A DNA stretch of 64,000 nucleotides, taken from an uncultured delta proteobacterium. Lineage in GTDB: Bacteria; Desulfobacterota; WTBG01; CAIYCZ01; CAIRTM01. This document shows, piece after piece, positions 1 through 64,000 of the stretch. The stretch covers positions 96,001 through 160,000 of the forward strand of contig CAWDSQ010000007.1 of assembly GCA_963804955.1 (NCBI GenBank), given 5' to 3'. Each line of letters begins with the position of its first letter. Position 1 is the stretch's first letter. Position numbers and translations under genes: made by a program. The notes beneath the pieces were generated by a model that ran no database searches, was not told where the DNA came from, and was given only the letters and a program-made list of their open reading frames with translations.

Positions 1-11
1 ACGCCAGCTAC

Positions 12-995
12 TCAGCCGATCATCTTCTTTACCTGCGCGACCAGTTTGTCGGCATCGGGCAGGTAGTGCTTCTCAAGCTTGGGCTGAAAAGCGACATGCG
101 TGAAGGGAGCCGCAACGCGGGCAACAGGTGCATCAAGCCAGTCAAACAGATTCTCCTGCAGGTCAGCGGCAATTTCTGCGCCCACGCCCATGATCTTTTT
201 GGCCTCGTGAATGACCACACAGCGGTTGGTCTTCTTTACCGATGCATAAATCGTATCCATATCGATGGGGTTCACGCACAGAAGGTCGATGACTTCCGCT
301 TCGATGCCGTCTGCCTTCAGCTTGTCTGCCGCCTTGGTGGCTTCAAGCAGCATGCGGCCGATGCTCACGATGGTGACGTCCTTGCCCTCGCGGGTGATCA
401 TGGCCTTGCCGATGGGGCAGATATAATCGTCAACAGGGATTTCCATTTTGAGCTTGTAGGATGACAGGGGCTCGACATAGAGGACGGGGTTGTCATCGCG
501 AATGGCGGCCTTCATAAGGCCCTTTGCCGTATAGGAATTGCTGGGCATGACGACTCTCATGCCGGGCATGCTTGCAAACCATGCTTCAAGGGATGATGAG
601 TGATGCGGCCCTGCGCCGAAGCCGCCTGCGGTCATCGCGCGCACGACCATGGGAACCTTCACCTGGCCGCCGAACATCCAGCGCATCTTGGATGCCTGGT
701 TGTAGAACTCTTCAACCGCCAAGGTGATGAAGTTCATAAACATGATTTCAGCAACCGGCCGAAGCCCCGATGCTGCAGCGCCGACGCACAGGCCGACGAT
801 CGCGCCTTCGCTGATGGGGGTGTCGACGCAGCGGCCTGCGCCGAACTGGTCGATAAGGCCGCGGGTGACGCCGAAGGGTCCGCCGGGCTTGCCGACGTCT
901 TCACCGACGATGAAGACGCTGGGGTCTCTTTCCATTTCCTCTTTGATTGCTTCGTTAATTGCCCACTGAACATTCAGGGATTTTGTACCAGCCAT
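12..995 (-). CDS. acoB: 2-oxoacid/acetoin dehydrogenase E1 beta subunit
   Basis: Motifs [26 protein letters not shown] and EVIDL. Start placed at MAGTKS after a GGAGG RBS. Confidence 0.9.
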
Positions 996-1043
996 GTATC
1001 TATCCTCCACTTAAGAAATTTTTAACTCATTAAAGCCTGCAAA

Positions 1044-2003
1044 TCAGGCAAGAATATCGACATACAGCTCTTCGATATCGGGCTGCGGGCTCTTGCGGGC
1101 GAAATCAACAGACTCATCAACCTCTTTTTTGATTTCGTCGCGAATCTTCTGAATGCCCTTCTCGTCAACCACGCCCTCTTTGGCAAGCTTCTTCTCATAG
1201 AGCATGATCGGATCCTTCTTCTTCCATTCCTCAAGCTCGCCTGCCGGGCGATAGTTGCAGGGATCGCCTTCGAAGTGGCCGTGATGGCGGTAGGTCTTGA
1301 ACTCAAGCATATAGGGGCCCTTGCCTTCGCGGGCATGCTTGACAGCCTTGGCCATTGCTTCATACACGGCCTCGACATCATTGCCGTCTGCAATAAGGGA
1401 GGGCATGCCGTAGCCGGCTGCGCGGTCAGATACGTTTTCGATTGCCACGTGATCGCTTTTAGGCGTCATCTGGGCATACAGGTTGATGCTGCACACGAAA
1501 ATGAGGGGCAGCTTCAGGATGGCGGCCATGTTCATGGACTCATGAAACGAGCCCGTGCCGGTTGCGCCTTCGCCGAAATACACGGCGGTGCAATTGTCTG
1601 TCTTGTTGTACTTCTGGGCAAATGCGGTCCCGAGAGCGATGCGCATGCCCTCGCCCACGATGCCGTTTGAGCCCATGCAGCCGGTCTTCACATCGGCAAA
1701 GTGCATGGATCCTGCGCGGCCCTTGCAGCAGCCGGCGATGCGGCCGAACAGCTCGGCCATCATGGGCTTCAGGTCAGCGCCCTTGGCGATGATGCAGCCG
1801 TGTCCGCGGTGCGTGGTATAAATGGCGTCTTCAAGGCGCAGATTTGCGCAGGTGCCCACCGCCACGGCATCTTCTCCCTGCGACAGATGCAGGAAGCCCG
1901 GCATCTCACCGCCGGAGAATATCTTGGTGGTGTCATCCTCAAAGGTCCTGACCCGGATCATGCGTTTCAGCAGATCAATTTTTGTGTCCTTGCTAATTTT
2001 CAT
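1044..2003 (-). CDS. acoA: TPP-dependent acetoin/2-oxoacid dehydrogenase E1 alpha subunit
   Basis: THRGHG, GSMH, the TPP motif FGEGA...N and the YRHHGHFEGD loop. Adjacent to E1 beta. Confidence 0.9.
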   Translation of the reverse strand: MKISKDTKIDLLKRMIRVRTFEDDTTKIFSGGEMPGFLHLSQGEDAVAVGTCANLRLEDAIYTTHRGHGCIIAKGADLKPMMAELFGRIAGCCKGRAGSMHFADVKTGCMGSNGIVGEGMRIALGTAFAQKYNKTDNCTAVYFGEGATGTGSFHESMNMAAILKLPLIFVCSINLYAQMTPKSDHVAIENVSDRAAGYGMPSLIADGNDVEAVYEAMAKAVKHAREGKGPYMLEFKTYRHHGHFEGDPCNYRPAGELEEWKKKDPIMLYEKKLAKEGVVDEKGIQKIRDEIKKEVDESVDFARKSPQPDIEELYVDILA

Positions 2004-2209
2004 TGAACATCCTCCGAATACGTTTTAGTTTTAAACAAACAACTGCCCTGTGTACGTATGTGAAAACCGGAACATGCCGCTCCGGTTTTGCGTGCAATTT
2101 ACAAAATACGTGAAAGGCTGCGCGCCGATCGCTTAACGCTGATTCAATCTGATTCAAGGATGTATCGCGGCCTTCACTGAAAGCCGCGATACATGAACTG
2201 CCTGTCTTG

Positions 2210-2653
2210 TTACGGACAGATGATTTCGGCTGTGCCCATGACACAGTCGCCGCCGTCTTTATTTTGAATCTTCATGTCGCAGACAAGAATGTTCTTGCCG
2301 CCATCGGTCTTTTTCTCCTTCACCACGAGATTGCTCAGGATGGTGAAGCCCGGCTTTACCGGAGCGCGGAACTGCAGGTCGACTCTGGTGCCTGCGGCAG
2401 GCCACTGCAGGCCCTGAATATCGCAGATGGCCTGCAGCACGGGCTCGACATTAATGGTGCCGTGGGCGATGGTTGAGCCGCCGAACATGGTATTTGATTT
2501 CATGCCTTCCACGTCAACGTGGAGGGGGTTATAGTCGCCGCAGATGTCGGCATAGTCGTTAATCAGCTGCTGGGAAACGGCAATGCTCTTTGAAGGGAGC
2601 GCGTCTCCGACGTTTACGCTGGCGAAATTTATTTTGCTCATGGTGTCCTCCAT
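2210..2653 (-). CDS. MaoC-family (R)-specific enoyl-CoA hydratase
   Basis: Hydratase motif GDYNPLH plus IAHG and FRAPVKPG. Confidence 0.85.
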   Translation of the reverse strand: MEDTMSKINFASVNVGDALPSKSIAVSQQLINDYADICGDYNPLHVDVEGMKSNTMFGGSTIAHGTINVEPVLQAICDIQGLQWPAAGTRVDLQFRAPVKPGFTILSNLVVKEKKTDGGKNILVCDMKIQNKDGGDCVMGTAEIICP

Positions 2654-2671
2654 GTATCTGAAAAAAGGTTT

Positions 2672-3148
2672 TTATTGCATCGTCTTGGGCAGCAGGAAGC
2701 TCATCTGAATATCGACAATCTTGTCGCCTGCCTGGTTGGTGGCGTTCATGTCAACAGAGAGAAACTTGCTGATGCGCACCTGGCCGTCTTTTTCCTTTTT
2801 TACTTCCTTTTTGTCAGCAATGGAGAGCTTGGTGGTGATGGTGTCGCCGATTTTAGCGGGCTTATGGAACAGAATCTTGTCGCCCGCGCGCACAGCGCCG
2901 TCAAGAAAAACCTTGCGGTCCCAGCAGATGCGCAGGCCGAAAATATAAATCATGCCGACCGGAACGGTCACATCACCCTTGTTGCTGTCGCCCATGAGAG
3001 CCGCGAACTTGGCGACTTCATCGGCCGTGATTTTATAGGTTCCGCCGCCGCAGTCAAAGCCCGCTTCCATTTCGGCGAACTTCAAATCGGGCAGCATCTT
3101 TGCGGGACCAAATCCGCTCACTAAGCTTGTATTGAACTTATGTTCCAT
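2672..3148 (-). CDS. MaoC-like hotdog-fold protein, probably a non-catalytic partner
   Basis: ITADEVAKFAALMGDSN and FHKPAKIGDTI. Lacks the catalytic His. Directly upstream of the MaoC gene. Confidence 0.7.
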   Translation of the reverse strand: MEHKFNTSLVSGFGPAKMLPDLKFAEMEAGFDCGGGTYKITADEVAKFAALMGDSNKGDVTVPVGMIYIFGLRICWDRKVFLDGAVRAGDKILFHKPAKIGDTITTKLSIADKKEVKKEKDGQVRISKFLSVDMNATNQAGDKIVDIQMSFLLPKTMQ

Positions 3149-3283
3149 GGAATGCCTCCCTCATACTCAACAATTTATAGTAGTTAGACCATCCGCCTTT
3201 TAGTGTGCTAGCAGCATCTGTGCGGGATCTGGCGGGGAAAACTGCATGCCGTCGGCAGCATAAAAGGCTGTGCGGGATCAAGC

Positions 3284-3321
3284 AAAAACCGGTCTCCCGC
3301 AAAAAGCGGGAGACCGGTTTG
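3284..3321 (-). terminator. GC-rich hairpin/terminator downstream of the acyl-CoA dehydrogenase
   Basis: aaaccggtctcccgc-aaaaa-gcgggagaccggttt inverted repeat, followed by T residues on the minus strand. Confidence 0.7.
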
Positions 3322-3326
3322 CGACA

Positions 3327-4571
3327 TTAATAGGACTTGTTCTGTCCCAGCATGACCTGACCGATATAGTTTCTCGACATCTCGTTGGTGATCGGCGCGA
3401 ACACCAGCTGGCGGATATCTCTGTAGTAGCGCTGAATATGATATTCCATGGTGAAGCCGTAGCCGGCAAGAATTCTCATGGCGCGGTCGGTGCAGCGGAA
3501 TGCCGCATCGGAGGTGTACATCTTGGCCATGCTGGCGATAACGCCGAGAGCCGGATCCTTAGGAGCGTTTGCCTGCATCCAGGCCGCCTTGTAGGTGATA
3601 AGGCGCGACAGCTCGATTTCGGTTGCCATGTCGGCAAGCTGATGCTGAATTGCCTGATACTGGCCGATGGGCTTGCCGAAAGCCTCGCGCTCGCGGGCAT
3701 ACTGGTTGGCCTCTTCAAGGCAGCCCTGCGCAAGACCTACGCAGATGGCGGCGCACACGATGCGCTCATTGTTCAGCGTTGCAAGCAGGTTGTACCAGCC
3801 TGCGCCCCGCTCCCCGAGCATCGTGGCCTTGGGGATCTTGACGTCTTCAAAGGATACTTCGAAGGATGCCAGAATGTGGCTGCCGAGCTTCTTGATCTTG
3901 TTGTAGGTCATGCCCGGCATGAAATGCTGCTTCAGCAGGGGGCCGTCGGTATCGTGCTTGCCGATATTATCGCGGTCAAGCAGGAAAATCGTGAGGCCTT
4001 TAGCCGGCTTGCCGGGGACATCGTCGGTGCGGGCGATGAACACGTCGGTATTGGCTACATGCAGGCCCGTGGTGAAAATCTTGGAGCCGTTGGCGACGAA
4101 GTTACCGTCGGGCTGCTCCACGGCGCGGGACTTCAAAGCGCCAAGGATGTCCGTGCCGCCGCCCGGTTCGGTCAGCGACAGGGCGAAATTCCAGTCGCCT
4201 GCGATCAGCTTCGGCAGGTAAAACTCCTTCTGAGCCTGCGTGCCGTAGTGCAGGATCGACATGCCGCCGAAGCACACGCCCGTCAGATAGGCAAGGCCCA
4301 TGGCGGAAAAACTGTTTGAAATCTCTTCGGTGATCAGGGTTTCGTCGATGATGTTGCCGCCGGTTCCGCCGAATTCCTCGGGGAAACAGGCGCCCAGGAT
4401 ACCTTCATCGCCCAGCTTTTTCCATACATCAACCGGGAAATGATTCTCCTCATCCCATTCGCCAATCTTGTCCTTGGGGCATTCTTTCTCTTTGAACTTC
4501 TTCAGCATGTCGAGCATCATTTTACGCTCTTCGCTGAGCCCAAATTCTGTCGGGATCATTAAATCTGCCAT
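3327..4571 (-). CDS. Acyl-CoA dehydrogenase
   Basis: LTEPGGGTD, NGSKIFTT, REAFGKPIGQYQAIQHQLADM and GYGFTMEY. RBS AAGGAG precedes MADL. Confidence 0.95.
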   Translation of the reverse strand: MADLMIPTEFGLSEERKMMLDMLKKFKEKECPKDKIGEWDEENHFPVDVWKKLGDEGILGACFPEEFGGTGGNIIDETLITEEISNSFSAMGLAYLTGVCFGGMSILHYGTQAQKEFYLPKLIAGDWNFALSLTEPGGGTDILGALKSRAVEQPDGNFVANGSKIFTTGLHVANTDVFIARTDDVPGKPAKGLTIFLLDRDNIGKHDTDGPLLKQHFMPGMTYNKIKKLGSHILASFEVSFEDVKIPKATMLGERGAGWYNLLATLNNERIVCAAICVGLAQGCLEEANQYAREREAFGKPIGQYQAIQHQLADMATEIELSRLITYKAAWMQANAPKDPALGVIASMAKMYTSDAAFRCTDRAMRILAGYGFTMEYHIQRYYRDIRQLVFAPITNEMSRNYIGQVMLGQNKSY

Positions 4572-4636
4572 AGGATCTCCTTTCATACACTGTTACAAGT
4601 TGGTTAAAGAATTTATACCCAGCTCAGTATAGAACT

Positions 4637-4652
4637 GGCACAAGCCATGCCA
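4637..4652 (-). promoter_or_regulatory. Sigma-54 (-24/-12) promoter candidate
   Basis: Minus strand TGGCATGGCTTGTGC (GG-N10-GC) about 65 nt upstream of the acyl-CoA dehydrogenase. A TGACA-N3-TGTCA palindrome near 4785-4797 could be the activator site. Confidence 0.6.
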
Positions 4653-4829
4653 AAACAATAAATAAAAAAACAATATATTAAAAAGCAATTTCAATGAGTT
4701 AGAAAACCCTTTTTACCGTCTCTGCAAGCAGTTTCATACGCACTGCCAAATCTGACAAAAACCAAAACTTAAAAGACCGGATACTGACAGATTGTCAAAC
4801 CAAAAAATAATTTTTACCAAATATTACCA

Positions 4830-4873
4830 CGATATAAAGTTTGATTTATATCGCCCATACTATGCTTTGTCAA
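4830..4873 (-). promoter_or_regulatory. Sigma-70 promoter with overlapping operator palindrome
   Basis: Minus strand TTGACA-N17-TATAAA. The perfect inverted repeat CGATATAAA-N6-TTTATATCG (4830-4853) overlaps the -10. Confidence 0.65.
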
Positions 4874-4970
4874 GGAATTTAACCAAAGGGGAAGACAGAG
4901 GAACTTTTTGGGTGCAAAAACAAAAAAACAAGTAAAAACAGATAATTACACAGCAAGCCACGCACACTGG

Positions 4971-5294
4971 CTAGCCTTTATCGACCATTCCACGGAGCCA
5001 GTCCAAATAGTTGGCAGAGCCCTCGGCAATGGGCACGAAAACAAGCTGCGGAACCTTATAGCTGTGCAACCGCTGTACGGCTTCCACAAGCAGGGGGAAA
5101 ACATCTCTTGTTGTTTTTGCCATGAAGAATATCTCATCTTCGCGGCAGACTTTATCTTCCCACCAGTAAATTGATTGAATGGGGGCAATGATCTGGGCGC
5201 AGGCAGCCAGTCGTTCTTCAACAAGAAAGTTTGCGATCTTCTCAGCCTCTTGCCTCGAGGCGGCCGTCATAAGAACAACGCCGCAGTCGGTCAT
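4971..5294 (-). CDS. cutA: Divalent-cation tolerance protein CutA
   Basis: LVEERLAACAQ, SIYWWEDK and LHSYKVP. Confidence 0.92.
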   Translation of the reverse strand: MTDCGVVLMTAASRQEAEKIANFLVEERLAACAQIIAPIQSIYWWEDKVCREDEIFFMAKTTRDVFPLLVEAVQRLHSYKVPQLVFVPIAEGSANYLDWLRGMVDKG

Positions 5295-5307
5295 GCACGT
5301 GCGCTTT

Positions 5308-6027
5308 CTACTTGGACGTGATAAAGGCTGAAATGCCTTCCTTTTTCTCAAGCTCTGCTGCCATTTTCTGAGCATCTTCCAGGCTTCTGTATTTGCCGAT
5401 ACGCACCCGGTAGACCACGCCTTTGTCGGGGACCGTAATCTTTACAATATGGGACTCATACCCCTTGGCTGCAAGGGAGCTTGAAAATGCCGTTGCCACC
5501 TCATTATTTTGGAATGATCCGAGTTGCAGCGTATAGGTAAGAGTCTCGGACACCGAACCGTCCGGGGCAGACTGCTGCGCTGCGGCAGTCACCGCAGCTT
5601 TTATTTCAGCTACGCGCTGGGCGGCAGAAGGCGCAGTGGCTGGCCGTACCATGCCGACGGTCTTATTGTCGGCCGGCGCCCCCGGCTGTTTTGCACCGCC
5701 AGCGGATACGGCGGCCGGGGATAGAGCTGCTCCCGGCTTTTTTTCAGCTTCAGACTGAGGCATTACATCCGGCTTTTTATTCAAGAGCGTTTCAAAAAAG
5801 CTCATGTACAGAGAAGATGATGTATCATTCTGCCGGCTGCCGGCAAGCGGCATGCCGTGATCGGCATAGGGCTGCAGCTTCGGATCTGCAGGCGGAGCTG
5901 TTTTTTTAGATGCAAACACATCAACAAGATACCCTGCGGCAAAAAAAAGCCCGATGGTTATGGCAACCCCGATGGCGATTTTTATGGCCTGTGTTATACA
6001 GCTAAAAATAAAACGGACTATTCCCAT
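5308..6027 (-). CDS. SPOR-domain cell division protein (FtsN-like)
   Basis: N-terminal TM, low-complexity linker, then YTLQLGSF...YRVRIGKY. Typical position downstream of argS. Confidence 0.88.
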   Translation of the reverse strand: MGIVRFIFSCITQAIKIAIGVAITIGLFFAAGYLVDVFASKKTAPPADPKLQPYADHGMPLAGSRQNDTSSSLYMSFFETLLNKKPDVMPQSEAEKKPGAALSPAAVSAGGAKQPGAPADNKTVGMVRPATAPSAAQRVAEIKAAVTAAAQQSAPDGSVSETLTYTLQLGSFQNNEVATAFSSSLAAKGYESHIVKITVPDKGVVYRVRIGKYRSLEDAQKMAAELEKKEGISAFITSK

Positions 6028-6062
6028 GTTACCCGATTGCGAACAATAAACTTTTTTGTCGT

Positions 6063-6192
6063 TTCTGACTTCCGACTTCCGGCTACTGACTCCTGACTTC
6101 TGGATTCCGTCTTCCGTCTTTCCTACCGCCTACAGTCTAAAAGCCTACAGCCTTTATCTTTATAATTTCTCCGACTTCTGGCTTCCGACAAC
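6063..6192. repeat. Degenerate 7-mer tandem repeats
   Basis: tctgact/tccgact/tccggct/actgact/cctgact/tctggat/tccgtct units and cctacag-type units between argS and the SPOR gene. Confidence 0.75.
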
Positions 6193-7857
6193 TCACATTT
6201 TCTCCGGCGCTGTCACGCCAAGCAGCGCAAGGCCGTTTTCAAGCACGGTCTTTATTCCGCTCATGAGATTCAAGCGAGCGGAGCTCAGGGCCTGATTATC
6301 GGTAACCACGCGGTGCTTTGCATAGTAGCTGTGGAACTGACCCACAAGCTCCATGAGATAGGCTGAAACCCTGTGCGGCTCGGCCGCAAGCGCGCTGCCG
6401 GCAACAAGCTCAGGGAACTGCGCAAGCTTCTTTATGATCTCGCGCTCCTCGTCCTCAATAAGCAACCCTGCATTGATATCGGCGAATTTTCCAAGCGGCA
6501 CGCCTTTTTCAACTGCTTTTGAAATCATGCTGCAGATGCGGGCATGGGCATACTGGACATAATACACCGGGTTTTCATCGCTCTGCTTTTTGGCCACTTC
6601 AAGGTCGAAGTCAAGCTGTGCATCGGACCTGCGCGTCAGGAACATAAACCGGGCGGCATCGCTGCCCACTTCTTCGATCACTTCCCGCAGGGTGACAAAC
6701 TCGCCGCTTCTGGTCGACATGGCCACCGGCTGGCCGTCACGCAGCAGATTTACCATCTGCACGAGAATTACGCCCAGGGCGTCCTGGGGCAGGCCCATGG
6801 CCTTCAAAATCGCGGCAAGGCGGGGCACATAGCCGTGATGATCAGCGCCCCAGATATCGATCACCCGCTGAAACCCGCGCTGAAATTTATTTTTATGATA
6901 GGCGATGTCTGAAGCAAAATAGGTGGTGCGGCCGTCGGCCCGCACCATAACTCGGTCCTTTTCATCGCCGAAGTCCGTGGCCTTGAACCACAGCGCGCCT
7001 TCTGATTCATAGGCAAGTCCTTTTGCCTTCATCTGCTCAAGGGTGTTCGGCACATCGCCGGAGTCAAAAAGTGTTTTTTCGGAAAACCAGGAATCGAATG
7101 TGACGCCGAACAGCTCCAGATCATCCTCAATGCCCTGCAAAATGGCCGAGGAGGCAAACTGCGTGCATAGCCCGATGGCTTCATTTTCGGGCATTTGCAA
7201 AACCTTATCGGCCTGCCGCAAAATCAGGTCGCGGGCTATGTCAAACAGGTACTCGCCCTTATACAGCCCCTCTTCGGGGAACTCGACCTCTTTTTTTAAA
7301 AGCTGCTGGTAGCGCAGATACAGCGATAGCCCGAGATTCTGCATCTGATTGCCGATATCATTTATATAATACTCGCGCACCACGTCAAAGCCGGCAAATG
7401 CCATGACACGGGCAAGGGCATCACCCAGAGCCGCGCCCCGGCCGTGGCCGATATGCAGCGGCCCCGTGGGATTGGCGCTGACAAATTCCACCATAACCTT
7501 TTTGCCGCAGCCGACCTCGCAGGAGCCAAAGCGCGGCCCCTTTGCTTCAATCTCACCCAAAACCGAGTGCCAGGCATCCTGCTTAAGATAAAAATTAATA
7601 AAGCCGGGCCCGGCAATTTCAAGCTTCTCAATCACGGGATCGCTGCCCTGAAGTTTTTCAACAAGCAGCTGCGCTATCTGGCGGGGCTGCTTCTTCTCGC
7701 TTTTGGCGAGCATCATGGCAACATTAACGGCCAGATCACCATGCTCGCGGCTCCGTGGCGACTCAACGACAAAATCGGGCAGTTCGCCGGCAAACATGCC
7801 TTCGCTGCGGCATGCCTCAAACACCTGTGCAATGATTGTTCTGATCCGTTCTTTCAT
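6193..7857 (-). CDS. argS: Arginine--tRNA ligase
   Basis: EFVSANPTGPLHIGHGR, WGADHHGY, MSTRSG and NPVYYVQYAHARICS. Confidence 0.98.
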   Translation of the reverse strand: MKERIRTIIAQVFEACRSEGMFAGELPDFVVESPRSREHGDLAVNVAMMLAKSEKKQPRQIAQLLVEKLQGSDPVIEKLEIAGPGFINFYLKQDAWHSVLGEIEAKGPRFGSCEVGCGKKVMVEFVSANPTGPLHIGHGRGAALGDALARVMAFAGFDVVREYYINDIGNQMQNLGLSLYLRYQQLLKKEVEFPEEGLYKGEYLFDIARDLILRQADKVLQMPENEAIGLCTQFASSAILQGIEDDLELFGVTFDSWFSEKTLFDSGDVPNTLEQMKAKGLAYESEGALWFKATDFGDEKDRVMVRADGRTTYFASDIAYHKNKFQRGFQRVIDIWGADHHGYVPRLAAILKAMGLPQDALGVILVQMVNLLRDGQPVAMSTRSGEFVTLREVIEEVGSDAARFMFLTRRSDAQLDFDLEVAKKQSDENPVYYVQYAHARICSMISKAVEKGVPLGKFADINAGLLIEDEEREIIKKLAQFPELVAGSALAAEPHRVSAYLMELVGQFHSYYAKHRVVTDNQALSSARLNLMSGIKTVLENGLALLGVTAPEKM

Positions 7858-8156
7858 GATATTCAAAAATATAAAAGCATTAATACTTATTTGAAAAGCC
7901 CAAAATAATCCGTAATGTTTTATCCGCTTCATGCTGTTTAGTCAAGTCAAATGGTTGCGGCGGCCTGCGGCAGGAAAGCAGATGAAGGCCAAACAGACCT
8001 TTATCAGTATGCACCCATGGGCCGTACACTCCTGCCGTCAAGAGCTCGCAATCTTCGTAAGCAAAGAGGATTCAACAAACAATTTTTAGTAACACATCGT
8101 AACAGGCATTGGCTTTTCAAAAAACAATTAAGTATAATACATGCGCGAGGTGAACA

Positions 8157-8660
8157 GTGAGGCACAGTCAGCAAAAAATCGAAGAAATAAAACGCCATAA
8201 AAACAAACCCGAGCAGCGCTTCCTGTGCGACCTTGCCCTGCGCGAGCAGGACCATATCGTTCTGGTCTATCATGCTTCATCTGCAGGCCGCATCGCCGAC
8301 ATCGACATCGCCCCCGGCTCCACAACCATTGCCCACTACTGGCAGGCAGGCGGTTATGTTCTCTGGCGCATGTTTGCAGCCGACCAAACGCTTGTCGGAA
8401 CGCTCTTTCATATCTGCGCTAATACTGATATACAGGAAACTAGCGTCAGCTATGATGATCTGATTTTAGATGTCTGGATTACCACGCAAGGGGTTGCGCG
8501 CGTGCTTGATGAGGATGAATTGGCCGATGCAATCAAGGCAGGGGTGGTCACAAATAACGAGCAGAGTTGTATTGAAAGACAGAGACAGATTATTCTTTCT
8601 GACTACGCTGCCATAATAGATCGAATACGGGATATTGAATCAGCTATTTTAAACCGGTAG
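8157..8660 (+). CDS. DUF402-domain protein
   Basis: YDDLILDVWI...VLDEDEL motif. Confidence 0.7.
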   Translation: MRHSQQKIEEIKRHKNKPEQRFLCDLALREQDHIVLVYHASSAGRIADIDIAPGSTTIAHYWQAGGYVLWRMFAADQTLVGTLFHICANTDIQETSVSYDDLILDVWITTQGVARVLDEDELADAIKAGVVTNNEQSCIERQRQIILSDYAAIIDRIRDIESAILNR

Positions 8661-8729
8661 GGTGGATTTGCCAAGCACGTCCACAGTGTTTTCAAAATTT
8701 CGTGGACACACTTCGTTATTTTACCTACG
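8657..8729. repeat. GTAG-type REP-like palindrome
   Basis: gtagggtgg...gtccac...gtggac...cctac arrangement. Confidence 0.5.
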
Positions 8730-8769
8730 ACAACCATGAACATTATTTCCCTTAGAAAGGACTGCTGCC

Positions 8770-9588
8770 ATGACTGGCGATACGCTGGGCGGCTCTACAG
8801 AATTTGAAGTCGTAAAAATCAGGGACGGTTCTGCCGAAACTTTCACGCAGGCCGTGGCGACCGAGGTGCCGTGCACAATCGTCATCAACGGCAAAGAGGC
8901 TGTTACCACCCTGATGACGCCCACTCACTTTAAGGAATTTGCCGTGGGGCATCTTTTTACCGCAGGCATTATCACGCGGGCCGAAGACATAGTCAGCTGC
9001 AGCTGCGACGAGATCAGGTGGCGCCTTGATGTGGAGACGCGGCGCGAGGTTGATCTTGATCTTTTAGGCAAGCGGGTCTACACCAGCGGCTGCGGCAAAG
9101 GGGTCATGTATGCCAATGTCATCGAGCTTTCGTCGCGCCACCCGCTGCCTTCAGGGTTCACGGTGCAGGCAGGCCATCTGAAAGCGGCCATACAGTGGCT
9201 CCTGTCAAGCTCGACACTTTTCCAGGCGACCCGCGGCGTGCACTCCGTGGCGCTGGGCCTGGGTGGCGCGCTGCCTGACATGCTTATCGACGATATCGGC
9301 CGCCACAATGCCGTAGACAAAATTATCGGGTACGGCCTGCTGCACGGCCTTGATTTTTCGCGCAGCATACTGCTCAGCACCGGCAGGACCTCCTCGGAGA
9401 TACTGCACAAGGCAAAGCGGGCGGAGATACCCATAGTGCTCTCACGCGGAGCGCCGACACACCAGACAATTCTTCTCTCGCGAGACATGGGCGTTACGGT
9501 AGCCGGCTTCAAACGGTCGGGAGACATTGTCGTCTACTCAAACTGGCAGCGTGTGCTTACCGATAGCGGCATCCCTTCAATGGAATGA
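8770..9588 (+). CDS. fdhD: Formate dehydrogenase accessory sulfurtransferase FdhD
   Basis: TSGCG, TRGVHS, DIGRHNAVDKIIG and STGRTSSE. Confidence 0.93.
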   Translation: MTGDTLGGSTEFEVVKIRDGSAETFTQAVATEVPCTIVINGKEAVTTLMTPTHFKEFAVGHLFTAGIITRAEDIVSCSCDEIRWRLDVETRREVDLDLLGKRVYTSGCGKGVMYANVIELSSRHPLPSGFTVQAGHLKAAIQWLLSSSTLFQATRGVHSVALGLGGALPDMLIDDIGRHNAVDKIIGYGLLHGLDFSRSILLSTGRTSSEILHKAKRAEIPIVLSRGAPTHQTILLSRDMGVTVAGFKRSGDIVVYSNWQRVLTDSGIPSME

Positions 9589-9703
9589 ATAAAAAATTTT
9601 TGGGTCGGTTCGCTAATTGCCCTGGGGTAAAACGTATACCAACTGATTAGATGGTGCGCGATGCGCACCCTTTCTTTCAAACCCGCAATTCGAGAGGAGC
9701 TTT

Positions 9704-11100
9704 ATGATCGCAACTTTAACATTCATGGGAGCAACAGGCACGGTTACCGGGTCGCGGTATCTTCTGAAAGCCGAAGGTAAAAAATACCTCATCGACTGCG
9801 GCCTGTTTCAGGGCTTGAAAGAAATACGGCAGCGCAACTGGGAACCCTTCCCTGTGCCGCCAAATGAAATCGACCGTGTACTGCTGACCCATGCCCATAT
9901 TGACCACTGCGGCTTTCTGCCACGCATTGTGCAGCAGGGTTTCAAAGGGCCGGTGCACTGCACCTTTCCCACGGCAGACATCTGCAGCCTCGTCCTCAGA
10001 GACAGCGCCTACCTTCAGGAAGAAGACGCGCGGTACGCAAACAAAAAAGGCTTCTCAAAGCACAAGCCCGCCCTGCCCCTCTATACTGTGCAGGATGCCG
10101 AAGATGCCATCAGCCTCTTTAAACCAGTACACTACGGCCAGGACCTCTTTTCTCAAATACCATGCGCGTCAAATTCAAGGACGCGGGGCATATTCTCGGC
10201 TCATCGTTTATCGACGTGAAGCTCATGCAGGCAGACAAGCCGACCCGCATCCTCTTCAGCGGTGACATCGGCAGCCCCGACCGCCCCATACTGCGCGACC
10301 CCACGCAGGTATTTGAAGTGGACTATCTCGTGCTTGAATCGACCTACGGCGACCGCACCCATGACCACGGCGACGACGCCCGCCGGGACGGGCTGGCCCG
10401 TATTATCAATGAAAGCGTAAAACGCGGCGGCATACTTATCATTCCGTCGTTTGCCGTGGAGCGCTCGCAGGAGCTGCTCTACTATATCCGAGAACTTGAG
10501 GACCAGAAACGCATTCCCGTGCTGCCGGTCTATCTTGATTCGCCCATGGCAGTGTCAGCCACTGAGATCTTTGAAAAATGGAAGCTTGTCTACGATATGG
10601 AAGCACGAATGCAGGAGCTCGACGGCAGGCATATCATGCAGACACAGATGCTGCATGTCGTGCGCGATGCCTCTGAGTCAAAGCTGCTGCACAATGTGAA
10701 GGGCCCGGCCATATTCATTTCCGCCAGCGGCATGCTTGAAGGCGGCCGCATACTGCATCACCTTGAGCACCGCCTTCCCTTCGCGGAAAACACTGTCCTC
10801 TTTGTCGGGTATCAGGCCGAGGGCACGCGCGGCAGGTCGATCCTCAACGGCAGCCCGACCATTAAGATTCACGGGCAGATGATTCCCGTGCACGCCAAAA
10901 TCGAGAATATCACCGGTTTCTCCGGCCATGCCGATTACAAGGAGATCCTTGCCTGGCTCATGGGCTTTAACCGGCCGCCGGTTAAAACCTTTATCGTCCA
11001 CGGTGAGCCTGATGCTGCTCAAGCCATGGCTAAAAACATCAGAACAACACTTGGCTGGGAGGTTGAAATACCGGAGTTCATGCAAACAGTTCAACTGTAG
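9704..11100 (+). CDS. MBL-fold beta-CASP ribonuclease (frameshift near 10150)
   Basis: GTVTGS and THAHIDH in the first ORF; AGHILGS, FSGDIG, ESTYG and FSGHAD in the second. The two ORFs together make one protein. Confidence 0.9.
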
Positions 11101-11121
11101 GAAGATAAAAACAATAATCAG

Positions 11122-11157
11122 AAGGCCGGGCTGCTGCACACAGCCCGGCCTTTTTTA
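11122..11157 (+). terminator. Intrinsic terminator
   Basis: aggccgggctg...cagcccggcc followed by tttttt. Confidence 0.85.
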
Positions 11158-11230
11158 TTGATGCAACTAAATCGTGACACGAACAAAAAACATACATAGC
11201 AGGCTGGAGTAAAACGGCTGCGTTGCCATC

Positions 11231-12106
11231 TCACTTGGCTTTTCGGCGCTCGTACATTTTGCAGATATCCGACAGTGCGGCAGCCATGGCGGGATTTGTC
11301 TTCATAATCTCCACGGTTTCATCAGGAGATTCCAGAAGCTTAAGATAGGCTGCCTCAACGGTATTTGTTTTCATCCGCAGAACCCCGAACAGCATATCGG
11401 CAATATCCACGCCTCTGATATTGGCATAAAAATTAGAGCTGTAATACAAGTCACACATCAGGCACAGCCGGGCTATTGCAGTGCCGGGCTTATGATGCTG
11501 GTGAATATATTTCGGGTTGAGCACATAAATTCTAATTTTTTTGATGCTGTGACAGGTTAAAAAATACATGTACCGGTTAAAATCCTTACCCTCGCCGAAA
11601 ACCTTTTCGGCAAGTTCACGCTGAGCCTTATTGAGGCCGCCGCTCTTAACGTTCTGCCAGTAGTAGCGCGTATCGATTTCAAAATAGGCAAATTCAGGAT
11701 CAAATTCTTTAAGTTTCAGAGAAAAAAGCCTGGTTCTATGCGTATGCCCCGTTTTAACCGAGTCGTAAACTTTTTTTACTTCATCTTTGCTGAGCCGGTA
11801 GTTTTCATTAGCCAGCATCTGCCGGCATGCTTCTTCCAGATTGTTGAAAATGGGGTTTGCTTCACGCCTGCCAAAATACAAAAAACCCTCTTTGCCGAGC
11901 TTTGTTTTTTCAACCGCATACATGCCGAAGTCTGCCGTGAAATAAAAATAATTCAAAAATGCAGGATCCGTGATGTTCTTATAGTCCATAGCCCGCTTGG
12001 CTGCTATGTCGGCAGATGTTGAAATAAAATCAGCATCAAAAAGGGCTGCATCCTTTTGAAATATCCCCCTGTTTTTCTTATTGGTAATAAGTTTAATTAT
12101 ATCCAT
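11231..12106 (-). CDS. Hypothetical protein resembling DPANN (Woesearchaeota-type) DGR variable proteins
   Basis: 291 aa, AT-richer than neighbours. FTAD, NPIFNN, RIYVLNPKY and a C-terminal AR...SNF.A..R.V......GV pattern. Similarity is from recall, not a search. Confidence 0.6.
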   Translation of the reverse strand: MDIIKLITNKKNRGIFQKDAALFDADFISTSADIAAKRAMDYKNITDPAFLNYFYFTADFGMYAVEKTKLGKEGFLYFGRREANPIFNNLEEACRQMLANENYRLSKDEVKKVYDSVKTGHTHRTRLFSLKLKEFDPEFAYFEIDTRYYWQNVKSGGLNKAQRELAEKVFGEGKDFNRYMYFLTCHSIKKIRIYVLNPKYIHQHHKPGTAIARLCLMCDLYYSSNFYANIRGVDIADMLFGVLRMKTNTVEAAYLKLLESPDETVEIMKTNPAMAAALSDICKMYERRKAK

Positions 12107-12321
12107 GTCTTTTCACAAAAAAGCTGTTGTCTGGTTATAGTGCATGGAGGGGTTGCCCAATCGTACCGGGCAGAGGCCAATGCTTGTGATGCCCGAATAA
12201 GGCATGCATCAATGCGCAGGCTAAATCCCCCTCCCTCCAAAAAAAACTATTTGATCAACGTATACCGATTTAAGCAATACAACCAATCAACAAATCAATA
12301 TTTACCAGATAATAGTACATT

Positions 12322-12336
12322 ACAAATATTGTGCCA
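12322..12336 (-). promoter_or_regulatory. Sigma-54 promoter candidate for the 12106 gene
   Basis: Minus strand TGGCAC-AATAT-TTGT. Confidence 0.6.
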
Positions 12337-12734
12337 ATTTGTTTAAATAAATTAATCAAGCATTTTCGATTAGTTAAAAACATGCTGGAGTTAGTAACAA
12401 CTAAAAATGTGTCTCATGATACATAAATGCACAAGCAAAAGCGTATCAAAACCTTACTGTCCCTGTCTGTTTATATAATTGGATGGCCGTAGGGTTGAAG
12501 CTAAAAAAAGAGTGGCAAAGGCAATCGTTGAGGCTCTTAAATACACATCTCCTGCTTAAAAAAGCGGCACAGGCAGCCCAGCGGCGGATTTGGATGTGAT
12601 AGGGGTTTTCGATTTTTTAGTCGAGATCTGCGGAATTAAACTTACTCAATAATTGTGAGGGTAGAAGGTGATTTTATAGCAGCAAAGTTCTTCAACCAAA
12701 TTAAACGGCTTGAGTCTAGCCGGCTCTTCTTTGC

Positions 12735-13271
12735 TCACAACCACCAGAACAGGCATGGCGCCAGGAAAACAAACGAGCCGAGGATGGCTGCCATGTAAAA
12801 AAACAAAAGGGGTATACACACCAGAAACTGCGGAAATAATTCCGGACTAAAAATCATGTTCGGGATCAATAAAACCATATAGCCAAAGATAACAAAGGCC
12901 TTGTGCATATTTTGCTCGAGCAGCATAATCGCTTGATTGCACTGAGCCTCAAATACTTCCACCTGTGCCAATCGATCCTGAACCGCGCGGACCCGCCCGC
13001 GTGCACCATATGCCTGGTCGGCAGTAATATGCATGGCCTGCAGATTTCCGGACCTGATAAGTTGTACGAGATCGCGCAGGCTTTTTTTGGCATCTGCCTG
13101 TAAACTCAGGGCAACATCAGCAGTGCAGGTGGTATCCCGTTCCGCACAGGCGGCATAGGCCTCCAGAAGCGTTATACTGTCAGAGCTGATATCATAAAGC
13201 GTTTTCTCCTGTGCAGGCGATGCAGACGGAAGCGCCAGAACGCACAAAAACAGCAGCATCATTTTTTTCAT
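12735..13271 (-). CDS. Secreted/membrane protein, CLFWWL family copy 1
   Basis: Signal peptide MKK...SPA-QEKTL, C-x6-C, CN, a hydrophobic C-terminal third, ends PCLFWWL. Confidence 0.85.
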   Translation of the reverse strand: MKKMMLLFLCVLALPSASPAQEKTLYDISSDSITLLEAYAACAERDTTCTADVALSLQADAKKSLRDLVQLIRSGNLQAMHITADQAYGARGRVRAVQDRLAQVEVFEAQCNQAIMLLEQNMHKAFVIFGYMVLLIPNMIFSPELFPQFLVCIPLLFFYMAAILGSFVFLAPCLFWWL

Positions 13272-13327
13272 AAATTGTACCCCCTTGAAAACAAGCGATT
13301 GCATTTCGGCTCTTCATCAGTCCAAAA

Positions 13328-14623
13328 TCACATTAATGCAGCCGGAACTGGCAGCAAGGTCACGTTATCTGTAGACCATTGCTCTTTCCAGGCAATCACG
13401 CTGCCATCTTCAGCCAGTGCCGAATACCCGTCTATAAATTCAGAATTGCTATATTCTAAAAAGCCGTGGTTGTCATCCTCACCGGCATCAAAGGCGTTCA
13501 CGGCAATAATGTTGTTAAACTCATGATGAAAAACCAGAACCCCCGAATGCACGCCGCCATACCATTGATAATATCCCCATACAACTATTGACCCATCCTG
13601 CTTCAGCGCAATATTATTGCTGTCTCCCGAAGCAGCCGCTGTTGCCCGAAGCCTTCCTGCGCGAATCGGAAGAGGGACATCCCTCCACCCGGATATATAA
13701 TTTATATGCCTCTGCACGACATTCCCGTCAGACTGCACCGCCACATCGAAATTGCTCCCCAGGGATATTGAAACTGCATCATTAACAGGGGTCATATAGC
13801 TGTGGGGCCATTTCGCTATCGTGCCGTCCGCCTTCACCGCCGCGCATCGACCTTCTCCTGCGCCGATGCTGACCACATCGCTGATAGCGGCAGGAACATG
13901 CATCGGCTCTTCATTCATAAAACCCCACCCGACAAGATTGCCGTCTGCTTTTAAAGCAAGAAAATGATGATAGCCGGCGGCAACCGCCACCACATCAGCA
14001 AGCCCGTCAGGAACAGGAAGCTCCTGAGGGCAGGAAAGCGCATCACATGACCACACCACCACCGTCCCGTTGTCTTTTAGCGCAACGCTGTAGTCATTGC
14101 TTTTTGCTATGGCGGTTACATTTCTGAGCCCCTCAGGGGTTTCTAGTAGTTTGCCGTCTTCAAAGCTCCATTCCACAACCGTACCGTCGGCCTTGAGCGC
14201 AAGGCTGCCATGAGTAGTTGAAGCAAGCGCTATGGCTTTTTCAGTCTTGAAAACCCGGAATTTTTTGGCCACTTCCTTCATTGGCCCTTGTTCAACAGCC
14301 GCAGTAATGGTGATCAATTTCTCGCCTGGATTTTCAGGGTTCACCTGCCCAATCCAGCGCCAGGTGCCGTTATCGGTTGCCAGTAGTTCCTGTTCTGCCT
14401 GGCCGCCGATTTCGCTCAAATCAGCCGTAACCGTAACCGGCGCAAGAGCCTCTGGCGCCTGCCGCCAGATCACCCTCACATCGCAGGTCTGCCCAACCAA
14501 CAGACGCCCCATAAGAAATATGCGATTGCGCTGCATCGAGAGGTCAAGGGGCGGCTTGCATCCTGCCGCTGCAAGCAGCCCTAGTACCGCCAGTCCGATA
14601 CATAATTTTTGTATTTTTTTCAT
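13328..14623 (-). CDS. RCC1/BLIP-II repeat lipoprotein, copy 1
   Basis: Lipobox LAAAGC and repeated ALKADGTVVxW units. Confidence 0.88.
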   Translation of the reverse strand: MKKIQKLCIGLAVLGLLAAAGCKPPLDLSMQRNRIFLMGRLLVGQTCDVRVIWRQAPEALAPVTVTADLSEIGGQAEQELLATDNGTWRWIGQVNPENPGEKLITITAAVEQGPMKEVAKKFRVFKTEKAIALASTTHGSLALKADGTVVEWSFEDGKLLETPEGLRNVTAIAKSNDYSVALKDNGTVVVWSCDALSCPQELPVPDGLADVVAVAAGYHHFLALKADGNLVGWGFMNEEPMHVPAAISDVVSIGAGEGRCAAVKADGTIAKWPHSYMTPVNDAVSISLGSNFDVAVQSDGNVVQRHINYISGWRDVPLPIRAGRLRATAAASGDSNNIALKQDGSIVVWGYYQWYGGVHSGVLVFHHEFNNIIAVNAFDAGEDDNHGFLEYSNSEFIDGYSALAEDGSVIAWKEQWSTDNVTLLPVPAALM

Positions 14624-14648
14624 TCATTACCCTTTTCAATAATATTCA

Positions 14649-14677
14649 GCAGGGGCATGGCATGCCGTGCCACTACA
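14649..14677. repeat. REP-like palindrome
   Basis: gcaggggcatggcatgccgtgccactac, a GTAG-family-like hairpin. Confidence 0.5.
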
Positions 14678-14716
14678 ACTGATTTACCTCAACCATTCCA
14701 ATACAGCCAATCCCGC

Positions 14717-15256
14717 TCACAGCCACCAGAAAAGGCACGTTGGCGATAAAATAATCGTCATGAGGAAGGACCAAAGGGTTGAGCCTATAAGAACCATAAG
14801 TTCGATCATAAATCTTACAGGGCCTTCATATAAAATAACAAGATAAAGCAACAGGGGGTTCAAAAAGCTCGCCAGATACTGCAAATTACCGAGCAGTTGA
14901 ACAAAATAATGAATTCCCGCATTGCAGCTCTCATCGGCAATTGCAATATGCGCAAGCTGCTCCCGCACAACCCTGGCGCGAACGCTCAGCGCCGAAGCCT
15001 GACCGGGGGTGAGCATTATGCGGCTGCGGTCGCCCGACTTTACCAGCCCCACAAAATCCCGCAGGCCGTTTACAGCTCCTGCCTTTATGGCCAGCATATC
15101 TTCGGAGGTGCAGGCGCTCTCCCGGTCCGCACAGGCTGCGTACGCCTCAACCAGAAAAAACATGTCCTGGCTGATATCGTTGAGTGTTTTTTCCTGTGCC
15201 CGGACTGCGGCAGGCAGCAGCGCGATACATAAGACCAATAGTATGGTTTTTTTCAT
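14717..15256 (-). CDS. Secreted/membrane protein, CLFWWL family copy 2
   Basis: MKK...VRA-QEKTL, AYAACAD...C, SCN, hydrophobic tail, ends PTCLFWWL. Clear paralog of 12735..13271. Confidence 0.85.
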   Translation of the reverse strand: MKKTILLVLCIALLPAAVRAQEKTLNDISQDMFFLVEAYAACADRESACTSEDMLAIKAGAVNGLRDFVGLVKSGDRSRIMLTPGQASALSVRARVVREQLAHIAIADESCNAGIHYFVQLLGNLQYLASFLNPLLLYLVILYEGPVRFMIELMVLIGSTLWSFLMTIILSPTCLFWWL

Positions 15257-15284
15257 TTCACACCTCCCCTGGGTGCATTCTTTA

Positions 15285-16579
15285 TCATTGTAATTCCTCC
15301 GGCACTGTTAGCTCATGCTGGCCATCCCACCACTCTTCCCATGCCAGAACGCTGCCGTCCGCGGTCAGGGCCATGCTGTTGGGCGGCGTAAAACCGCACA
15401 GGCCATCGGCTATGGCAATTATGTTTGCCAGCCTTTCATGGCTGACATAATACAAACCCGCATACTGGGTCGCGCGCCACCAGAGCATGACCGTGCCGTC
15501 TTCCTGTAGCGCCATCCAGTGACTCCCACCAGCAACTACAGCTTTTGCCCTCAAGTCGCCTGCCCGGCGAGGCAGGCTGTCACCCCGGCCGCCCCACATG
15601 ACTGCGCTGCCATTGTCTGTTAAGGCAAGAGCATTCTCCCACGCATCAATAGCCACCACGTTTTCAAGGCCTTCCGGCGCATCACAATAGTCCTCCGGAT
15701 ACGCCCAGAGATCCTCAGTTCTTACTGCAAGCCATGAAGCTACCGTACCATCGGCTTTCAGCGCATGTGCGCAGGCATTACCCGCCGCCAGTGCAACAAC
15801 ATCGGTGAGCCCTTGCGGTATGTTCAGCCCGAGGCTATCATTATCGCCCCAGGCTGCTACTGTGCCATCAGCTTTCAGCGCAAGGTTATATATGGCTGCG
15901 GCGGCTATGGCTACTATATCCGTAAGATTATCCGGCACATCGAAACTTTCATCACTGCTATTGCCCCATGCCGCTACCGTTCCGTCGGCTTTCAGCGCAA
16001 GGTTATGATAATAACCTGCAGCTATGGCCACAACATTGCCGAGACCTTCAGAGGCATAAAACGCCTCTTGATTCTGATCACATTTCACATACGAACCAGC
16101 CGTCCCGACCTGCCAGTCAACCACGGTGCCGTCAGCTTTCAATGCAAGGCTTTGGGCCGCACCGCAATCAATAGCTACTGCCTTTGCTGCCGCATTATGC
16201 ACCTGCACCTGCTTTTCGCTCGGGTATTCTTCATCATCCGCGTCCAGCGCGGTAATGCGCAGCGTCTTCTCGCCGAACGCCGGGGCGCAACCTTGCCGCT
16301 CCACCGCCAGATGCTTTGGTTATCTGCGGTCAGTTCCTGTGCCGCATCTCCGCCGATTTCACTTAAATCCGCCGTCACCGTTACCGGCACGGGGTCATTA
16401 GCCCCGGCGCGCCAAATCAGGCGCACATCGCAGGCCTGGCCCGACAGAAGCCGGCCGAGCAGAAATATGCGGCTGCGGTGCAACGACAGCGGCTCTTGTG
16501 GCTCAGGTTTTTTACATGCTGTTGCCGCCAGCAGTCCCAGCGCCGCAAAAGATACCAATACTTTTTGTAATGTCTTCAT
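15285..16579 (-). CDS. RCC1/BLIP-II repeat lipoprotein, copy 2 (frameshift near 16300)
   Basis: N-terminal ORF has lipobox LAATAC and PVTVTADLSEIGG shared with copy 1. Second ORF has ALKADGTVAAWG repeats. Confidence 0.85.
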
Positions 16580-16651
16580 GTATACCCCCGTACAGTTTGT
16601 CATAAAAGCATTTTAAGAGCATCCAGTCGTGTCCCAATGCTGTGCGCCCGC

Positions 16652-16723
16652 TCATAACCACCAGAACAGGCATGGCGCCAGGAAAACAAACGAGCCGAGG
16701 ATGGCTGCTATAATATTTCCCCA
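16652..16723 (-). pseudogene. C-terminal remnant or mini-ORF of a CLFWWL-family gene
   Basis: Encodes ...AAILGSFVFLAPCLFWWL*. 16650-16708 matches 12733-12791 at 58/59 nt. Confidence 0.8.
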
Positions 16724-16989
16724 TTAGCACCTCCTCTGTGTGATTGGATGTGAAAGTATTTTTACACTACATTCTCTGCATGCTCAGACCGTGCTGTGCT
16801 TTGGTCATGCACAATACTGCTCTGAGCCCCTACAGCAAAGATGCCGGTTTCTCTACAACCCTACATGGCAATACAAGCTCCCGGATGCCCACGGGAAGAG
16901 TAATACCAAGCCAACGCATAGGCACAATACATATAGCCCCTATCAATCATGCCACTCTAGCCATTCACGCTCACACATAAAAAAAATCG

Positions 16990-17072
16990 GGGCACCGGAA
17001 CCGCACAGGTCTGCCCTACAAGCAGCCCCAGCGCAACACTACCATCAAATTTTTTATACTGTTTTTATGCAT
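16990..17072 (-). pseudogene. Decayed 5' end of an RCC1-lipoprotein-like gene
   Basis: Minus strand AAAGGGG RBS, then AAAACAGTA-TAA-AAAATT...GCGCTGGGGCTGCTT and GTAGGGCAGACCTGT, echoing the ALGLL and VGQTC segments of the intact paralogs. Confidence 0.45.
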
Positions 17073-17128
17073 TCCCCTTTACACGGGTCCATTCATCATG
17101 AATACAATGCGCCGGGCCCCCGCCGCTT

Positions 17129-18340
17129 TCAATACTCATTATTCATTACCGGATTTTTTTGCAGTTCAGTAATATCAAGCTTATACAAAATATCCCAGCC
17201 GAAGGAGCCCGGTTCCCCCCCTATTCCGAAAAGCCACAAATTTGAGCCGGATAAAGCAATACTGTAAGGAGTTGAAAGCGGGCCATTTCCGGTTCTCCCG
17301 CCGGTGGGCGGATATATGAGACTTACGATATTTCCATCCATATCAATCTTATAAAGCATCTTTCCATATATACTGTCGGTAACCCAGAAGTATGTTCCGT
17401 CAAAAGCGATGCCATAGGGATTATCAAAAGGCAGGGGAATTGCCGTGTCGCAGAAACCATTCATATCGCATTTATTGATGCTCCTGGCTTGTCCGGCCAC
17501 GTACCAAACAGTACCATCCTTCACGAAAATACCCCTGGGGTCGCCGGGCGCACGAAAGGACGCAACCGGTTCGCCTGTTTTGGTAAACTTGTAAATGCTT
17601 TCGGAATGGAATTCGGTATACCAGATAAAGTCCCCATCTGCCGCAATACCGCGCACCTCATGATTCTCAGTCAGGGGGTAGCGTAACGATCGGTTCGGGC
17701 AAAAAATAACCAGCGTCCTCGGGAGCAGCAATGCCTGCTATAATCCGTTTTCCTGTGGAATTGTCGATGCCGAGCGTCCACAGCACCCCACCGTCAAAGG
17801 TTCCCACCGGAGTTACTGATTTCCAGTGCTGCACAACAGGCAGACTGGCAAGGGGCGGAGACCAGCCCATATCTGTTTCCTGGAGAAAAGGAATTTTACG
17901 ATTAAATATGGGTCGCAGGCGGACAAAGTCCGGCAGGAATCCGGCCATTCCCACAGCTTTCATCGTCAGGGCGGGCTCTTTCAGATTTACTCTACCCCAG
18001 ACGAAATACAGCGCGCTCCCTATGAGAGATTTAGGATTTTGACTAGAAACCCGTAATAGCGCATGTCAGCGTTCAAATCTGACCTGCTTATACTAAATCC
18101 ATACACCTCATCGAATACATACGTGCTGGTTGACCGCCAGTACATTTTGCCGCCGTAAAAGCCGACTTCCTCCCTGGCATACCATTCACTGTAATAAGAC
18201 CCATCATAAAAGCCCCAGAGCAAACCGGTGAGCCCATCGCTGGAATATGACCAGTCTGCGGCATCGGCAGGGTTGAATGGCAGAAGTACAACAAGAGTGA
18301 GGCAGGATAAAAGAATTATTTTTGCGCGTGTTGTAAGCAT
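17129..18340 (-). CDS. Secreted protein with a C-terminal beta-propeller (about 2 frameshifts)
   Basis: Signal peptide ending ADA. Three overlapping ORFs. Repeats of GI(A/F)xDGxxxW. Confidence 0.65.
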
Positions 18341-18442
18341 GTAGTCCCCTTTTTAATTTTACCCCGAAGAGGCATCCGCCGCAGCGGACATCGTGAAACT
18401 ATAACTGCGTCACCTCAATCGTTCCGGAACAGACAATCGTTC

Positions 18443-19056
18443 TCACAGCCGGAAAAAAAGAACCGGAAAAACAAGGCTCGGCAGCAAACAAGGTGCAGCA
18501 AATAAAGATTTTAACGTAGTGCATGCCCCCCATTACAAGCTGCAATACAAAAATACGGCTAGGCTATAACCGTATGCATCAACTGCAGCGCAAGCGCGAC
18601 CAGCATTCTTGCGCTATTGCATGACCCATCATGCATTTCTATTTTTGAAAACCGGCCTCGTACTTCTTCGGACCAAAAACGCAGGGCTTTCTCTTCTTCG
18701 GCAGTTAAAACCAGGGCACGCATATCGCCCGACTTTATAAGACTCTTAAGATCCTGAAGGGTCTTTTCAGCATTGGCTTTTAATGCCTTGCCATCCTCTT
18801 CAGTACAGGCAATATCATGATGTGCGCATGCCGTAAGCGTCTCTGCAAGGATAAGCGTCCGGGCGCTGATCTCGTACAGCCTGTTCTCATGCGCTTGCAT
18901 TTTGCAACTCACCCGCACCCGGCAGGACGTGTTCGCATAAACCGGCTCGGTGAAAGACAGTTCGTTTATCCGCGGCCAGGGCTGATCTTTAAACACCGCA
19001 GCTGTCAAAAGCCCCAACGCTGCAACTGTCAGTAAAATTTTATGAACGGTTTTCAC
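18443..19056 (-). CDS. Chimeric CLFWWL-family copy 3 (disrupted 3' end)
   Basis: GTG start after GAGGAG. The N-terminus KTVHKILLTVAALGLL resembles the RCC1 lipoproteins. The core LYEIS...ACA...C...SGD...SCN resembles the CLFWWL proteins. A downstream FFRL* ends at 18443. Confidence 0.7.
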
Positions 19057-19696
19057 GCTCTCCTCACTGTATGCTTTACTGCCCAGGGGTATTCGCCGGG
19101 GCTGAGACCGCACCCTGCAACTGCAAACATTGCTGCATAAATATATCTTTAGCCGTATTACTTTGAGTAAAGAAGTGCTGTTCCCGTTTTCCCCTTGCAC
19201 GTTCCCCCTGCAAGGGCAGGCAAAAAACTAAACTAACACTATTCAAATTAACGCAAGACGCGTACCAAAAAAATTAACTTGCTCTGAAAAAATCCAGAAC
19301 ATAATAAAAAGTATTGAAAAACAGATGGTTGAAAAAAATAAAAAAATAGCGGCTGCTTTGGCTCCATAAGCGGTAAAATACAATTGGCTGATTTCAGCCA
19401 GCAAAAGGGGTTGAAATAAATTTCATTGGTTGAATCCAGCCAATTACAGGTGATATGTATCGCCGGGGTTGACGGATTGAACTGCACATAACATGCCTGT
19501 TCCCTGCAATGCTTCAGATATGCCTGCCCGAATAATTTCTTGAGAAAAATGCGGCGCAAAGGTATATTTTGTGGAGAAACAGCCCAGGGTAATTCCCGGC
19601 TGACAGGAGCAAACTAAAAAAAAGAGCTCACGGGGGCCTTTGAGGGCCAACCCAGCTTCTTGAGCTTTATGCACAATATCATGACAGGACGATTGC

Positions 19697-20110
19697 ATGC
19701 CGATCTATGAATACTACTGCACGCCGTGCCACACCATTTTCAGCTTTCTGTCACGCACAGCAAACGTAAGCAGGCAGCCCGCCTGCCCTCGCTGCGGCGG
19801 TGAGATTCGCAAACAGGTTTCATCATTTGCCTTCTCCCAAAAGATGAGGGGCACTGAAAGTTTGCCCTTTTCGACACAGCAGGCAGAAGAAGGCGTTAAA
19901 AAGCTCAAAAGCGAAATCGACCGACTGAAGTCAGAGGAAAGCCCGCAGCGCGCCGCGCAGTTCAAAAAAAATTTCGAACGCTGGTCGGGCGTGAAGCTCG
20001 ACCACTCGGCTGGCTCCCTGCGCGGCGTTGAGCTTGCGCCTGAAAAAGGAGAGCCCCCTGAAGAAGAAGGCCCGCCTCCGGAGCGCGATGATACGATTTA
20101 TGATTTATAA
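19697..20110 (+). CDS. FmdB-family zinc-ribbon protein
   Basis: MPIYEYYCTPC...CPRCG. Confidence 0.9.
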   Translation: MPIYEYYCTPCHTIFSFLSRTANVSRQPACPRCGGEIRKQVSSFAFSQKMRGTESLPFSTQQAEEGVKKLKSEIDRLKSEESPQRAAQFKKNFERWSGVKLDHSAGSLRGVELAPEKGEPPEEEGPPPERDDTIYDL

Positions 20111-20118
20111 ACAAGCAG

Positions 20119-20310
20119 TTGGATTGGTTAATCTGGTTATATTAGTTTAATTGGTTTTATTGGTTGATTTGTTGAAACCGGGCTTAAATCATCTATGCTC
20201 ACACGGACGATCTTCAGAGACATTGCTGGTTGTCAATTGATGGTTGTTCATTCATCTAACGAGCATTGACCTTTGACTATTGACCACTGACCAATAAACC
20301 ATTGACCATT
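20119..20310. repeat. Degenerate 9-mer and 7-mer tandem repeats
   Basis: ttggttaat-like units (20119-20176) and cattgac/ctttgac/tattgac/cactgac units (20263-20310). Confidence 0.65.
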
Positions 20311-20316
20311 CCCTGC

Positions 20317-21168
20317 ATGATGACCCTTGACCAGCTTCGCACAAACAAAGTGGGCCTGGTTCTCTCATCAGGCTTTTTCGGCTTCTACGCGCACGCGGGC
20401 TGCCTGTGCGCCCTTTCCGAAATGGGCATTCATCCGATGGGATATGCCGGCAGCAGCGCCGGCGCCATCATAGCCGCAATGGGGGCCTCGGGCATGGCCT
20501 GCGAAAAAATCCGCGAGCGCCTGTTCCCCCTGAAAAAAAAAGACTTCTGGGACCCTGAGCCATGGTACCGCGTGGCGCTGCACGGACTTCGCCTGTTTCG
20601 CGGGTGGCATGGCTACCTGAACGGCGACAGGTTCGCAACACTGCTGCAGCGCATGCTGCCCGTAGCGACTTTTGAAGAGCTGCGCTGCCCCTGCGTTATA
20701 ACTACCATTAATTTAAACACTAAAAAACGCGAGTGGCGCACTGCCGGAAATCTTGCTGATGCGGTGCAGGCATCCTGCACCGTGCCCTGGCTGTTCAAGT
20801 TCAAAATCATGGACGACGCCCTGCATGTTGACGGAGGATTTGCCGACAAGGCGCCGGTCGAGGCACTTGCCCGGCACATGCAGCCCGATGTGCTCATCGT
20901 GCACTACCTGAAATCAAGCAACCTGCGCGGCGATGATCAGTCGTTCCTCAACCGGCGATTCTCAGCCGGCAAGGCCAAAACTCTTGCCGTCACCATCGGC
21001 CGCCACGAGCACTACCTCACGCAGAAGCGGCTTGTCGAGCAGATGGGCATCCCTGTGCTTGAAATAGCCCCCGAGCTTCCTTCTGTCTCCCCTGCTCATA
21101 TTGACCGCGGCCCTGCGGCTTTTGAGCAAGCACGACAGCAGACACTGCTGTTATTGAACAGCCTATAA
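20317..21168 (+). CDS. Patatin-like phospholipase
   Basis: GSSAG nucleophile elbow and DGG motif. Confidence 0.88.
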   Translation: MMTLDQLRTNKVGLVLSSGFFGFYAHAGCLCALSEMGIHPMGYAGSSAGAIIAAMGASGMACEKIRERLFPLKKKDFWDPEPWYRVALHGLRLFRGWHGYLNGDRFATLLQRMLPVATFEELRCPCVITTINLNTKKREWRTAGNLADAVQASCTVPWLFKFKIMDDALHVDGGFADKAPVEALARHMQPDVLIVHYLKSSNLRGDDQSFLNRRFSAGKAKTLAVTIGRHEHYLTQKRLVEQMGIPVLEIAPELPSVSPAHIDRGPAAFEQARQQTLLLLNSL

Positions 21169-21452
21169 GGGCATGTATTGTCCTGAAGGAGCTCTTTGCC
21201 GGGTTTTTTCTATGGTATGTAGAAGCCGCTTCCGCCGCCTGCTTTTACAGATTATACATAAACCGAAAATTTCATTTTACATCTAATTCATTCTTATGCT
21301 GTTGACTGAATCTAAATCATATGTAATAACAATTATAATTTTGAATTTCCATGATTTGCTTAAAGAATACAGCTTGTATAATGTTAAAAACTACTGATAT
21401 ATTTTATTTTATAAGACGTCATGCCCTAATATTGTCATAAAGGAGAGTTGAT

Positions 21453-23216
21453 ATGGCCTATGATGCGACAAAATTAAAAGACTGGGAAATTTCAGAAGCA
21501 GCTGAAAAGAACATGCCCACGCCTGAACAGTGGCGCGACAAACTTGGTCTTCAGAAGGACGAGATCATTCCCATGGGCAGGCTGTGCAAGCTGGATTTCA
21601 TGAAAGTCATGGAGCGGCTCAAAGGCAAGCCCGACGGCAAGTTCATCGAGGTAACCGCCATAACGCCGACACCCCTGGGGGAAGGCAAAAGCACAACTTC
21701 CGTGGGCATCATCGAGGGACTTGGCAAACGCGGCAAGAATGTCGGCGGTGCGCTGCGGCAGCCCTCGGGCGGTCCGACCATGAACGTCAAGGGAACTGCG
21801 GCCGGCGGCGGCAATGCCCTGCTCATCCCGATGACCGAGTTTTCCCTCGGCCTCACCGGCGACATCAACGATATCATGAACGCGCACAACCTGGCCATGG
21901 TCGCCCTCACGGCCCGCCTGCAGCATGAGCGCAACTACAATGACGAGCAGTTGCAGCGCCTGACCGGCATGCGGCGCCTTGACATCGATTCAACGCGGGT
22001 TGAAATGGGCTGGATCATCGACTTTTGCGCCCAGAGCCTCCGGAATATCATCATCGGCGTCGGCGGCAAGCAGGACGGCTATACCATGCAGTCGAAATTC
22101 GGCATCGCCGTCGGCTCGGAGTGCATGGCGATTCTTTCCATCGCACGCGATCTTGCCGACCTGCGCGAGCGCCTCGACAGAATCACTGTCGCTTTCGACA
22201 AAAGCGGCAAGCCCATCACAACGGGAGACCTGGAGGTGGGAGGGGCCATGTGCGCATGGATGCGCAACACTATAAACCCCACGCTCATGAGCACGGCCGA
22301 GTACCAGCCCTGCATGGTGCACGCGGGCCCCTTTGCCAATATCGCCGTTGGCCAGTCCTCCATCATCTCCGACCGGATGGCACTGAAAATGTTCGACTAT
22401 CATGTGACCGAGAGCGGGTTTGCTGCCGACATTGGGTTCGAGAAATTCTGGAACGTGAAGTGCCGCCTGAGCGGGCTGAAGCCCCATGTGTCCGTGCTGA
22501 CCACGACCATCAGGGCCCTTAAAATGCATGGCGGCGGCCCCAGGGTATCGCCGGGCATAGCACTTCCCGAGGCCTACACAAAGGAAAACCTCGAGCTCCT
22601 GGAGCGGGGCCTGTGCAACATGATCCACCATATCCATACCATCCGCAAGGCGGGCATCAACCCGGTTGTGTGCGTCAACATGTTTCACACGGACACGGCC
22701 GAGGAGATAAAAATGGTCAAAAGGGCTGCTGAAGCCGCGGGCGCCCGGTGCGCCAAGTCATCGCACTGGGCCGACGGCGGCGACGGCGCACTGGAGCTTG
22801 CCGACGCGATCATTGACGCGTGCAATGAAACGAACGACTTCAGGTTTCTGTACCCCCTGGAAATGAAGCTTCGCGACCGCGTTGCCGTCATTGGCAAGGA
22901 GGTCTATGGCGCGGACGGCGTGACCTGGACGCCCGAGGCCGAGGCAAAAGCAAAAATGCTCGAAGACGATCCGCAGTATGCTGACTATGCAACCATGATG
23001 GTAAAAACGCACTTGAGCCTGACCCATGAACCGTCCCTGAAAGGCGTGCCCAAGGGCTGGATACTGCCCATACGGGATGTGCTCATATACTCGGGCGCAA
23101 AATTTCTCTGTCCCATGGCTGGCACTATCAGCCTGATGCCGGGAACCGGCTCGAACCCTGCGTTCCGGCGCGTTGATGTTGATGTTACAACAGGAAAAGT
23201 CAGTGGCCTCTTCTAA
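21453..23216 (+). CDS. fhs: Formate--tetrahydrofolate ligase
   Basis: [26 protein letters not shown] and RALKMHGG. Confidence 0.98.
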
Positions 23217-23354
23217 ATGCAGTGTACCTGAATGCTGCGCACAAACGGAGATAGAAATTGACATACTGTCTCCGTTTGCTATTATTTGCTACCCGGCAGA
23301 CCGGCATACATACAGACGACATAATAACCTGACAGAACAGAGAAGGAACAACAC

Positions 23355-24152
23355 ATGAAGATCAAAAAATATATACTGATACTGCCCATCCTGCTGCTGG
23401 CTCCAGCAGCCTGCAGCAACAGCAACAGCCAGGAGGCGAGCCCTCCCCCCGCAGCGGCAAAGTCTGCACCTGCAGCAGCAACGCCTGCGCCTGCGGCAGC
23501 AGACATCACCGGAACCGTGGCTGAAACCATGGATGCCGCAGGCTACACCTATGTTCTGCTTGACACAGGCAGGGAGAAGGTCTGGTTTGCCGGCCCCGGA
23601 TGCACGGTCAAGGTCGGCGAAAAGCTGAGCATCAAGCCGGGGCTTGAAAAAACCAATTTCACCAGCAAAACCTTCAACAGGACCTTTGATAAACTCTACT
23701 TTGTGGACAGCTTGGGCGCCGCCTCAGACACCAAGGCCGTCTGCTCTGTGCCTCCGACGCAGTCCGCAGTAACCTCGCCCCACAACCTTGAAGGCGCATC
23801 CCGTACCGCTGCGCCCACTCCCGCAGGACTTGATTTTGCCGGAATCAAAAAGCCCGCCGGCGGAAAAACCGTAGCACAAATCCATGCAGAGAAAAAAGCC
23901 CTTGCCGGAAAGCGCGTTACCCTGCGCGGCAAAGTGGTCAAATTCAGCCTCGACATCATGGGTAAAAACTGGGCACATATACAGGACGGCACCGGCGCTG
24001 CGGGAACAAACGACCTGACCGCAACGACACTGAGCGCGGCAAAGGTAGGAGACAAAGTGCTGGTTGAAGGCCTTGTCGCTGTTGATAAGGACTTCGGATA
24101 TGGCTACAAATATGATGTTCTGATTGACAATGCCACACTGAAAACGGAATAA
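23355..24152 (+). CDS. Lipoprotein with two OB-fold-like domains
   Basis: Lipobox APAAC, GTVAETMDAAGYTY and RGKVVKFSLDIMGKNWAHIQDG. Confidence 0.75.
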   Translation: MKIKKYILILPILLLAPAACSNSNSQEASPPPAAAKSAPAAATPAPAAADITGTVAETMDAAGYTYVLLDTGREKVWFAGPGCTVKVGEKLSIKPGLEKTNFTSKTFNRTFDKLYFVDSLGAASDTKAVCSVPPTQSAVTSPHNLEGASRTAAPTPAGLDFAGIKKPAGGKTVAQIHAEKKALAGKRVTLRGKVVKFSLDIMGKNWAHIQDGTGAAGTNDLTATTLSAAKVGDKVLVEGLVAVDKDFGYGYKYDVLIDNATLKTE

Positions 24153-24171
24153 TGACAGAGCGGCATTTTAC

Positions 24172-24214
24172 AAACAGCGGGCCGGCAGTGCATGCCGGAC
24201 CGCTGTTTTTTTTT
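24172..24214. terminator. Terminator between convergent genes
   Basis: aaacagcgg-ccggca...tgccgg-ccgctgttt followed by a T run. Confidence 0.8.
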
Positions 24215-24229
24215 GCCTGTCTCAGGGTA

Positions 24230-25917
24230 TTACTTCTTTGCTGTTTTATACATGGAAATCTGATTTATACTGGAGCCGCCAAACCCCTCAGACCTCAGCG
24301 AAAGTATGATAATCTCCCGAACCCCATCCTTGTCGATATCATCAAACAGATAATCCGTCACAGAGTCTTTGATCATGGGGCTTGACCAGTTGAGAGCCAG
24401 GTCGGCGCCATCCCACAAAAGGCACTGCAACTGCCCCTCGGTGAAGTCAAACAGTTTACTGACCACAGGGCCGCCCCTGCGGTTGTTTTTACCGACGATG
24501 ACTGCCCAGCGGCCGTCGGGGGAAATATCGGCACAGATTATGCGCAGGGGCACATTTTCCTTCTGGTCCATCTCATTGGAGGTTGTGTATACGGAAAAAA
24601 AGTTGGGTGTGCCCCCCAGATTCATCGTGTCGCGCCAGACAGTCTTGCTGGTCGCGGACACCAGAATAAGGTCTGGCTGTGTGTTGAAAAAGCCCTTGTC
24701 GAATACGAGAAAATCGGTCACACCGTCGGCATCGACATCACCCTCGCCAAAGCCGTAGATGCCGCGGCTGCCGGGAAGAATAAACTGCTCGCGCGATATC
24801 AGCTTGCCCTCTTTCCATTCCATGCTGTAGATATCGCCGCTGAAAGGGCTCACGGTGCCGGCTTCCTGGCCGATGAGCCTGACGGAAGCATCGGAAAGTC
24901 TATAGACATGGTAAAACCACCGCTGGTTCTGCTCAATACGGGTATACTGGTTCTGCTGAAACTCCACGATGAATGAGCGTGCACGCTGGGTTTCGTAGCA
25001 GCTCACATACAGCTCGTCAATGCCGTTGCCGTTGAAATCACCTGCATCGACATGCACCACATGCTCGTCAATGCCGACGGGAATTTCAGCAATTTTTGCA
25101 AGTGAGCTGCCGGACAGCTGATAGATGTTCACGATCTCCGGCCCGGCCGCTATCAGCTCCTTTTTGCCGTCGCCGTTGACATCGCCTGAGCAGATATAGT
25201 GCAGCGGCTTGCCTTTAAGCTCAGCGGAAAAAGCTGGCGCCGATTCAAAAAGCGCACCGGGCCCTGCGCCGTAGCGGCGCTTCGGCTGCTCTGAATCGAA
25301 GCGGCTGGGCTTGCCCTGGGGCCGCCGGGGAGGGGGCGGATAGACATCTTCTGGCGCTTCGTCAGCCGTGGCATACGAGCGGCTGCGCTTGCCGGGCTGA
25401 GCGTAAAGCTCGTCATCGGCCGCTGCTGAACCTGCGGGCGCAATGCTCCCGACAATGGAATCGCGGGCCTTTTGCGCAAGTATGTTCAGCTGCGGTATGA
25501 TGCCGTCAAAGCCCTGGCTCTGGACGGAAATCGGCACAGGACTGTCGCTTGCGGCAAGATTCACGAGGCGGGCATCGATACTTATGACGCCGCCCATCTT
25601 CGTGATGCTGCCCGCAAGCAGATAATCCGCCCCGGCTTTTTTTGCCATGGCAAGCTGCTCTGCCGCAGGAATTACCCGCGGCTTCTGTCCCGCTTCCGCT
25701 TTCACTCCCGACGGCTCAAGCACGATAATCTGCCCCGGCATGGATAGCGCGTCCCGGCAGCATGGTGGCAATACCTGACTGAACACTGCTCATATCTTCA
25801 GCTGCATGCGCCTCAAAGGGAAACAGGACTAAGTTTTACCTCTTTTGCCTCGGCAGCCGCTGCGCTCAGCATGCAGCAGAGGACAATGGTCAGAAATGAA
25901 CGACAGGCTCTTTTCAT
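24230..25917 (-). CDS. Exported FG-GAP/VCBS-repeat protein with a TolB-N-like domain (2 frameshifts near the 5' end)
   Basis: Signal peptide MKRACRSF...AEA, GADYLLAGSIT...IDAR, and GDVNGDG / GDFNGNG / DIDKDG repeats. Confidence 0.82.
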
Positions 25918-26145
25918 AGCTTCTTCTTTCTCTAAAATATGACGGCCGCTGATAAATGTTTCTGCTTGTAACATAATAAAACACGCCCTGTAAAGGAGTT
26001 AATAGCGGTGGCTTTACGCAAATTGCTCAGACCGGCAGTCTCAAACGTGACCGGAGCCTTTATTTTAATTTACTCCAGCCGTGAAGAGCTCTATAATTCA
26101 GCCAATAAACGAAAAAACACATGCGCTAAAGAGAGGCTATACACC

Positions 26146-27175
26146 ATGAAAGCACTTGGCTATACCCGGCCGCTTGAGATCGGCGAGTTTAAAACTGCGC
26201 TCACCATGCTTGATCTGCCGGTGCCCGAACCGGCCGATCAGGAGGTGCTCGTACAGGTGAAAGCATCTTCCATCAATATCGATGACATACATTTTGCCGA
26301 GGGCACGTTCTTCGGCGGCCTTTTTCCCTCGCGTGCATCAGCAGAAAAGCCCACCGTCGCGGGAGTTGATGTTGCCGGCACAGTCGTCAAAATAGGGAAA
26401 GGGGTTTCCATCTTCAAACCGGGAGATGACGTGCTCGGCTTCACGATGCCCGGCTCGGGCCGGGGGGCATGGGCCGAATACTGCTGCCTGAAAGAAAAAC
26501 TCGCCCTGCACAAGCCCGCAGGCTACAGCTTTGCCGAGGCCGCCGCCTGCGCTATCGGCGGCAAGACCGGTGCAAGCGCTGTCATCTGCGCCAAAGCTTC
26601 CGCAGGAGAAAGCGCGGTCGTTATTGGCGCGTCGGGAGGCATCGGCAGCATCGTGGTGCAGATTCTGGCCCGCCAGGGCCTGCAGGTTACCGGCGTTTGC
26701 AGCGGCGCAAACCGCGACCTTGTTCTGTCGCTGGGGGCGCAAACAGTTATTGATTATACAAAAGGATCATTCGATGATCAGATCGGCGGCGGGCAGATGG
26801 ATGTAGTCATCGACTGCGTGGGAGGCCGCGATGTTGAGGCCCGCGGCATGCGGATTCTGAAAAAAACCGGCCGCTTTGTCACCCTGTGCGGCCCGGAACA
26901 GTATATCGGCGAACGACGGGTCGGAAAAATCGGCGTTGCCGCCATGCTGGCCTATGTGTTCTGGCGCAGCTTCATAACCAGAATTAAGCGGGCCGCGCTA
27001 TATCATGGGCGGTATCGGCTCATCGCTCGAACCGCTGCAAAACCTGGTGCTGAATAACGATATCAAACCGCCCATCGACCGCCGCCTGCCTTTTACCGAG
27101 GCTGCCATACGGGAGGGCATTGCCCATATCGGCACCCACCGGGCAAAAGGCAAAATCATAATTGAAATGCAATAA
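26146..27175 (+). CDS. MDR-family NAD(P)-dependent oxidoreductase, quinone-reductase-like (frameshift near 26990)
   Basis: VKASSIN, GVDVAGTV and GASGGIG. The C-terminal RAKGKIII lies in the shifted frame. Confidence 0.88.
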
Positions 27176-27179
27176 AGGA

Positions 27180-27270
27180 ATTCAAAAGCCGGGAGCCAAA
27201 ATTTAGAAAGTTGAACAAACACAAAGTCTTCATTCTGGCTTCTGGATTCTGGATTCTGACTCCTGAATTC
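27180..27270. repeat. Degenerate 7-mer tandem repeats
   Basis: ttctggc/ttctgga/ttctgga/ttctgac/tcctgaa units, preceded by a roughly complementary block. Confidence 0.7.
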
Positions 27271-27277
27271 CCCGTTC

Positions 27278-28901
27278 CTATTTATTGCACAGCAGCACAT
27301 ACCCCTTCCATGAATCATGTTCAGCATAGGGCGTCCGGGCAACAATCCGCCAGGGCAGCGGGCTCAACTTCTCGAAACGGTGTCCCCGCATGACAAGCCA
27401 GGTCTTTTCCGGAGACGCCATAAAGTCGGGTATGTCCTTTTCATCCTTGATGGTCGCCATGGGCCTGCGGGCATAAAAAATAAAAGTGTAATTTTCATTT
27501 TTCCAGGCAAAACCCAGCTGTTCATTCCTTGGGACGATCCGCGCAACATCCATATAAAAATCCTTACCCGAATCCTGCATGTTGCGTATGGGCACTGTAA
27601 AAGTAAAATAGGCGAAATGCACCAGCAGCATAAGTGCAACTACCGCCGTAAATGCTATTTTATCCAGCGCTGTCCGCGGCATACACATTTTTGCGCTGGA
27701 AACAGCCATCAGGCAGCCGCCGGCAAAAAGCAGCAGCGGCGGAATGTTGAGAGAGTGCATTGCCGGTATATTGACCACAAAAGGATTTCCCGCAAAAAAC
27801 GATGCCCCCGCACAGGCAAAGCCGGCAAAAAAGGCCGCTCTGAGACAGACTGCCTTCTGCACCGGCATCTTTTCCCGCAGCCACTGCCAGAACGGCTGCC
27901 AGGTAGCGCCCACGAGCAGCGCCACGGCAGGCGCTATGGGAAACAGGTAGTAGTCGCGCTTGGACTTGAGCAAAGAAAGAAACAGCAGGTTTCCCAAAAA
28001 CCAAAACAGCACAAAGAGGTTCTCTTTTCTTGACTTCTGAAGCCGCCGCGAACAGGCAAGCCAGACGGCAAAGGGCAGCATGAATATCCAGGGGAACAGC
28101 ACCCGTATAATTTCAAGAAAATAAAACTGAAAAGGCTCCCGATGCACAAAGCCGGTTGCTGCGCGAACAGCGGTTTCCCAAAGGACCAGCTTGATGAAGT
28201 CAGGATTGTCCTTCATGATAAACAGGGGCCAGGGCAGCACGATAATCAGAAACCAGAGCGAGCCCAAAAGGAACGGCTTGCTGCGCAGCAGACGAAGCTC
28301 CCGCGTGATGAGCAAAAAGCCTATAATGGGAATTAAGGGGAAGGTCAAGGCAAATGGGCCTTTGGTCATCATGCCCAGGCCCATCATCGCAAAAAACAGG
28401 GCAAACCAGAGCGTCCGACGGGAAGGTTCTTTATACCCTTTAAAAAAAAAGTATATGGATGCCGACACAAAAAATGAAAGCATGGATTCCAGCTCGGCAT
28501 AGCGGGCCTGGTGCATGAAAAAATTCGTGGCAAGCAGCGCGAAGGCAGCCAGAAAACCCGTTTGCAGGTTAAACAGGAGAGCTGCCGATAAGCAGAGTGA
28601 AAATCACTGTGCCGAAACCGGCCACTGCCGACGGGATGCGGGCGGTCAGCTCCGTAACACCGGTTTTAAGAGAGCAGACTGCCACGCTCCAGTAGAACAG
28701 GGGCGGCTTGGTGAGAATGGTTTCCTCTTCGAGCTGCGGGATGAGCCAGTTGCCGGTTTCAATCATCTCCTGTGATATCTGGGCCCGCCGTGACTCATTT
28801 CTCAGATGATAAAAATTCGGCTTCCCGAGATTATAAAAAAGCGTCCAGAGGGAAATAAGCAGCAGCCCGGCCGTCAATACATTTCTTTTCGTTGAAGTCA
28901 T
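27278..28901 (-). CDS. ArnT/GT39-family glycosyltransferase (frameshift near 28570)
   Basis: ESRRAQISQEM, KPPLFYW, ARIPSA, MTKGP, KRDYYLFP and many TM segments. Confidence 0.88.
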
Positions 28902-29071
28902 ACAACCTCTTATTCGATATCGGCATACAAGTTAAAAAACGCGCCAATGTTCTAAAAATCCGGCACAGTCCCGTTGACCGCGGCAGGCCTATCTTCATAC
29001 CACAGAACGCCCGCAAAAAAAAAGGAGCGCCTGCTCAAAACAGCGCTCCTTATCAACTGCTGCAGAACACC

Positions 29072-30100
29072 TCAGGAAAACTTCTCTATCAGCTCCTGTA
29101 TCCGCTTTCTCGTGGGAAGGTTGTAGGGGCAGCGCTCTTCGCACTTGCCGCAGCCTTCGCAGGCCTGCATCCACATGAGCAGCCCCTTACCAACCTCCAG
29201 CCTCTCGGGGGGCAGCTGCTCCACCGGTATGCCCTGCACGGCCTGGTAAAAGATATGCACCATATCCGGCACCCGTATGTCATTGGGGCATGGCATGCAG
29301 TAGCCGCACCGGCGGCAGAACCCGGTGCCCAGGGGCGCCACCTCCTGCTCAAAGGCTGCAAGCTCTTCCGGGCTGAGCGCTTCTTCAATTTCAGCGCAGG
29401 CGATATTCTCCTTGAACTGCGCAACGCTTGCCACGCCATTAAGAATGAGATCGACGGGATAGGCATTAAAAAACCTGAAGGCTTTCTGCGTATTGCGTAT
29501 GGCCCCTCCGGCAATGGGCTTCATGACGATTGAGCCGATGTCAAGCGACCGGGCAAGGGCAAGAAGCTCATGCTCGGCCTCGCGCTCAATCACATTAAAC
29601 GGGTACATGACCGTATCAAACTCGCCCGTCTGTGCAAGCTCCACAAGCACGCTTATATGGTGGCTCGTCAGGCCGATAAAATCTATGATGCCCTCCTGCC
29701 TGGCCTTTCTGAAAGCGTCCATGCCCCCGCCACGGGCCATAAAAGCAGCCACCTCATGGGGATAGAGCGCATGCACCTGAAGAATTTCGATATGGTCGGT
29801 CTGGAGCTGTGTCAGGCTCTCGTCAAGATCCGAGCGCACCTCGTCATAGGTTCGGCTGTAGGATTTGCTGGCAATAATGCAGTCTTTGCGCCGGTCTTTG
29901 AGCACCGCCCCCAGATTCGTCTCCGAGTCCATGTACACGCGGGAGGTATCGATATAGTTGATACCGTAGTCAAGGGCTGCGGTGATGACCTCGGCTATTA
30001 CCTCTTCGGTCGTGCCGCCCATAATGGTTGAAAACGGTATGCCCCCAAGGCCCCAGCGCGTGACCTCAAGATTTGTTCTCCCGAGCCGTACTTTTTTCAT
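29072..30100 (-). CDS. Aldo/keto reductase with a C-terminal 4Fe-4S dicluster
   Basis: GINYIDTSRVY, MKPIAGG, CRRCGYCMPC and CEGCGKCEERCP. Confidence 0.92.
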   Translation of the reverse strand: MKKVRLGRTNLEVTRWGLGGIPFSTIMGGTTEEVIAEVITAALDYGINYIDTSRVYMDSETNLGAVLKDRRKDCIIASKSYSRTYDEVRSDLDESLTQLQTDHIEILQVHALYPHEVAAFMARGGGMDAFRKARQEGIIDFIGLTSHHISVLVELAQTGEFDTVMYPFNVIEREAEHELLALARSLDIGSIVMKPIAGGAIRNTQKAFRFFNAYPVDLILNGVASVAQFKENIACAEIEEALSPEELAAFEQEVAPLGTGFCRRCGYCMPCPNDIRVPDMVHIFYQAVQGIPVEQLPPERLEVGKGLLMWMQACEGCGKCEERCPYNLPTRKRIQELIEKFS

Positions 30101-31950
30101 ATACCTCCTGTGTTTTCTATGCCGAGTTCCTTTAATTTTGCCTCTGTCAGCATTCCGTCAGCCTTCCAGCCCCGGGCACGGTAATAATCCTCAAGCATGA
30201 TGCCGACCGGCGGCAGATGGTCGGCAGCAGGGCCGCAGCCCCGCATGCTGGCCGGTAAAGCGTTCATGCAGCCTGTCGGCAGAAGCAGCGCAGCCCTGCC
30301 TGAGATTCACTACATGCTTTACCGCATAGCTGCGCTCGCCTGCAAGCAGAAGGGATGTAAAGTCATGCTCCATGCCAGTGGCAAGGTTCAGCCATTCCAC
30401 CACCTGCCGCGCCGTAACGCCGGTGAATCCGTCTGCTGAGTAATACTGGGCATAACCGGCATGGGAAAATGCGCACAGCACGAGCGAGTTGAGCACTGTG
30501 GCATAATTCTGTCCCCGCGCAACGGTCCGGCCCGTGCCCTCAACAGCAAACCGCACCGCCTGCATGTCCATAAGGTCAAAGCCCTCGATGCCCGGATCTG
30601 CTGCGCCCGTATGGTTTGCCCCGCGCGTATCGGTGGCATAGGCAAGCGCCAGAAAATTATGCGCCCGCGGATCATGGGCAGGCGCCTCAAGGCCCTTAAC
30701 CTCTATGGCGAAGCGCTCCGCACCCCCGCCGATCAGGCTGGCAGCCCCGCGTACACCTTCTGCAAGCACAGCGCCGAAGCCCTGACGCGTGCAGATTTTT
30801 TCAAGCATGGCAAGGGCGGCCTGCCCGTTGCCGAAAGACATATCAATGCCGTCGGTATCCTTCAGCGTAATCAGTCCTTCGGCAAAGCATTCCATGGCAA
30901 AGGAAATGACACCACCGGCAGATATGCTGTCAACTCCATAGCGGTTGCACAGGTCATAGGCTTTCTGCACGGTAGCTCATGTCGGTTATGCCGCACTGAG
31001 ATCCCAGAGGAGCGATAGACTCCCATACATTCAAACGCCTGCCGCCATGATCGACATTGGACTCAACGCACCCCGTGGGGCATCCTGCACATTGATAGGG
31101 GCGTTCATGAAAAGCATGCTCCCTGATCTCCCGAGCACCGCGTTCTCGAACCCCGTCAAATCGCCGTCACGCCAGTTATTGATACCGTGCCGGCCATCCC
31201 GAACGAACATGGTAAAGACCCTTGAGGCTTTTGCCGCACAGTGCTCGGGGGTTTTTACCATCTGCGGCAAAAAATCACGTATGGAACGGGCGAGCTTTTC
31301 GGCATGGGCAACTCCAACCGGATTGCTGCCGGCCACAGCGATTGCCTTCAGATTCTTTGCGCCCATGACTGCGCCCATACCGCATCTGCCTGCAGCGCGC
31401 GCTGCAGGACCATCGCTCATGACAGAGGAAAACCTCACAAGGTTCTCACCCGCCGGCCCGATGGCCGACACCTTGAAGGCATCGCCGTAGAGCTTCCGTA
31501 TAGTCGCTTCAGTCTCAACCGTATCTGCGCCCTGTAGAAAAGCTGCATCTTCGATTGCTGCCGTTCCGTCAGAGACCCTGAGAAAAACAAGCCTGTCTGC
31601 CTTGCCGGTTATGATAAGACCGTCGATGCCCGCTTTTTTAAGCGCACTGCCCCAGGTGCCGCCGGCAAATGCCTCTCCCCATATGCCGGTCAGGGGCGAA
31701 AGGGCCGCAACACAGTGCCTGCCGCTCCAGGGCACCATGGTGCCGGTGAGTGGTCCGGTCATAAAAAAAGAGGCGCTTCGGGAGCAAAGGGGTCCGTTTT
31801 CACCGGAACCATTTCGTCCATAAGCGCCGCAGCAAACCCCACACCGCCAATATGCCGCTCAGCCATCAGCGTCGGTGTTTCACGCACCGCAACCGTCCGG
31901 CTTCCAAGATCAACCTGCAGAAGCCTTCCTGTGTATCCTTTGTATGTCAT
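30097..31950 (-). CDS. aor: Tungsten aldehyde:ferredoxin oxidoreductase (several frameshifts)
   Basis: GYTGRLLQVDL, SPLTG, GPAGENLV, AAGRCGMGAVMGAKNLKA, GVDSISAG, KGLE and YYRARGW across successive frames. Confidence 0.9.
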
Positions 31951-32068
31951 GGCACTATAGAAACAGTTATCATTTTGTCTATGCTGATACCCGAATGCTG
32001 CTTTGTCTTATCAATCGAAGGAAACAAGCATGCCGGTGGACCTTAAGCACCATAACTCAGCGACCGTT

Positions 32069-32750
32069 TCACTTCATCTTGTCGCCAACCTCTGCGGCCC
32101 AGGCATCAATTGTGTCCCAGTTGCGCCAGTCGGCCTTATTCTTGTCCGGCAGGCGCAGGATGAACCCCAGTATGCGCAGCACGATTTTCTCAAACAGCGA
32201 ATACTTCTCTTTCGTAAAATCAATGGCTCCGCCAAAAAGCCCGATGGACACCGGGGAAATATCCGGGTACTTGCTCAGAATCGGGTCAATAAATGACTTT
32301 TGCACCGCGGCGCGGGTTTCGGGCGTGTCTTGCAGACATGCTCGCGCCGACGATAAAGAGGGCCGTGGGCTTTGCGGCAAGCTGCTCATGATACTTTTCA
32401 AGAAATGCTTGCGCGTCGGGCAGCCAGCTGAATTTATAGATCGCGCTTGCCACGATGAAGCCGTCGTAGCCATCCACATCGGTCACATCCCCGACCCACT
32501 TCACATCAACCTTGAAGCCCATGTCGCACAGGTCATCGCCGATCTGTGCGGCCACCTCGGCGGTGGAGCCGTGGATGGTGTCATAGGCGATGAGGATTGT
32601 TTTGGTGGCATTGTCCGGGCCGCATGACTGGGTAATACTGTCATTGTCCGTGCGGGGCTTAGCCTGGGCCGGATCGATGCACATACACACAGCGGCTATA
32701 AGGGCTGTGCACGCACACAAAACACGAAGTGTTCTTGCAACAGTCTTCAT
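32069..32750 (-). CDS. HemG-like flavodoxin-domain protein with an N-terminal signal (frameshift near 32340)
   Basis: IAYDTIHGSTAEVA, FGGAID and DWRNWDTIDAWA. Confidence 0.85.
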
Positions 32751-32842
32751 CACTGCCTCCTGAAAATTTTTACGGTAATCGGCGGCACAGACGTAAACCT
32801 GCACCTGCCTATATTATTTGTCTCATATTTCTCTTCGCATTT

Positions 32843-32912
32843 TGTCATTCCGGCGCAGGCCGGAATCCAGACATTATGTAACTGGTTCCCGGCGTTCGCC
32901 GGGAAGACGACA
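32843..32912. repeat. Palindromic intergenic element (GTCATTCC...GGAATCCAG type)
   Basis: gtcattccggcgcaggccggaatccag ... ctggttcccggcgttcgccgggaagacgac, flanked by inverted gtctcata/tatgagac. Confidence 0.75.
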
Positions 32913-32976
32913 GAAGATGCCAAGGGTTCAGGTATGAATACTATTATGAGACCGTTAATAACACGTCAATTTTCTG

Positions 32977-33672
32977 CTACATCCCGAAATGCATGTCCAT
33001 GGAGCGCTCAATTCCGCCCTTCTCACCGAATATCATCTTCCAGACTCCGACGCCCGGATCATGATCGATCAGGCTTTTCAGATAATCGTCAAACACCGCC
33101 ATGGTGCGCTTGAGCTCCTCGCCCGAAACAGGCTGCGCATTTTTGACCATATCGCAAAACAGGCGCAGGTACTCAAGAAAAATTTCGACAGCCCTGTCAT
33201 CAAGCTCCTCGGGTATTGATATCTGACAGGCGGCCTTTGAAAATACATCCTGCACCTTTCCGGTCTGCTTCTTTGTATATTTTGTGAGGTCGGGATACTT
33301 GTCGCGTATCTGGATCATTTGATCAAAAAGTGCCGAGTCGTCGTGATGCGTCTTGCCCGCGCGGTGGATATCAACAATCACCATTTTTTTGCCGCCCGTG
33401 CGCATCACCTCGCCGGCAAACACCGGCAGATCATACTGCACCCGGGGCCGCAGAAACATTGAGCGAACGGCAAAAAAAACCGGCAGCTGGGGCCGGATGA
33501 AAACTGCCCGCAGCAGCTTGTCCGATGAGAAAACCTCGCCGTCTATCTGCATGAGGCCCAGAGCACGCACAGGCCGCTCGGGCAGCGGATGTTTGAGCTG
33601 AACCGGCTTCAGATCAAAATATTTCCGTATCTCTTCCTGCACGATGGGATGAATATTCATAAGTGTGCTCAT
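32977..33672 (-). CDS. Ferredoxin-dependent bilin reductase (FDBR)/RCCR-fold protein
   Basis: P.YDLPVF.....D, FS, EYL..F, and HDPG....FG.....F pattern at 231 aa. Confidence 0.65.
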   Translation of the reverse strand: MSTLMNIHPIVQEEIRKYFDLKPVQLKHPLPERPVRALGLMQIDGEVFSSDKLLRAVFIRPQLPVFFAVRSMFLRPRVQYDLPVFAGEVMRTGGKKMVIVDIHRAGKTHHDDSALFDQMIQIRDKYPDLTKYTKKQTGKVQDVFSKAACQISIPEELDDRAVEIFLEYLRLFCDMVKNAQPVSGEELKRTMAVFDDYLKSLIDHDPGVGVWKMIFGEKGGIERSMDMHFGM

Positions 33673-33916
33673 GCCGTTCCGCCTTTCATGTTGTATGCAA
33701 TTATAGCCCTTTATGCTGCAGGCAAGCTCTCTATTTCAAAACACGTTAGAATTACAACTGTACCACAGTTTTAGTTTGGAAGGAAAAATATTATATCATT
33801 TTTGAATTATTACAGATAGCAACAATGAGGCATTTGAGACTTATCGGACTTGGCTTTACCGTAAAAAAACTCAAAAACAGAGTTGTTGAAGCATTTTCTT
33901 TTTACTCTGAACGGTT

Positions 33917-34134
33917 AATCTGTTCTATCATCTCGATCCGACACGGCGGATCGAGATGATAATTCGGCTTCAGTATCGGGATAAATACACTGGTTCGAAC
34001 GGATGCACACATGCAGAAAGACGCTTACCGGGAGCGGCGAGGAAGAAGGTTCATTGCAGGCGGGACGCAGCTCAAACAGCGAAGCCGGTGAGCAAAAATT
34101 TCCGTCGGAGCCTGATCGGACATGCAACAGGATT
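33917..34134 (-). ncRNA. Candidate rod-shaped (6S-like) ncRNA
   Basis: Extended -10 TGtTATGAT directly upstream, end-to-end complementarity, central bubble, internal stem cggcttc/gaagccg. Confidence 0.45.
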
Positions 34135-34237
34135 TTCTATCATAACACGTGGTAACTGTTCTCAGGCACAGAGTTCCAGAGCGTCTTCTGCACTCCCTGA
34201 TGGCTTATAGAAAGCGCTGCTTTAAAATGCAGCGCTC

Positions 34238-35541
34238 TTATAACAGACGCAAATCAAGGACCTTGCCTGATTTTTTCAGTTCATCTTCAAGCGTCTTGCG
34301 CTCAAGCAGCTTCACCTCTACGCGCATGCCCAGGCGATGCGAAAGCGTTGTAGCGCACGCGCTCGCGAAACAGCTCCTGATATTTTATCTCGTCGAAAGA
34401 TACGTTTTCCGGCACTTTGACACGCACCTCAAGGCTGTCGCGGTTGTGATCTCGCCTGGCAACAACCTGGTAGTGCGGCAAGCCGCCCTCTATTTCCATG
34501 AGAATATTTTCGATATACTGCGGCAGTATATTGATGCCCTTGACAATAAGGACATCATCGGTGCGCCCGGTGACGCGCTGCATGCGCACCATGATTCTGC
34601 CGCAGGCGCAGGGGCTGTAGTCAAGGCTGGTGACATCTCCCGTGCGGTACCGGATAAGGGGAAAAGCCTCCCTGGTGAGCGTGGTCAGAACCAGCTCTCC
34701 GGTCGCACCCGGCGGCAGAACCTCGCAGGTCTGGGGGTCGATAATTTCAGGCAGAAAATGATCTTCGGAAATATGCATGCCGGCGTGCTCGGAGCACTCT
34801 CCTGCGATGCCCGGCCCCATCAGCTCGCTGACGCCGTAGCTGTCGAATGTTTCAATAAACAGGCGCTGCTCGATTTCCCGGCGGGTGTTGTCAGACCAGA
34901 GCTCCGCACCCAGAAGGCCCTTTTTCAGCATCAGCGTTTTGGGATCAATGCCCAACGCTTCAAGTGCGTTCCGCCAGGATAAGCGCGTAGGACGGGGTTG
35001 TGGCAAGCACCGTGCTGCGATAATCCTGCATGATCCTGATCTGTTTGTCAGTCTGCTGGCTCGATGCCGGAATGACCGAGGCGCCGATGCGCTCGGCGCC
35101 ATGGTGCAGCCCGAAAGCGCCGGTAAAAAGGCCGTAGTGAAAGGATACCTGAATCACATCCTCATCGGTTACGCCTGCTGCCGTCAGAAACCGGGCAATG
35201 AGGTTGGCCCAGTTTTTGAGATCATTGCGCGTATAGCCGATAACTGTAGGCGTGTCGCTTGTTTCGGTCGTGGTGTGGATGCGTACAACCTCCCGCAGGG
35301 GCACGGCGAACATGCCGTAGGGATAATTCGCCTGCAGGTCATGCCTGGTCGTGAAAGGAAGATGCCTGAAATCGCTGTGGTTCCGGATATCCTCGGGCAC
35401 GATTTTTTTCTGGTCGAAAATGTGCCTGTAGAAGGAAACGCTTTTATACGCGCGGTTCAGACTCGACTGAAGCCGCTCGAGCTGCAGCTGCCCGAGCTCA
35501 TCGCGCTGACAGCACTCGAAATTTTTCTCCAGTATTGCCAT
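34238..35541 (-). CDS. paaK: Phenylacetate--CoA ligase-like protein, second copy (2 frameshifts)
   Basis: YGLFTGAFG, YGVSELMGPG, RYRTGD and GRTDD. The P-loop is degenerate (HTTTETSDTP). Confidence 0.88.
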
Positions 35542-35617
35542 GCCCGTGCCCCTTTCCTGTGTATAGTTATTAGCGCATTATGGCGGCAAGCTCAACAGGT
35601 AATCAGCCTCTGTGCGG

Positions 35618-36355
35618 CTATTCCCATATCGGCTTCTTCTGCTTGCCCAGGTAGGCCCGCTGCACCTCGTGATTTTCCATGAGATACTGCGCAGAGCCTT
35701 CAAACATTATTTTGCCCGTCTCAATCACATACCCCCGGTCGGCATATTTCAGGGCCATTTTCGCGTTCTGCTCAACAAGAAAAACCGTCGTGGCGTGCTG
35801 GTCGCGCAGCCGGGCGATGGCCCTGAAGATTTCGTTTACCACCAGGGGCGCCAGCCCCATGGACGGCTCGTCAAGCAGCAGCAGGCGCGGAGCTGACATA
35901 AGCGCCCGGGCAATGGCCACCATCTGCTGTTCGCCGCCGCTGAGCGTGCCGGCAAGCTGCTCGCGGCGCTCACGGAGCCGGGGAAACATCTCATACATCA
36001 AAGCGATATCGGTATCTATCCGGTGCGCGGCCCCGGAACCCATGCGGCAGTAGGCGCCAAGCTTCAAATTGTCAAGCACGCTTAAGGGGCCGAAAATCTG
36101 ACGCCCCTCCGGAACCTGGGAGATGCCCTGCCGTACGATCCGATCTGCGCTCATGCCGGTAATATCTGTACCTCCGCAGCTGATGCGGCCCGAGCGCGGG
36201 GCAACAATGCCCGATATGGTATTGAGCAGCGTCGACTTTCCCGCGCCGTTGGCCCCGATAAGGGCGACAATCTCCCCCTGCCCGATGTGCAGGGAAACAT
36301 TCTTCAGCACATGTATATCGCCGTAAAAAGTATTTATGTTCTGTAGAACAAGCAT
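35618..36355 (-). CDS. livF: Branched-chain amino acid ABC transporter ATPase
   Basis: GANGAGKS, LSGGEQQM and DEPSMGLAP. Confidence 0.95.
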   Translation of the reverse strand: MLVLQNINTFYGDIHVLKNVSLHIGQGEIVALIGANGAGKSTLLNTISGIVAPRSGRISCGGTDITGMSADRIVRQGISQVPEGRQIFGPLSVLDNLKLGAYCRMGSGAAHRIDTDIALMYEMFPRLRERREQLAGTLSGGEQQMVAIARALMSAPRLLLLDEPSMGLAPLVVNEIFRAIARLRDQHATTVFLVEQNAKMALKYADRGYVIETGKIMFEGSAQYLMENHEVQRAYLGKQKKPIWE

Positions 36356-36420
36356 GTATTTTTCTCATGCTGCAGTGTGAAACAACTAGTTCTATGCACC
36401 ATCAATCTCAGGAGCCTTTT

Positions 36421-37188
36421 TCATTCATCCCTGCCAAGATACACTTCAATGACCTGCGGGTTTGCCTGAATCTGCTCGGGTGTTCCCCATGCCAGCCGTG
36501 AGCCGAAATTGAGCACCAGTATCTCATCGGCTATGTCCATGACAAGCTCCATGTCATGCTCAACGATAATGACCGTTATCCCCCTGTCACGGATCGTGCC
36601 GATGAGCTGACCAAGGGCGCGCGTCTCCTGCGTGTTGAGCCCGGCGGCAGGCTCATCCAGCAGCATGACGGCCGGCTCGGCAGCCAGTGCCCGGCCGATT
36701 TCAAGAAGGCGCTGCGTTCCGATCGGCACGGATGCGGCAGGCTGATGGGCAAGATCGCCAAGGCCGACCATATCGAGATAGTACAGTGCTTTGTCGCGAA
36801 TCTGCTTCTCCTCACGCCGCATGCGGCCAAGGCTCAGGGCCGAAGCAATCATGCCGCAGCCCGTTTTTGTGTGGCGGCCGACCATCACATTTTCAAGCAC
36901 GGTCATGGTGCCGAAAACCTGGGCTGTCTGGAACGTTCGAGCAATGCCCAAACGGGCGATATCATGGCTTTTGAGACCGGAAATGGTCGAGCCGTTCAGC
37001 GCTATGGCCCCGGCTGTGGGAGGGGTTACGCCGGTCATGACATTGATGAGCGTGGTTTTGCCCGCTCCGTTGGGGCCGATGACCGCTGTAATGGAACCGC
37101 GCCGGACGCCGAAATCGACATCGTTCAGGGCGATAAGCCCTCCGAATTCCTTTCTGATTCCGGCTGCTTCAAGAATTGTCTCAGCCAC
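36421..37188 (-). CDS. livG: Branched-chain amino acid ABC transporter ATPase
   Basis: GPNGAGKTT, ARTFQ, DEPAAGLN and EHDM. Confidence 0.95.
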   Translation of the reverse strand: MAETILEAAGIRKEFGGLIALNDVDFGVRRGSITAVIGPNGAGKTTLINVMTGVTPPTAGAIALNGSTISGLKSHDIARLGIARTFQTAQVFGTMTVLENVMVGRHTKTGCGMIASALSLGRMRREEKQIRDKALYYLDMVGLGDLAHQPAASVPIGTQRLLEIGRALAAEPAVMLLDEPAAGLNTQETRALGQLIGTIRDRGITVIIVEHDMELVMDIADEILVLNFGSRLAWGTPEQIQANPQVIEVYLGRDE

Positions 37189-38137
37189 GGCCCCTCACTT
37201 TTTTGATTATTGTTTCATACAGGGTCTCAAAGCCCCTCATGAGGCCGCCCGGCAGAAACATGACTATCACAAGCAGTATGCTGCCGTAAATGACCAGCTC
37301 ATAGTCATGAAAGGCGCTGAGCACTTCAGGCAGCAGCGTTAAAAGCGCGGCTCCGAGCACTCCGCCCCATAAATGGCCCATGCCGCCCACGACAATCATG
37401 GTCAGCAATTTCACCGAAAACATGAGATCACTTGCCTGCGGGCTGATGAATGTTACGCTGTGGCCATAGAGAACCCCTGCAAGTGCGGCATACACGGCGC
37501 TGAGCACAAAAATCTGCACTTTCAGGGTTGTAACATTGATGCCCATGGCCGATGCAGCCATCTCGCTGCTGTGCAGACAGCGAAGCGCGCGCCCTGTTCG
37601 GGAATTAATGATATTGGCTGTGAGAATAAAAAGCAGGATAAATACTGCCCAGACAAGATAATAAAACTTAAAATCAGAGTCAAAGCTGAATCCGCCGATC
37701 TCGATGGACGGAATGCCGGCAAGGCCCGAAGGGCCGCCGGTAAAGCCGACGGAGGCGTTCAGGCAAATGAAAACAATTTCGCCGACGGCCAGGGTCGCCA
37801 CGGCAAGATAATGGCCCTTGAGGCGCAGGCAGGCCATGCCGATCACATAGGCAATAACAGTCGTAACGATGATGGCTGCTGCCAGTGCCGGCAAAAAATG
37901 AACATTGTATTTTGCTGTGAGAATCCCTGTGGTATATGCGCCCAGGGCATAAAAAGCGGCATGCCCAAGGGATATCTGGCCGGCATAGCCCATAAGCAGG
38001 TTCAGACCCATGGTAGCGATACTGAATATGCCGATAAAAACCAGGATTCCCAGGTAATAGGGGTCTTTGAGTGCAAGCGGCAGCACGGCAGCGGCGCAGC
38101 CGAATATCATGATCGGCAGGTGTCGCTTGAACGCCAT
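37181..38137 (-). CDS. livM: Branched-chain amino acid ABC permease
   Basis: GYAGQISLGHAAF and RLKGHYLAVATL. Confidence 0.95.
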   Translation of the reverse strand: MAFKRHLPIMIFGCAAAVLPLALKDPYYLGILVFIGIFSIATMGLNLLMGYAGQISLGHAAFYALGAYTTGILTAKYNVHFLPALAAAIIVTTVIAYVIGMACLRLKGHYLAVATLAVGEIVFICLNASVGFTGGPSGLAGIPSIEIGGFSFDSDFKFYYLVWAVFILLFILTANIINSRTGRALRCLHSSEMAASAMGINVTTLKVQIFVLSAVYAALAGVLYGHSVTFISPQASDLMFSVKLLTMIVVGGMGHLWGGVLGAALLTLLPEVLSAFHDYELVIYGSILLVIVMFLPGGLMRGFETLYETIIKKVRGRG

Positions 38138-38138
38138 G

Positions 38139-39032
38139 CTAAAACTCCTTGAGCTTGGCCGCTTCGCGGCTGCCCATGAGACCGCTGGGGCGCACCAGCA
38201 GCACGATCAGCAGAACGCCCAGTGCTATGGCATCCTTGTACTCAGAGGATATAAAGCCGGCGCCGAAGGATTCAAGCACGCCGATGAGAAGCCCCGCAAT
38301 GACCGCGCCGGTGCCGTTGCCAAGGCCGCCGAGCACGGCAGCGCAGAAGCCCTTCAAACCCAGCAATGCCCCCCGGTCGAACTCCATAAGCACGATCGGG
38401 GTAAAGGCGATGCCGGCAGCAGCGCCGATGCCGGCGCTCATGGCAAAGGACAGCAGCACGATACGCTTCACATTAATGCCGACAAGGCTTGCAGCAACCG
38501 GGTTGACCGAGCAGGCGCGCATGGCCTTGCCGAGCATGGTGAAATTGAAAAAAAATGCCAGCAGCGCCACGACCGCGATAAGAATACCGATGATCCAGAG
38601 GGCCTGAGGTAGAATGGTAGCTCCAAGCAGATGCAGCGGCTCCTCGCCTGAGAAATGGGGCAGGCTGTAGGTCTGCTTGCCCCACAGGAGCATGGCTGCC
38701 CCTTTGAACATGATGGAGCCCGCAAGGGTTATGATGATCAGGATCAGAACCGGCGGTTTTTTAAGCGGGAAAATGGCAAGCCGTTCAAAAGCCGCGCCGA
38801 TGCAGGTGACAATCAAAACAGACAGAAGAAACCCGACAGGCAGCGGCAGATTGAACACTGTTGTGAGCCACACCATGACCATGCCGCCGAGCATGACAAA
38901 TTCGCCCTGGGCAAAGTTGATGATGCCGGTAGCATTATAGATAATATTGAACCCGAGCCCGACCATGGCATAGATGCTGCCGATGGTGAGGCCGGTGAAC
39001 AAAAACTGAATGATTTGACTCAGCAGTGACAT
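38139..39032 (-). CDS. livH: Branched-chain amino acid ABC permease
   Basis: INFAQGEF, GKAMRA, AAVLGG and RPSGL. Confidence 0.95.
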   Translation of the reverse strand: MSLLSQIIQFLFTGLTIGSIYAMVGLGFNIIYNATGIINFAQGEFVMLGGMVMVWLTTVFNLPLPVGFLLSVLIVTCIGAAFERLAIFPLKKPPVLILIIITLAGSIMFKGAAMLLWGKQTYSLPHFSGEEPLHLLGATILPQALWIIGILIAVVALLAFFFNFTMLGKAMRACSVNPVAASLVGINVKRIVLLSFAMSAGIGAAAGIAFTPIVLMEFDRGALLGLKGFCAAVLGGLGNGTGAVIAGLLIGVLESFGAGFISSEYKDAIALGVLLIVLLVRPSGLMGSREAAKLKEF

Positions 39033-39112
39033 GGCACCAGACAAGAAAAGAGGCTAAACCGTCGGCAGAAACTCCAGTGGTTTAGCCTCAGCATTACGAA
39101 ATTTAAGCGTTG

Positions 39113-40243
39113 TTATTTGGCCACCACGATTTTGCCGTTTTTCACGGTCAGCATTTCAAAAGAAGTTTTGTCGAGTCCGCAGTGGTCCTCGGCTGAATAG
39201 TTGAAGATGCCGGCAGTGCCCACAAATCCCTTTTTATTCTCAATAAAGTCACGAATTTTGGCGCTGTCGGGACCAACAGCCTTGAGCGCTTCTACAACAA
39301 GCATATAGGCATCATAGCCATGACCGCCGAAGGTGCTCACATCGGTCTTGAATTTTTCCTCATAGTCTTTTTTGTACTTTGCAAGCAGGGCCTTTTGCGG
39401 ATTCGTGTCCGGCAGGCTGTCAACAGCAAGCAGTCGTCCGCAGGGAAACAGCACGCCCTCTGCTGCATCGCCGGCATCCTGGGCATATTTGATATTGCCG
39501 AAACCGTGGCTTTGGAACAGGGGCATGGTCATGCCCAGCTGTTTTTTGTTTTTCATGACCGTGGTTTGAGCAGGGATGATCTCCCAGTTAATGATGGCCT
39601 GAGCATCGGTGCCCTTTATTTTTGTCAGCTGGGCCGTCATGTCCGTATCCTTGGGCCCATAGGTCTCATCAGCAACAATGGTGATGCCGTATTCGGGGGC
39701 AAGCTTTTTGAGCTGCTCGCGGCCAGCCGTGCCGAAACCCGTCGTTCCCGACATGATGGCGGCCTTGGTAAGCTTCATTTCCTTCATTTTTTCGTAAATG
39801 CGGCGCACAGCATCCGCATCACTCTGCGGAGTTTTGAAAACCCATTTCTTGACAGGCTTCACAATGTCTTCTGCGGCAGCGCAGGAGACCAGCGGAATTT
39901 GCGCCTTTTCAACAATGGGAATGACCGCCATGGTGTCGCCGCTGCGCGTCGGGCCGATGATGGCTGCGACCTTGTCGTTAATCAGCTTCTTGACCTTCAT
40001 GACCGCCTTTGCCTCATCACCCTCATTGTCTTCAATGATCAGCTCGATCGGGTGACCATTGATGCCGCCGGCGGCATTGATCTGCTCGGTGAGCATAAGG
40101 GCTGTGTTGCGCTCGGGTTCTCCCAGCAGCGCGGCAGGGCCGGAAATGGCAAATACGGCACCGATTTTATACGGCTCAGCAGCCTGAACGGTCGCTGCGC
40201 ATACCATCAGACAGAACGCTCCCAAAAGCACAAATCTTCTCAT
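39113..40243 (-). CDS. LivK-type ABC substrate-binding protein
   Basis: Signal peptide and INAAGGINGHPIEL. Confidence 0.93.
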   Translation of the reverse strand: MRRFVLLGAFCLMVCAATVQAAEPYKIGAVFAISGPAALLGEPERNTALMLTEQINAAGGINGHPIELIIEDNEGDEAKAVMKVKKLINDKVAAIIGPTRSGDTMAVIPIVEKAQIPLVSCAAAEDIVKPVKKWVFKTPQSDADAVRRIYEKMKEMKLTKAAIMSGTTGFGTAGREQLKKLAPEYGITIVADETYGPKDTDMTAQLTKIKGTDAQAIINWEIIPAQTTVMKNKKQLGMTMPLFQSHGFGNIKYAQDAGDAAEGVLFPCGRLLAVDSLPDTNPQKALLAKYKKDYEEKFKTDVSTFGGHGYDAYMLVVEALKAVGPDSAKIRDFIENKKGFVGTAGIFNYSAEDHCGLDKTSFEMLTVKNGKIVVAK

Positions 40244-40323
40244 AGCCTTACCCCCTTGAAAAAAATGTTTGTAGAATGCATGGCCGAAGCGTCTGCGGTC
40301 ATGCCGCGGCCTGAAAACACCTG

Positions 40324-40755
40324 TTACAGATTGTACACCTTTGCACCTTCAAGAATGGTGATGCCCGCATCCGAGAGCGCCTTGATTGCCCGGTCATTTC
40401 CGTCAAAGCGAAAGATGATGATCGCGTTGTCCGAGCTGCGTTCGATGAAGGCGTACATATACTCAACATTGACGCTCTGCTTTTCAAGCAGGGCAAGGAT
40501 GCCCGCCAGCCCTCCGGGGGTATCAGGCACCTCAACGGCGACCACTTCGGTTTTGCTCACCGTGAAGTCATTATCCTTGAGCGCTTTCAGGGCTTTTTCA
40601 TTGTCGTTGACAATGACGCGCAGTATGCCGAAATCGGACGTATCGGCGATGGAAAGAGCCCTGATGTTAACGCCGGCGCTGCCCAGCACGCGCATCACCT
40701 CGGCAAGGCGCCCCGACTTGTTTTCCAGAAAGACCGATATCTGTTCTACCTTCAT
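40324..40755 (-). CDS. Tandem ACT-domain protein
   Basis: [13 protein letters not shown] and NVEYMYAF. Conserved neighbour of paaK. Confidence 0.93.
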
Positions 40756-40768
40756 AATGCCTCCTTAA

Positions 40769-40841
40769 AATTGAGGAATTGATGAATTGAGGAATCATGG
40801 AAATTGCATGCGGCAATTCCTTAATTCCCAAATTCCGGAAT
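40769..40841. repeat. Inverted pair of 8-mer tandem repeats
   Basis: aattgagg/aattgatg/aattgagg ... aattcctt/aattccca/aattccgg. Confidence 0.7.
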
Positions 40842-40846
40842 CATCT

Positions 40847-42151
40847 TTACAATTTCCGCTTATCGATCACGCGCTGGGCCTTGCCCTCGCTTCGCTGTAT
40901 CGTCTTTGGCTCAACAAGGGTGCATTTGCAGGACACACCAAACATTTCCTTAATGTCGTGCACAACGCGCTTCTCGATCACCTCAAGCTGCTTCACCTCG
41001 TCTGAAAAGATTCTCTCGTTGACCTCAACCTGAACCTCTATGGTATCCAGGTTGTTCTTGCGGTCGACGATGAGCTGATAGTGCGGCTCCAGGCCCTCGA
41101 TCTGCATGAGCGCGCTTTCGATCTGCGAGGGAAAGACATTGACGCCGCGAATGATCAGCATATCGTCGGTTCTGCCCGTAATGCGCTCCATCCTCACAAA
41201 TGTGCGGCCGCAGATGCACAGCTCAGGGTTCAGGCATGATATGTCGCGGGTTCGGTACCGTATAACCGGGAAGGCTTCCTTGGTGATAGAGGTAAAAACG
41301 AGCTCGCCTTTTTCACCGTAGGGCAGCGGCTCGCCAGTTTCGGGATCGATAATTTCCGGGATAAAGTGGTCTTCAAAAACATGCAGGCCTTTTTTAGCCT
41401 CGATGCATTCACTGGAGACACCGGGCCCGATGACCTCGGTCAGCCCGAAAATATCAACGGCGTCTATATTGAATATTTTTTCAATCTGCTCCCGCATCTT
41501 CTCCGACCACGGCTCGGCGCCGAAACAGCCTACCCTGATTTTGAAATCCTTCGCCGGGTCAATGCCCATATCACGGGCGACATCGGCAAGGTGCAGCGCG
41601 TAGGACGGCGTGCAGGTAATGGCCGTGGGGCCGAAGTCTTTCATGATCATGATCTGGCGCTTTGTATTGCCTCCCGAAATGGGAATGACCGAGGCGCCGA
41701 TCCGCTCAGCGCCGTAGTGCGCCCCCAGCCCTCCCGTAAAAAGGCCGTAGCCATAGGAGTTGTGAACAATGTCGCCCTTATGAATACCCGCAGCGGTCAG
41801 GGTCCGCGCCATGAGTTCCGCCCAGGTGTCAATATCCCGCCGGGTATAGCCTACCACGATGGGCTTACCCGTGGTGCCCGATGATGCATGCACGCGCACC
41901 ACGCTTTCCATGGGCACGCTGAACAGGCCGAAGGGATAATTGTCGCGCAGGTCGGTCTTGACGGTAAAGGGCAGCAGCCGCATATCCTTGAGCGACTTGA
42001 TATGCGCAGGCTTCAGACCGGTTTCATCGAATTTTTTCTTGTAAAACGGAACGGTAGCGTACACGCGGTCTACCGTGGCCTTAAGCCGCTTGAGCTGCAG
42101 GCTCTCCAGCGCCTCCCGGGGCAGGGTTTCAAATTCTTCGTTCCAAATCAT
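40847..42151 (-). CDS. paaK: Phenylacetate--CoA ligase
   Basis: [25 protein letters not shown] and [16 protein letters not shown]. Confidence 0.96.
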
Positions 42152-42170
42152 AGGTCACAACCTCCTGTAT

Positions 42171-42750
42171 TTAGTGTTGCTCTCTCCCAAGCGCAAAGGC
42201 TTTTAAGTTAAGATCAACCAGCTTCGGCGGCAGCATTGCTCGTATAGCCTCATGCCATATATGTCTCCGCCACATCAAAAAACCGCGACAGCGCGCCAAC
42301 AAAGGCCACATTCAGGGCCTTGGCATTGCCCGCCTGTTTTGCAAGCCCCAGAGCATCCACCAGCTCGAAACGGCGATAGTGTGCGGAAAGCAGCCCGGGG
42401 ATAGTGCCGGGGTACTCATCCTTGCCGAGCGTCACCGACGGCGGAAGTATTTTCTGGTTATTGACAAGCACGACGGCATCAGGGCTGAGGGTGTTTAGAT
42501 AGCGCATTGTTTCCAGCAATTCAAATGAAAAAAGAATGTCAACTTCACCGTCCTTTATGAGAGGCGAATAGACTTTTTTCCCGAAACGCACATGGGTGGT
42601 CACGGAACCGCCGCGCTGGGCCATGCCGTGCACTTCGCTTTTCTTGACATCGAAGCCGGCTTTCATCATGGCCTCGGAAACGATCTCGCTGGCGAGAATA
42701 ACGCCCTGACCGCCAACGCCTGCCATCAATATATTGGTAACCTTATCCAT
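42171..42750 (-). CDS. iorB: Indolepyruvate:ferredoxin oxidoreductase beta subunit (frameshift near 42257)
   Basis: GVGGQG and SEVHGMAQRGGSV. The NLKAFALG tail lies in the shifted frame. Confidence 0.95.
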
Positions 42751-42758
42751 ATCAGGTC

Positions 42759-44517
42759 TCACTTTCCCTCGCTAATGGCTTCTTTTTTGCAAATCTGTGC
42801 GCAAACCGTGCAGCCCGTGCACAGCGTCTGGTCGATAGAGGCCTTGCCCTTGTCGCCGTCATTGCGCCACTCAAGGGCCGGGCAGCCGATCTGCAGGCAG
42901 GCCCTGCAGCCGATGCAGGCAGCCTCGTCTACAGCATGGGGCTTACGGGTCGCTTTAAACTCCCGGCGGTGCAGCACGCAGGGGGCCTCTGACAGGATAA
43001 CCGAAGCCTCGGGCCGGTTCACTTCTTCCTGAATAACGCTCTTGACCTGAGCCAGATCATAGGGGTTCACTTTTCTGATATGCTCGATGCCCAGCGCCCG
43101 GCAGAGCACTTCATAATTGACCTGCCTGGCGGGCTTTCCCATAAGGGTAAATCCCGTGCCAGGATGCTCCTGCCGGCCGGTCATGGCGGTAATGCGGTTA
43201 TCGAGAATAATAACCGTGCAGGCGCCCTGGTTATACGCGATATCAAGCAGGCCGGTAATGCCCGAGTGCAGAAAGGTCGAATCGCCGATGACAGCCACGG
43301 CCTTGCCGAGATTATTTTCTCCCAAAGCCTTGTCGATGCCCATGGCGCAGCTGACGCTTGCACCCATGCAGATGCAGGTGTCCATGGCGCTTATTGGCGG
43401 CAGGGCGCCCAAGGGTATAGCAGCCGATATCGCCCGACACAAACAGCTTCATGGTCTTCAGTGTATGAAAAATGCCGCGGTGCGGGCAGCCCGGACACAT
43501 ATTGGGCGGCCGGGCGGGGATATAATCAAGCAGGGGCTTTTCTTCTTTTTTCAGCCTGATGCCGGCAATGCCCGCATCGGCTGTTGCGGGGTTGAATTCG
43601 CCGCAGAGGGGAAAGACCTCTTTGCCGGTCACGTCAATGCCCAGGGCCTTTATCTGTTCTTCATAAAAAGGATCAAGCTCCTCGATCACGTAGAGCTTTT
43701 TCACCTTCCCGGCAAACTCCTTTATTTTCTTCGCCGGAAGCGGATGGACCATGGAGAGTTTTAAAAACGATTTTGCCGGAAAGCTTTCCCGTGCATACTG
43801 ATATGATGTGCCGCTGGCTATAATGCCGATATCGGTTTCCTGCAGAATAATTTCATTGCCGGCAAAGGAGTCGGCAAATTCAGCCAGTTTTCTGGTTCGC
43901 TCCTCGACAAGGGGATGGCGCATGCGGGCATTGCGCGGCAGCATGACGAATTTCTCAAACTGGTGCTGCAGCTCTTTGGGCGCTTCGCGCTTTTCCGGCT
44001 CGACAAGCTCCACAATAGATTTGGCATGAGATATACGCGTCGTTGAGCGCACAAATACGGGCGTATCAAAACGCTCGCTGAGCTCGAAGGCAAGCTTTAT
44101 GAAATCTTTTGCCTCCTGGCTGTCTGCGGGCTCAAGCATCGGAATTTTGGAAAATTTGGCATAATTGCGGTTGTCCTGCTCATTCTGTGAGCTGTGCATT
44201 TCCGGGTCATCGGCAGTGATAATCACCAGGCCGCCGCGCACGCCGGTATAGGAGGCGGTAAACAGGGGGTCGGCAGCCACATTGACCCCCACATGCTTCA
44301 TGCAGGCAAGCGCCCTGCCTCCTGCAATGGCGGCGCCGAGTGCCACCTCAAGAGCCACTTTCTCATTGGGAGACCACTCGGCGTATATCTCCTTATACTG
44401 GACGATATTTTCAAGAATCTCGGTGCTGGGCGTACCCGGGTAGGCCGCTGCCACCTTCACCCCCGCTTCGTAGGCGCCCCGCGCTATTGCCTCATTGCCT
44501 GACAGTAAAACCTTCAT
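42759..44517 (-). CDS. iorA: Indolepyruvate:ferredoxin oxidoreductase alpha subunit (frameshift near 43415)
   Basis: GNEAIARG, YPGTPSTE, CPGCPHR, GDIGCY, GDSTFLHSG and two C-terminal ferredoxin motifs. Confidence 0.96.
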
Positions 44518-44598
44518 ACGTGCCGCCTTCCGCCTCTAGAAAGTAAAAAAGGGGGTGAGCTTTCGTCCACCCCCTTTGTGCCCTGCAAAATTTCTACA

Positions 44599-46003
44599 TT
44601 AGTATTTCACGATCAGTTCAACAAAGCCGTAATTATTGTCTTTTATATTTCCCGAATTTCTGGGCTTGTCGACATCATTCAGATAATATTCAAAGTACAG
44701 GTCTGCCATGGGATGAAGATGATAGACGATCAAAGGCGTCCACTGCTTCTTATCCCAGGCGCCGCTTCCGCGTATATCCCGGATTGTTTTCTGGTCGTAA
44801 TTGGCCTCTGAATAGCGCAGCCAGAAATCCATTCTCAGCGGTTTCAGCTTGTAGCCGACCATGGCATACCACCAGTCGCTGGTCACATCGGAAACTGAAC
44901 CCCGCAGATATTCAGCCTTCACGGCATAGGGGCCGTAATCCCAGGCAAGGTCCATGCCGCCGCGCCGGTCACTGCGCGCACGGGAAGGATTGCCAAAGAA
45001 ATTGCCCTGCATGCCCGCATTGCGGCCCATGATGGAATTGAAGTTGTTCAGATCGTTATCGCTGAGCTTCTGGGTAAAATAACTTGCGCCGATTTCAAGC
45101 TTATCAATAAAAGCCTGCTTGGCGAAAACATAGCCCAGACGCGAACTGAAGGCCTTATTGTTGTTGTCATCAAGATTCATCTGGCCGACACCGAGCTGGC
45201 GGATGCCTGCGGGACGTGCGCCGAATCTGCCGCCATCGCCGTTAATCCCATAGCCGTTGAAGACTGCAAAATTCCACCGCCACTGCTGCCACTTGGTCAG
45301 GTACTGAATACCGGTAATGCGGGATATATTGTTCTCTACATGAAACAGGCTGTAGTCGCTGGTGACGCGACCGTCATAGGTGCCGCCGGGAACAATGCCG
45401 TACGCCATATTCCTGTGTTTTACCGACAATGAGCTTGCCTTCAACAGGGCCGATATTTAGGTTGCGAAACTCGGCAAATGCCGCCTCGAAAAACGTCGTC
45501 GGGCCTGCCCAGTTGCTGTAGTTGGAAAATTCGGTGCGCCCGGTTGCATTGCCGCTGGGATGAAACCACAGATGAAATTCCCCGGAAATATTTTCGCTCA
45601 CATCATAGCGCACGTTGACCGCGATTTCGGTCACGTCGAATGAATTTTCCTCATGGTCACCTTCCCACCAGCGCGAGCGAACATAGCCGTTGAGCTTGAG
45701 GTGGCTGAATTTTTTCGCAAGGTCATCAAGAGTCTTGAACTTTCCGGATACCTCGGCAACCTTCTGGTCAACCTGCTGGGCAGTCTGCGTTGCCTGCTGC
45801 TGTGCCGAGACCGCGCTTTGCTGAGTTGTTTCAAGCTGCTTCTGCAGATCCTGCATCTTCTTCTGCATCTGTTCCATCTGCTTTTTCATCATCAGAAGCT
45901 GCTGCTCAACGCCTGACTGATCCGGATTCGCGGCGGCAACCCCCGATAAAGAAAAGATGCTCAAAAAGAGCAGCACTGCGATGAATTTTACTGCATGTGT
46001 CAT
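44599..46003 (-). CDS. Outer-membrane porin with an N-terminal coiled coil (frameshift near 45420)
   Basis: Signal peptide, Q-rich coiled coil, amphipathic beta strands and a terminal aromatic residue (ELIVKY). Confidence 0.78.
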
Positions 46004-46148
46004 TGGACCCCCTTATTATATATTATATATTTTAATTTTAAGTGTGCTGTGCTTCAATCCGTGGCTTTAGGAGATTTTATTATCCAGTACTCCCCTATTC
46101 CGCCATATTTCAATTCTCACCCAAATCTTTTCTTGAAAACAAGGGGCA

Positions 46149-46664
46149 CTATTGTGCAACGCCAACGCTCATACCGAAAGTTGCCGTAAACTTCACCGGG
46201 GTACCATTGAGATCGCCGTCTAGGTTGCTGATGTAAACAACCATAAGGGCAAAACCGTAAGCAGTATTAAACTTAATGGTCTTTTTCAGCTCATTGGGCA
46301 CGGTGGTTACCGGAGCGAACACAGTGGGCTTACCTAATTTAAAAGCGGGTTTTGTGTCCAGGCTAATGGCAACACCCTGAACCGTAAAGTCTACATCCGT
46401 TCCGAACTCCTCTGTCACAGCAGACTTAATCGATATGCTTAAATCGCCAACCAGGGTTTCATTGTCGCCGGTGCCGATGACCAGAAACAGCTGAGCAGGG
46501 CCGAGCTTGCTGAAGTTGATTTCATCACCGAGAATGAATTCGCGGGCAATCGTATCACCCGGGTCCATTGAAATAATCGGGCTGGCTGCCTGTGCACTGC
46601 TGCATACCATGGCCAGAGCACAACAAATGCCAGCCAACGCGAAACTGATTTTTGCCTTTTTCAT
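46149..46664 (-). CDS. Exported hypothetical protein
   Basis: GGAGG RBS, signal peptide ending AQA, beta-rich mature region. Confidence 0.7.
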   Translation of the reverse strand: MKKAKISFALAGICCALAMVCSSAQAASPIISMDPGDTIAREFILGDEINFSKLGPAQLFLVIGTGDNETLVGDLSISIKSAVTEEFGTDVDFTVQGVAISLDTKPAFKLGKPTVFAPVTTVPNELKKTIKFNTAYGFALMVVYISNLDGDLNGTPVKFTATFGMSVGVAQ

Positions 46665-46938
46665 GAATATCCTCCCTTTGTTTGTTTGTATTGAGGTCCA
46701 TATAGTGCAAACTAAGCCCGACAACTATCTTCTGCTGACTGCAATGGTTCAGCTTTCCTGACAATTACTGGCGCGTTTGCCCGTAAAATAAGTCTGTGCA
46801 ACACAATTTGTTCCGAATTGTTGCATACATATAAAAAAAACAACCCTGTGTCAATTAATATATTGGTCAAATCGATAAAAATTTTTAACTATGCGCATGC
46901 CGGCACTTTTTTTTATTGATGCCGCCAAAAAATCCGCT

Positions 46939-47920
46939 TCAAGAAGCTCCATGCTCTGCAGCTGAAACCGGCTCCTGACCTGCAAAAAAACACCGGGGGT
47001 TATCCCGCAGCATGGTCTGAATATGCTCATCGGTAACGCCGCCATACTGCAGCATGGGAACGATACGTTCGAAAAAGTTCGTTGGTTTCCAGTTTTTATG
47101 CCGGCCTGTGCCCATGCTCGGGCCGCCTACCCAGTGCCACACTGAATCGTGAGAAATCATAATGCGCGAGGCCCATCCCGCATGAATCAGCTTGAGCAGG
47201 CTGTCCACGCGCACCTCGTCGGGCAGTACGGTTTCCATGCCGATCTGGTCGAAACCGAGATATGACCCTGCCTGAACAATGCCGTGGTGATAGGCATAGC
47301 TGGTCGAGCTGCAGCTGTGGCCTATGATGATGCTGCGTGCGGGCACACCCGCAGCAGTGAAGATGCGCTGCTGCTCGTCTCCGAGTACGCCATCGGTGTG
47401 GGTGATGATGGGCGCCCCTGTTGCGACAGAGGCATGGGCAGCCGCAAGAAGCAGCTCCTGCTCATCAGGGCGGATGACGGGGGCGGTAGAGACAACCTTG
47501 ATAAAGCCGGCCTTAACGCCCGTATCGCCGATGCCATCGGTAAGCTCACGTATAAATAAATCAGCAATGGCATCAGGGCTGCCGCCCAGACGGTCACGGA
47601 GCCGCACATAGGTGGCTGTGCTGTATATGCCGGTGCAGCAGATAATATTCAAGCCGGTCTGCGCTGCAATCTCGGCCATAAGCGGCACATTACGACCAAG
47701 GTCGGCAGTCGTCGGGTCCACAATGCTTTGAACGCCATAGGCCCTGATCTGCGCAATATAATCCAGGCACCCGGCCATGGCCTCGTCGCGGGGCGGCCCG
47801 GATGGCAGTACTCCGCCGAGAGGGCCGCCATACTGCACGAACATATGTTCATGCATAAGCGTTGGGCCGAGTTCATCGGGTGTAATTGTCCCGGTAACGG
47901 TACTGATGGAAACTGGTCAT
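46939..47920 (-). CDS. Phosphotriesterase-family amidohydrolase (frameshift in the first codons)
   Basis: TVTG...GPTLMHEH, GRNV, IITHT and ISHD. Confidence 0.9.
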
Positions 47921-48024
47921 AAAAATCTCCTTTTCAAGTCAAATCAAAACCATTTTCATGCACGCCATGATAATGGAATCAACAGTAATGGCAAGCTGTA
48001 TCTCTTTCGTCTGAATTATTTGCA

Positions 48025-48053
48025 TTGACGCTCACCTACCTTCAACCTATACT
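48025..48053 (+). promoter_or_regulatory. Sigma-70 promoter upstream of queE
   Basis: TTGACG-N17-TATACT. Confidence 0.6.
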
Positions 48054-48201
48054 GAAATTTCAAAACAATCATCTCACTCAAACACACAAAAAGCGCCCTT
48101 CGCGGAGACATGTCAGCTCAGACTCTTTAAAAAGCTGTCAGATACCTGACAAGGCAAATTTCGAACAGAGAACTGCCATACAACCATGAATTAAAAACGC
48201 C

Positions 48202-48844
48202 ATGCTGAAGGTCAATGAACTATTTTACAGCATTCAGGGCGAATCGTCATATGCCGGACTGCCCTGTGTTTTTGTGCGGCTCACGGGATGCAATCTGCGC
48301 TGCTCATGGTGCGATACGGCCTATGCCTATGAAGAAGGCTTTAACTGTCTCGCTTGATGAGATCATGTCACGCATACGGGCATATCCCTGCCGCCTTGTT
48401 GAAATAACCGGCGGAGAACCACTCCTGCAGCAGGAAACCCCCGTGCTTGCAGCCCGCCTGCTCGACCAGGGCTATACCGTACTTATCGAAACCAACGGGT
48501 CAAAAAACATAGATATTCTTGATTCCCGCTGCGTTCGCATCATGGATATAAAATGCCCGTCGAGCCGGGAATCCGGTAATAATGATTTTGCCAATCTCGG
48601 GCGCCTCACGGCCCATGATGAGGTAAAATTTGTTATCGGCTCACGTGAAGATTATGACTATGCTAAGGCCGTGCTGAAAAAACTCCCCGACTTTTTCAAA
48701 ATAAAAAATATTCATTTTTCACCACTCTATGATATACTGACCCCAGTCATGCTTGCAGGCTGGATGCTTGAGGACGGGATGGCTGCACGGCTTTCGCTGC
48801 AGCTGCATAAAATCATCTGGCCGGATAAGCTTCGCGGGGTATAG
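48202..48844 (+). CDS. queE: 7-carboxy-7-deazaguanine synthase, radical SAM (frameshift near 48340)
   Basis: FYSIQGE and [14 protein letters not shown] from the ATG at 48202, then [13 protein letters not shown] and LQLHK. Confidence 0.93.
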
Positions 48845-48991
48845 GCCACACTTCCCACGAAACGCGTCGGCAGGAAAAAAAAATAAAAAACCCGTGAAAA
48901 TGAAAGTATTAATTGGACACCTGTAAACGATGCGGACAAACAGCTTTTGCAAGCTGAAAAGGTAAAAAAACTATTTATTAAGGAGCGTAGA

Positions 48992-49442
48992 ATGAATCCA
49001 CTTGAAGTTTTCCGGGAAAAATTTGCCACCTATCGCAAAATTCTGGACGAAGCAGGAGAAAAAAAAGCATGGGATACGCTCTTTGAGGGCTACCCCGAGC
49101 GGCAGCGCAATAACATGGGTAAATTTTTTGAAAAAAACCCCACCCTTGCCGCAGCTTTCAGTGATGCGGTTGCGCCCTATAAGCAAATCGGCATGGAAAT
49201 GGAAGTTGTCGACATTTCCAACAATACGACCGATGGCGTGCTTGAGATTCAGCGGGTCTGCCCATGTCTGAAGTTCGGCATTCACTCTGGAATCCAAGTT
49301 TGACAAGCCCTGCCATGTCATCTGCGAGATGGATGTGGCCGCCACCGAGGCGGCATTCCCCGGCATGAAAGGCACTATTCTCTCCCGTATGGCTGATGGC
49401 GATTGCGTCTGCATGTTTAAATACGAGCGCGAAAAAAAATAA
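48992..49442 (+). CDS. ATC-hydrolase/V4R-like small protein (frameshift near 49290)
   Basis: CP...C...CEMD...SRMADGDCVCMF Cys pattern across two frames. Confidence 0.6.
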
Positions 49443-49457
49443 CCTGCTGAGAGAGCA

Positions 49458-49488
49458 AAGCCGCCCGTTTATGACGGGCGGCTTTTTT
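49458..49488. terminator. Terminator between convergent genes
   Basis: aaagccgcccgt-ttatg-acgggcggcttttt. Confidence 0.8.
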
Positions 49489-49941
49489 ATACCCTTTTGC
49501 CGCCGAAGGATTCGACTCGAATCTTCCAGAAACTTGATGACTCCGGGTTCTGCAGCGTCTTCTCAAGAAGGCCGTTCCATGCGCCCTCAGGCATGCCCAG
49601 ATGTTTTTCTCCTGCCCGAACAGCTTTTTTCAGCTCATCCGGATAGTCACATGCTCCAGCACGCCGTCGCAAATAACAGAGGTATAGTACATCTTCTGCA
49701 TCCCGAAATCCTCCGGCACCCGGCAGACCGCAAAGCAGACATTTTTATTCCTGTCGATATAGGCCATTTTGCGGCCTTCCTGCCGTATGGTAATATGAAT
49801 ACAGCCCGTATCGTAAAAATAGGCAAGAGGAATGGCTATAGGGTGTTTCGCCATCAGTGAGCGAAAGAAAGCCCATCTTCTCAGCAGCAAGAAAATCCGG
49901 TCTATTTCAGCCTGTGACATGGTTTTAATATCATACTGCAT
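49487..49941 (-). CDS. Pyridoxamine-5'-phosphate oxidase-like flavin-binding protein (frameshifted)
   Basis: MSQAEID...P.AIPLAY...EGRKM...NKNVCF...YTSVICDG. Confidence 0.75.
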
Positions 49942-49965
49942 GGCAGTGATCCCCTTGACAACAGA

Positions 49966-50769
49966 TTAATGAACTTCAAGCCCGCCGCATACATTGATGG
50001 CCTGACTGGTAATGTAGCTTGCCTCATCTGAAGCCAGGAACGCAACGGCCCCGGCAATATCATCGGGAACGCCGACACGGGCTATTTTAATCATGCGGCT
50101 GTCCATCGCGGTTTCAACCACCATTTTTATGGTGCTGCCATGGGGTATATCCATTATTTTATCACTGCGGTGCCAGATAGGGGTGTCGATAAGGCCCGGG
50201 CATATCGCATTAACCGTAATATCAAAAGGTCCGAACTGCAGGGCAAGCGCCTGGGTGAGGGCAATCAAAGCGCTTTTGGATGAAGCATAGGTGATACTGC
50301 CACCCCGGTTGGTTTTACCTTCGGTTGAGGCGATATTGATAATACGGCCTTTAATGCCGCTGTCGATCATGTGTTTGGCTATCGCTTTGGTAAAAAAGAA
50401 CGGGCCGCGTACATTGATCGCATAAATGCGGTCCCACAGCGCCTGATCGATATCCTCGTAAAATGCATTGCTGTCGCCGGTTCCGGCATTGTTGACCAGT
50501 ATGTCCAGCTTCCCCAGCTTTTCAAGCGCTCCGGCAGCCGTTGCTTCCACATCCTGAACAAGGGCAATATCGCAGGTGAAGGGATATGCTGCGCGGCCGA
50601 GTTCCTGAATCATGCCCGCGGTTTCCGCAACTCCCTGCTCATTGACATCCACAACAGCAATATCTGCGCCTTCCTGCGCAAGCCGAAGAGCTATGGCCCT
50701 GCCGATACCGCTGCCGGCGCCAGTAATCAAAGCCGCCTTACCCTGAAAACGGTTTACGTTCTGCTCCAC
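49966..50769 (-). CDS. Short-chain dehydrogenase/reductase
   Basis: TGAGSGIG, NNAG, YASSK and NAICPG. Confidence 0.95.
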   Translation of the reverse strand: MEQNVNRFQGKAALITGAGSGIGRAIALRLAQEGADIAVVDVNEQGVAETAGMIQELGRAAYPFTCDIALVQDVEATAAGALEKLGKLDILVNNAGTGDSNAFYEDIDQALWDRIYAINVRGPFFFTKAIAKHMIDSGIKGRIINIASTEGKTNRGGSITYASSKSALIALTQALALQFGPFDITVNAICPGLIDTPIWHRSDKIMDIPHGSTIKMVVETAMDSRMIKIARVGVPDDIAGAVAFLASDEASYITSQAINVCGGLEVH

Positions 50770-50905
50770 AATGTATTCCTTTCTTTTACATGTTACGCTC
50801 AGAATAAATATACTATCCGGCATACTGCATGCCACAGATATTGCTGCCCTGAAACAGTGTACCGGCGCCTGGCGCACACAAGCCGCGCAACAAGCGCTAG
50901 CAGCT

Positions 50906-51472
50906 CTAGCGAGGCCCCCCAGCTTTTTCTGATGGAACCCCGCTGGGGCGCACATGCTTTTTACGCTTCCTGGGCTTTGGCTTGGGCTTCTTGACAATCT
51001 TTTCTCCCGCAGGACTGCCGTCGGGATTATAGCTTTTCACAGCTGCCAGGTCATCGGGCCCGGTAACGCGGTAATCCCACTCTTCCTTTATCTTGCCATT
51101 GCGGTAAAAAACCTTTTTAGACTGGGCGTTTCCGTCAACATACTGTATGTCCTCCATCAGCTCACCGGTTTCATAATATTCTTTTCCGATGCCCTGAGGC
51201 ATATCCTTCGTATAATTGCATTCCGACTTGACCGTACCGCTCTCATAATATTCCCGGCTCAGGCCCTCCTGCCTGCCATCTGTGTAATTTGATTCAGACA
51301 TGAGCTTTCCGCTCTCATAATACATCTTGCTCAGGCCCTGCATGGTGAGGCCCTTCATGCTGAGCTCGGCCATAATATTCCCATTCTTATAATACTGTTT
51401 GATAATGCCGGCCGATACCGTACCTGAAGCAAGCACCAGCAGCACAAGTGCGACAGCAAAAATCCTTGCCAT
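50906..51472 (-). CDS. Exported MORN-variant (YwqK-like) repeat protein
   Basis: Signal peptide and repeats of G..K.YYESG. The C-terminus may be frameshifted. Confidence 0.8.
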   Translation of the reverse strand: MARIFAVALVLLVLASGTVSAGIIKQYYKNGNIMAELSMKGLTMQGLSKMYYESGKLMSESNYTDGRQEGLSREYYESGTVKSECNYTKDMPQGIGKEYYETGELMEDIQYVDGNAQSKKVFYRNGKIKEEWDYRVTGPDDLAAVKSYNPDGSPAGEKIVKKPKPKPRKRKKHVRPSGVPSEKAGGPR

Positions 51473-52089
51473 ATTTTTCTCTCCGGGAAGGTTGATTTCA
51501 AATTTTGTATTGTATGGCAAACACTTCAGCACTGTCAAATGGAAACACGGCAAAGAATTAAAGGAACCGTCAGGTGCGGGGAGCTATTGGGCATTCTAAT
51601 AACAAAAGAGAAACTCTCAAAACAACTTTCTATGGCATTTTGTAAGAGCACAGATGTTTCGACGCCCCTAGTTTAAAGTCTTTTATTCAAAATTGAGCAG
51701 AGCCTGAGAGACTCTTTGTATTGCTATCTGCTGGTATATAAATTTAAATTAAAAAAACTTTATTTATATAAAAATATACTAATAATATCATTAAGCCATC
51801 ATATTAATACCAGTATTTTACTGGTATTTTATATGTTAAAAATCTTGGGTTGAGAAAATATTTTTATTTTGTTAAAATTAAAATAGAATTTTATATAATT
51901 TTTTTTCACAATTCAAACAAAAAATCGCAATAACAAATCTGGACGAATGGACGCAGGACTTTCATACAATTTGCTTCCAAAAACACTTTTCAAGCAACGA
52001 TGTGTTTAAAATAAAAAAGATTGTCTTTTTTCTTCAGGCATACAATGCATTTCTATAGATACAACTAAAATAATTTCTACAGGAGAAAC

Positions 52090-54026
52090 ATGCTTATGAG
52101 AAAAACCGAGATTAGAAAAAAACTCAGATTCTTGGCGGTAGCAGCTTCTTTTTTATGCATAGTGATGGGGTATGGGGTTTCATGGGCCGCAGACAGCGAT
52201 GGTGACGGCATTGACGATGCGATTGACAACTGCCCCGCCATTGCAAATCCCCAGCAGCTTGATGCGGATGATGATGGCATAGGAGATCTATGCGACCAGA
52301 CCCCCGGCTGCGGCGGCTGCGGCGTGCCTGCCTGTGAGGGGCAGTGCTATGATGCGGACCTTGACCATTTGGGCTGATGAGATTGATAACTGCCCGAACA
52401 TCTGCAATGCCCAGCAGCTTGATGCCGATGGCGACGGCACCGGCGATGTGTGCGACACAGCACCCGGCTGCGGGGGCTGCGGCCAGCCGGCCTGTGAAAC
52501 GGATTGCACAAAGGACCCTGAAGTAACAATAACCGCAGACCAGACTGTTGCAGACAAGTTCAACCGCTATACGGTGACAGGCATCAGGACACCCTTGCCG
52601 CAGCTTCCCGATGTGCCCGGGTTTCGGGGGGCAGCCTATGTGACGGTCGGGGATATCAACGGCGATGGAAAGCAGGATATCATTAGCACGTCAGGGACTG
52701 GATTAGATGTGAATCCTTTTACATCTGACGGAGCTGTCGCGGTCTTTACGCAGGGCGCAGATCTTGATAGCTGGAACCAGTCTGTTATTTATCCAGTTAA
52801 CACGACAGGCCTTCTTGGCTTCCCCAATGAAACAGTGCTGCGGGATATGGATGGAGATGGTCTTCTGGACATTATGGTTTTGGATAACTTTATTGCCGGC
52901 TGGTTTACCCATTTCCCGGCGGGTATATATTATTTTAAAAACCTTGGCGGCGATATCACAAACAAGCTGAACTGGGAACTAAAGACAATTTTCCGCGGAG
53001 ATGCAACCCAGATCGGCTGGTCATCCTATCATCGTGCCCGTTTTCTTGATATAGACGGAGATGGACTTGAAGACTTTCTCACCACAAAAGTGTGCATGTA
53101 CAACTGGCAGAATACTTCAGAACAGTATAATTTTATGGAATGGTGGAAGAAAAATGATAATGGCGATCCAACATCATATACAGGACCCATTGCCATAGGT
53201 GACGGCGCCGGGTTTTTGTTCGAAACGGTTGATATGGATGCGGATGGCGACCTTGACATTGTGGGCCCCCAGTTTTTCATTCAAACACCAGGCACACTTG
53301 TCGTTAAGGGCCCTGGCGATATCCGCGGCGACAGCCTCATCTGGTTTGAAAATCCGGGCACTGGTGGTGCTGTAACCCAACCCTGGAACCGCTATACGAT
53401 TGACAACTGGTACACATCCCAGAATCCCCTGGGCAAAAACTTCGAGACAATTGCAGCTGATATTGATAATGATGGAACTATTGAGCTGGTTAACACCAAC
53501 CATAACCATCAGGACTACAAGCCGAACAATGTGCCAAGTGATCCGGCCAACCACAGGATCTGGAATTCCGGGGTGTACTATCTTGGCATTCCTGCTGATC
53601 CGAAGGTTACGGCCAACTGGAAACCGATTACGATTGACCGGGGTGACCCGAACCTCGACCCGACTGATGCAGTAGCAGTAGCAAATGACACCTATGCATG
53701 TGATCGACCAGGCGGACCCTACAGCCAGGGCTCACCGGGTATGGTTCGGGCGGCAGATATCAGCGGGGATGGCTACCTTGATCTGGTTGTGCCCGGCGAC
53801 GGCAAGGGAGCGGTGTATTACTATGAATCACAGGGCAGATCTGCCGGCAAGCTGCTGTTCAAGCAGGGCAGCGCTCTATAAGGATCCTGCCTGCATGCCC
53901 GGTGATGCGCAGATTGTTGATATTGACGGCGACGGCAACCTTGAAATCGTATCAGTGATATACGATACCAGTGTCGCGAAAGACTCGACATCAGGCTCCA
54001 TATTTATTTACAAGCTGAAGCCGTAA
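52090..54026 (+). CDS. Exported thrombospondin type-3 plus FG-GAP/VCBS repeat protein (2 frameshifts)
   Basis: Signal peptide, two DNCP..N.QQLDAD.DG.GD.CD.PGCGGCG.PACE modules, many DxxGDGxxD repeats. Confidence 0.85.
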
Positions 54027-54052
54027 GAGCTGCTTGTAAAGTCTAAAAAACC

Positions 54053-54092
54053 AAGGGCGCCTGGGGCATATACTCCGGGCGCCTTTTTTTAT
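54053..54092 (+). terminator. Intrinsic terminator
   Basis: ggcgcctgg...ccgggcgcc followed by a T run. Confidence 0.8.
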
Positions 54093-54338
54093 TGCGGAAC
54101 CGCATGGAGTACTCGAAACTAAGGCGCTACGGAAAGGCTCTGGCAAAGCGTGCATGTCAGCAGGCTGAAAGTATCTCGACAATAAAAAGCACGCCAGGCT
54201 ACAATGCACCGGAAGCGGCCTGCACATGCAAGGCGGTTAGGAGCATCAATTCTGCCTTCTGCTGCGGGCTTGTAATTTAAAGTCGGAATATGCTAATAAG
54301 TATGCACGACAGTGTCCATAAACTGAAAGGAGAGAAAA

Positions 54339-54791
54339 ATGGTATCAGCAAAAATTTTTACGCCCATCGTTTTCGCACTCTGCCTTGCTTGGGGCTCTGC
54401 CTGGGCAGGACAGGAAAAGGCAACCAGCATTGTCTCCGACCAGAATCTTAAAGAAACCAAAATTATTCGACTGCATTTTATGGGCGGCATAAATCCTGCC
54501 GAACTTATCGTGAAGCCCGGCACCACGGTTGTCTGGGTCAATGACTCCCGCGCGCAGCTCGAGCTTCAATTTCAGGGCAAGCAGGTCACCATGGCATGTA
54601 AAAGCCCTGTCCATTTTTTAATCGACGACGAGGGCTCTTTCATATCAGACCGCATTCCTCCCGACTCGGTAGCAAGCCTCTGTTTTGTTGAGAAGGGAGA
54701 GTTTACCTATGTGCTTAGTAAGGTCGGGAGCTCTGCTTACACCTCACGCTCTGACGTCAATGAGTTCAAAGGCAAAATCATCGTGCAATAA
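54339..54791 (+). CDS. Exported cupredoxin-fold-like protein
   Basis: Signal peptide, P..L.VKPGTTVVWVN, F.EKGEFTY and GKIIVQ. Canonical copper ligands are not evident. Confidence 0.7.
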   Translation: MVSAKIFTPIVFALCLAWGSAWAGQEKATSIVSDQNLKETKIIRLHFMGGINPAELIVKPGTTVVWVNDSRAQLELQFQGKQVTMACKSPVHFLIDDEGSFISDRIPPDSVASLCFVEKGEFTYVLSKVGSSAYTSRSDVNEFKGKIIVQ

Positions 54792-55114
54792 ACGATTGCC
54801 TGTAATCTGCGATTAATCTGGCTGAGTACGAAAAACTGCTCACTGCTGTCTGGTGAGCAATTGAAAAAATCCGTGCATCCCGTTTCACCAGGTTCTTCGG
54901 ATGAAATATTCACCCGTCTCCGGCACGGCTTACAGTATCTATGTATGCCTAACGGGATTTCTCCGCCCCATGCCCTGAAAATCGTTACAGCCCTAAGGGC
55001 CCTGCCCTGAAACTATTCAGTGGAACAGCTCTCAAGCTTATTATCGCTTGATAAAAGCACAAAATTATATATAATTCCTTAAATTCAATAATTTCTCTAA
55101 TGGAGTCAATGTAT

Positions 55115-55948
55115 ATGAAAGTGCTCATAACCGGTGCAGAAGGAATGCTGGGTCATGATCTCATCCGTGTTCTTGAGGGCAAGCACAACCTTATCCCCAC
55201 CACGCTGGCCTGCCTTGATATCTGCAATGCGTATCAGACAGCTGAGCTGCTGGCTTTGCAGGCTCCTGACTGTGTCATTAACTGCGCTGCCTACACCAAT
55301 GTGGACGGCTGCGAAACTGACGCAGACAATGCTTTCGCCGCAAATGCCGAAGGAGTAAAAAATCTGGCCCTTGCCTGTCGACAATCGGGAGCCAGGCTGC
55401 TGCATATCAGTACAGATTATGTGTTTGACGGAACCGGTCAGAGCCCCTATGTCGAGGATGATACGGTCAATCCCCTATCGGTCTACGGCCAATCAAAGCT
55501 TGCCGGAGAGCGCTTTATTCAGGAAATTCTGGACAATTATGCCATAATTCGAACCGAATGGCTGTACGGACGAAACGGAAAGCATTTTGTCGGCAGAATT
55601 CTGCAGCTTGCCGGAGAACGTGATACTCTCGAAGTGGTTGATGATCAGAAAGGCACGCCGACCGGCACGGCCGACCTTGCCATGGCTATTGAGGCGCTGC
55701 TTGCTGTTCCGGCCCGCGGCATTTATCATGTGACCAATGCAGGGTCATGCTCGTGGTATGTTTTTGCGAAAAAAATTCTTGCCATTGCCGGCAGCCAGAC
55801 CCGCGTGCTGCCCATTTCCTCAGAGCGCCTTGCCCGGCCCGCCCGGCGGCCCGCATATTCCGTGCTCGACTGCTCTAAATTTATTAAAGAAACCGGGCAT
55901 ATACTGCTGCCATGGGAGCAGGCTCTGGAGAACTATATGAATGCGTAA
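55115..55948 (+). CDS. rfbD: dTDP-4-dehydrorhamnose reductase
   Basis: TGAEGMLG, NCAAYTNVD, ISTDYVFDG, YGQSK and RPAYS. Confidence 0.96.
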   Translation: MKVLITGAEGMLGHDLIRVLEGKHNLIPTTLACLDICNAYQTAELLALQAPDCVINCAAYTNVDGCETDADNAFAANAEGVKNLALACRQSGARLLHISTDYVFDGTGQSPYVEDDTVNPLSVYGQSKLAGERFIQEILDNYAIIRTEWLYGRNGKHFVGRILQLAGERDTLEVVDDQKGTPTGTADLAMAIEALLAVPARGIYHVTNAGSCSWYVFAKKILAIAGSQTRVLPISSERLARPARRPAYSVLDCSKFIKETGHILLPWEQALENYMNA

Positions 55949-56053
55949 CGGATTTAAGAAGAGGTGCTCCCGGCACGGATAGGCCTTCACATCCTCGATA
56001 TTTTCTACTCTTCCGCCCTGCGCACGAGATGCGCGGCACGACTACTGTAATTT

Positions 56054-56602
56054 TCAGCGGACTATTTTTGCCGGGTTATATGTTTCAACGGATGTATGTT
56101 TCGACAACCTGCTGCGCAGCATGCCTGCGAACCGGTTCAGGGGATTGCTTCTGCTCAGAAAAGGGAAAAAAGATTTCTTGCGGGTGCCTATATTCTCAAG
56201 CTCGCGATGTATGACCATATTATCGGGATCAAGCAGCAGCCCTTTGCGAAAGGCCTGCAAAGCATCTGCGCGGCGTCCCTGCATAAGATAGACCCTGCCG
56301 AGATTATAAAAAAGATCGACAGATGTTGAATCCTGTTTAATGGCCCCATCGCACAGTTTCTCTGCCTCTTTCAGCTTTCGCATCACCAGTGCCAGCAGCA
56401 GCCCGCAATACGAAGCATACCGGGGCTCATCAGGCATGATCTCGCAGGCCCTCGAAAACAGCTTCCTGGCATCCTGCAGCTTTTTCTGACGGTAGCAGGA
56501 AAGCCCCAGCGTGAAAAGCTTTTCAGGGTCTGTCTCGTCAGTGAGCACTGCGTCAATGCCCTGACGGCTCAGCGTAATGGAGCTAAAATCGTTCACAGAC
56601 AT
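56054..56602 (-). CDS. TPR-repeat protein
   Basis: YNLGRVY...A...FRKGL..DP helical repeats. Confidence 0.85.
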   Translation of the reverse strand: MSVNDFSSITLSRQGIDAVLTDETDPEKLFTLGLSCYRQKKLQDARKLFSRACEIMPDEPRYASYCGLLLALVMRKLKEAEKLCDGAIKQDSTSVDLFYNLGRVYLMQGRRADALQAFRKGLLLDPDNMVIHRELENIGTRKKSFFPFLSRSNPLNRFAGMLRSRLSKHTSVETYNPAKIVR

Positions 56603-56865
56603 GGCATATCCTCTTGAAAAATTTTATTGCAGGGTCATATCAAGAGCAGAATGAACAGCATTATTTATAAACAAAACATGCAGATCAAAGCCCTATACTT
56701 CTTTATGAAGTAATTATTTTTAACTTTATTACAAAACACTTTTTTTGTCAAACCGCTAAATCGCATGCCGCGCGCAGACTGCATGAGCCAGCAGAAAATA
56801 AAACCCCCGGCTGTCGTGCACCCCGTGTGCAGCAATCCCGCAGTTGTCATGAGACAGAATGGATA

Positions 56866-57712
56866 TTACGGCAAATCGATGCGGGAACCCTGACGCCTGA
56901 CAAGGCCTTCCTCCAGCAGTTGACAGATAACCGATTTGACTTTTTCTAAATCAAAACCAGTTTTTTTGCTCAGCATCGCTTCGGTGCAGGCCTGATGCAT
57001 AGAGCAGCGACTTGATAATCGCACCACGGATTTCCCGATTGGAACCTTTAAATGGGCTTTGGCGTGTATGCCGGGTGCTGGTGCGAGAGGGATTACCAAA
57101 GGCTTTTTTCAGCATAACCCCATAGTCCATGAGAGCATTGTACCAGCGCCGGGGATTGCGGCGATTAAGTGTTTGTTCGATAAAAGGCAAGAGGTCGGCA
57201 TCCTGTACGCTGGTATGGCCGGCAAAGAAAAAATAAATATAGACGGCACGGATATTAGTTTCAATAACGATACAGGGCTGATTATAGGCAAAAACGCACA
57301 CGGCACGTGCCGTGTAAGGGCCGATGCCGGGAAGCTGTTCAAGTGCTTCCTGCGTGTCGGGGACCTTTCCGCCGTAGCGGGTCATGATCACCTCTGCACA
57401 CCTTTTAAGTGACTGCGCCCGCCGGTTATAGCCAAGCCCCGACCATGCTGCCAGAACCTGATGCAGAGGTGCCCGGGCAAGAACGGCGGCATTTGGAAAT
57501 CTGCCCAGGAATTCTTTGTATTTAGGAAGCACCCGGTCCACCTGCGTCTGCTGCAGCATAAATTCCGATACCAGTATCCGGTAGGGATCAGTTGTGGAGC
57601 GCCACGGCAGATCACGGCCGCAGCGGCGGTAATAATTAAGAACCATCCTCCGGAAACCGCGGACACCGTCGGCGGTGAGCTTGTCGGGAGCTATGTGCAC
57701 AGGCTGTTTCAT
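56866..57712 (-). CDS. mutY: MutY-like A/G-specific adenine glycosylase, short form without Fe-S (3' frameshift)
   Basis: LPWR, SEFMLQQTQV, GLGYNRRA, HhH motif LPGIGPYTA and ALMDYG. Confidence 0.88.
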
Positions 57713-57925
57713 GGTTGTTTTGTTCTACCAGCATATTAAGAATGGGACAAGAGTTCCTGAAACATAAAAGCTATGGCAAGCGCGTCGCAGACAACAGAAT
57801 AAATTTTTCCAGCCCCCTCGAAACAAGATGCTTTGCCACGATATGCACGTTAACCCGCACATTTCTTCTATTGACAGAAATCCAAAGGATATTCTATAGT
57901 TCCTGGCACTGAATAAGCAAGGAGG

Positions 57926-58306
57926 ATGCTGGTGGCCACAATTCTTATCATTGATGATTCCCGCTTCACCCGTTCAAACATTGCAAAAGCACTGAGAAAC
58001 AATCACTACGAAGTGCTTGAGGCAGACAACGGCGTTGTGGGCCTTGACATGATTATCAAGCACAAGCCCGACTTCGTCATAACCGACCTGCTTATGCCTG
58101 AAATGGACGGCTTTGAGCTCCTGGAAAACCTGCGCAGCAGAGGCATTGCCGTACCGGTCATCGTTATGAGCGCAGACATTCAGGAGACAACCCGCAGGCG
58201 AATTCTGGAGTTGGGGGCAAAAACACTTCTGAACAAACCGTTTCAGGGAACAACACTGCTTGAAACCCTTCAGAATCTGGCCGCGTCAGAAAGCCCAAAA
58301 ACATGA
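57926..58306 (+). CDS. CheY-like single-domain response regulator
   Basis: IIDDS, DLLMPEMDG and KPF. Confidence 0.95.
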   Translation: MLVATILIIDDSRFTRSNIAKALRNNHYEVLEADNGVVGLDMIIKHKPDFVITDLLMPEMDGFELLENLRSRGIAVPVIVMSADIQETTRRRILELGAKTLLNKPFQGTTLLETLQNLAASESPKT

Positions 58307-58917
58307 AAAACTTCACTGCGCTGGAAATTGATACGCTGACGGAAATTATCAATATCGGCATCGGCAGGGCGGCAAGCGCCCTCAACGATATTATCGGCAG
58401 CCATATCCAGCTGAAAGTGCCCAGCATTGCCATGGTGCCTCTGGATGCACTGCCGCAAACCTTTCAGCACATGGAAAACAACCTCGTCTCTTCCGTCATG
58501 CAAAGTTTTCAGGGCGATTTCACAGGGTCGGCAGCCCTTCTTTTTCCGCCTGAAAGTGCGATCCAGCTGGTGTCGGCCATTACCGATGATGAGATAACGG
58601 CAGCAAATCTCGACACAGTACGCAGCGGCACGCTCATGGAAATCGGCAACATCATCATCAACAGCCTGCTCGGCACCATGTGCAACATGTTAGAGTGCAA
58701 TCTAAACTTCTCCCTGCCTGAATACCGTGACGCCAGGGGTCTGACCGATCTCATCACGTCATCTCCGACGCTGCATGGAGAAGTTGGCATGATAATGCTC
58801 GTAGAGGCAAACTTTCTCATAAAGACCCTGAGCATCAGCGGCTATATACTGGTTATCTTTCGACTGGAAAGCACAAAGCTGCTTCAAAATATGATAACCA
58901 GCATTCCACAGAAATAG
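58303..58917 (+). CDS. cheC: CheC-family phosphatase
   Basis: Two E-xx-N motifs (EIINIG and EIGNI). Confidence 0.9.
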   Translation: MKNFTALEIDTLTEIINIGIGRAASALNDIIGSHIQLKVPSIAMVPLDALPQTFQHMENNLVSSVMQSFQGDFTGSAALLFPPESAIQLVSAITDDEITAANLDTVRSGTLMEIGNIIINSLLGTMCNMLECNLNFSLPEYRDARGLTDLITSSPTLHGEVGMIMLVEANFLIKTLSISGYILVIFRLESTKLLQNMITSIPQK

Positions 58918-58924
58918 CTTCCGC

Positions 58925-59998
58925 ATGAACCGAGAAAACGACTTTTCCTTTGAATTCAGCCTGCTGGATCAGGTGCCTTTCGGCGTCTGCATTGTTGAAA
59001 AAGGCTATAACGTGGTGTTCTGGAACCGCATTCTTGAAGAGTGGACAGGCATTGCCCACGGCGACATCTGCGGAACACCCCTTGTGGAACGATTTACCCA
59101 CCTTGCCGAAAACCGCTACCTCAAAAGGCTTGAGGCAGTGCTTGAAGGAGGGCCGCCGGTGATTTTCTCACCGCAGCTGCATCCGCATTTCATCCCCGCC
59201 CCGCTTCCCGGAGAACGGCAGCGCGTGCAGCAGACCATCGTCTCATCCATACCGCCGCGGCAACAGGGCGTGGGCCGCAGGCTGCTCATCACCATAACCG
59301 ATATGACCCAGCCCGTTGAGCAGCTCCTTGAAATAAGCAGCCTGCGGGAGCAGGCGCTCAGCGAACTTGCAGAGCGCAAGCGGGCGGAAAAAAACCTGCG
59401 CGCCTCGGAGAAACGCTTTCAGGACATCGCTTTAAGTTCTGCGGACTGGATATGGGAGATGGATCAGCAGTGCAATTATACATTCGCAACTGAAAAGGCC
59501 AAAGATATTCTTGGCTTTGACCCTGAGGAACTCAAGGGCTTCAATTTTCTTGATCTGCTCACATCGCAGGAGAAGCTGCACGCGCTTGACACCTTCATGC
59601 ATGCCGTTGCCCGTCGCCAGCCGTGGGTTGACATCGAGGCCTGGCTGCTCACAAAAGACGGCCGGCAAATCTGCCTTCTGTTCAATGCCGTGCCGCTGTT
59701 TGACGACAACGGCGCGCTGCTGGGATACCGCGGCGTTGCCAAGGAAATCACCGACCGCAAAAACGCTGAGGCCGATCGCGAAAACCTCATCAAGGAGCTG
59801 CAGGAAGCCCTGAAAAGCATTAAAACCCTGCGGGGGCTGCTGCCCATATGCGCCAGCTGCAAAAAAATACGCGATGACAAGGGCTACTGGAACGGCCTTG
59901 AAACCTATATCCACCAGCACACCGAAGCCGAATTCACGCATGGCATCTGCCCCGAGTGCATGCGCAAGCTCTACCCCGGAATGTTTGAAAAAACCTGA
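58925..59998 (+). CDS. Double-PAS protein with a C-terminal Cys/His motif domain
   Basis: Two PAS domains (ending DMT and EITDRK), then LLPICASCKKIRD...W..LE.Y...F.HGICPEC. Confidence 0.88.
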   Translation: MNRENDFSFEFSLLDQVPFGVCIVEKGYNVVFWNRILEEWTGIAHGDICGTPLVERFTHLAENRYLKRLEAVLEGGPPVIFSPQLHPHFIPAPLPGERQRVQQTIVSSIPPRQQGVGRRLLITITDMTQPVEQLLEISSLREQALSELAERKRAEKNLRASEKRFQDIALSSADWIWEMDQQCNYTFATEKAKDILGFDPEELKGFNFLDLLTSQEKLHALDTFMHAVARRQPWVDIEAWLLTKDGRQICLLFNAVPLFDDNGALLGYRGVAKEITDRKNAEADRENLIKELQEALKSIKTLRGLLPICASCKKIRDDKGYWNGLETYIHQHTEAEFTHGICPECMRKLYPGMFEKT

Positions 59999-60032
59999 AG
60001 CAGAAGATCTACCGCTGCCATCCTTTTGTCAT

Positions 60033-61481
60033 TTACTTTTCCTGACCGCGTGTCCGCACCTGATAGCGAACGGTGACCATATCCTGCGCGTCCGCAGCAA
60101 ATTTTGCCGACGCAGGCTGCGCAATCACGCGCGCCTTGAGTTCGCCGCTTTGCGTTATGCCCGTCCAGCGGCACCTTTTCAGTATAGAGAGCGACATCTT
60201 TTCCATGGCATGCTTGCCGCTGCTAATATCAATTTTGGCGGGCTCAACATCGGCTGTGACCATGATCAGATTCTCGGGAAGTTTTCCTGCCCAATCGACC
60301 TGCACCGGAACTGATTTTTCTTCAAGCTCATCAAGGGTGATCTCAAGTGCAGCCGGCTCGACCTTTTTTAGATAGACCCCCGGCGGCAGGGCAACCTGCC
60401 CCGGTGAAATGGACAGCCTGTTGCGCCCGACCGTTGCTTCCCCAAGGTCAATCTGCACGCGCACCTGTTCAGGCTGCACCGATTTCAGCAGCGTACCGGA
60501 ACCGCTCAGCTGCAGATGAACGGTTGATGCTGAAGCGTCGATAATATCGATAGGCCTGATTGCGATTGGTAAACTCAAGAGGAACATCGATGCCCATAAG
60601 GGTATCGCCGCTGCGGGTAAAGATGAACCAGACAATGGCCACCGTAACAAGCGATGCCAGTGCGGCAAAGCGGAACTCGCGTCTGCCGCTTCGCTGGGGG
60701 TGCCTGTGTTCATCAAGCCCCATCAGATGATCCTCAAGCAGCTCTGCAAGTCGCTCCCAGCCCGCTACGCGCTCGACCTGATCGCCTTTTGCAACCGAAA
60801 CCTCGCCCCGCTCCTCCGATACGACGACCACCATGGCATCGGTCTGCTCGGCAAGACCTGCTGCGGCGCGGTGCCGCGTGCCGAAAAATGAAGGCAAATC
60901 CGAGCGGCTCGACAGCGGCAGCACGCCGCCAACCGTGGTGATCCGGTCCCCCACGATGATGGCGGCGCCGTCATGGACAGGATTATCATCCCAGAAAATA
61001 CTCATCCAGCATCTCCCGCGAAACCAGCCCCTGCCAGGCAATGCCGTTGCGGATATAATCGGCCAGTTCGTCTTTTGATTGCAGCACGATGATCGCGCCT
61101 GTTTTTTTGCGTGCAAGCTCGAATGCGGCATCGGCAACAATTCCTATCGTGCCGCGCATTTCGCGCTGGGGAGATCCCCAGAAAAAAGCCCGCAGGTTGC
61201 GCACCTGGAGCACCGAGCGGATTTCGTTGCGGAATACCACGATGATGATGAGTGCCGCAGCTGCGGTGATGCCCTGAATGGCCCAGCTCGTAATAATGAG
61301 GCCGAGAAATTCGGCAATGCTCTTGGCAAGCAGCAGCAGGGAAATACCCGACAAGCACGCGCCAGACTGCCGTGCCGCGGAACAGGACATACAGGCGGTA
61401 CAGAATATAGCTGTTGAGCAGAATGTCGACAATATCCTGCCACCTGATGCTTTTTAAAAAGACTGCGAGAGACTCCGCCAT
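60033..61481 (-). CDS. cdaA: Diadenylate cyclase CdaA fused to CdaR/YbbR domains (3 frameshifts)
   Basis: N-terminal TMs (DIVDILL, FRNEIR), catalytic HDGA and GTRHRAA, VVVSEERG, then a TM segment and YbbR-like DVPLEFTN...V.IDL...LP.GV....P. Confidence 0.85.
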
Positions 61482-61486
61482 TGCTT

Positions 61487-61879
61487 TCAATCCGTCACGC
61501 TGAACCGCACGACATCCAGCCGCTTGTTGTCGGCCCCTAGAATTTCAACCCGCCAGGGACCTTTGTCGGTTTCGCGAAGCTGCATGGTGGAATAGATCTT
61601 CCAGCTCGGCGGCTCCAGCACGAGCCTGCGCTTGGCCACAAGCCTGTCGCGATGATACCAGACATGAAAAACCGTGGCCTTCACCGGCACGAACTCAAAA
61701 TAGCAGAAACAGAAAATCTTGCCCTCGGACGCGGAAAAAACAACGGCCCTGTTTTCAGGCCCGGCTTCGGAAATCTGCTCGCACATATAGGCTGCAGTAA
61801 GCCGCAGGCCGTCCTTGGAAAAAGCGGCCGCCGGAAGGCAGACAAGAAAAAATACTGCAAGGATAATAATTTTTTTCAT
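61487..61879 (-). CDS. Exported DUF2914-domain protein
   Basis: Signal peptide, HVWY, W..YS and GPWRVEI. Confidence 0.85.
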   Translation of the reverse strand: MKKIIILAVFFLVCLPAAAFSKDGLRLTAAYMCEQISEAGPENRAVVFSASEGKIFCFCYFEFVPVKATVFHVWYHRDRLVAKRRLVLEPPSWKIYSTMQLRETDKGPWRVEILGADNKRLDVVRFSVTD

Positions 61880-61970
61880 GGCACGTGTTATTCTACGAGT
61901 CGATAAGAGTTAATCGTCAGGTTCTCAGAGCGGTGCTCAGCATGCACCATCGGCTGTTGAGCTTTGATCA

Positions 61971-62811
61971 TCAACCCTTGACCGCTGTCGATGTGCGCAG
62001 CTCGTTGCCGAACCAGACCACCCGCTGCGGAAAGGGTATTTCCATGCCCTCCCGCTCCAAGCTCTGTCTTGATGCGCCACAAAAGTTCCTTCTTTGCGCC
62101 GTACCACTCGCCCACTGGCGCCCAGATGCGCACGGCGATATTGACGCTGTTGTCTCCCAGCGTCTCCACGAACACCACCGGCTCCGGGTATTTCAGGGCA
62201 AACGGATATTCATCGATCACGCGATTGATGACAGCAATGGCCTGGTCGGCGTCATCGCTGTAGCGGATGCCAACGGTATAGTCGATGCGGCGCACGATAT
62301 GGTTGACATAGTTTACGATGGGCGCCGTAAAAATTTTTTCATTGGGAATGCGCACAAACAGCCCGTCAAAGGTGCGCAGCGTGGTGGAGATTATGCGAAT
62401 GTCCTCGACAAAGCCCGCAAAGTCGTTGATGCTCACCTGGTCGCCGATTTTTATGGGCCGCTCGATCATAAGGAAAATACCCGAGATGAGATTTCCGACG
62501 ATGCTCTGGCTGGCAAAGCCGATGACAACGCCGGCGATGCCGCCGGCGACCATAAGGCCGGAAAATTTAAACCCGAGCTCGCCCAGGGCATAGATCACGG
62601 CCACGGTCATGATGGTCCAGTTGATGAGCTTGACGGCAATCTCGAGATTGTCTTTGCGCAGCTTGTCCTTAAATGCCCGGCGCATATAGGCCGACACCAG
62701 CCGCGCCGCAATAAACGCAGCCGCCACCACCGCCACAGCCACCAGCGCATCGGCAACCGACACCTTTTTATACAGGTGCATGTCAAGCAGTTTCAGTATC
62801 CACGCGTTCAT
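61971..62811 (-). CDS. mscS: Small-conductance mechanosensitive channel (frameshift near 62055)
   Basis: GFASQ...NLISG, ERPIKIGD and IPN. EIPFPQR lies in the shifted frame, which stops at 61971. Confidence 0.92.
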
Positions 62812-63520
62812 AGGCCGTCCGTCATTGTAAATTTCGGAAAAAGCACAACAAGCTTGCGCGCCGTATACAGCTCCAGGGATTTGCTCATGTGCTGCTCCAG
62901 GGGCATGTCCCTGAAATCGGTATTGGCCGTTGTCGCACCCGTCACTTCCATATCGGCCCGCATGGCAACCAGCCCGTCGCTATAGTACAGCTTCATGCCA
63001 TAGGCGCTGAATACAGCCTTGGTTACTTCAACCCACGACCCGGTAGCGTTTACAATCTTCAGCTCCATGACCCCCTCGCGCAGCCTGTCCGGCAGAGGCT
63101 GCAGCGGTTTCCACGGGGGTGCTCCAGTAGCGGCACAGCATGCCGTTGCGCGGATCGCCGTACAGCGTGTACTTCTGCCGCGCCAGGGTGAATATATCAA
63201 GGGTTTCGATCTCGCCATTGTCCTTGCAGAAAAACGCCGATCTCAACCGGAAATGTAACAAACACGGTGCTCGTTGATTTGGGCGCAAGAGCAGCCGGTC
63301 GCTGAAAATCAAGATACAGGTACGGGGTCAGGTCGCGAGGCAGGTTGAGGGGCTCGACCGGATTGATGACAATGCTGCCCCGGCCACCTCCCAGCAGCAG
63401 CTTTTCAGCCTTCTCCTCACCAAGCTGCCGGCGGTACACAATGGCATCGCCTCGCCGCTCGATGCTGAGGCTGATGCCTTCGGACTCAATATTTAAAGGG
63501 ATATCGTAGGTGCCGTACAT
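62808..63520 (-). CDS. DUF432-domain protein (frameshifted)
   Basis: MYG.Y, NPVEPLNLP, FPVEIGVF and KYTLYG. Its stop overlaps the mscS start (ATGA). Confidence 0.8.
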
Positions 63521-63739
63521 GAAAAAATAATCCGTAATTTATCTTTCTTGCCAGATTAACACACTTTTCCGCACCGTTCACCATATTTCCTCGCCGCCTC
63601 ATGATTCGCGTCTTTTTCAAGGCGATTGAGAAGCCGGTCATAGTCAAAATTCCATGCAACCACCTGAAACTCTTGAAACGGCACCATATTCTTGTTTTTG
63701 CAAAATAAATGCAGCCGTAGTTATAATTACACTTTTGCA

Positions 63740-63964
63740 AACCACATAGCCGGAAGGGTTCGCAAGGCCCGTGCAAACGGAAGTCCCTTTATCGTCGTTC
63801 AGGGCGATCAGGCCTATTGCAGCAGGTTCGGCTTTGTACCGGCCTCTGCCTATGGCATCCACAGCCCCTATCCTGACGACAATTTCATGGTGCTCTTCCT
63901 GCACCAGAGGCCAGCGCAAATCCCTGAAACGGCCTATTACACAAAAGAATTCGATGGGCTCTGA
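63740..63964 (+). pseudogene. C-terminal fragment of a YhbS-like GNAT acetyltransferase
   Basis: PFIVVQGDQAYCSRFGF...FMVL...YTKEF, with no recognisable N-terminal half. Confidence 0.6.
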
Positions 63965-64000
63965 CCGCAGAAAGAAATTCCCATGAAACCTGTATGTGGT

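Follow-up and report, generated by a model that had tools for sequence, protein, structure and literature searches.

A probable bacterial offshoot of a DPANN DGR-target family with a fixed former variable region

AvpA is a DGR variable protein of Nanoarchaeota (PDB 5IOO) and carries a tail of 46 residues after its variable region (VR) (Handa et al. 2016, PMC5006420). Some AvpA homologues in Woesearchaeota genomes are marked 'no DGR' in Table 3 of the same paper, and in its account no ligand or function is known for the DPANN DGR families. Other described variable proteins are Mtd, TvpA and TaqVP, which are of bacterial or phage origin and have the FGE-type C-type-lectin (CLec) fold. Like the protein described here, these have a CLec scaffold with a C-terminal variable binding surface. 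They differ from it in belonging to another CLec subclass with weak structural similarity, and in being diversified by their own DGRs.

Here we describe a bacterial relative of the archaeal proteins. It is encoded in a 64,000-nucleotide stretch of DNA from an uncultured delta proteobacterium of sediment, the whole of which is called the window below. The ORF list of the window places the gene on the minus strand, and its parts are as follows.

11231..12106, minus strand: whole coding sequence, 291 aa and stop, for a predicted AvpA-like C-type-lectin-fold protein, a probable bacterial offshoot of a DPANN DGR-target family (from the ORF list, homologues, AF2 model, structural matches and dN/dS).
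11480..12106, minus strand: N-terminal part, aa 1-209, predicted core of the CLec-type fold with inserts and the blocks FTADF, ANPIFNN, AEKVFGEGKDF and RIYVLNPKY (from the family consensus, the secondary structure of the model and the 5ioo alignment).
11372..11479, minus strand: former variable region (ex-VR), aa 210-245, AIARLCLMCDLYYSSNFYANIRGVDIADMLFGVLRM, probably homologous to the archaeal DGR variable region and frozen here (from coordinates, archaeal TR/VR translations, entropy and codons).
11234..11371, minus strand: C-terminal helical tail, aa 246-291, with three predicted helices after the ex-VR (H250-259, H261-270 and H272-290 in the model).

We consider it likely, with a probability of roughly 0.8, that a DPANN DGR-target gene was acquired by the ancestor of this bacterial genus and that one DGR-made variant was fixed as a binding site. 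The donor to this ancestor, of a Desulfobacterota-type genus, would have been a DPANN-type archaeon, and the gene may have come by itself or together with a cassette that has since disappeared. The acquisition would have locked in one particular DGR-generated variant, and the Tyr/Asp/Asn/Ser-rich patch of the ex-VR would now serve on the CLec scaffold as a binding site whose specificity no longer changes. That the bacterial protein would bind a ligand we infer from its fold and its family only.

The ORF is real and under purifying selection, with a whole-gene dN/dS of 0.03-0.21 in pairwise comparisons of the bacterial orthologues. It had been noticed in the first-pass annotation as AT-richer than its surroundings, and its GC is indeed 0.429 vs 0.524 for the window; GC3 is 0.49 vs 0.69 in the neighbouring FdhD and beta-CASP genes. 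The spacer upstream of the gene is also of lower GC. The product is predicted to be a soluble protein with neither signal peptide nor membrane segment, and no hydrophobic segment was found in it (maximum 15-residue Kyte-Doolittle mean, 1.05). Pfam gave no match at E <= 10 and PHROG and PADLOC gave none, while the only NCBIfam match, to PurS at E 0.15, was taken as noise. The PADLOC matches of one fused family protein, P0100, concern its kinase domain only.

These searches notwithstanding, the gene is not the orphan it was taken for. A second copy, 99% identical, is present on contig C31 of the same assembly, orthologues are found in 3/4 congeners, and the family comprises 356 representative clusters at E <= 0.001, with 196 at E <= 1e-10. 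The two copies in the source assembly differ at 19 nt, of which 17 are synonymous and 2 cause conservative N-terminal changes.

A CLec fold had been expected for the product, and it is predicted to have the AvpA subclass of this fold. The comparison sets a predicted model, not a solved structure, against 5IOO; the AF2 model has a pLDDT of 88.1 and a pTM of 0.82, and the block pLDDT of its C-terminal tail is 84-96 from residue 251 on. In Foldseek, 5IOO was the sole significant match (E 4.3e-5, prob 1.00, TM 0.62 target-normalised). It was also the top match in VIA-align (Z 15.3, rmsd 3.1 A, 200/209 residues aligned), where model residues 1-246 superpose on 5IOO residues 8-210; the second match was the DGR protein TaqVP (5VF4) at Z 4.2. 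The relationship to AvpA appears to be structural, with no detectable sequence similarity. Among PDB sequences 5IOO was found at E <= 10 neither by phmmer nor with a 126-sequence profile. The AvpA motifs GxxVVVYAH, HPxxxPFxG and RFxGV were not found in the window protein; only the beta-5-like LFGV/LRGV resembles RFxGV, by eye. The one match that the PDB profile search returned was to the de novo four-helix protein 4D2, over a stretch of 29 residues, and it was judged spurious.

To go by the published description of AvpA, the likeness extends to the layout of the protein. Both have an internal variable region in which about 12 AAY-type codons stand around fixed scaffold residues, including an aromatic one. 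The beta-5 motif, hydrophobic-x-G-V, reads RFxGV in AvpA, LRGV in the DPANN family and LFGV in the window protein, and the predicted helical tail after the ex-VR matches that of AvpA in place and length (~46 residues). AvpA belongs to an active DGR in an archaeal host, whereas the window gene is bacterial, has no template repeat (TR) or reverse transcriptase (RT) and has a frozen VR. The Woesearchaeota homologues listed as 'no DGR' resemble it as CLec-type DGR-target relatives that have no cassette. They are archaeal, however, and may be trans targets, whereas the window gene lies in the other domain and has been fixed over long divergence.

Significant full-length similarity and common motif blocks place the 291 aa protein in an uncatalogued DPANN DGR-target family. 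Archaeal homologues are 30-45% identical to it, with E down to 1e-34, and archaeal members such as those at loci L011, L015, L024 and L026 match it in length and architecture. Alignments of 126 and 25 members give the consensus blocks FxTADF, NPIFxN, AERVYGxGxDF, TRIYVLNPxYV and AIARAC...LRGV. The blocks FTAD, NP..NN, L..E.V.G.G.DF, RIYVLNP.Y and AR..L..F...S.F.A..R.V....LRGV, the last seen in ARLCLMCDLYYSSNFYANIRGVDIADMLFGV (residues 212-242 of the protein), had been named in the first-pass annotation. All of them reappear in the family alignments and are therefore real family motifs, not chance resemblances. Archaeal clusters also appeared in a protein atlas at scores of 0.88-0.89, below its 0.9 line, and were used as a lead only.

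The suggested relatedness to DPANN archaea is borne out by the location of the family. Outside the same-genus bacterial orthologues, 37/37 loci located in species-representative genomes with a 10-sequence family alignment lie in archaeal MAGs, most of them labelled Woesearchaeota or Nanoarchaeota. The host MAGs are 0.9-1.7 Mb.

As had been proposed, the archaeal relatives are genuine DGR targets: alongside the VR they have an RT and a TR with mismatches at adenines. At 12/37 loci a repeat of 88-115 bp lies 400-560 bp downstream. Almost every mismatch sets an A of the downstream copy against G/T in the gene (e.g. 21/21, 12/12 and 7/7). RVT_1 (Pfam) adjoins the TR in 11 of those 12 loci, and tblastn places an archaeal DGR RT at 13/37 loci. 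The TRs translate to ...ARACWLNNFNNNSNFNANxRNVDNNN...LRGV, and the archaeal DGRs rewrite about 12-14 codons near the C-terminus. Trans targets were found on other contigs of one archaeal assembly, with 9/10 and 13/13 mismatches at TR adenines. The other 24/37 loci have no cassette within the fetched DNA, so that non-DGR copies exist in archaea too. Archaeal family members can thus have TR and RT adjacent or in trans, whereas neither was found for the bacterial gene. The order in the archaeal cassettes is target, TR and RT, with no room between them for an Avd accessory gene. The window, the orthologous bacterial locus L047 and five of the archaeal loci with a cassette gave no conserved hairpin in an inverted-repeat search for an IMH element and hairpin or cruciform 3' of the VR, so that the feature could not serve as a marker.

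Twelve positions of the window protein correspond to AAC-type Asn codons of the archaeal TRs, and their residues are, in order, C, D, Y, Y, S, N, Y, N, G, I, A and D. Residues of the set N/D/Y/S/G/C occupy 10/12 of these positions vs 73/279 elsewhere (p 9e-5). NNY codons are found at 12/12 vs 155/279 elsewhere (p 0.001), a statistic that in part restates which amino acids are present, since C, D, Y and N are encoded by NNY codons only. A broader 15-residue NNC set is weakly enriched (12/12 vs 215/279, p 0.048). Together, the residues and codons at these positions look like a compositional fossil of adenine mutagenesis and point to a DGR origin.

The gene was found in 4/5 genomes of one genus. 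It is absent from the rest of the family (0/12 of the genomes examined) and from the sister family (0/4), and was found in 0/400 other genomes of the phylum. The protein family is present in 34/301 genomes of the archaeal phylum (33/300 without the unpublished G657), often in several copies. The bacterial sequences form a monophyletic clade (100 SH-aLRT) with a long stem (1.23), and the nearest outgroup sequences of this clade (P0012, P0019, P0023 and P0050) come from metagenome contigs that have no taxon label. The family tree is unrooted, and its placement of the clade as nested within archaea depends on the midpoint drawing and a 93% unstarred branch. The proposed transfer from an archaeon to a bacterium fits the distribution and the tree, and since the tree is unrooted we infer its direction. 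The best reading of the confinement to one genus and of the monophyletic clade would be a single acquisition in the recent range.

The donor may have been something other than a DPANN cell, for instance a virus, a plasmid or a CPR bacterium that had a DGR of the same type and acted as an intermediate. DGRs are often phage-borne, and the closest outgroup proteins lie on the unlabelled metagenome contigs. We regard such an intermediate as unlikely, as no relative was found in 2.9 million viral contigs (two pattern-based scans of limited sensitivity), all 37 labelled loci are archaeal, and the neighbourhood of the bacterial gene showed no genes of mobile elements.

Less probable still is a transfer in the reverse direction, or a bacterial form that is ancestral. 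On that view DPANN archaea would have gained a CLec gene from bacteria, and only in them would it have become a DGR target. The present data give no root for the tree, in which the bacterial clade stands on one side of a single long branch, and this would suit such a reading. Against it stand the confinement of the gene to one genus (4/5 vs 0/16 in the rest of the order, and none in the 400 other genomes of the phylum) and the wide, often multicopy, occurrence of the family in the archaeal phylum and across its clusters. The bacterial residues at the template-Asn positions also have the composition expected of adenine mutagenesis, and the gene is AT-richer than its bacterial neighbours.

Acquisition from a DPANN-type archaeon followed by fixation, the reading that we prefer, is further addressed by the behaviour of the ex-VR within the genus. 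Throughout this one genus, purifying selection has kept the once-variable codons fixed and conserved. Entropy at the variable sites is 0-1.3 bits in 14 distinct bacterial sequences vs 3.0-3.7 in 118 other members of the family, and the most variable sites of the stretch in bacteria are F220 and R240, which are scaffold positions in archaea. Pairwise dN/dS between the bacterial orthologues is 0.03-0.26 with the ex-VR included and 0.00-0.26 in the ex-VR, with dS up to about 1.4. The ex-VR codons differ between orthologues by synonymous wobble only, and the congener genomes carry the same ex-VR. Over the covered parts of the gene, contigs from three other samples show the same synonymous differences only; these are Logan contigs from four runs and not raw reads, in short low-depth pieces with 0.25 of the sampled words in the best run, and they lend weak support. 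As assembled contigs were compared, rare within-population variants would not show.

The bacterial gene does not work as a DGR target, as TR, RT and VR hypervariability were all not found. The first-pass annotation saw no RT or template repeat in the window, and none was found in the 4.26 Mb source assembly, which is 87% complete, so that these absences hold for the assembled part. A genome-wide search for an RT and for a copy differing at adenines had been proposed. The adenine-tolerant scan of the whole assembly returned only the gene and its C31 copy, and the assembly yielded neither RVT_1 nor a tblastn match to five archaeal DGR RTs. No second ex-VR copy or TR-like sequence was found in four congener genomes. 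As a positive control, the same approach recovers the TRs at the 12 archaeal loci and the trans targets in the archaeal assembly.

It had been left open whether the gene is fixed or diversified in trans, and the evidence favours the first of these. Diversification by a distant RT and template, perhaps within the 13% of the genome that the assembly lacks, would have precedent in the trans targeting of the archaeal relatives, and the congeners G402 and G403 do have RT genes on other contigs. These RTs, however, are of the group II intron type or unclassified. The ex-VR, moreover, is protein-identical in the two copies and nearly invariant across the 14 bacterial sequences despite synonymous divergence that reaches a dS of about 1, and with the failed searches for a template and an RT and the synonymous-only differences in the other samples this makes a working trans target very improbable.

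The ever-changing binding site of DGR variable proteins makes them difficult to study. If acquisition and fixation is the right reading, the bacterial gene provides a natural and long-conserved single variant of a normally hypervariable protein, a rare fixed snapshot whose bacterial host genome is far larger and easier to work with. Such a constant bait, with one sequence and one presumed ligand, could make the question of what DPANN DGR targets bind a testable one. The gene would also illustrate that a DGR target can persist once its retroelement is gone, pass from one domain to another and stay under purifying selection. It would be a record of genes moving from DPANN-type archaea to a genus of Desulfobacterota type, with a bearing on the partners of these tiny archaea. 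A bolder reading, which we put forward as a doubtful one, is that the frozen patch is a 'winning clone' from the DGR library of a DPANN archaeon and recognises a molecule of the bacterium or its partner. The transfer would then be the footprint of contact between a Woesearchaeota-type cell and a relative of sulfate reducers, and the protein would be kept as a decoy or sensor for that interaction. On this bolder reading, what the hypervariable archaeal family binds could for the first time be approached, through the fixed bacterial protein.

The surroundings of the gene are constant. In the genomes of the genus that carry it, it always lies beside the same beta-CASP gene, and the neighbours beta-CASP, FdhD and DUF402 are common to three independent metagenome contigs and three congener genomes, which all but excludes the contig chimerism that was to be checked. 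An assembly or binning artefact, with an archaeal fragment joined to a bacterial contig, could explain why the gene and its upstream spacer have a lower GC and is nevertheless virtually discounted, as the gene lies inside a 560 kb contig, its order recurs on C31 as well as on those contigs and genomes, and contigs assembled from other runs span portions of the gene and flanks. Two further features flank the coding sequence.

12309..12337, minus strand: putative promoter-like site, which precedes the ATG by some 200 nt, either sigma-54-like, TGGCACaatatTTGT (12322-12336), or sigma-70-like, TTGGCA-17-TATTAT (from motif scans).
11120..11154, no strand assigned: GC-rich hairpin of 13-14 pairs between the convergent beta-CASP gene and the 291 aa gene, terminator-like on both strands (from a consensus scan and reading of the sequence).

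A host sigma-54 promoter had been proposed for the gene, and this part of the annotation is not supported. The -24/-12 consensus of sigma-54 is TGGCAC-N5-TTGCW, and the one relaxed match here is TGGCAC-N5-TTGT, with TTGT and not TTGC. It is no better than chance, as 40/100 shuffles give at least one such match. Three orthologous upstream regions lack the site, which is kept in the near-identical copy on C31 alone, and a sigma-70-like match of equal quality overlaps it; sigma-70-like sites themselves number 2 vs 3.4 expected. Elsewhere in the source genome there are seven genes with an FGE-sulfatase domain, which are unrelated to this locus.

The gene described here is best read as a domesticated former target of a diversity-generating retroelement (DGR), residing in another domain of life. 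It is named below for AvpA, the variable protein of a Nanoarchaeota DGR (PDB 5IOO).

11231-12106, minus strand: AvpA-like gene, an ORF of 291 aa

The ORF was found where the first-pass annotation had placed it, and the C-terminal string quoted there was located at residues 212-242. The AT-richness claimed for the gene was also confirmed (GC 0.429 versus 0.524 for the window), and GC3 is 0.49 as against about 0.69 in the adjacent FdhD and beta-CASP genes. The 291-aa protein has zero matches in Pfam at E <= 10, none in PHROGs, PADLOC or the PDB sequences, and only noise in NCBIfam. The label of orphan nevertheless does not hold. An exhaustive search of 1.84 billion representatives returned 356 clusters with E values of 0.001 or below, of which 196 reach 1e-10 and 11 reach 1e-30, and a word-indexed search returned 11 proteins of 63-91% identity and one more at 40%.

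The assembly (G000; 4.26 Mb, 36 contigs, 87% complete) contains a second copy of the gene on a 16 kb contig, C31. This contig is collinear over its whole length with window 8171-20513 (87-97% identity) and therefore represents either a variant from another strain or a segmental duplicate, and the two versions of the 12 kb segment reflect either strain heterogeneity in the bin or segmental duplication. The two gene copies differ at 19 nucleotides, comprising 17 synonymous changes and two conservative replacements near the N-terminus (D33E and M40L). Orthologues with 66-76% amino-acid identity occur in the same gene setting on three independent metagenome contigs. Compared pair by pair, the five copies available as DNA have dN/dS of 0.03-0.21, and their dS reaches about 1.4. 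Judged from these copies, the gene is real and under selection.

[quoted passage not shown] The AlphaFold2 model, built from a 126-row alignment, has a mean pLDDT of 88.1 and a pTM of 0.82. Foldseek against the PDB gave 5ioo_A as the sole significant match (E 4.3e-5, probability 1.00), an entry titled 'Accommodation of massive sequence variation in Nanoarchaeota by the C-type lectin fold'. An independent aligner run against representatives also put this structure on top (5ioo_B, Z 15.3, rmsd 3.1 A, 200 of 209 residues, model range 1-246). Its second match was the Thermus DGR variable protein TaqVP (Z 4.2), and all remaining matches involve the helical tail only. Handa et al. 2016 (PMC5006420) describe AvpA as a protein of no known function in which 12 variable residues surround a fixed Phe in an internal variable region (VR; residues 181-203); the IMH encodes its beta-5 RFxGV motif, and the VR is followed by a tail of 46 residues predicted to form two helices. 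The layout of the window protein is the same: the stretch matching the archaeal variable region (ex-VR; residues 210-245, window 11372-11479) contains LFGV at 239-242 and is followed by three predicted helices at 250-290. The link to AvpA is structural only, as 5ioo was found neither by the single sequence nor by a profile.

The closer relatives form an uncatalogued family in DPANN-type archaea. Consensus sequences from 126 and from 25 members of the family reproduce the motif blocks that the first-pass annotation had listed for such proteins. In distant members AIARAC is followed by scattered positions rich in N, D, Y, S and G amid fixed F, S, F, A, R, V and LRGV. When each prokaryotic species, represented by one genome, was searched with a pattern, 37 loci were found, and all of them lie in MAGs of archaea (with titles of Woesearchaeota, Nanoarchaeota, Nanoarchaeia, 'archaeon' or 'uncultured Methanosarcinales'). 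The genomes of four traced loci, one of them titled 'Methanosarcinales', measure 1.1-1.3 Mb.

Comparison of each locus with itself revealed a DGR signature in 12 of the 37. In these, the C-terminal region of the gene is repeated 400-560 bp downstream over 88-115 bp, and where this template repeat (TR) differs from the gene, it nearly always has A and the gene G or T (21/21, 21/21, 12/12, 12/12, 8/8 and 7/7 of the mismatches in example loci; 12/17 in the least clean). Of 18 tested ORFs that overlap or follow the TR, 14 match the reverse transcriptase (RT) domain RVT_1 of Pfam, and 11 of the 12 loci have such a match. With tblastn using five of these RTs, an RT was found in 13 of the 37 loci, including the twelfth TR locus and L029, in which no TR was detected. 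Read in the frame of the gene, the templates encode ...ARACWLNNFNNNSNFNANxRNVDNNN...LRGV. In one archaeal assembly, two further contigs carry family copies that match the cassette template, 9/10 and 13/13 of the mismatches being at template adenines; a third copy has no match to it. Given the TR/RT cassettes and the adenine-patterned copies on other contigs, the archaeal relatives are bona fide DGR targets, both in cis and in trans. No cassette was found in the DNA covered at 24 of the 37 loci, most with several kb of flank; their genes may be diversified in trans or may lack a cassette altogether. Handa 2016 (PMC5006420) likewise marks a few AvpA homologues of archaea as 'no DGR'.

Several features of the archaeal loci are recorded separately. 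In six of the 12 cassettes (L010, L027, L030, L037, L039 and L041) the RT falls into two ORFs that overlap or adjoin, with part of the RVT_1 domain in both halves in four; this could reflect recurrent frameshift, decay or sequencing error, and the adenine-mismatched repeats suggest that the split-RT cassettes have been active. Several archaeal copies (G414, G698, G621, G573 and others) carry one or two in-frame stops (TAA, TAG or TGA), and are possibly pseudogenes arising as a by-product of mutagenic retrohoming or through decay. MAGs titled 'uncultured Methanosarcinales archaeon' hold family loci L010, L015, L019, L022, L023, L025, L027, L028, L030, L031, L035, L038 and L042. Some of these loci bear DGR cassettes, and the one genome traced is as small as about 1.1 Mb; the label given to the taxon is probably wrong.

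Adenine mutagenesis has left a fossil in the window gene. Where the archaeal templates encode Asn (12 positions), its protein has C, D, Y, Y, S, N, Y, N, G, I, A and D. Residues of the set N/D/Y/S/G/C, which dominates archaeal VRs, occupy 10 of these 12 positions versus 73 of 279 elsewhere in the protein (Fisher p 9e-5). NNY codons are found at 12/12 versus 155/279 (p 0.001), a measure partly redundant with residue identity, and the broad 15-residue NNC set is marginally enriched (p 0.048). Across orthologues the codons at these positions show C/T wobble only (TGT/TGC, GAC/GAT, TAT/TAC), which is ordinary mutation under the filter of selection.

The gene had been proposed to be either fixed or diversified in trans, and it is the first alternative that stands. 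The assembly, 87% complete, yielded neither RVT_1 nor a tblastn match to RTs of the archaeal DGRs. For a TR, the 108-nt ex-VR was slid along both strands of the 36 contigs, with any mismatch forgiven at a genomic A; nothing passed but the gene (108/108) and its C31 copy (106/108). A 181-nt query across the ex-VR matched only the orthologous gene in the four other genomes of the genus (81-93% identity in three), all remaining matches being due to chance and no longer than 29 nt. RT genes lie on other contigs in two congeners: one above the group II intron RT/maturase cut-off, one truncated and of group II intron type, and two long and unclassified. At the archaeal variable positions (218, 219, 221-223, 225, 227, 229, 230, 232 and 234-237) column entropy is 3.0-3.7 bits in 118 non-bacterial rows versus 0-1.3, mostly 0, in 14 distinct bacterial sequences. 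The most variable positions of the stretch in bacteria are F220 (Y/F/L/V) and R240 (V/F/I/T/M), which in archaea are scaffold positions with a fixed Phe and the Arg of LRGV. To judge from the aligned sequences, constraint is inverted: the archaeal scaffold sites 220 and 240 vary in bacteria, and the archaeal variable sites are invariant. Contigs covering the ex-VR from three other samples show two or three differences (two synonymous, as in C31, and one further synonymous in one run), which is weak evidence because these are contigs and not raw reads.

Occurrence of the gene or its family among genomes
Host genus, including G000: gene in 4 of 5 (the genome without it is 90% complete)
Remaining genomes of the host family: none of 12
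The order's sister family: none of 4
Other genomes of the host phylum: gene or family in 0 of 400
Archaeal phylum of one cassette genome: family in 34 of 301 (33 of 300 without the unpublished G657), often in several copies

The gene adjoins beta-CASP in all three positive congeners, in which the ex-VR is the same. Named relatives of the adjacent FdhD occur in Desulfobacterales, Desulfobacteraceae, Desulfotignum and 'Deltaproteobacteria' MAGs. A quick maximum-likelihood tree was made from 133 rows (the window protein, 14 bacterial rows, 36 archaeal loci and 82 representatives of 200-320 aa), leaving out L042 and longer, shorter or fused representatives. The bacterial rows form one clade (100% SH-aLRT) with a stem of 1.23 substitutions per site and short internal branches. 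Drawn from the midpoint, it lies beside the metagenome proteins P0012/P0019 and P0023/P0050, inside the family (93%, not starred). As the tree is unrooted, topology alone does not give the direction of transfer; the distribution, the fossil signature and the lower GC point from archaeon to bacterium. The core of the earlier reading, a CLec-fold relative of DPANN DGR targets transferred into a bacterium, is supported. The main texts of the DGR papers Handa 2016 and Roux 2021, as far as consulted, do not describe a DPANN DGR target with a frozen descendant in bacteria that stands without a cassette.

In analogy to DGR proteins such as AvpA, the ex-variable residues would form one surface patch on the CLec scaffold. 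In the bacterium this patch, with Tyr, Asp, Asn and Ser abundant, would be of a single composition conserved across the genus, which would imply one constant ligand for the bacterial protein. The family looks cytoplasmic, since a hydrophobic segment is present in only 1 of 133 rows and absent from the window protein. Two metagenome proteins represent rare fused forms, in which the CLec-type domain follows an N-terminal Ser/Thr kinase (P0100, 592 aa) or a prokaryotic RING finger (P0096, 321 aa). Such fusions fit a sensor or recognition module and hint at intracellular signalling roles for some family members.

The gene appears monocistronic. It has an upstream spacer of 628 bp and shares a strong hairpin with the convergent beta-CASP gene. 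This beta-CASP/MBL gene is also convergent beside it on the three metagenome contigs (about 90% identical), followed by FdhD and DUF402. A sigma-54 promoter had been suggested.

12322-12336, minus strand: sigma-54-like site TGGCACaatatTTGT, the sole window match to a relaxed sigma-54 pattern

The suggestion is not supported. The pattern had at least one match in 40 of 100 shuffles, the site is kept only in the near-identical C31 copy and is absent from the three orthologous contigs, and a sigma-70-like match (TTGGCA-17-TATTAT) overlaps it.

The beta-CASP/MBL RNA-metabolising hydrolase (9704-11100, plus strand) is present as two overlapping ORFs in the window, due to a one-base difference in a T-run around 10147-10152 (T4 in the window, T5 in C31). 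It is a single frame of about 470-500 aa in C31 and the three metagenome orthologues, and the split is either an assembly error or a genuine frameshift. Elsewhere in G000 there are seven FGE-sulfatase (PF03781) matches, on contigs C24, C13, C5, C29 and C20, one pair of which is interrupted by TGA. These were rejected as ordinary CLec/FGE-type genes, unrelated to this locus, in an assembly with no RT. On the minus strand at 12735-16304 lie two tandem pairs, each an RCC1-repeat protein (431 and 339 aa) with a small protein of 179-189 aa whose ends are hydrophobic and for which Pfam gave no match. Positions 12733-12791 and 16650-16708 share a repeat of 59 bp. The tandem-pair block is absent from the orthologous contig L048, and the AvpA-like gene therefore borders a variable region.

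Follow-up and report, generated by a model that had tools for sequence, protein, structure and literature searches.

The window analysed here is a stretch of 64,000 nucleotides from an uncultured delta proteobacterium of the sulfate-reducer type (GCA_963804955.1 CAWDSQ010000007.1:96001-160000). Two units were found on its minus strand, each consisting of an RCC1-repeat lipoprotein gene (gene A) followed by a gene for a small protein, SP, of 178 or 179 aa (gene B), together with relics of further units. The array occupies a strain-variable hot spot between conserved genes, where two syntenic haplotypes, C31 and L007, carry different units and an intact radical-SAM gene. The features are as follows, with positions counted from the first letter of the window.

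Genes, relics and scars of the array

14623..13328, minus strand: RCC1-1, lipoprotein of unit 1, 431 aa (ORF; Pfam RCC1_2, 57.9 bits against a cutoff of 22)
13271..12735, minus strand: SP1, small protein of unit 1, 178 aa (SP profile, E value 3.4e-77)
16579..15285, minus strand: RCC1-2, lipoprotein of unit 2, in two frames in this assembly (RCC1_2, 75.4 bits against a cutoff of 22)
15256..14717, minus strand: SP2, small protein of unit 2, 179 aa (SP profile, E value 1.1e-90); query of the structure model
16711-16652, minus strand: relic of an SP1-like gene, its last 20 codons and stop (AAILGSFVFLAPCLFWWL, then stop; 97% identity over 62 nt with the SP1 3' end)
16712..16901, minus strand: relic of a radical-SAM gene, with its upstream region and first few codons (88% identity with C31 11239-11430; three-way alignment)
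About 17060-16985, minus strand: relic, 5' fragment of an RCC1-lipoprotein gene containing ALGLLVGQTCAV, with an internal deletion (repeat D6, translation; also in L007)
19056..18559, minus strand: chimeric ORF of 165 codons (ORF, alignment; SP profile, E value 1.3e-47)
18443..18558, minus strand: frame-broken remnant of the chimera's hydrophobic tail, ending LFFRL and stop in another frame (repeat D5, translation)
12706..12722, minus strand: terminator-like hairpin, 13 nt past the SP1 stop

The first-pass annotation had described two co-oriented units, each a lipoprotein gene with a gene of about 179 aa behind it, and this arrangement was borne out, with spacings of 56 nt in unit 1 and 28 nt in unit 2. 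A search of the window's genome with the SP profile matched SP2, SP1 and the chimera. Shine-Dalgarno-like sequences lie upstream of every start in the units, for example AAGGGGG before the ATG of SP1 at 13271, and gene B is probably co-transcribed with gene A. The hairpin may mark the end of the array transcript, but it is weak evidence for this, because 18 such sites occur in the region against 9.0 ± 2.7 in shuffled sequences.

In this assembly the reading frame is broken in three genes of the region. RCC1-2 is split, which the first-pass annotation had not mentioned: one nucleotide is missing from a C-run (window 16282-16285) by comparison with L007, where the gene is intact. The breaks in RCC1-2 and in the MBL gene are probably assembly errors: each is a one-base homopolymer deletion that relatives do not share, and contigs of two further runs (X2 and X3) have the extra base of RCC1-2. 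RCC1-2 is probably intact in the organism.

The segment 16652-17072, initially taken for a decayed third unit, proved to be a composite of the RCC1 5' relic, a radical-SAM start region (16712-16730) and the end of an SP1-like gene. Its junction at about 16712/16711 joins the first codons of the radical-SAM gene to the last 20 codons of the SP1-like gene. The radical-SAM gene is complete in L007 and C31, and the alignments indicate that the segment is a deletion scar. The supposed fourth copy at 18443-19056 is indeed a chimera, but its ORF covers only 19056..18559 and is followed by a frame-broken tail. It fuses a lipoprotein-type signal and approximately 30 residues of the lipoprotein N-domain to an SP N-domain, has lost the lipobox cysteine (replaced by Val-Phe in the window) and stops (TVIA, then stop) at the expected start of the tail. 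C31 and L007 have this ORF with this stop as well. The omega of the chimera was 0.50-0.82 (relaxed), and drift could account for its open frame (P = 0.13-0.31).

The propeller lipoprotein and the small protein

RCC1-1 is composed of a signal peptide with lipobox Cys22, a strongly conserved N-terminal domain of approximately 100 aa with Cys47, and an RCC1-repeat propeller. Bacterial lipoproteins are recognised by a signal peptide whose terminal lipobox contains an invariant cysteine, and by this rule the context LGLLAAAGC(22)K marks RCC1-1 as a predicted lipoprotein. Both Cys22 and Cys47 were invariant in all 32 subfamily members. The RCC1 profiles considered were RCC1_2 (PF13540) and the RCC1-like domain (PF25390); RCC1_2 exceeded its cutoff in both units, and the whole-domain model WD40_RLD remained below its own (55 and 105.8 against 150). 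Mean pairwise identity was 48% in the propeller and 63% in the N-domain. The exported protein BLIP-II is a bacterial RCC1-like seven-bladed propeller that binds other proteins. The present lipoprotein shares with it an RCC1_2-type repeat in an exported protein, a likeness at the level of fold only, and differs from it in its lipid anchor, its extra conserved N-domain and its SP gene partner.

The motifs first noted in the small proteins (signal peptide, QEKTL.DIS, C-x6-C, SG, CN and the CLFWWL end) were all present in the SP alignment, and the signal is of the Sec type with an A-x-A site. SP1 has a three-helix N-domain with the C-x6-C pair, a hydrophobic hairpin between Cys111 and Cys173, and the CLFWWL end. 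The proposed division into a conserved N-domain and a variable hydrophobic hairpin agreed with the alignment of 34 members and with the SP2 model. The tail was as divergent as described (SP1 and SP2 are 12% identical there and 43% in the N-domain), but it measures 66-67 aa in these two proteins and not about 55. In the 34 members it spans 52-82 aa, with a mean hydropathy of 1.68 and 2.6 charged residues, and is the most divergent part (mean identity 15% vs 32% in the N-domain); one pair has a tail more conserved than its N-domain (74% vs 62%). The only invariant columns are C111 of the CN motif and the C-terminal C174, and C42 and C49 of the C-x6-C pair were lost jointly in three of the 34 members.

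The SP2 model (pLDDT 86.6; pTM 0.58, a modest inter-domain confidence) contained helices at residues 25-43, 51-74, 84-101, 105-131, 134-144 and 146-178, and the N-domain modelled alone reached a pLDDT of 89.2 and a pTM of 0.76. A C111-C174 staple is geometrically plausible, since the hairpin helices of the model are antiparallel and the two residues lie at corresponding ends. SP is predicted to consist of a cleavable signal, a bundle of three helices in the periplasm and a hydrophobic helical hairpin with an invariant cysteine on either side. By established Sec biology, a Sec signal followed by two hydrophobic helices should stop transfer in the producer's inner membrane; insertion there is predicted for SP, whose two helices are very hydrophobic.

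No Pfam or NCBIfam family was found for SP at E values up to 0.1, PHROGs and PADLOC gave no match, and the best hit among PDB sequences had an E value of 0.35. When the 34 members were searched against Pfam, just two chance-level rows were returned, each from one member. Neither the full model nor the N-domain had a Foldseek hit at E values up to 1e-3. The best VIA Z scores, 8.9 for the hairpin only (rmsd 2.0, 68 aligned) and 6.8 for the N-domain (rmsd 6.0, 90 aligned), are in the range of generic helical arrangements. Judged by these comparisons, SP is an undescribed family.

Among 1.84 billion representatives, 43 SP clusters were found, of which 42 gave hits of 54-200 aa, and the one long hit was weak (E value, 6e-5). 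The family was present in 4 of the 21 genomes of the host's order; a 401-genome sample of the phylum contained none outside that order, and no relatives were found in viral contigs. C-terminal sorting signals such as PEP-CTERM and MYXO-CTERM combine a short motif with a single membrane helix and a basic tail, and occur on many unrelated cargo proteins within a genome. The SP tail was considered as such a signal and rejected: it has two helices and no basic tail, and a search of six-frame whole-genome translations for its motif before a stop found SP copies or relics only (5/5 hits).

Linkage of the two genes

An SP gene lies 3' of the lipoprotein gene in all eight intact subfamily genes with readable downstream DNA (two in the window, two in L007, and one each in C31, L008, L023 and L026), in keeping with the pairing originally proposed. 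Order (A, then B) and gap (28-56 nt) were maintained in all eight, at no fewer than four chromosomal sites in three genomes, and at L074 and L108 the SP gene is followed by the next lipoprotein gene. The supposition that SP homologs accompany RCC1 genes held for nine of the 10 SP genes with known upstream DNA, L073 included, but not for the distant homolog L024 in genome G018, which follows an Lcl_C protein. In the order-wide profile of 21 genomes, both families occurred in the same three, SP alone in one, the lipoprotein alone in none and neither in 17.

These data are best explained by a lineage-restricted two-gene envelope module, a propeller lipoprotein with an inner-membrane partner, carried in a recombining tandem array; we give this explanation roughly an even chance of being correct. 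Gene A would supply a lipid-anchored protein with a conserved N-domain, one invariant free cysteine and a variable RCC1 propeller, which presumably binds a ligand or partner. After cleavage of its Sec signal, the product of gene B is predicted to fold into a bundle of three antiparallel helices, stapled by the C-x6-C pair, whose last helix would continue straight into the almost uncharged hairpin. The protein would sit in the inner membrane with both termini periplasmic, display the bundle and two interface cysteines at the periplasmic face, and cooperate with lipoprotein A, serving it as a partner or anchor tethered to the membrane. In phage two-component spanins (Rz/Rz1), encoded in lysis cassettes, the i-spanin carries a single membrane helix, at its N terminus, and the o-spanin is a very small lipoprotein. 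The present pair appears similar in combining an inner-membrane protein, with a helical periplasmic domain, and a lipoprotein, and in having cysteines available for covalent links. Unlike in spanins, however, phage genes are lacking (0/5 PHROGs matches), the lipoprotein has 431 aa and the membrane hairpin is C-terminal.

Alternatively, A and B may not be functional partners but fast-evolving envelope genes co-amplified as neighbours in a duplicating surface-protein island, which we regard as unlikely. The islands do hold several other secreted-protein genes and tyrosine recombinases. Gene B is not strictly dependent on gene A, because G018, which is 98% complete, has two SP genes, one of them after Lcl_C, and no lipoprotein of the subfamily. 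These SPs are the most divergent ones and lack both the C-x6-C pair and the WW end. The divergence of the propeller correlates with that of the SP N-domain (Spearman 0.84; 28 non-independent pairs from eight units), but physical linkage alone can produce such co-divergence. Against mere neighbourhood stand the constant order and gap in 8/8 intact cases, the patchy distribution that the families share within the genus (3/5 genomes), and the finding that the two subfamily lipoprotein genes found without an adjoining SP gene are both broken relics.

Strain variation, selection and possible functions

The claim of a recombining tandem array was supported by haplotypes with different unit sets and by mosaic identity and dS. 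The L026 lipoprotein is a mosaic whose N-domain is 86% identical to window unit 1 and whose propeller is 82% identical to L007 unit 3. Along one unit pair dS ranged from 0.25 to 1.48, and across haplotypes it was mosaic (0.25-1.5). C31 contains an orphan SP1 tail 23 nt beyond a complete SP gene, with homology beginning right after the CN motif. This tail and the 20-codon relic in the window could be orphan 3' modules, but ordinary deletions leave the same traces. Overall, the comparisons indicate that the units are paralogous cassettes reshuffled by recombination between strains and pieced together from old alleles, and that deletions left scars.

The vsp/vlp genes of Mycoplasma and vls of Borrelia are likewise tandem paralogous lipoprotein genes in which the signal and N-terminal part are conserved and the remainder is variable and shuffled by recombination; their variation relies on repeats, promoter switches or silent cassettes. 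To our knowledge, these arrays have no obligatory second gene per unit, whereas every unit here forms a full cassette of two genes that has its own ribosome-binding sites.

Omega was 0.07-0.55 in the unit parts compared (0.07 in the SP2 N-domain, 0.24-0.28 in the propeller and 0.38-0.55 in the tail), and every coding part of the units is under purifying selection.

Self/non-self recognition or adhesion was also considered, in which the variable propeller lipoprotein would be a putative polymorphic surface receptor, B its co-transcribed partner, and cassette exchange the source of recognition types, as in Myxococcus TraA/TraB. TraA has a PA14-like domain, cysteine-rich repeats and MYXO-CTERM, and TraB an OmpA-type domain; neither set of Pfam domains was found in either protein at E values up to 0.1. 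TraA/TraB of Myxococcus xanthus is a kin-recognition pair (PMC6372800, PMC3820747) and resembles the present locus in its polymorphic envelope protein with a variable recognition domain, its adjacent partner gene and its differences among related strains. The two host lineages were also formerly grouped together as 'delta proteobacteria'. The variability of the propeller over a conserved N-domain in A, the co-divergence of propeller and SP N-domain, the strain-specific unit sets and the adhesin-type neighbours at other loci (Lcl_C and BspA-type LRR proteins) would all fit recognition. Unlike TraB, however, the partner here is predicted to be a small inner-membrane hairpin protein, and several tandem units per genome differ from a single recognition locus; with no sign of positive selection in the propeller, we consider this explanation improbable.

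The two-gene envelope module could also take a more specific form, in which each variable propeller lipoprotein would be tethered by a hairpin protein of its own to the periplasmic side of the inner membrane, through a membrane-proximal and possibly covalent link from Cys47 to the two SP interface cysteines, with cassette exchange generating strain-specific envelope recognition types. Such allele-specific receptor-anchor modules are a speculative and rather improbable proposal. If true, uncultured bacteria of the Desulfobacterota type would possess a novel system for self/non-self or ligand recognition.

The first-pass annotation had suggested, among other options, a secreted membrane-active hairpin in a polymorphic toxin/immunity or bacteriocin-like system, with the N-domain as carrier; this reading, in which displaced tails would be orphan modules, now appears very improbable. 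Displaced orphan modules are known from the CDI and Rhs polymorphic toxin loci, and the present locus is comparable in its tandem strain-variable cassettes, their conserved 5' and variable 3' parts and the truncated leftovers downstream, such as the C31 orphan tail. The family-wide divergence of the tail points the same way. Myxobacterial SitA proteins are reported to be lipoprotein toxins (PMC5562445, PMC8546572), and here too the first gene encodes a lipoprotein. In contrast to such loci, the units and the flanks read contained no domain of a toxin, peptidase, ABC exporter or immunity protein, and no cytoplasmic immunity gene. Neither protein carries the toxin domain expected at the C terminus of a larger secreted protein, and no long fused form occurred among the 43 hits. 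Bacteriocins with dedicated processing and export have a double-glycine or circular leader, whereas the SP signal is of the Sec type, and no peptidase, ABC-exporter or immunity genes were read in the flanks of nine loci. The hairpin, moreover, should stop in the producer's own membrane, one SP pair has the better-conserved tail, viral contigs hold no relative, and dN/dS along the small gene, proposed earlier as a check, was below 1 throughout.

A role of the variable island in defence against phages, or their exclusion, at the envelope is extremely unlikely: the hot spot between conserved genes, the patchiness among close relatives and the pairing of a lipoprotein with an inner-membrane protein would suit it, but PADLOC matched none of seven locus proteins except the radical-SAM enzyme (one weak match; E value, 4.9e-5), PHROGs matched none of five, and neither defence or phage genes in the flanks read nor viral relatives were found. 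We give as little credence to a pseudogene graveyard without current function, which the relics, the relaxed chimera and the frame breaks might suggest, since both SP genes and RCC1-1 are intact, two of the breaks are probable assembly errors, and omega was as low as 0.07 in the SP2 N-domain and 0.28 in RCC1-2 against its intact L007 ortholog.

Gene organization of the array

ORF mapping of the window placed every gene of the array on the minus strand, as listed below.

Features of the array and its flank, in window coordinates
19056..18559 (-): chimeric ORF of 165 codons, with a frame-broken tail that continues to ~18443
18340..17129 (-): propeller-type gene for a secreted protein, split into three ORFs
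~17060..16652 (-): scar region
16579..15285 (-): RCC1-2, RCC1-repeat lipoprotein gene (Pfam RCC1_2, 75.4 bits)
15256..14717 (-): SP2, small-protein gene (small-protein profile, E 1.1e-90)
14623..13328 (-): RCC1-1, RCC1-repeat lipoprotein gene (Pfam RCC1_2, 57.9 bits)
13271..12735 (-): SP1, small-protein gene (small-protein profile, E 3.4e-77)
12722-12706 (-): terminator-like hairpin, 3' of SP1
11231-12106 (-): conserved 291-aa gene, 628 nt beyond the array end

The first-pass annotation had recognized two units, each consisting of a lipoprotein gene followed by a small-protein gene. Both lipoproteins exceeded the Pfam RCC1_2 cutoff of 22 bits, the gaps between lipoprotein and small-protein genes were only 56 nt (RCC1-1/SP1) and 28 nt (RCC1-2/SP2), and a purine-rich Shine-Dalgarno-like run preceded every start. 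Together with the small-protein profile matches, these results confirmed the two units. The gap between SP2 and RCC1-1 was 93 nt.

RCC1-2 is split over two frames in this assembly. Comparison with its ortholog in L007, a collinear locus of a related genome, demonstrated that one C was lost from the C-run at 16282-16285. The extra base was present in contigs of two other public runs covering this site, and the part of RCC1-2 downstream of the break had an omega of 0.28 versus L007. An MBL-fold hydrolase gene near the array (9704-11100, +) carries a T5-to-T4 deletion near 10148 that results in ORFs of 171 and 312 aa, and C31, another contig of the same bin, has the full 465-aa gene. Judging from these alignments, both breaks are probably homopolymer errors of the assembly rather than decay, and the MBL-fold break suggests that such errors occur across this assembly. 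The array serves as a warning that homopolymer errors in assemblies of this kind mimic gene decay. From the run contigs, the extra base in RCC1-2 and a loose end after the SP2 stop were used; the missing cover over unit 2 (RCC1-2/SP2) in run X1 and over unit 1 (RCC1-1/SP1) in run X3 does not indicate absence.

The small-protein family and the linked lipoproteins

The signal peptide of the small protein has an A-x-A site. The predicted model of SP2 (pLDDT 86.6; 89.2 for the N-domain alone) is an antiparallel three-helix bundle, the third helix of which leads into a long hairpin of helices (105-131, 134-144 and 146-178). Among 34 family members, Cys111 of the 'CN' motif and Cys174 were the only invariant columns; Cys42 and Cys49 were kept in 31, and the other three had lost both. 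The tail spans 52-82 residues with a mean hydropathy of 1.68 and 2.6 charged residues. Pairwise identity averaged 75% over the last six residues, compared with 32% over the N-domain and 15% over the tail. The C-terminus reads C[LFV][FLW][WF]W[LI] in 26 of the 34 members, and shorter ends (CLL, CLF, CLLLL etc.) were found in the remainder. Based on established Sec biology, we infer that the small protein is inserted in the inner membrane with its N- and C-termini on the periplasmic side, and its invariant cysteine pair would lie at the periplasmic interface. From the predicted model, a Cys111-Cys174 staple is plausible.

The small protein matched no Pfam or NCBIfam family at E up to 0.1, and all 34 members gave only chance-level rows against Pfam. 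PHROGs and PADLOC returned no match, the best hit among PDB sequences had an E value of 0.35, fold searches yielded only generic helical hairpins and bundles, and SP2 had no usable match in the ESM Atlas. In the family, phage, defence and structure libraries searched, the small protein was thus undescribed. The motif CLFWWL did not occur in the literature searched, and no such gene pair was found among the matches listed for bacterial RCC1 beta-propeller lipoproteins and the periplasm. Among 1.84 billion representatives, the small-protein profile identified 43 proteins at E up to 1e-3, 42 of them 54-200 aa long; the remaining one (P0045, 855 aa) was a weak match (E 6e-5) spread over six short stretches within profile positions 68-93. 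The C-terminal motif was on no other protein of the genome, and a general sorting tag was therefore rejected.

The lipoprotein is an ordinary RCC1-repeat propeller member. Its subfamily comprises ~45 full-length clusters, in which the lipobox Cys22 and the N-domain Cys47 are both invariant. The N-terminal domain of ~100 residues is strongly conserved (RNRIFLMGRLL.G.TCDVR..WR...), and the propeller after it is more variable, with mean pairwise identities over eight units of 63% and 48%, respectively. In the ESM Atlas, the N-domain reached scores of only 0.77-0.79, which is chance level.

To determine the distribution of the pair, both profiles were searched against genomes. The small-protein profile matched 4 of 21 genomes of the order, namely three of the five in the window's genus and G018, a genome of another family; in an even sample of the phylum, it matched 2 of 401 genomes, both belonging to the window's order. 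The module is restricted to a small uncultured clade. The lipoprotein N-domain profile was present in the three positive genus members and absent from G018.

A small-protein gene directly follows all eight intact subfamily lipoprotein genes with readable downstream DNA (two each in the window and L007, and one each in C31 and the genome loci L008, L023 and L026); L172 and L173 run off their contigs. The lipoprotein genes lacking a small-protein gene, at L174 and L175, are both broken relics. An RCC1 gene lies upstream of nine of the ten small-protein genes with known upstream DNA, including metagenome locus L073, and the small-protein gene at L024 of G018 is preceded by a 750-aa Lcl_C protein. 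The proposed pairing accordingly held for gene order in every intact case with readable downstream DNA, but not as a strict linkage to RCC1. At metagenome loci L074 and L108, the small-protein gene is followed by the next lipoprotein gene, indicating arrays elsewhere, and at L008 and L023, Lcl_C and BspA-type LRR genes surround the pair and genes for tyrosine recombinases are close by. Scanning metagenome contigs with a degenerate nucleotide pattern of the C-terminal motif gave at least 119 stretches, with five true family members among the matches listed. In viral contigs, patterns from the small-protein alignment A1 revealed no relatives, and none of 26 pattern matches was a family member. 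An obligatory link to radical SAM was rejected: this gene adjoins units in L007 and C31, is deleted in the window, and is absent at L008, L023 and L024.

The locus can be filed under an already known kind, the variable envelope-lipoprotein arrays. The new elements are the small-protein family and the fixed manner in which complete two-gene cassettes pair it with a single lipoprotein subfamily. This family is in no curated library and has a clear, testable signature (signal peptide, three-helix bundle, and hairpin between invariant cysteines), and gene order and shared distribution tie it to one propeller-lipoprotein subfamily.

Cassette turnover and relics

Collinearity of C31 (16 kb, 16005 bp) and L007 with the window extends from the FdhD and MBL genes at one end to the zinc-ribbon gene at the other. 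C31 corresponds to window positions 8171-20513, with flanks 96-97% identical and differing middles.

Array middles of the three haplotypes
Window: RCC1-2/SP2, RCC1-1/SP1
L007: radical SAM, third unit, RCC1-2/SP2
C31: radical SAM, fourth unit, orphan SP1 tail

The orphan SP1 tail lies 23 nt past the stop of the fourth unit, and its homology to the window begins right after the CN motif. A further unit combination was found at L026 of genome G004. Its lipoprotein is a mosaic, with an N-domain 86% identical to that of window unit 1 and a propeller 82% identical to that of L007 unit 3, and its small protein shares 62% (N-domain) and 74% (tail) identity with L007 unit 3. Segmentwise dS between L026 and L007 unit 3 was 1.07, 0.25, 0.59, 1.48, 0.86 and 0.44, with omega 0.10-0.38 throughout. 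The different unit sets between haplotypes and the mosaic identity and dS agree with the recombining tandem array proposed earlier. Between SP2 orthologs, the N-domain had an omega of 0.07 (from 3 non-synonymous and 12 synonymous changes) and the tail one of 0.55 (from 8.5 and 4.5, respectively), all small counts. The picture suggested by these comparisons is one of recombination among old alleles under purifying selection, with neither decay nor a demonstrable arms race.

The region at 16652-17072 had been taken for a decayed third unit. Three-way alignment retained its small-protein-like end and a lipoprotein relic and showed the unit itself to be a deletion scar. The radical-SAM upstream region and first codons are joined at ~16712/16711 to SP1-like last 20 codons, and over 62 nt this remnant matches the end of SP1 with 97% identity; L007 and C31 have the radical-SAM gene in full. 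Farther upstream in the scar, the window and L007 share a short 5' remnant of a lipoprotein gene.

The copy at 18443-19056 is chimeric, as first described: a lipoprotein signal with its lipobox Cys replaced, plus ~30 residues, is joined to a small-protein N-domain, which the small-protein profile matched with an E value of 1.3e-47 in the search of the window's genome. Its stop (..TVIA*) is identical in position in the window, C31 and L007, and its omega was 0.50-0.82. Its open frame fits neutral drift (P 0.13-0.31), and the idea that the chimera is a selected gene was set aside. In G004, a full lipoprotein gene (L172) occupies the corresponding position, beside a patatin-like flank gene, and the chimera thus fits an origin by an old internal deletion.

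The broken gene at 17129-18340 (-) is homologous (84% identity) to a 490-aa secreted protein of L007 with weak Vgb_lyase/DUF5050 propeller matches, and its sequence forms three ORFs. Relative to L007, it has a 174-nt in-frame deletion and small indels (+2 near 18041 and +1 in a C-run near 17678). C31 instead carries a 788-aa repeat propeller gene at this place, along with an intact 555-aa radical-SAM gene and extra left-flank genes. C31 may come from a co-binned strain, or it may represent a true second locus or segmental duplication.

Candidate roles and genomic surroundings

Alongside the gene order, anatomy, co-distribution, cassette turnover and purifying selection observed directly, a joint function can be proposed. 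The lipoprotein and small-protein genes would be co-transcribed, the small protein would reside in the inner membrane and tether or partner the lipoprotein at the periplasmic face, and the propeller would be the ligand-binding, strain-variable part. We give this proposal about an even chance. An uncontrolled complex prediction of RCC1-1 (23-431) with SP1 (21-178), with alignments as input, gave scores of 0.01 and 0.03 (mark, 0.32), which weigh neither way on binding. The main alternative, that the two genes are merely co-amplified neighbours, is rather unlikely; it is favoured by G018, which has small-protein genes without this lipoprotein subfamily. A TraA/TraB-like recognition role, the most interesting reading compatible with the data, is judged improbable. 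The toxin or bacteriocin suggested by the first-pass annotation is more doubtful still and was not sustained, as toxin and export machinery was not found in the units or the flanks read, no fused forms were seen among the profile hits, omega was below 1, and the predicted topology holds the hairpin in the producer's own membrane. Phage defence and pure decay had little support, and either would be surprising.

Strain-variable envelope cassettes are a point of bacterial contact with phages, neighbours and surfaces, and to our knowledge, almost nothing is known of them in uncultured anaerobes. If the two proteins turn out to be cognate partners, the locus would be a compact setting in which to study the reshuffling of recognition specificity through cassette exchange; otherwise, it is still a well-resolved case of a chromosomal hot spot evolving as a mosaic.

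The 291-aa protein encoded at 11231-12106 (-) is cytoplasmic and conserved, evolves under strong purifying selection (omega 0.03-0.16), and borders the array in the window, C31, L007 and L026; searches of Pfam, NCBIfam, PHROGs and PADLOC returned nothing for it. Its gene region is AT-richer than the surroundings (GC 0.37-0.47). A ~130-bp repeat at C31 14843-14976 resembles MITE or REP-type elements; it recurs dozens of times on many contigs of the genome, at 76-96% identity, and is missing at the matching place in the window, ~19482.

Short tyrosine-recombinase genes (Phage_integrase, E 4.5e-20) were identified at L008 4182-4772 and 7933-8682 and at L023 11413-12010. They are duplicated around an Lcl_C gene and adjoin RCC1/small-protein units and BspA-type LRR genes, and site-specific recombination may shape the organisation of such islands of surface-protein genes. 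Several secreted proteins of the islands share a C-terminal helical module of ~70 aa (..CPA..LG..NP.L..LR.FRD..LA.S..GR..I..YY...), located at L008 1407-1739 and at the C-termini of L008 5959-7629, L023 4677-5798 and L024 7966-9294. The module once forms a separate 110-aa ORF, which had no Pfam match, and for two island proteins combining it with Lcl_C, Pfam gave Lcl_C only (plus Flg_new_2 on one). L174 (G006:C25; 617-1114 and 2320-3554) has a second FmdB-type zinc-ribbon gene beside a frame-broken RCC1-lipoprotein relic, mirroring the zinc-ribbon genes at the array flanks in the window (19697-20110) and at L024 of G018 (12442-12933).
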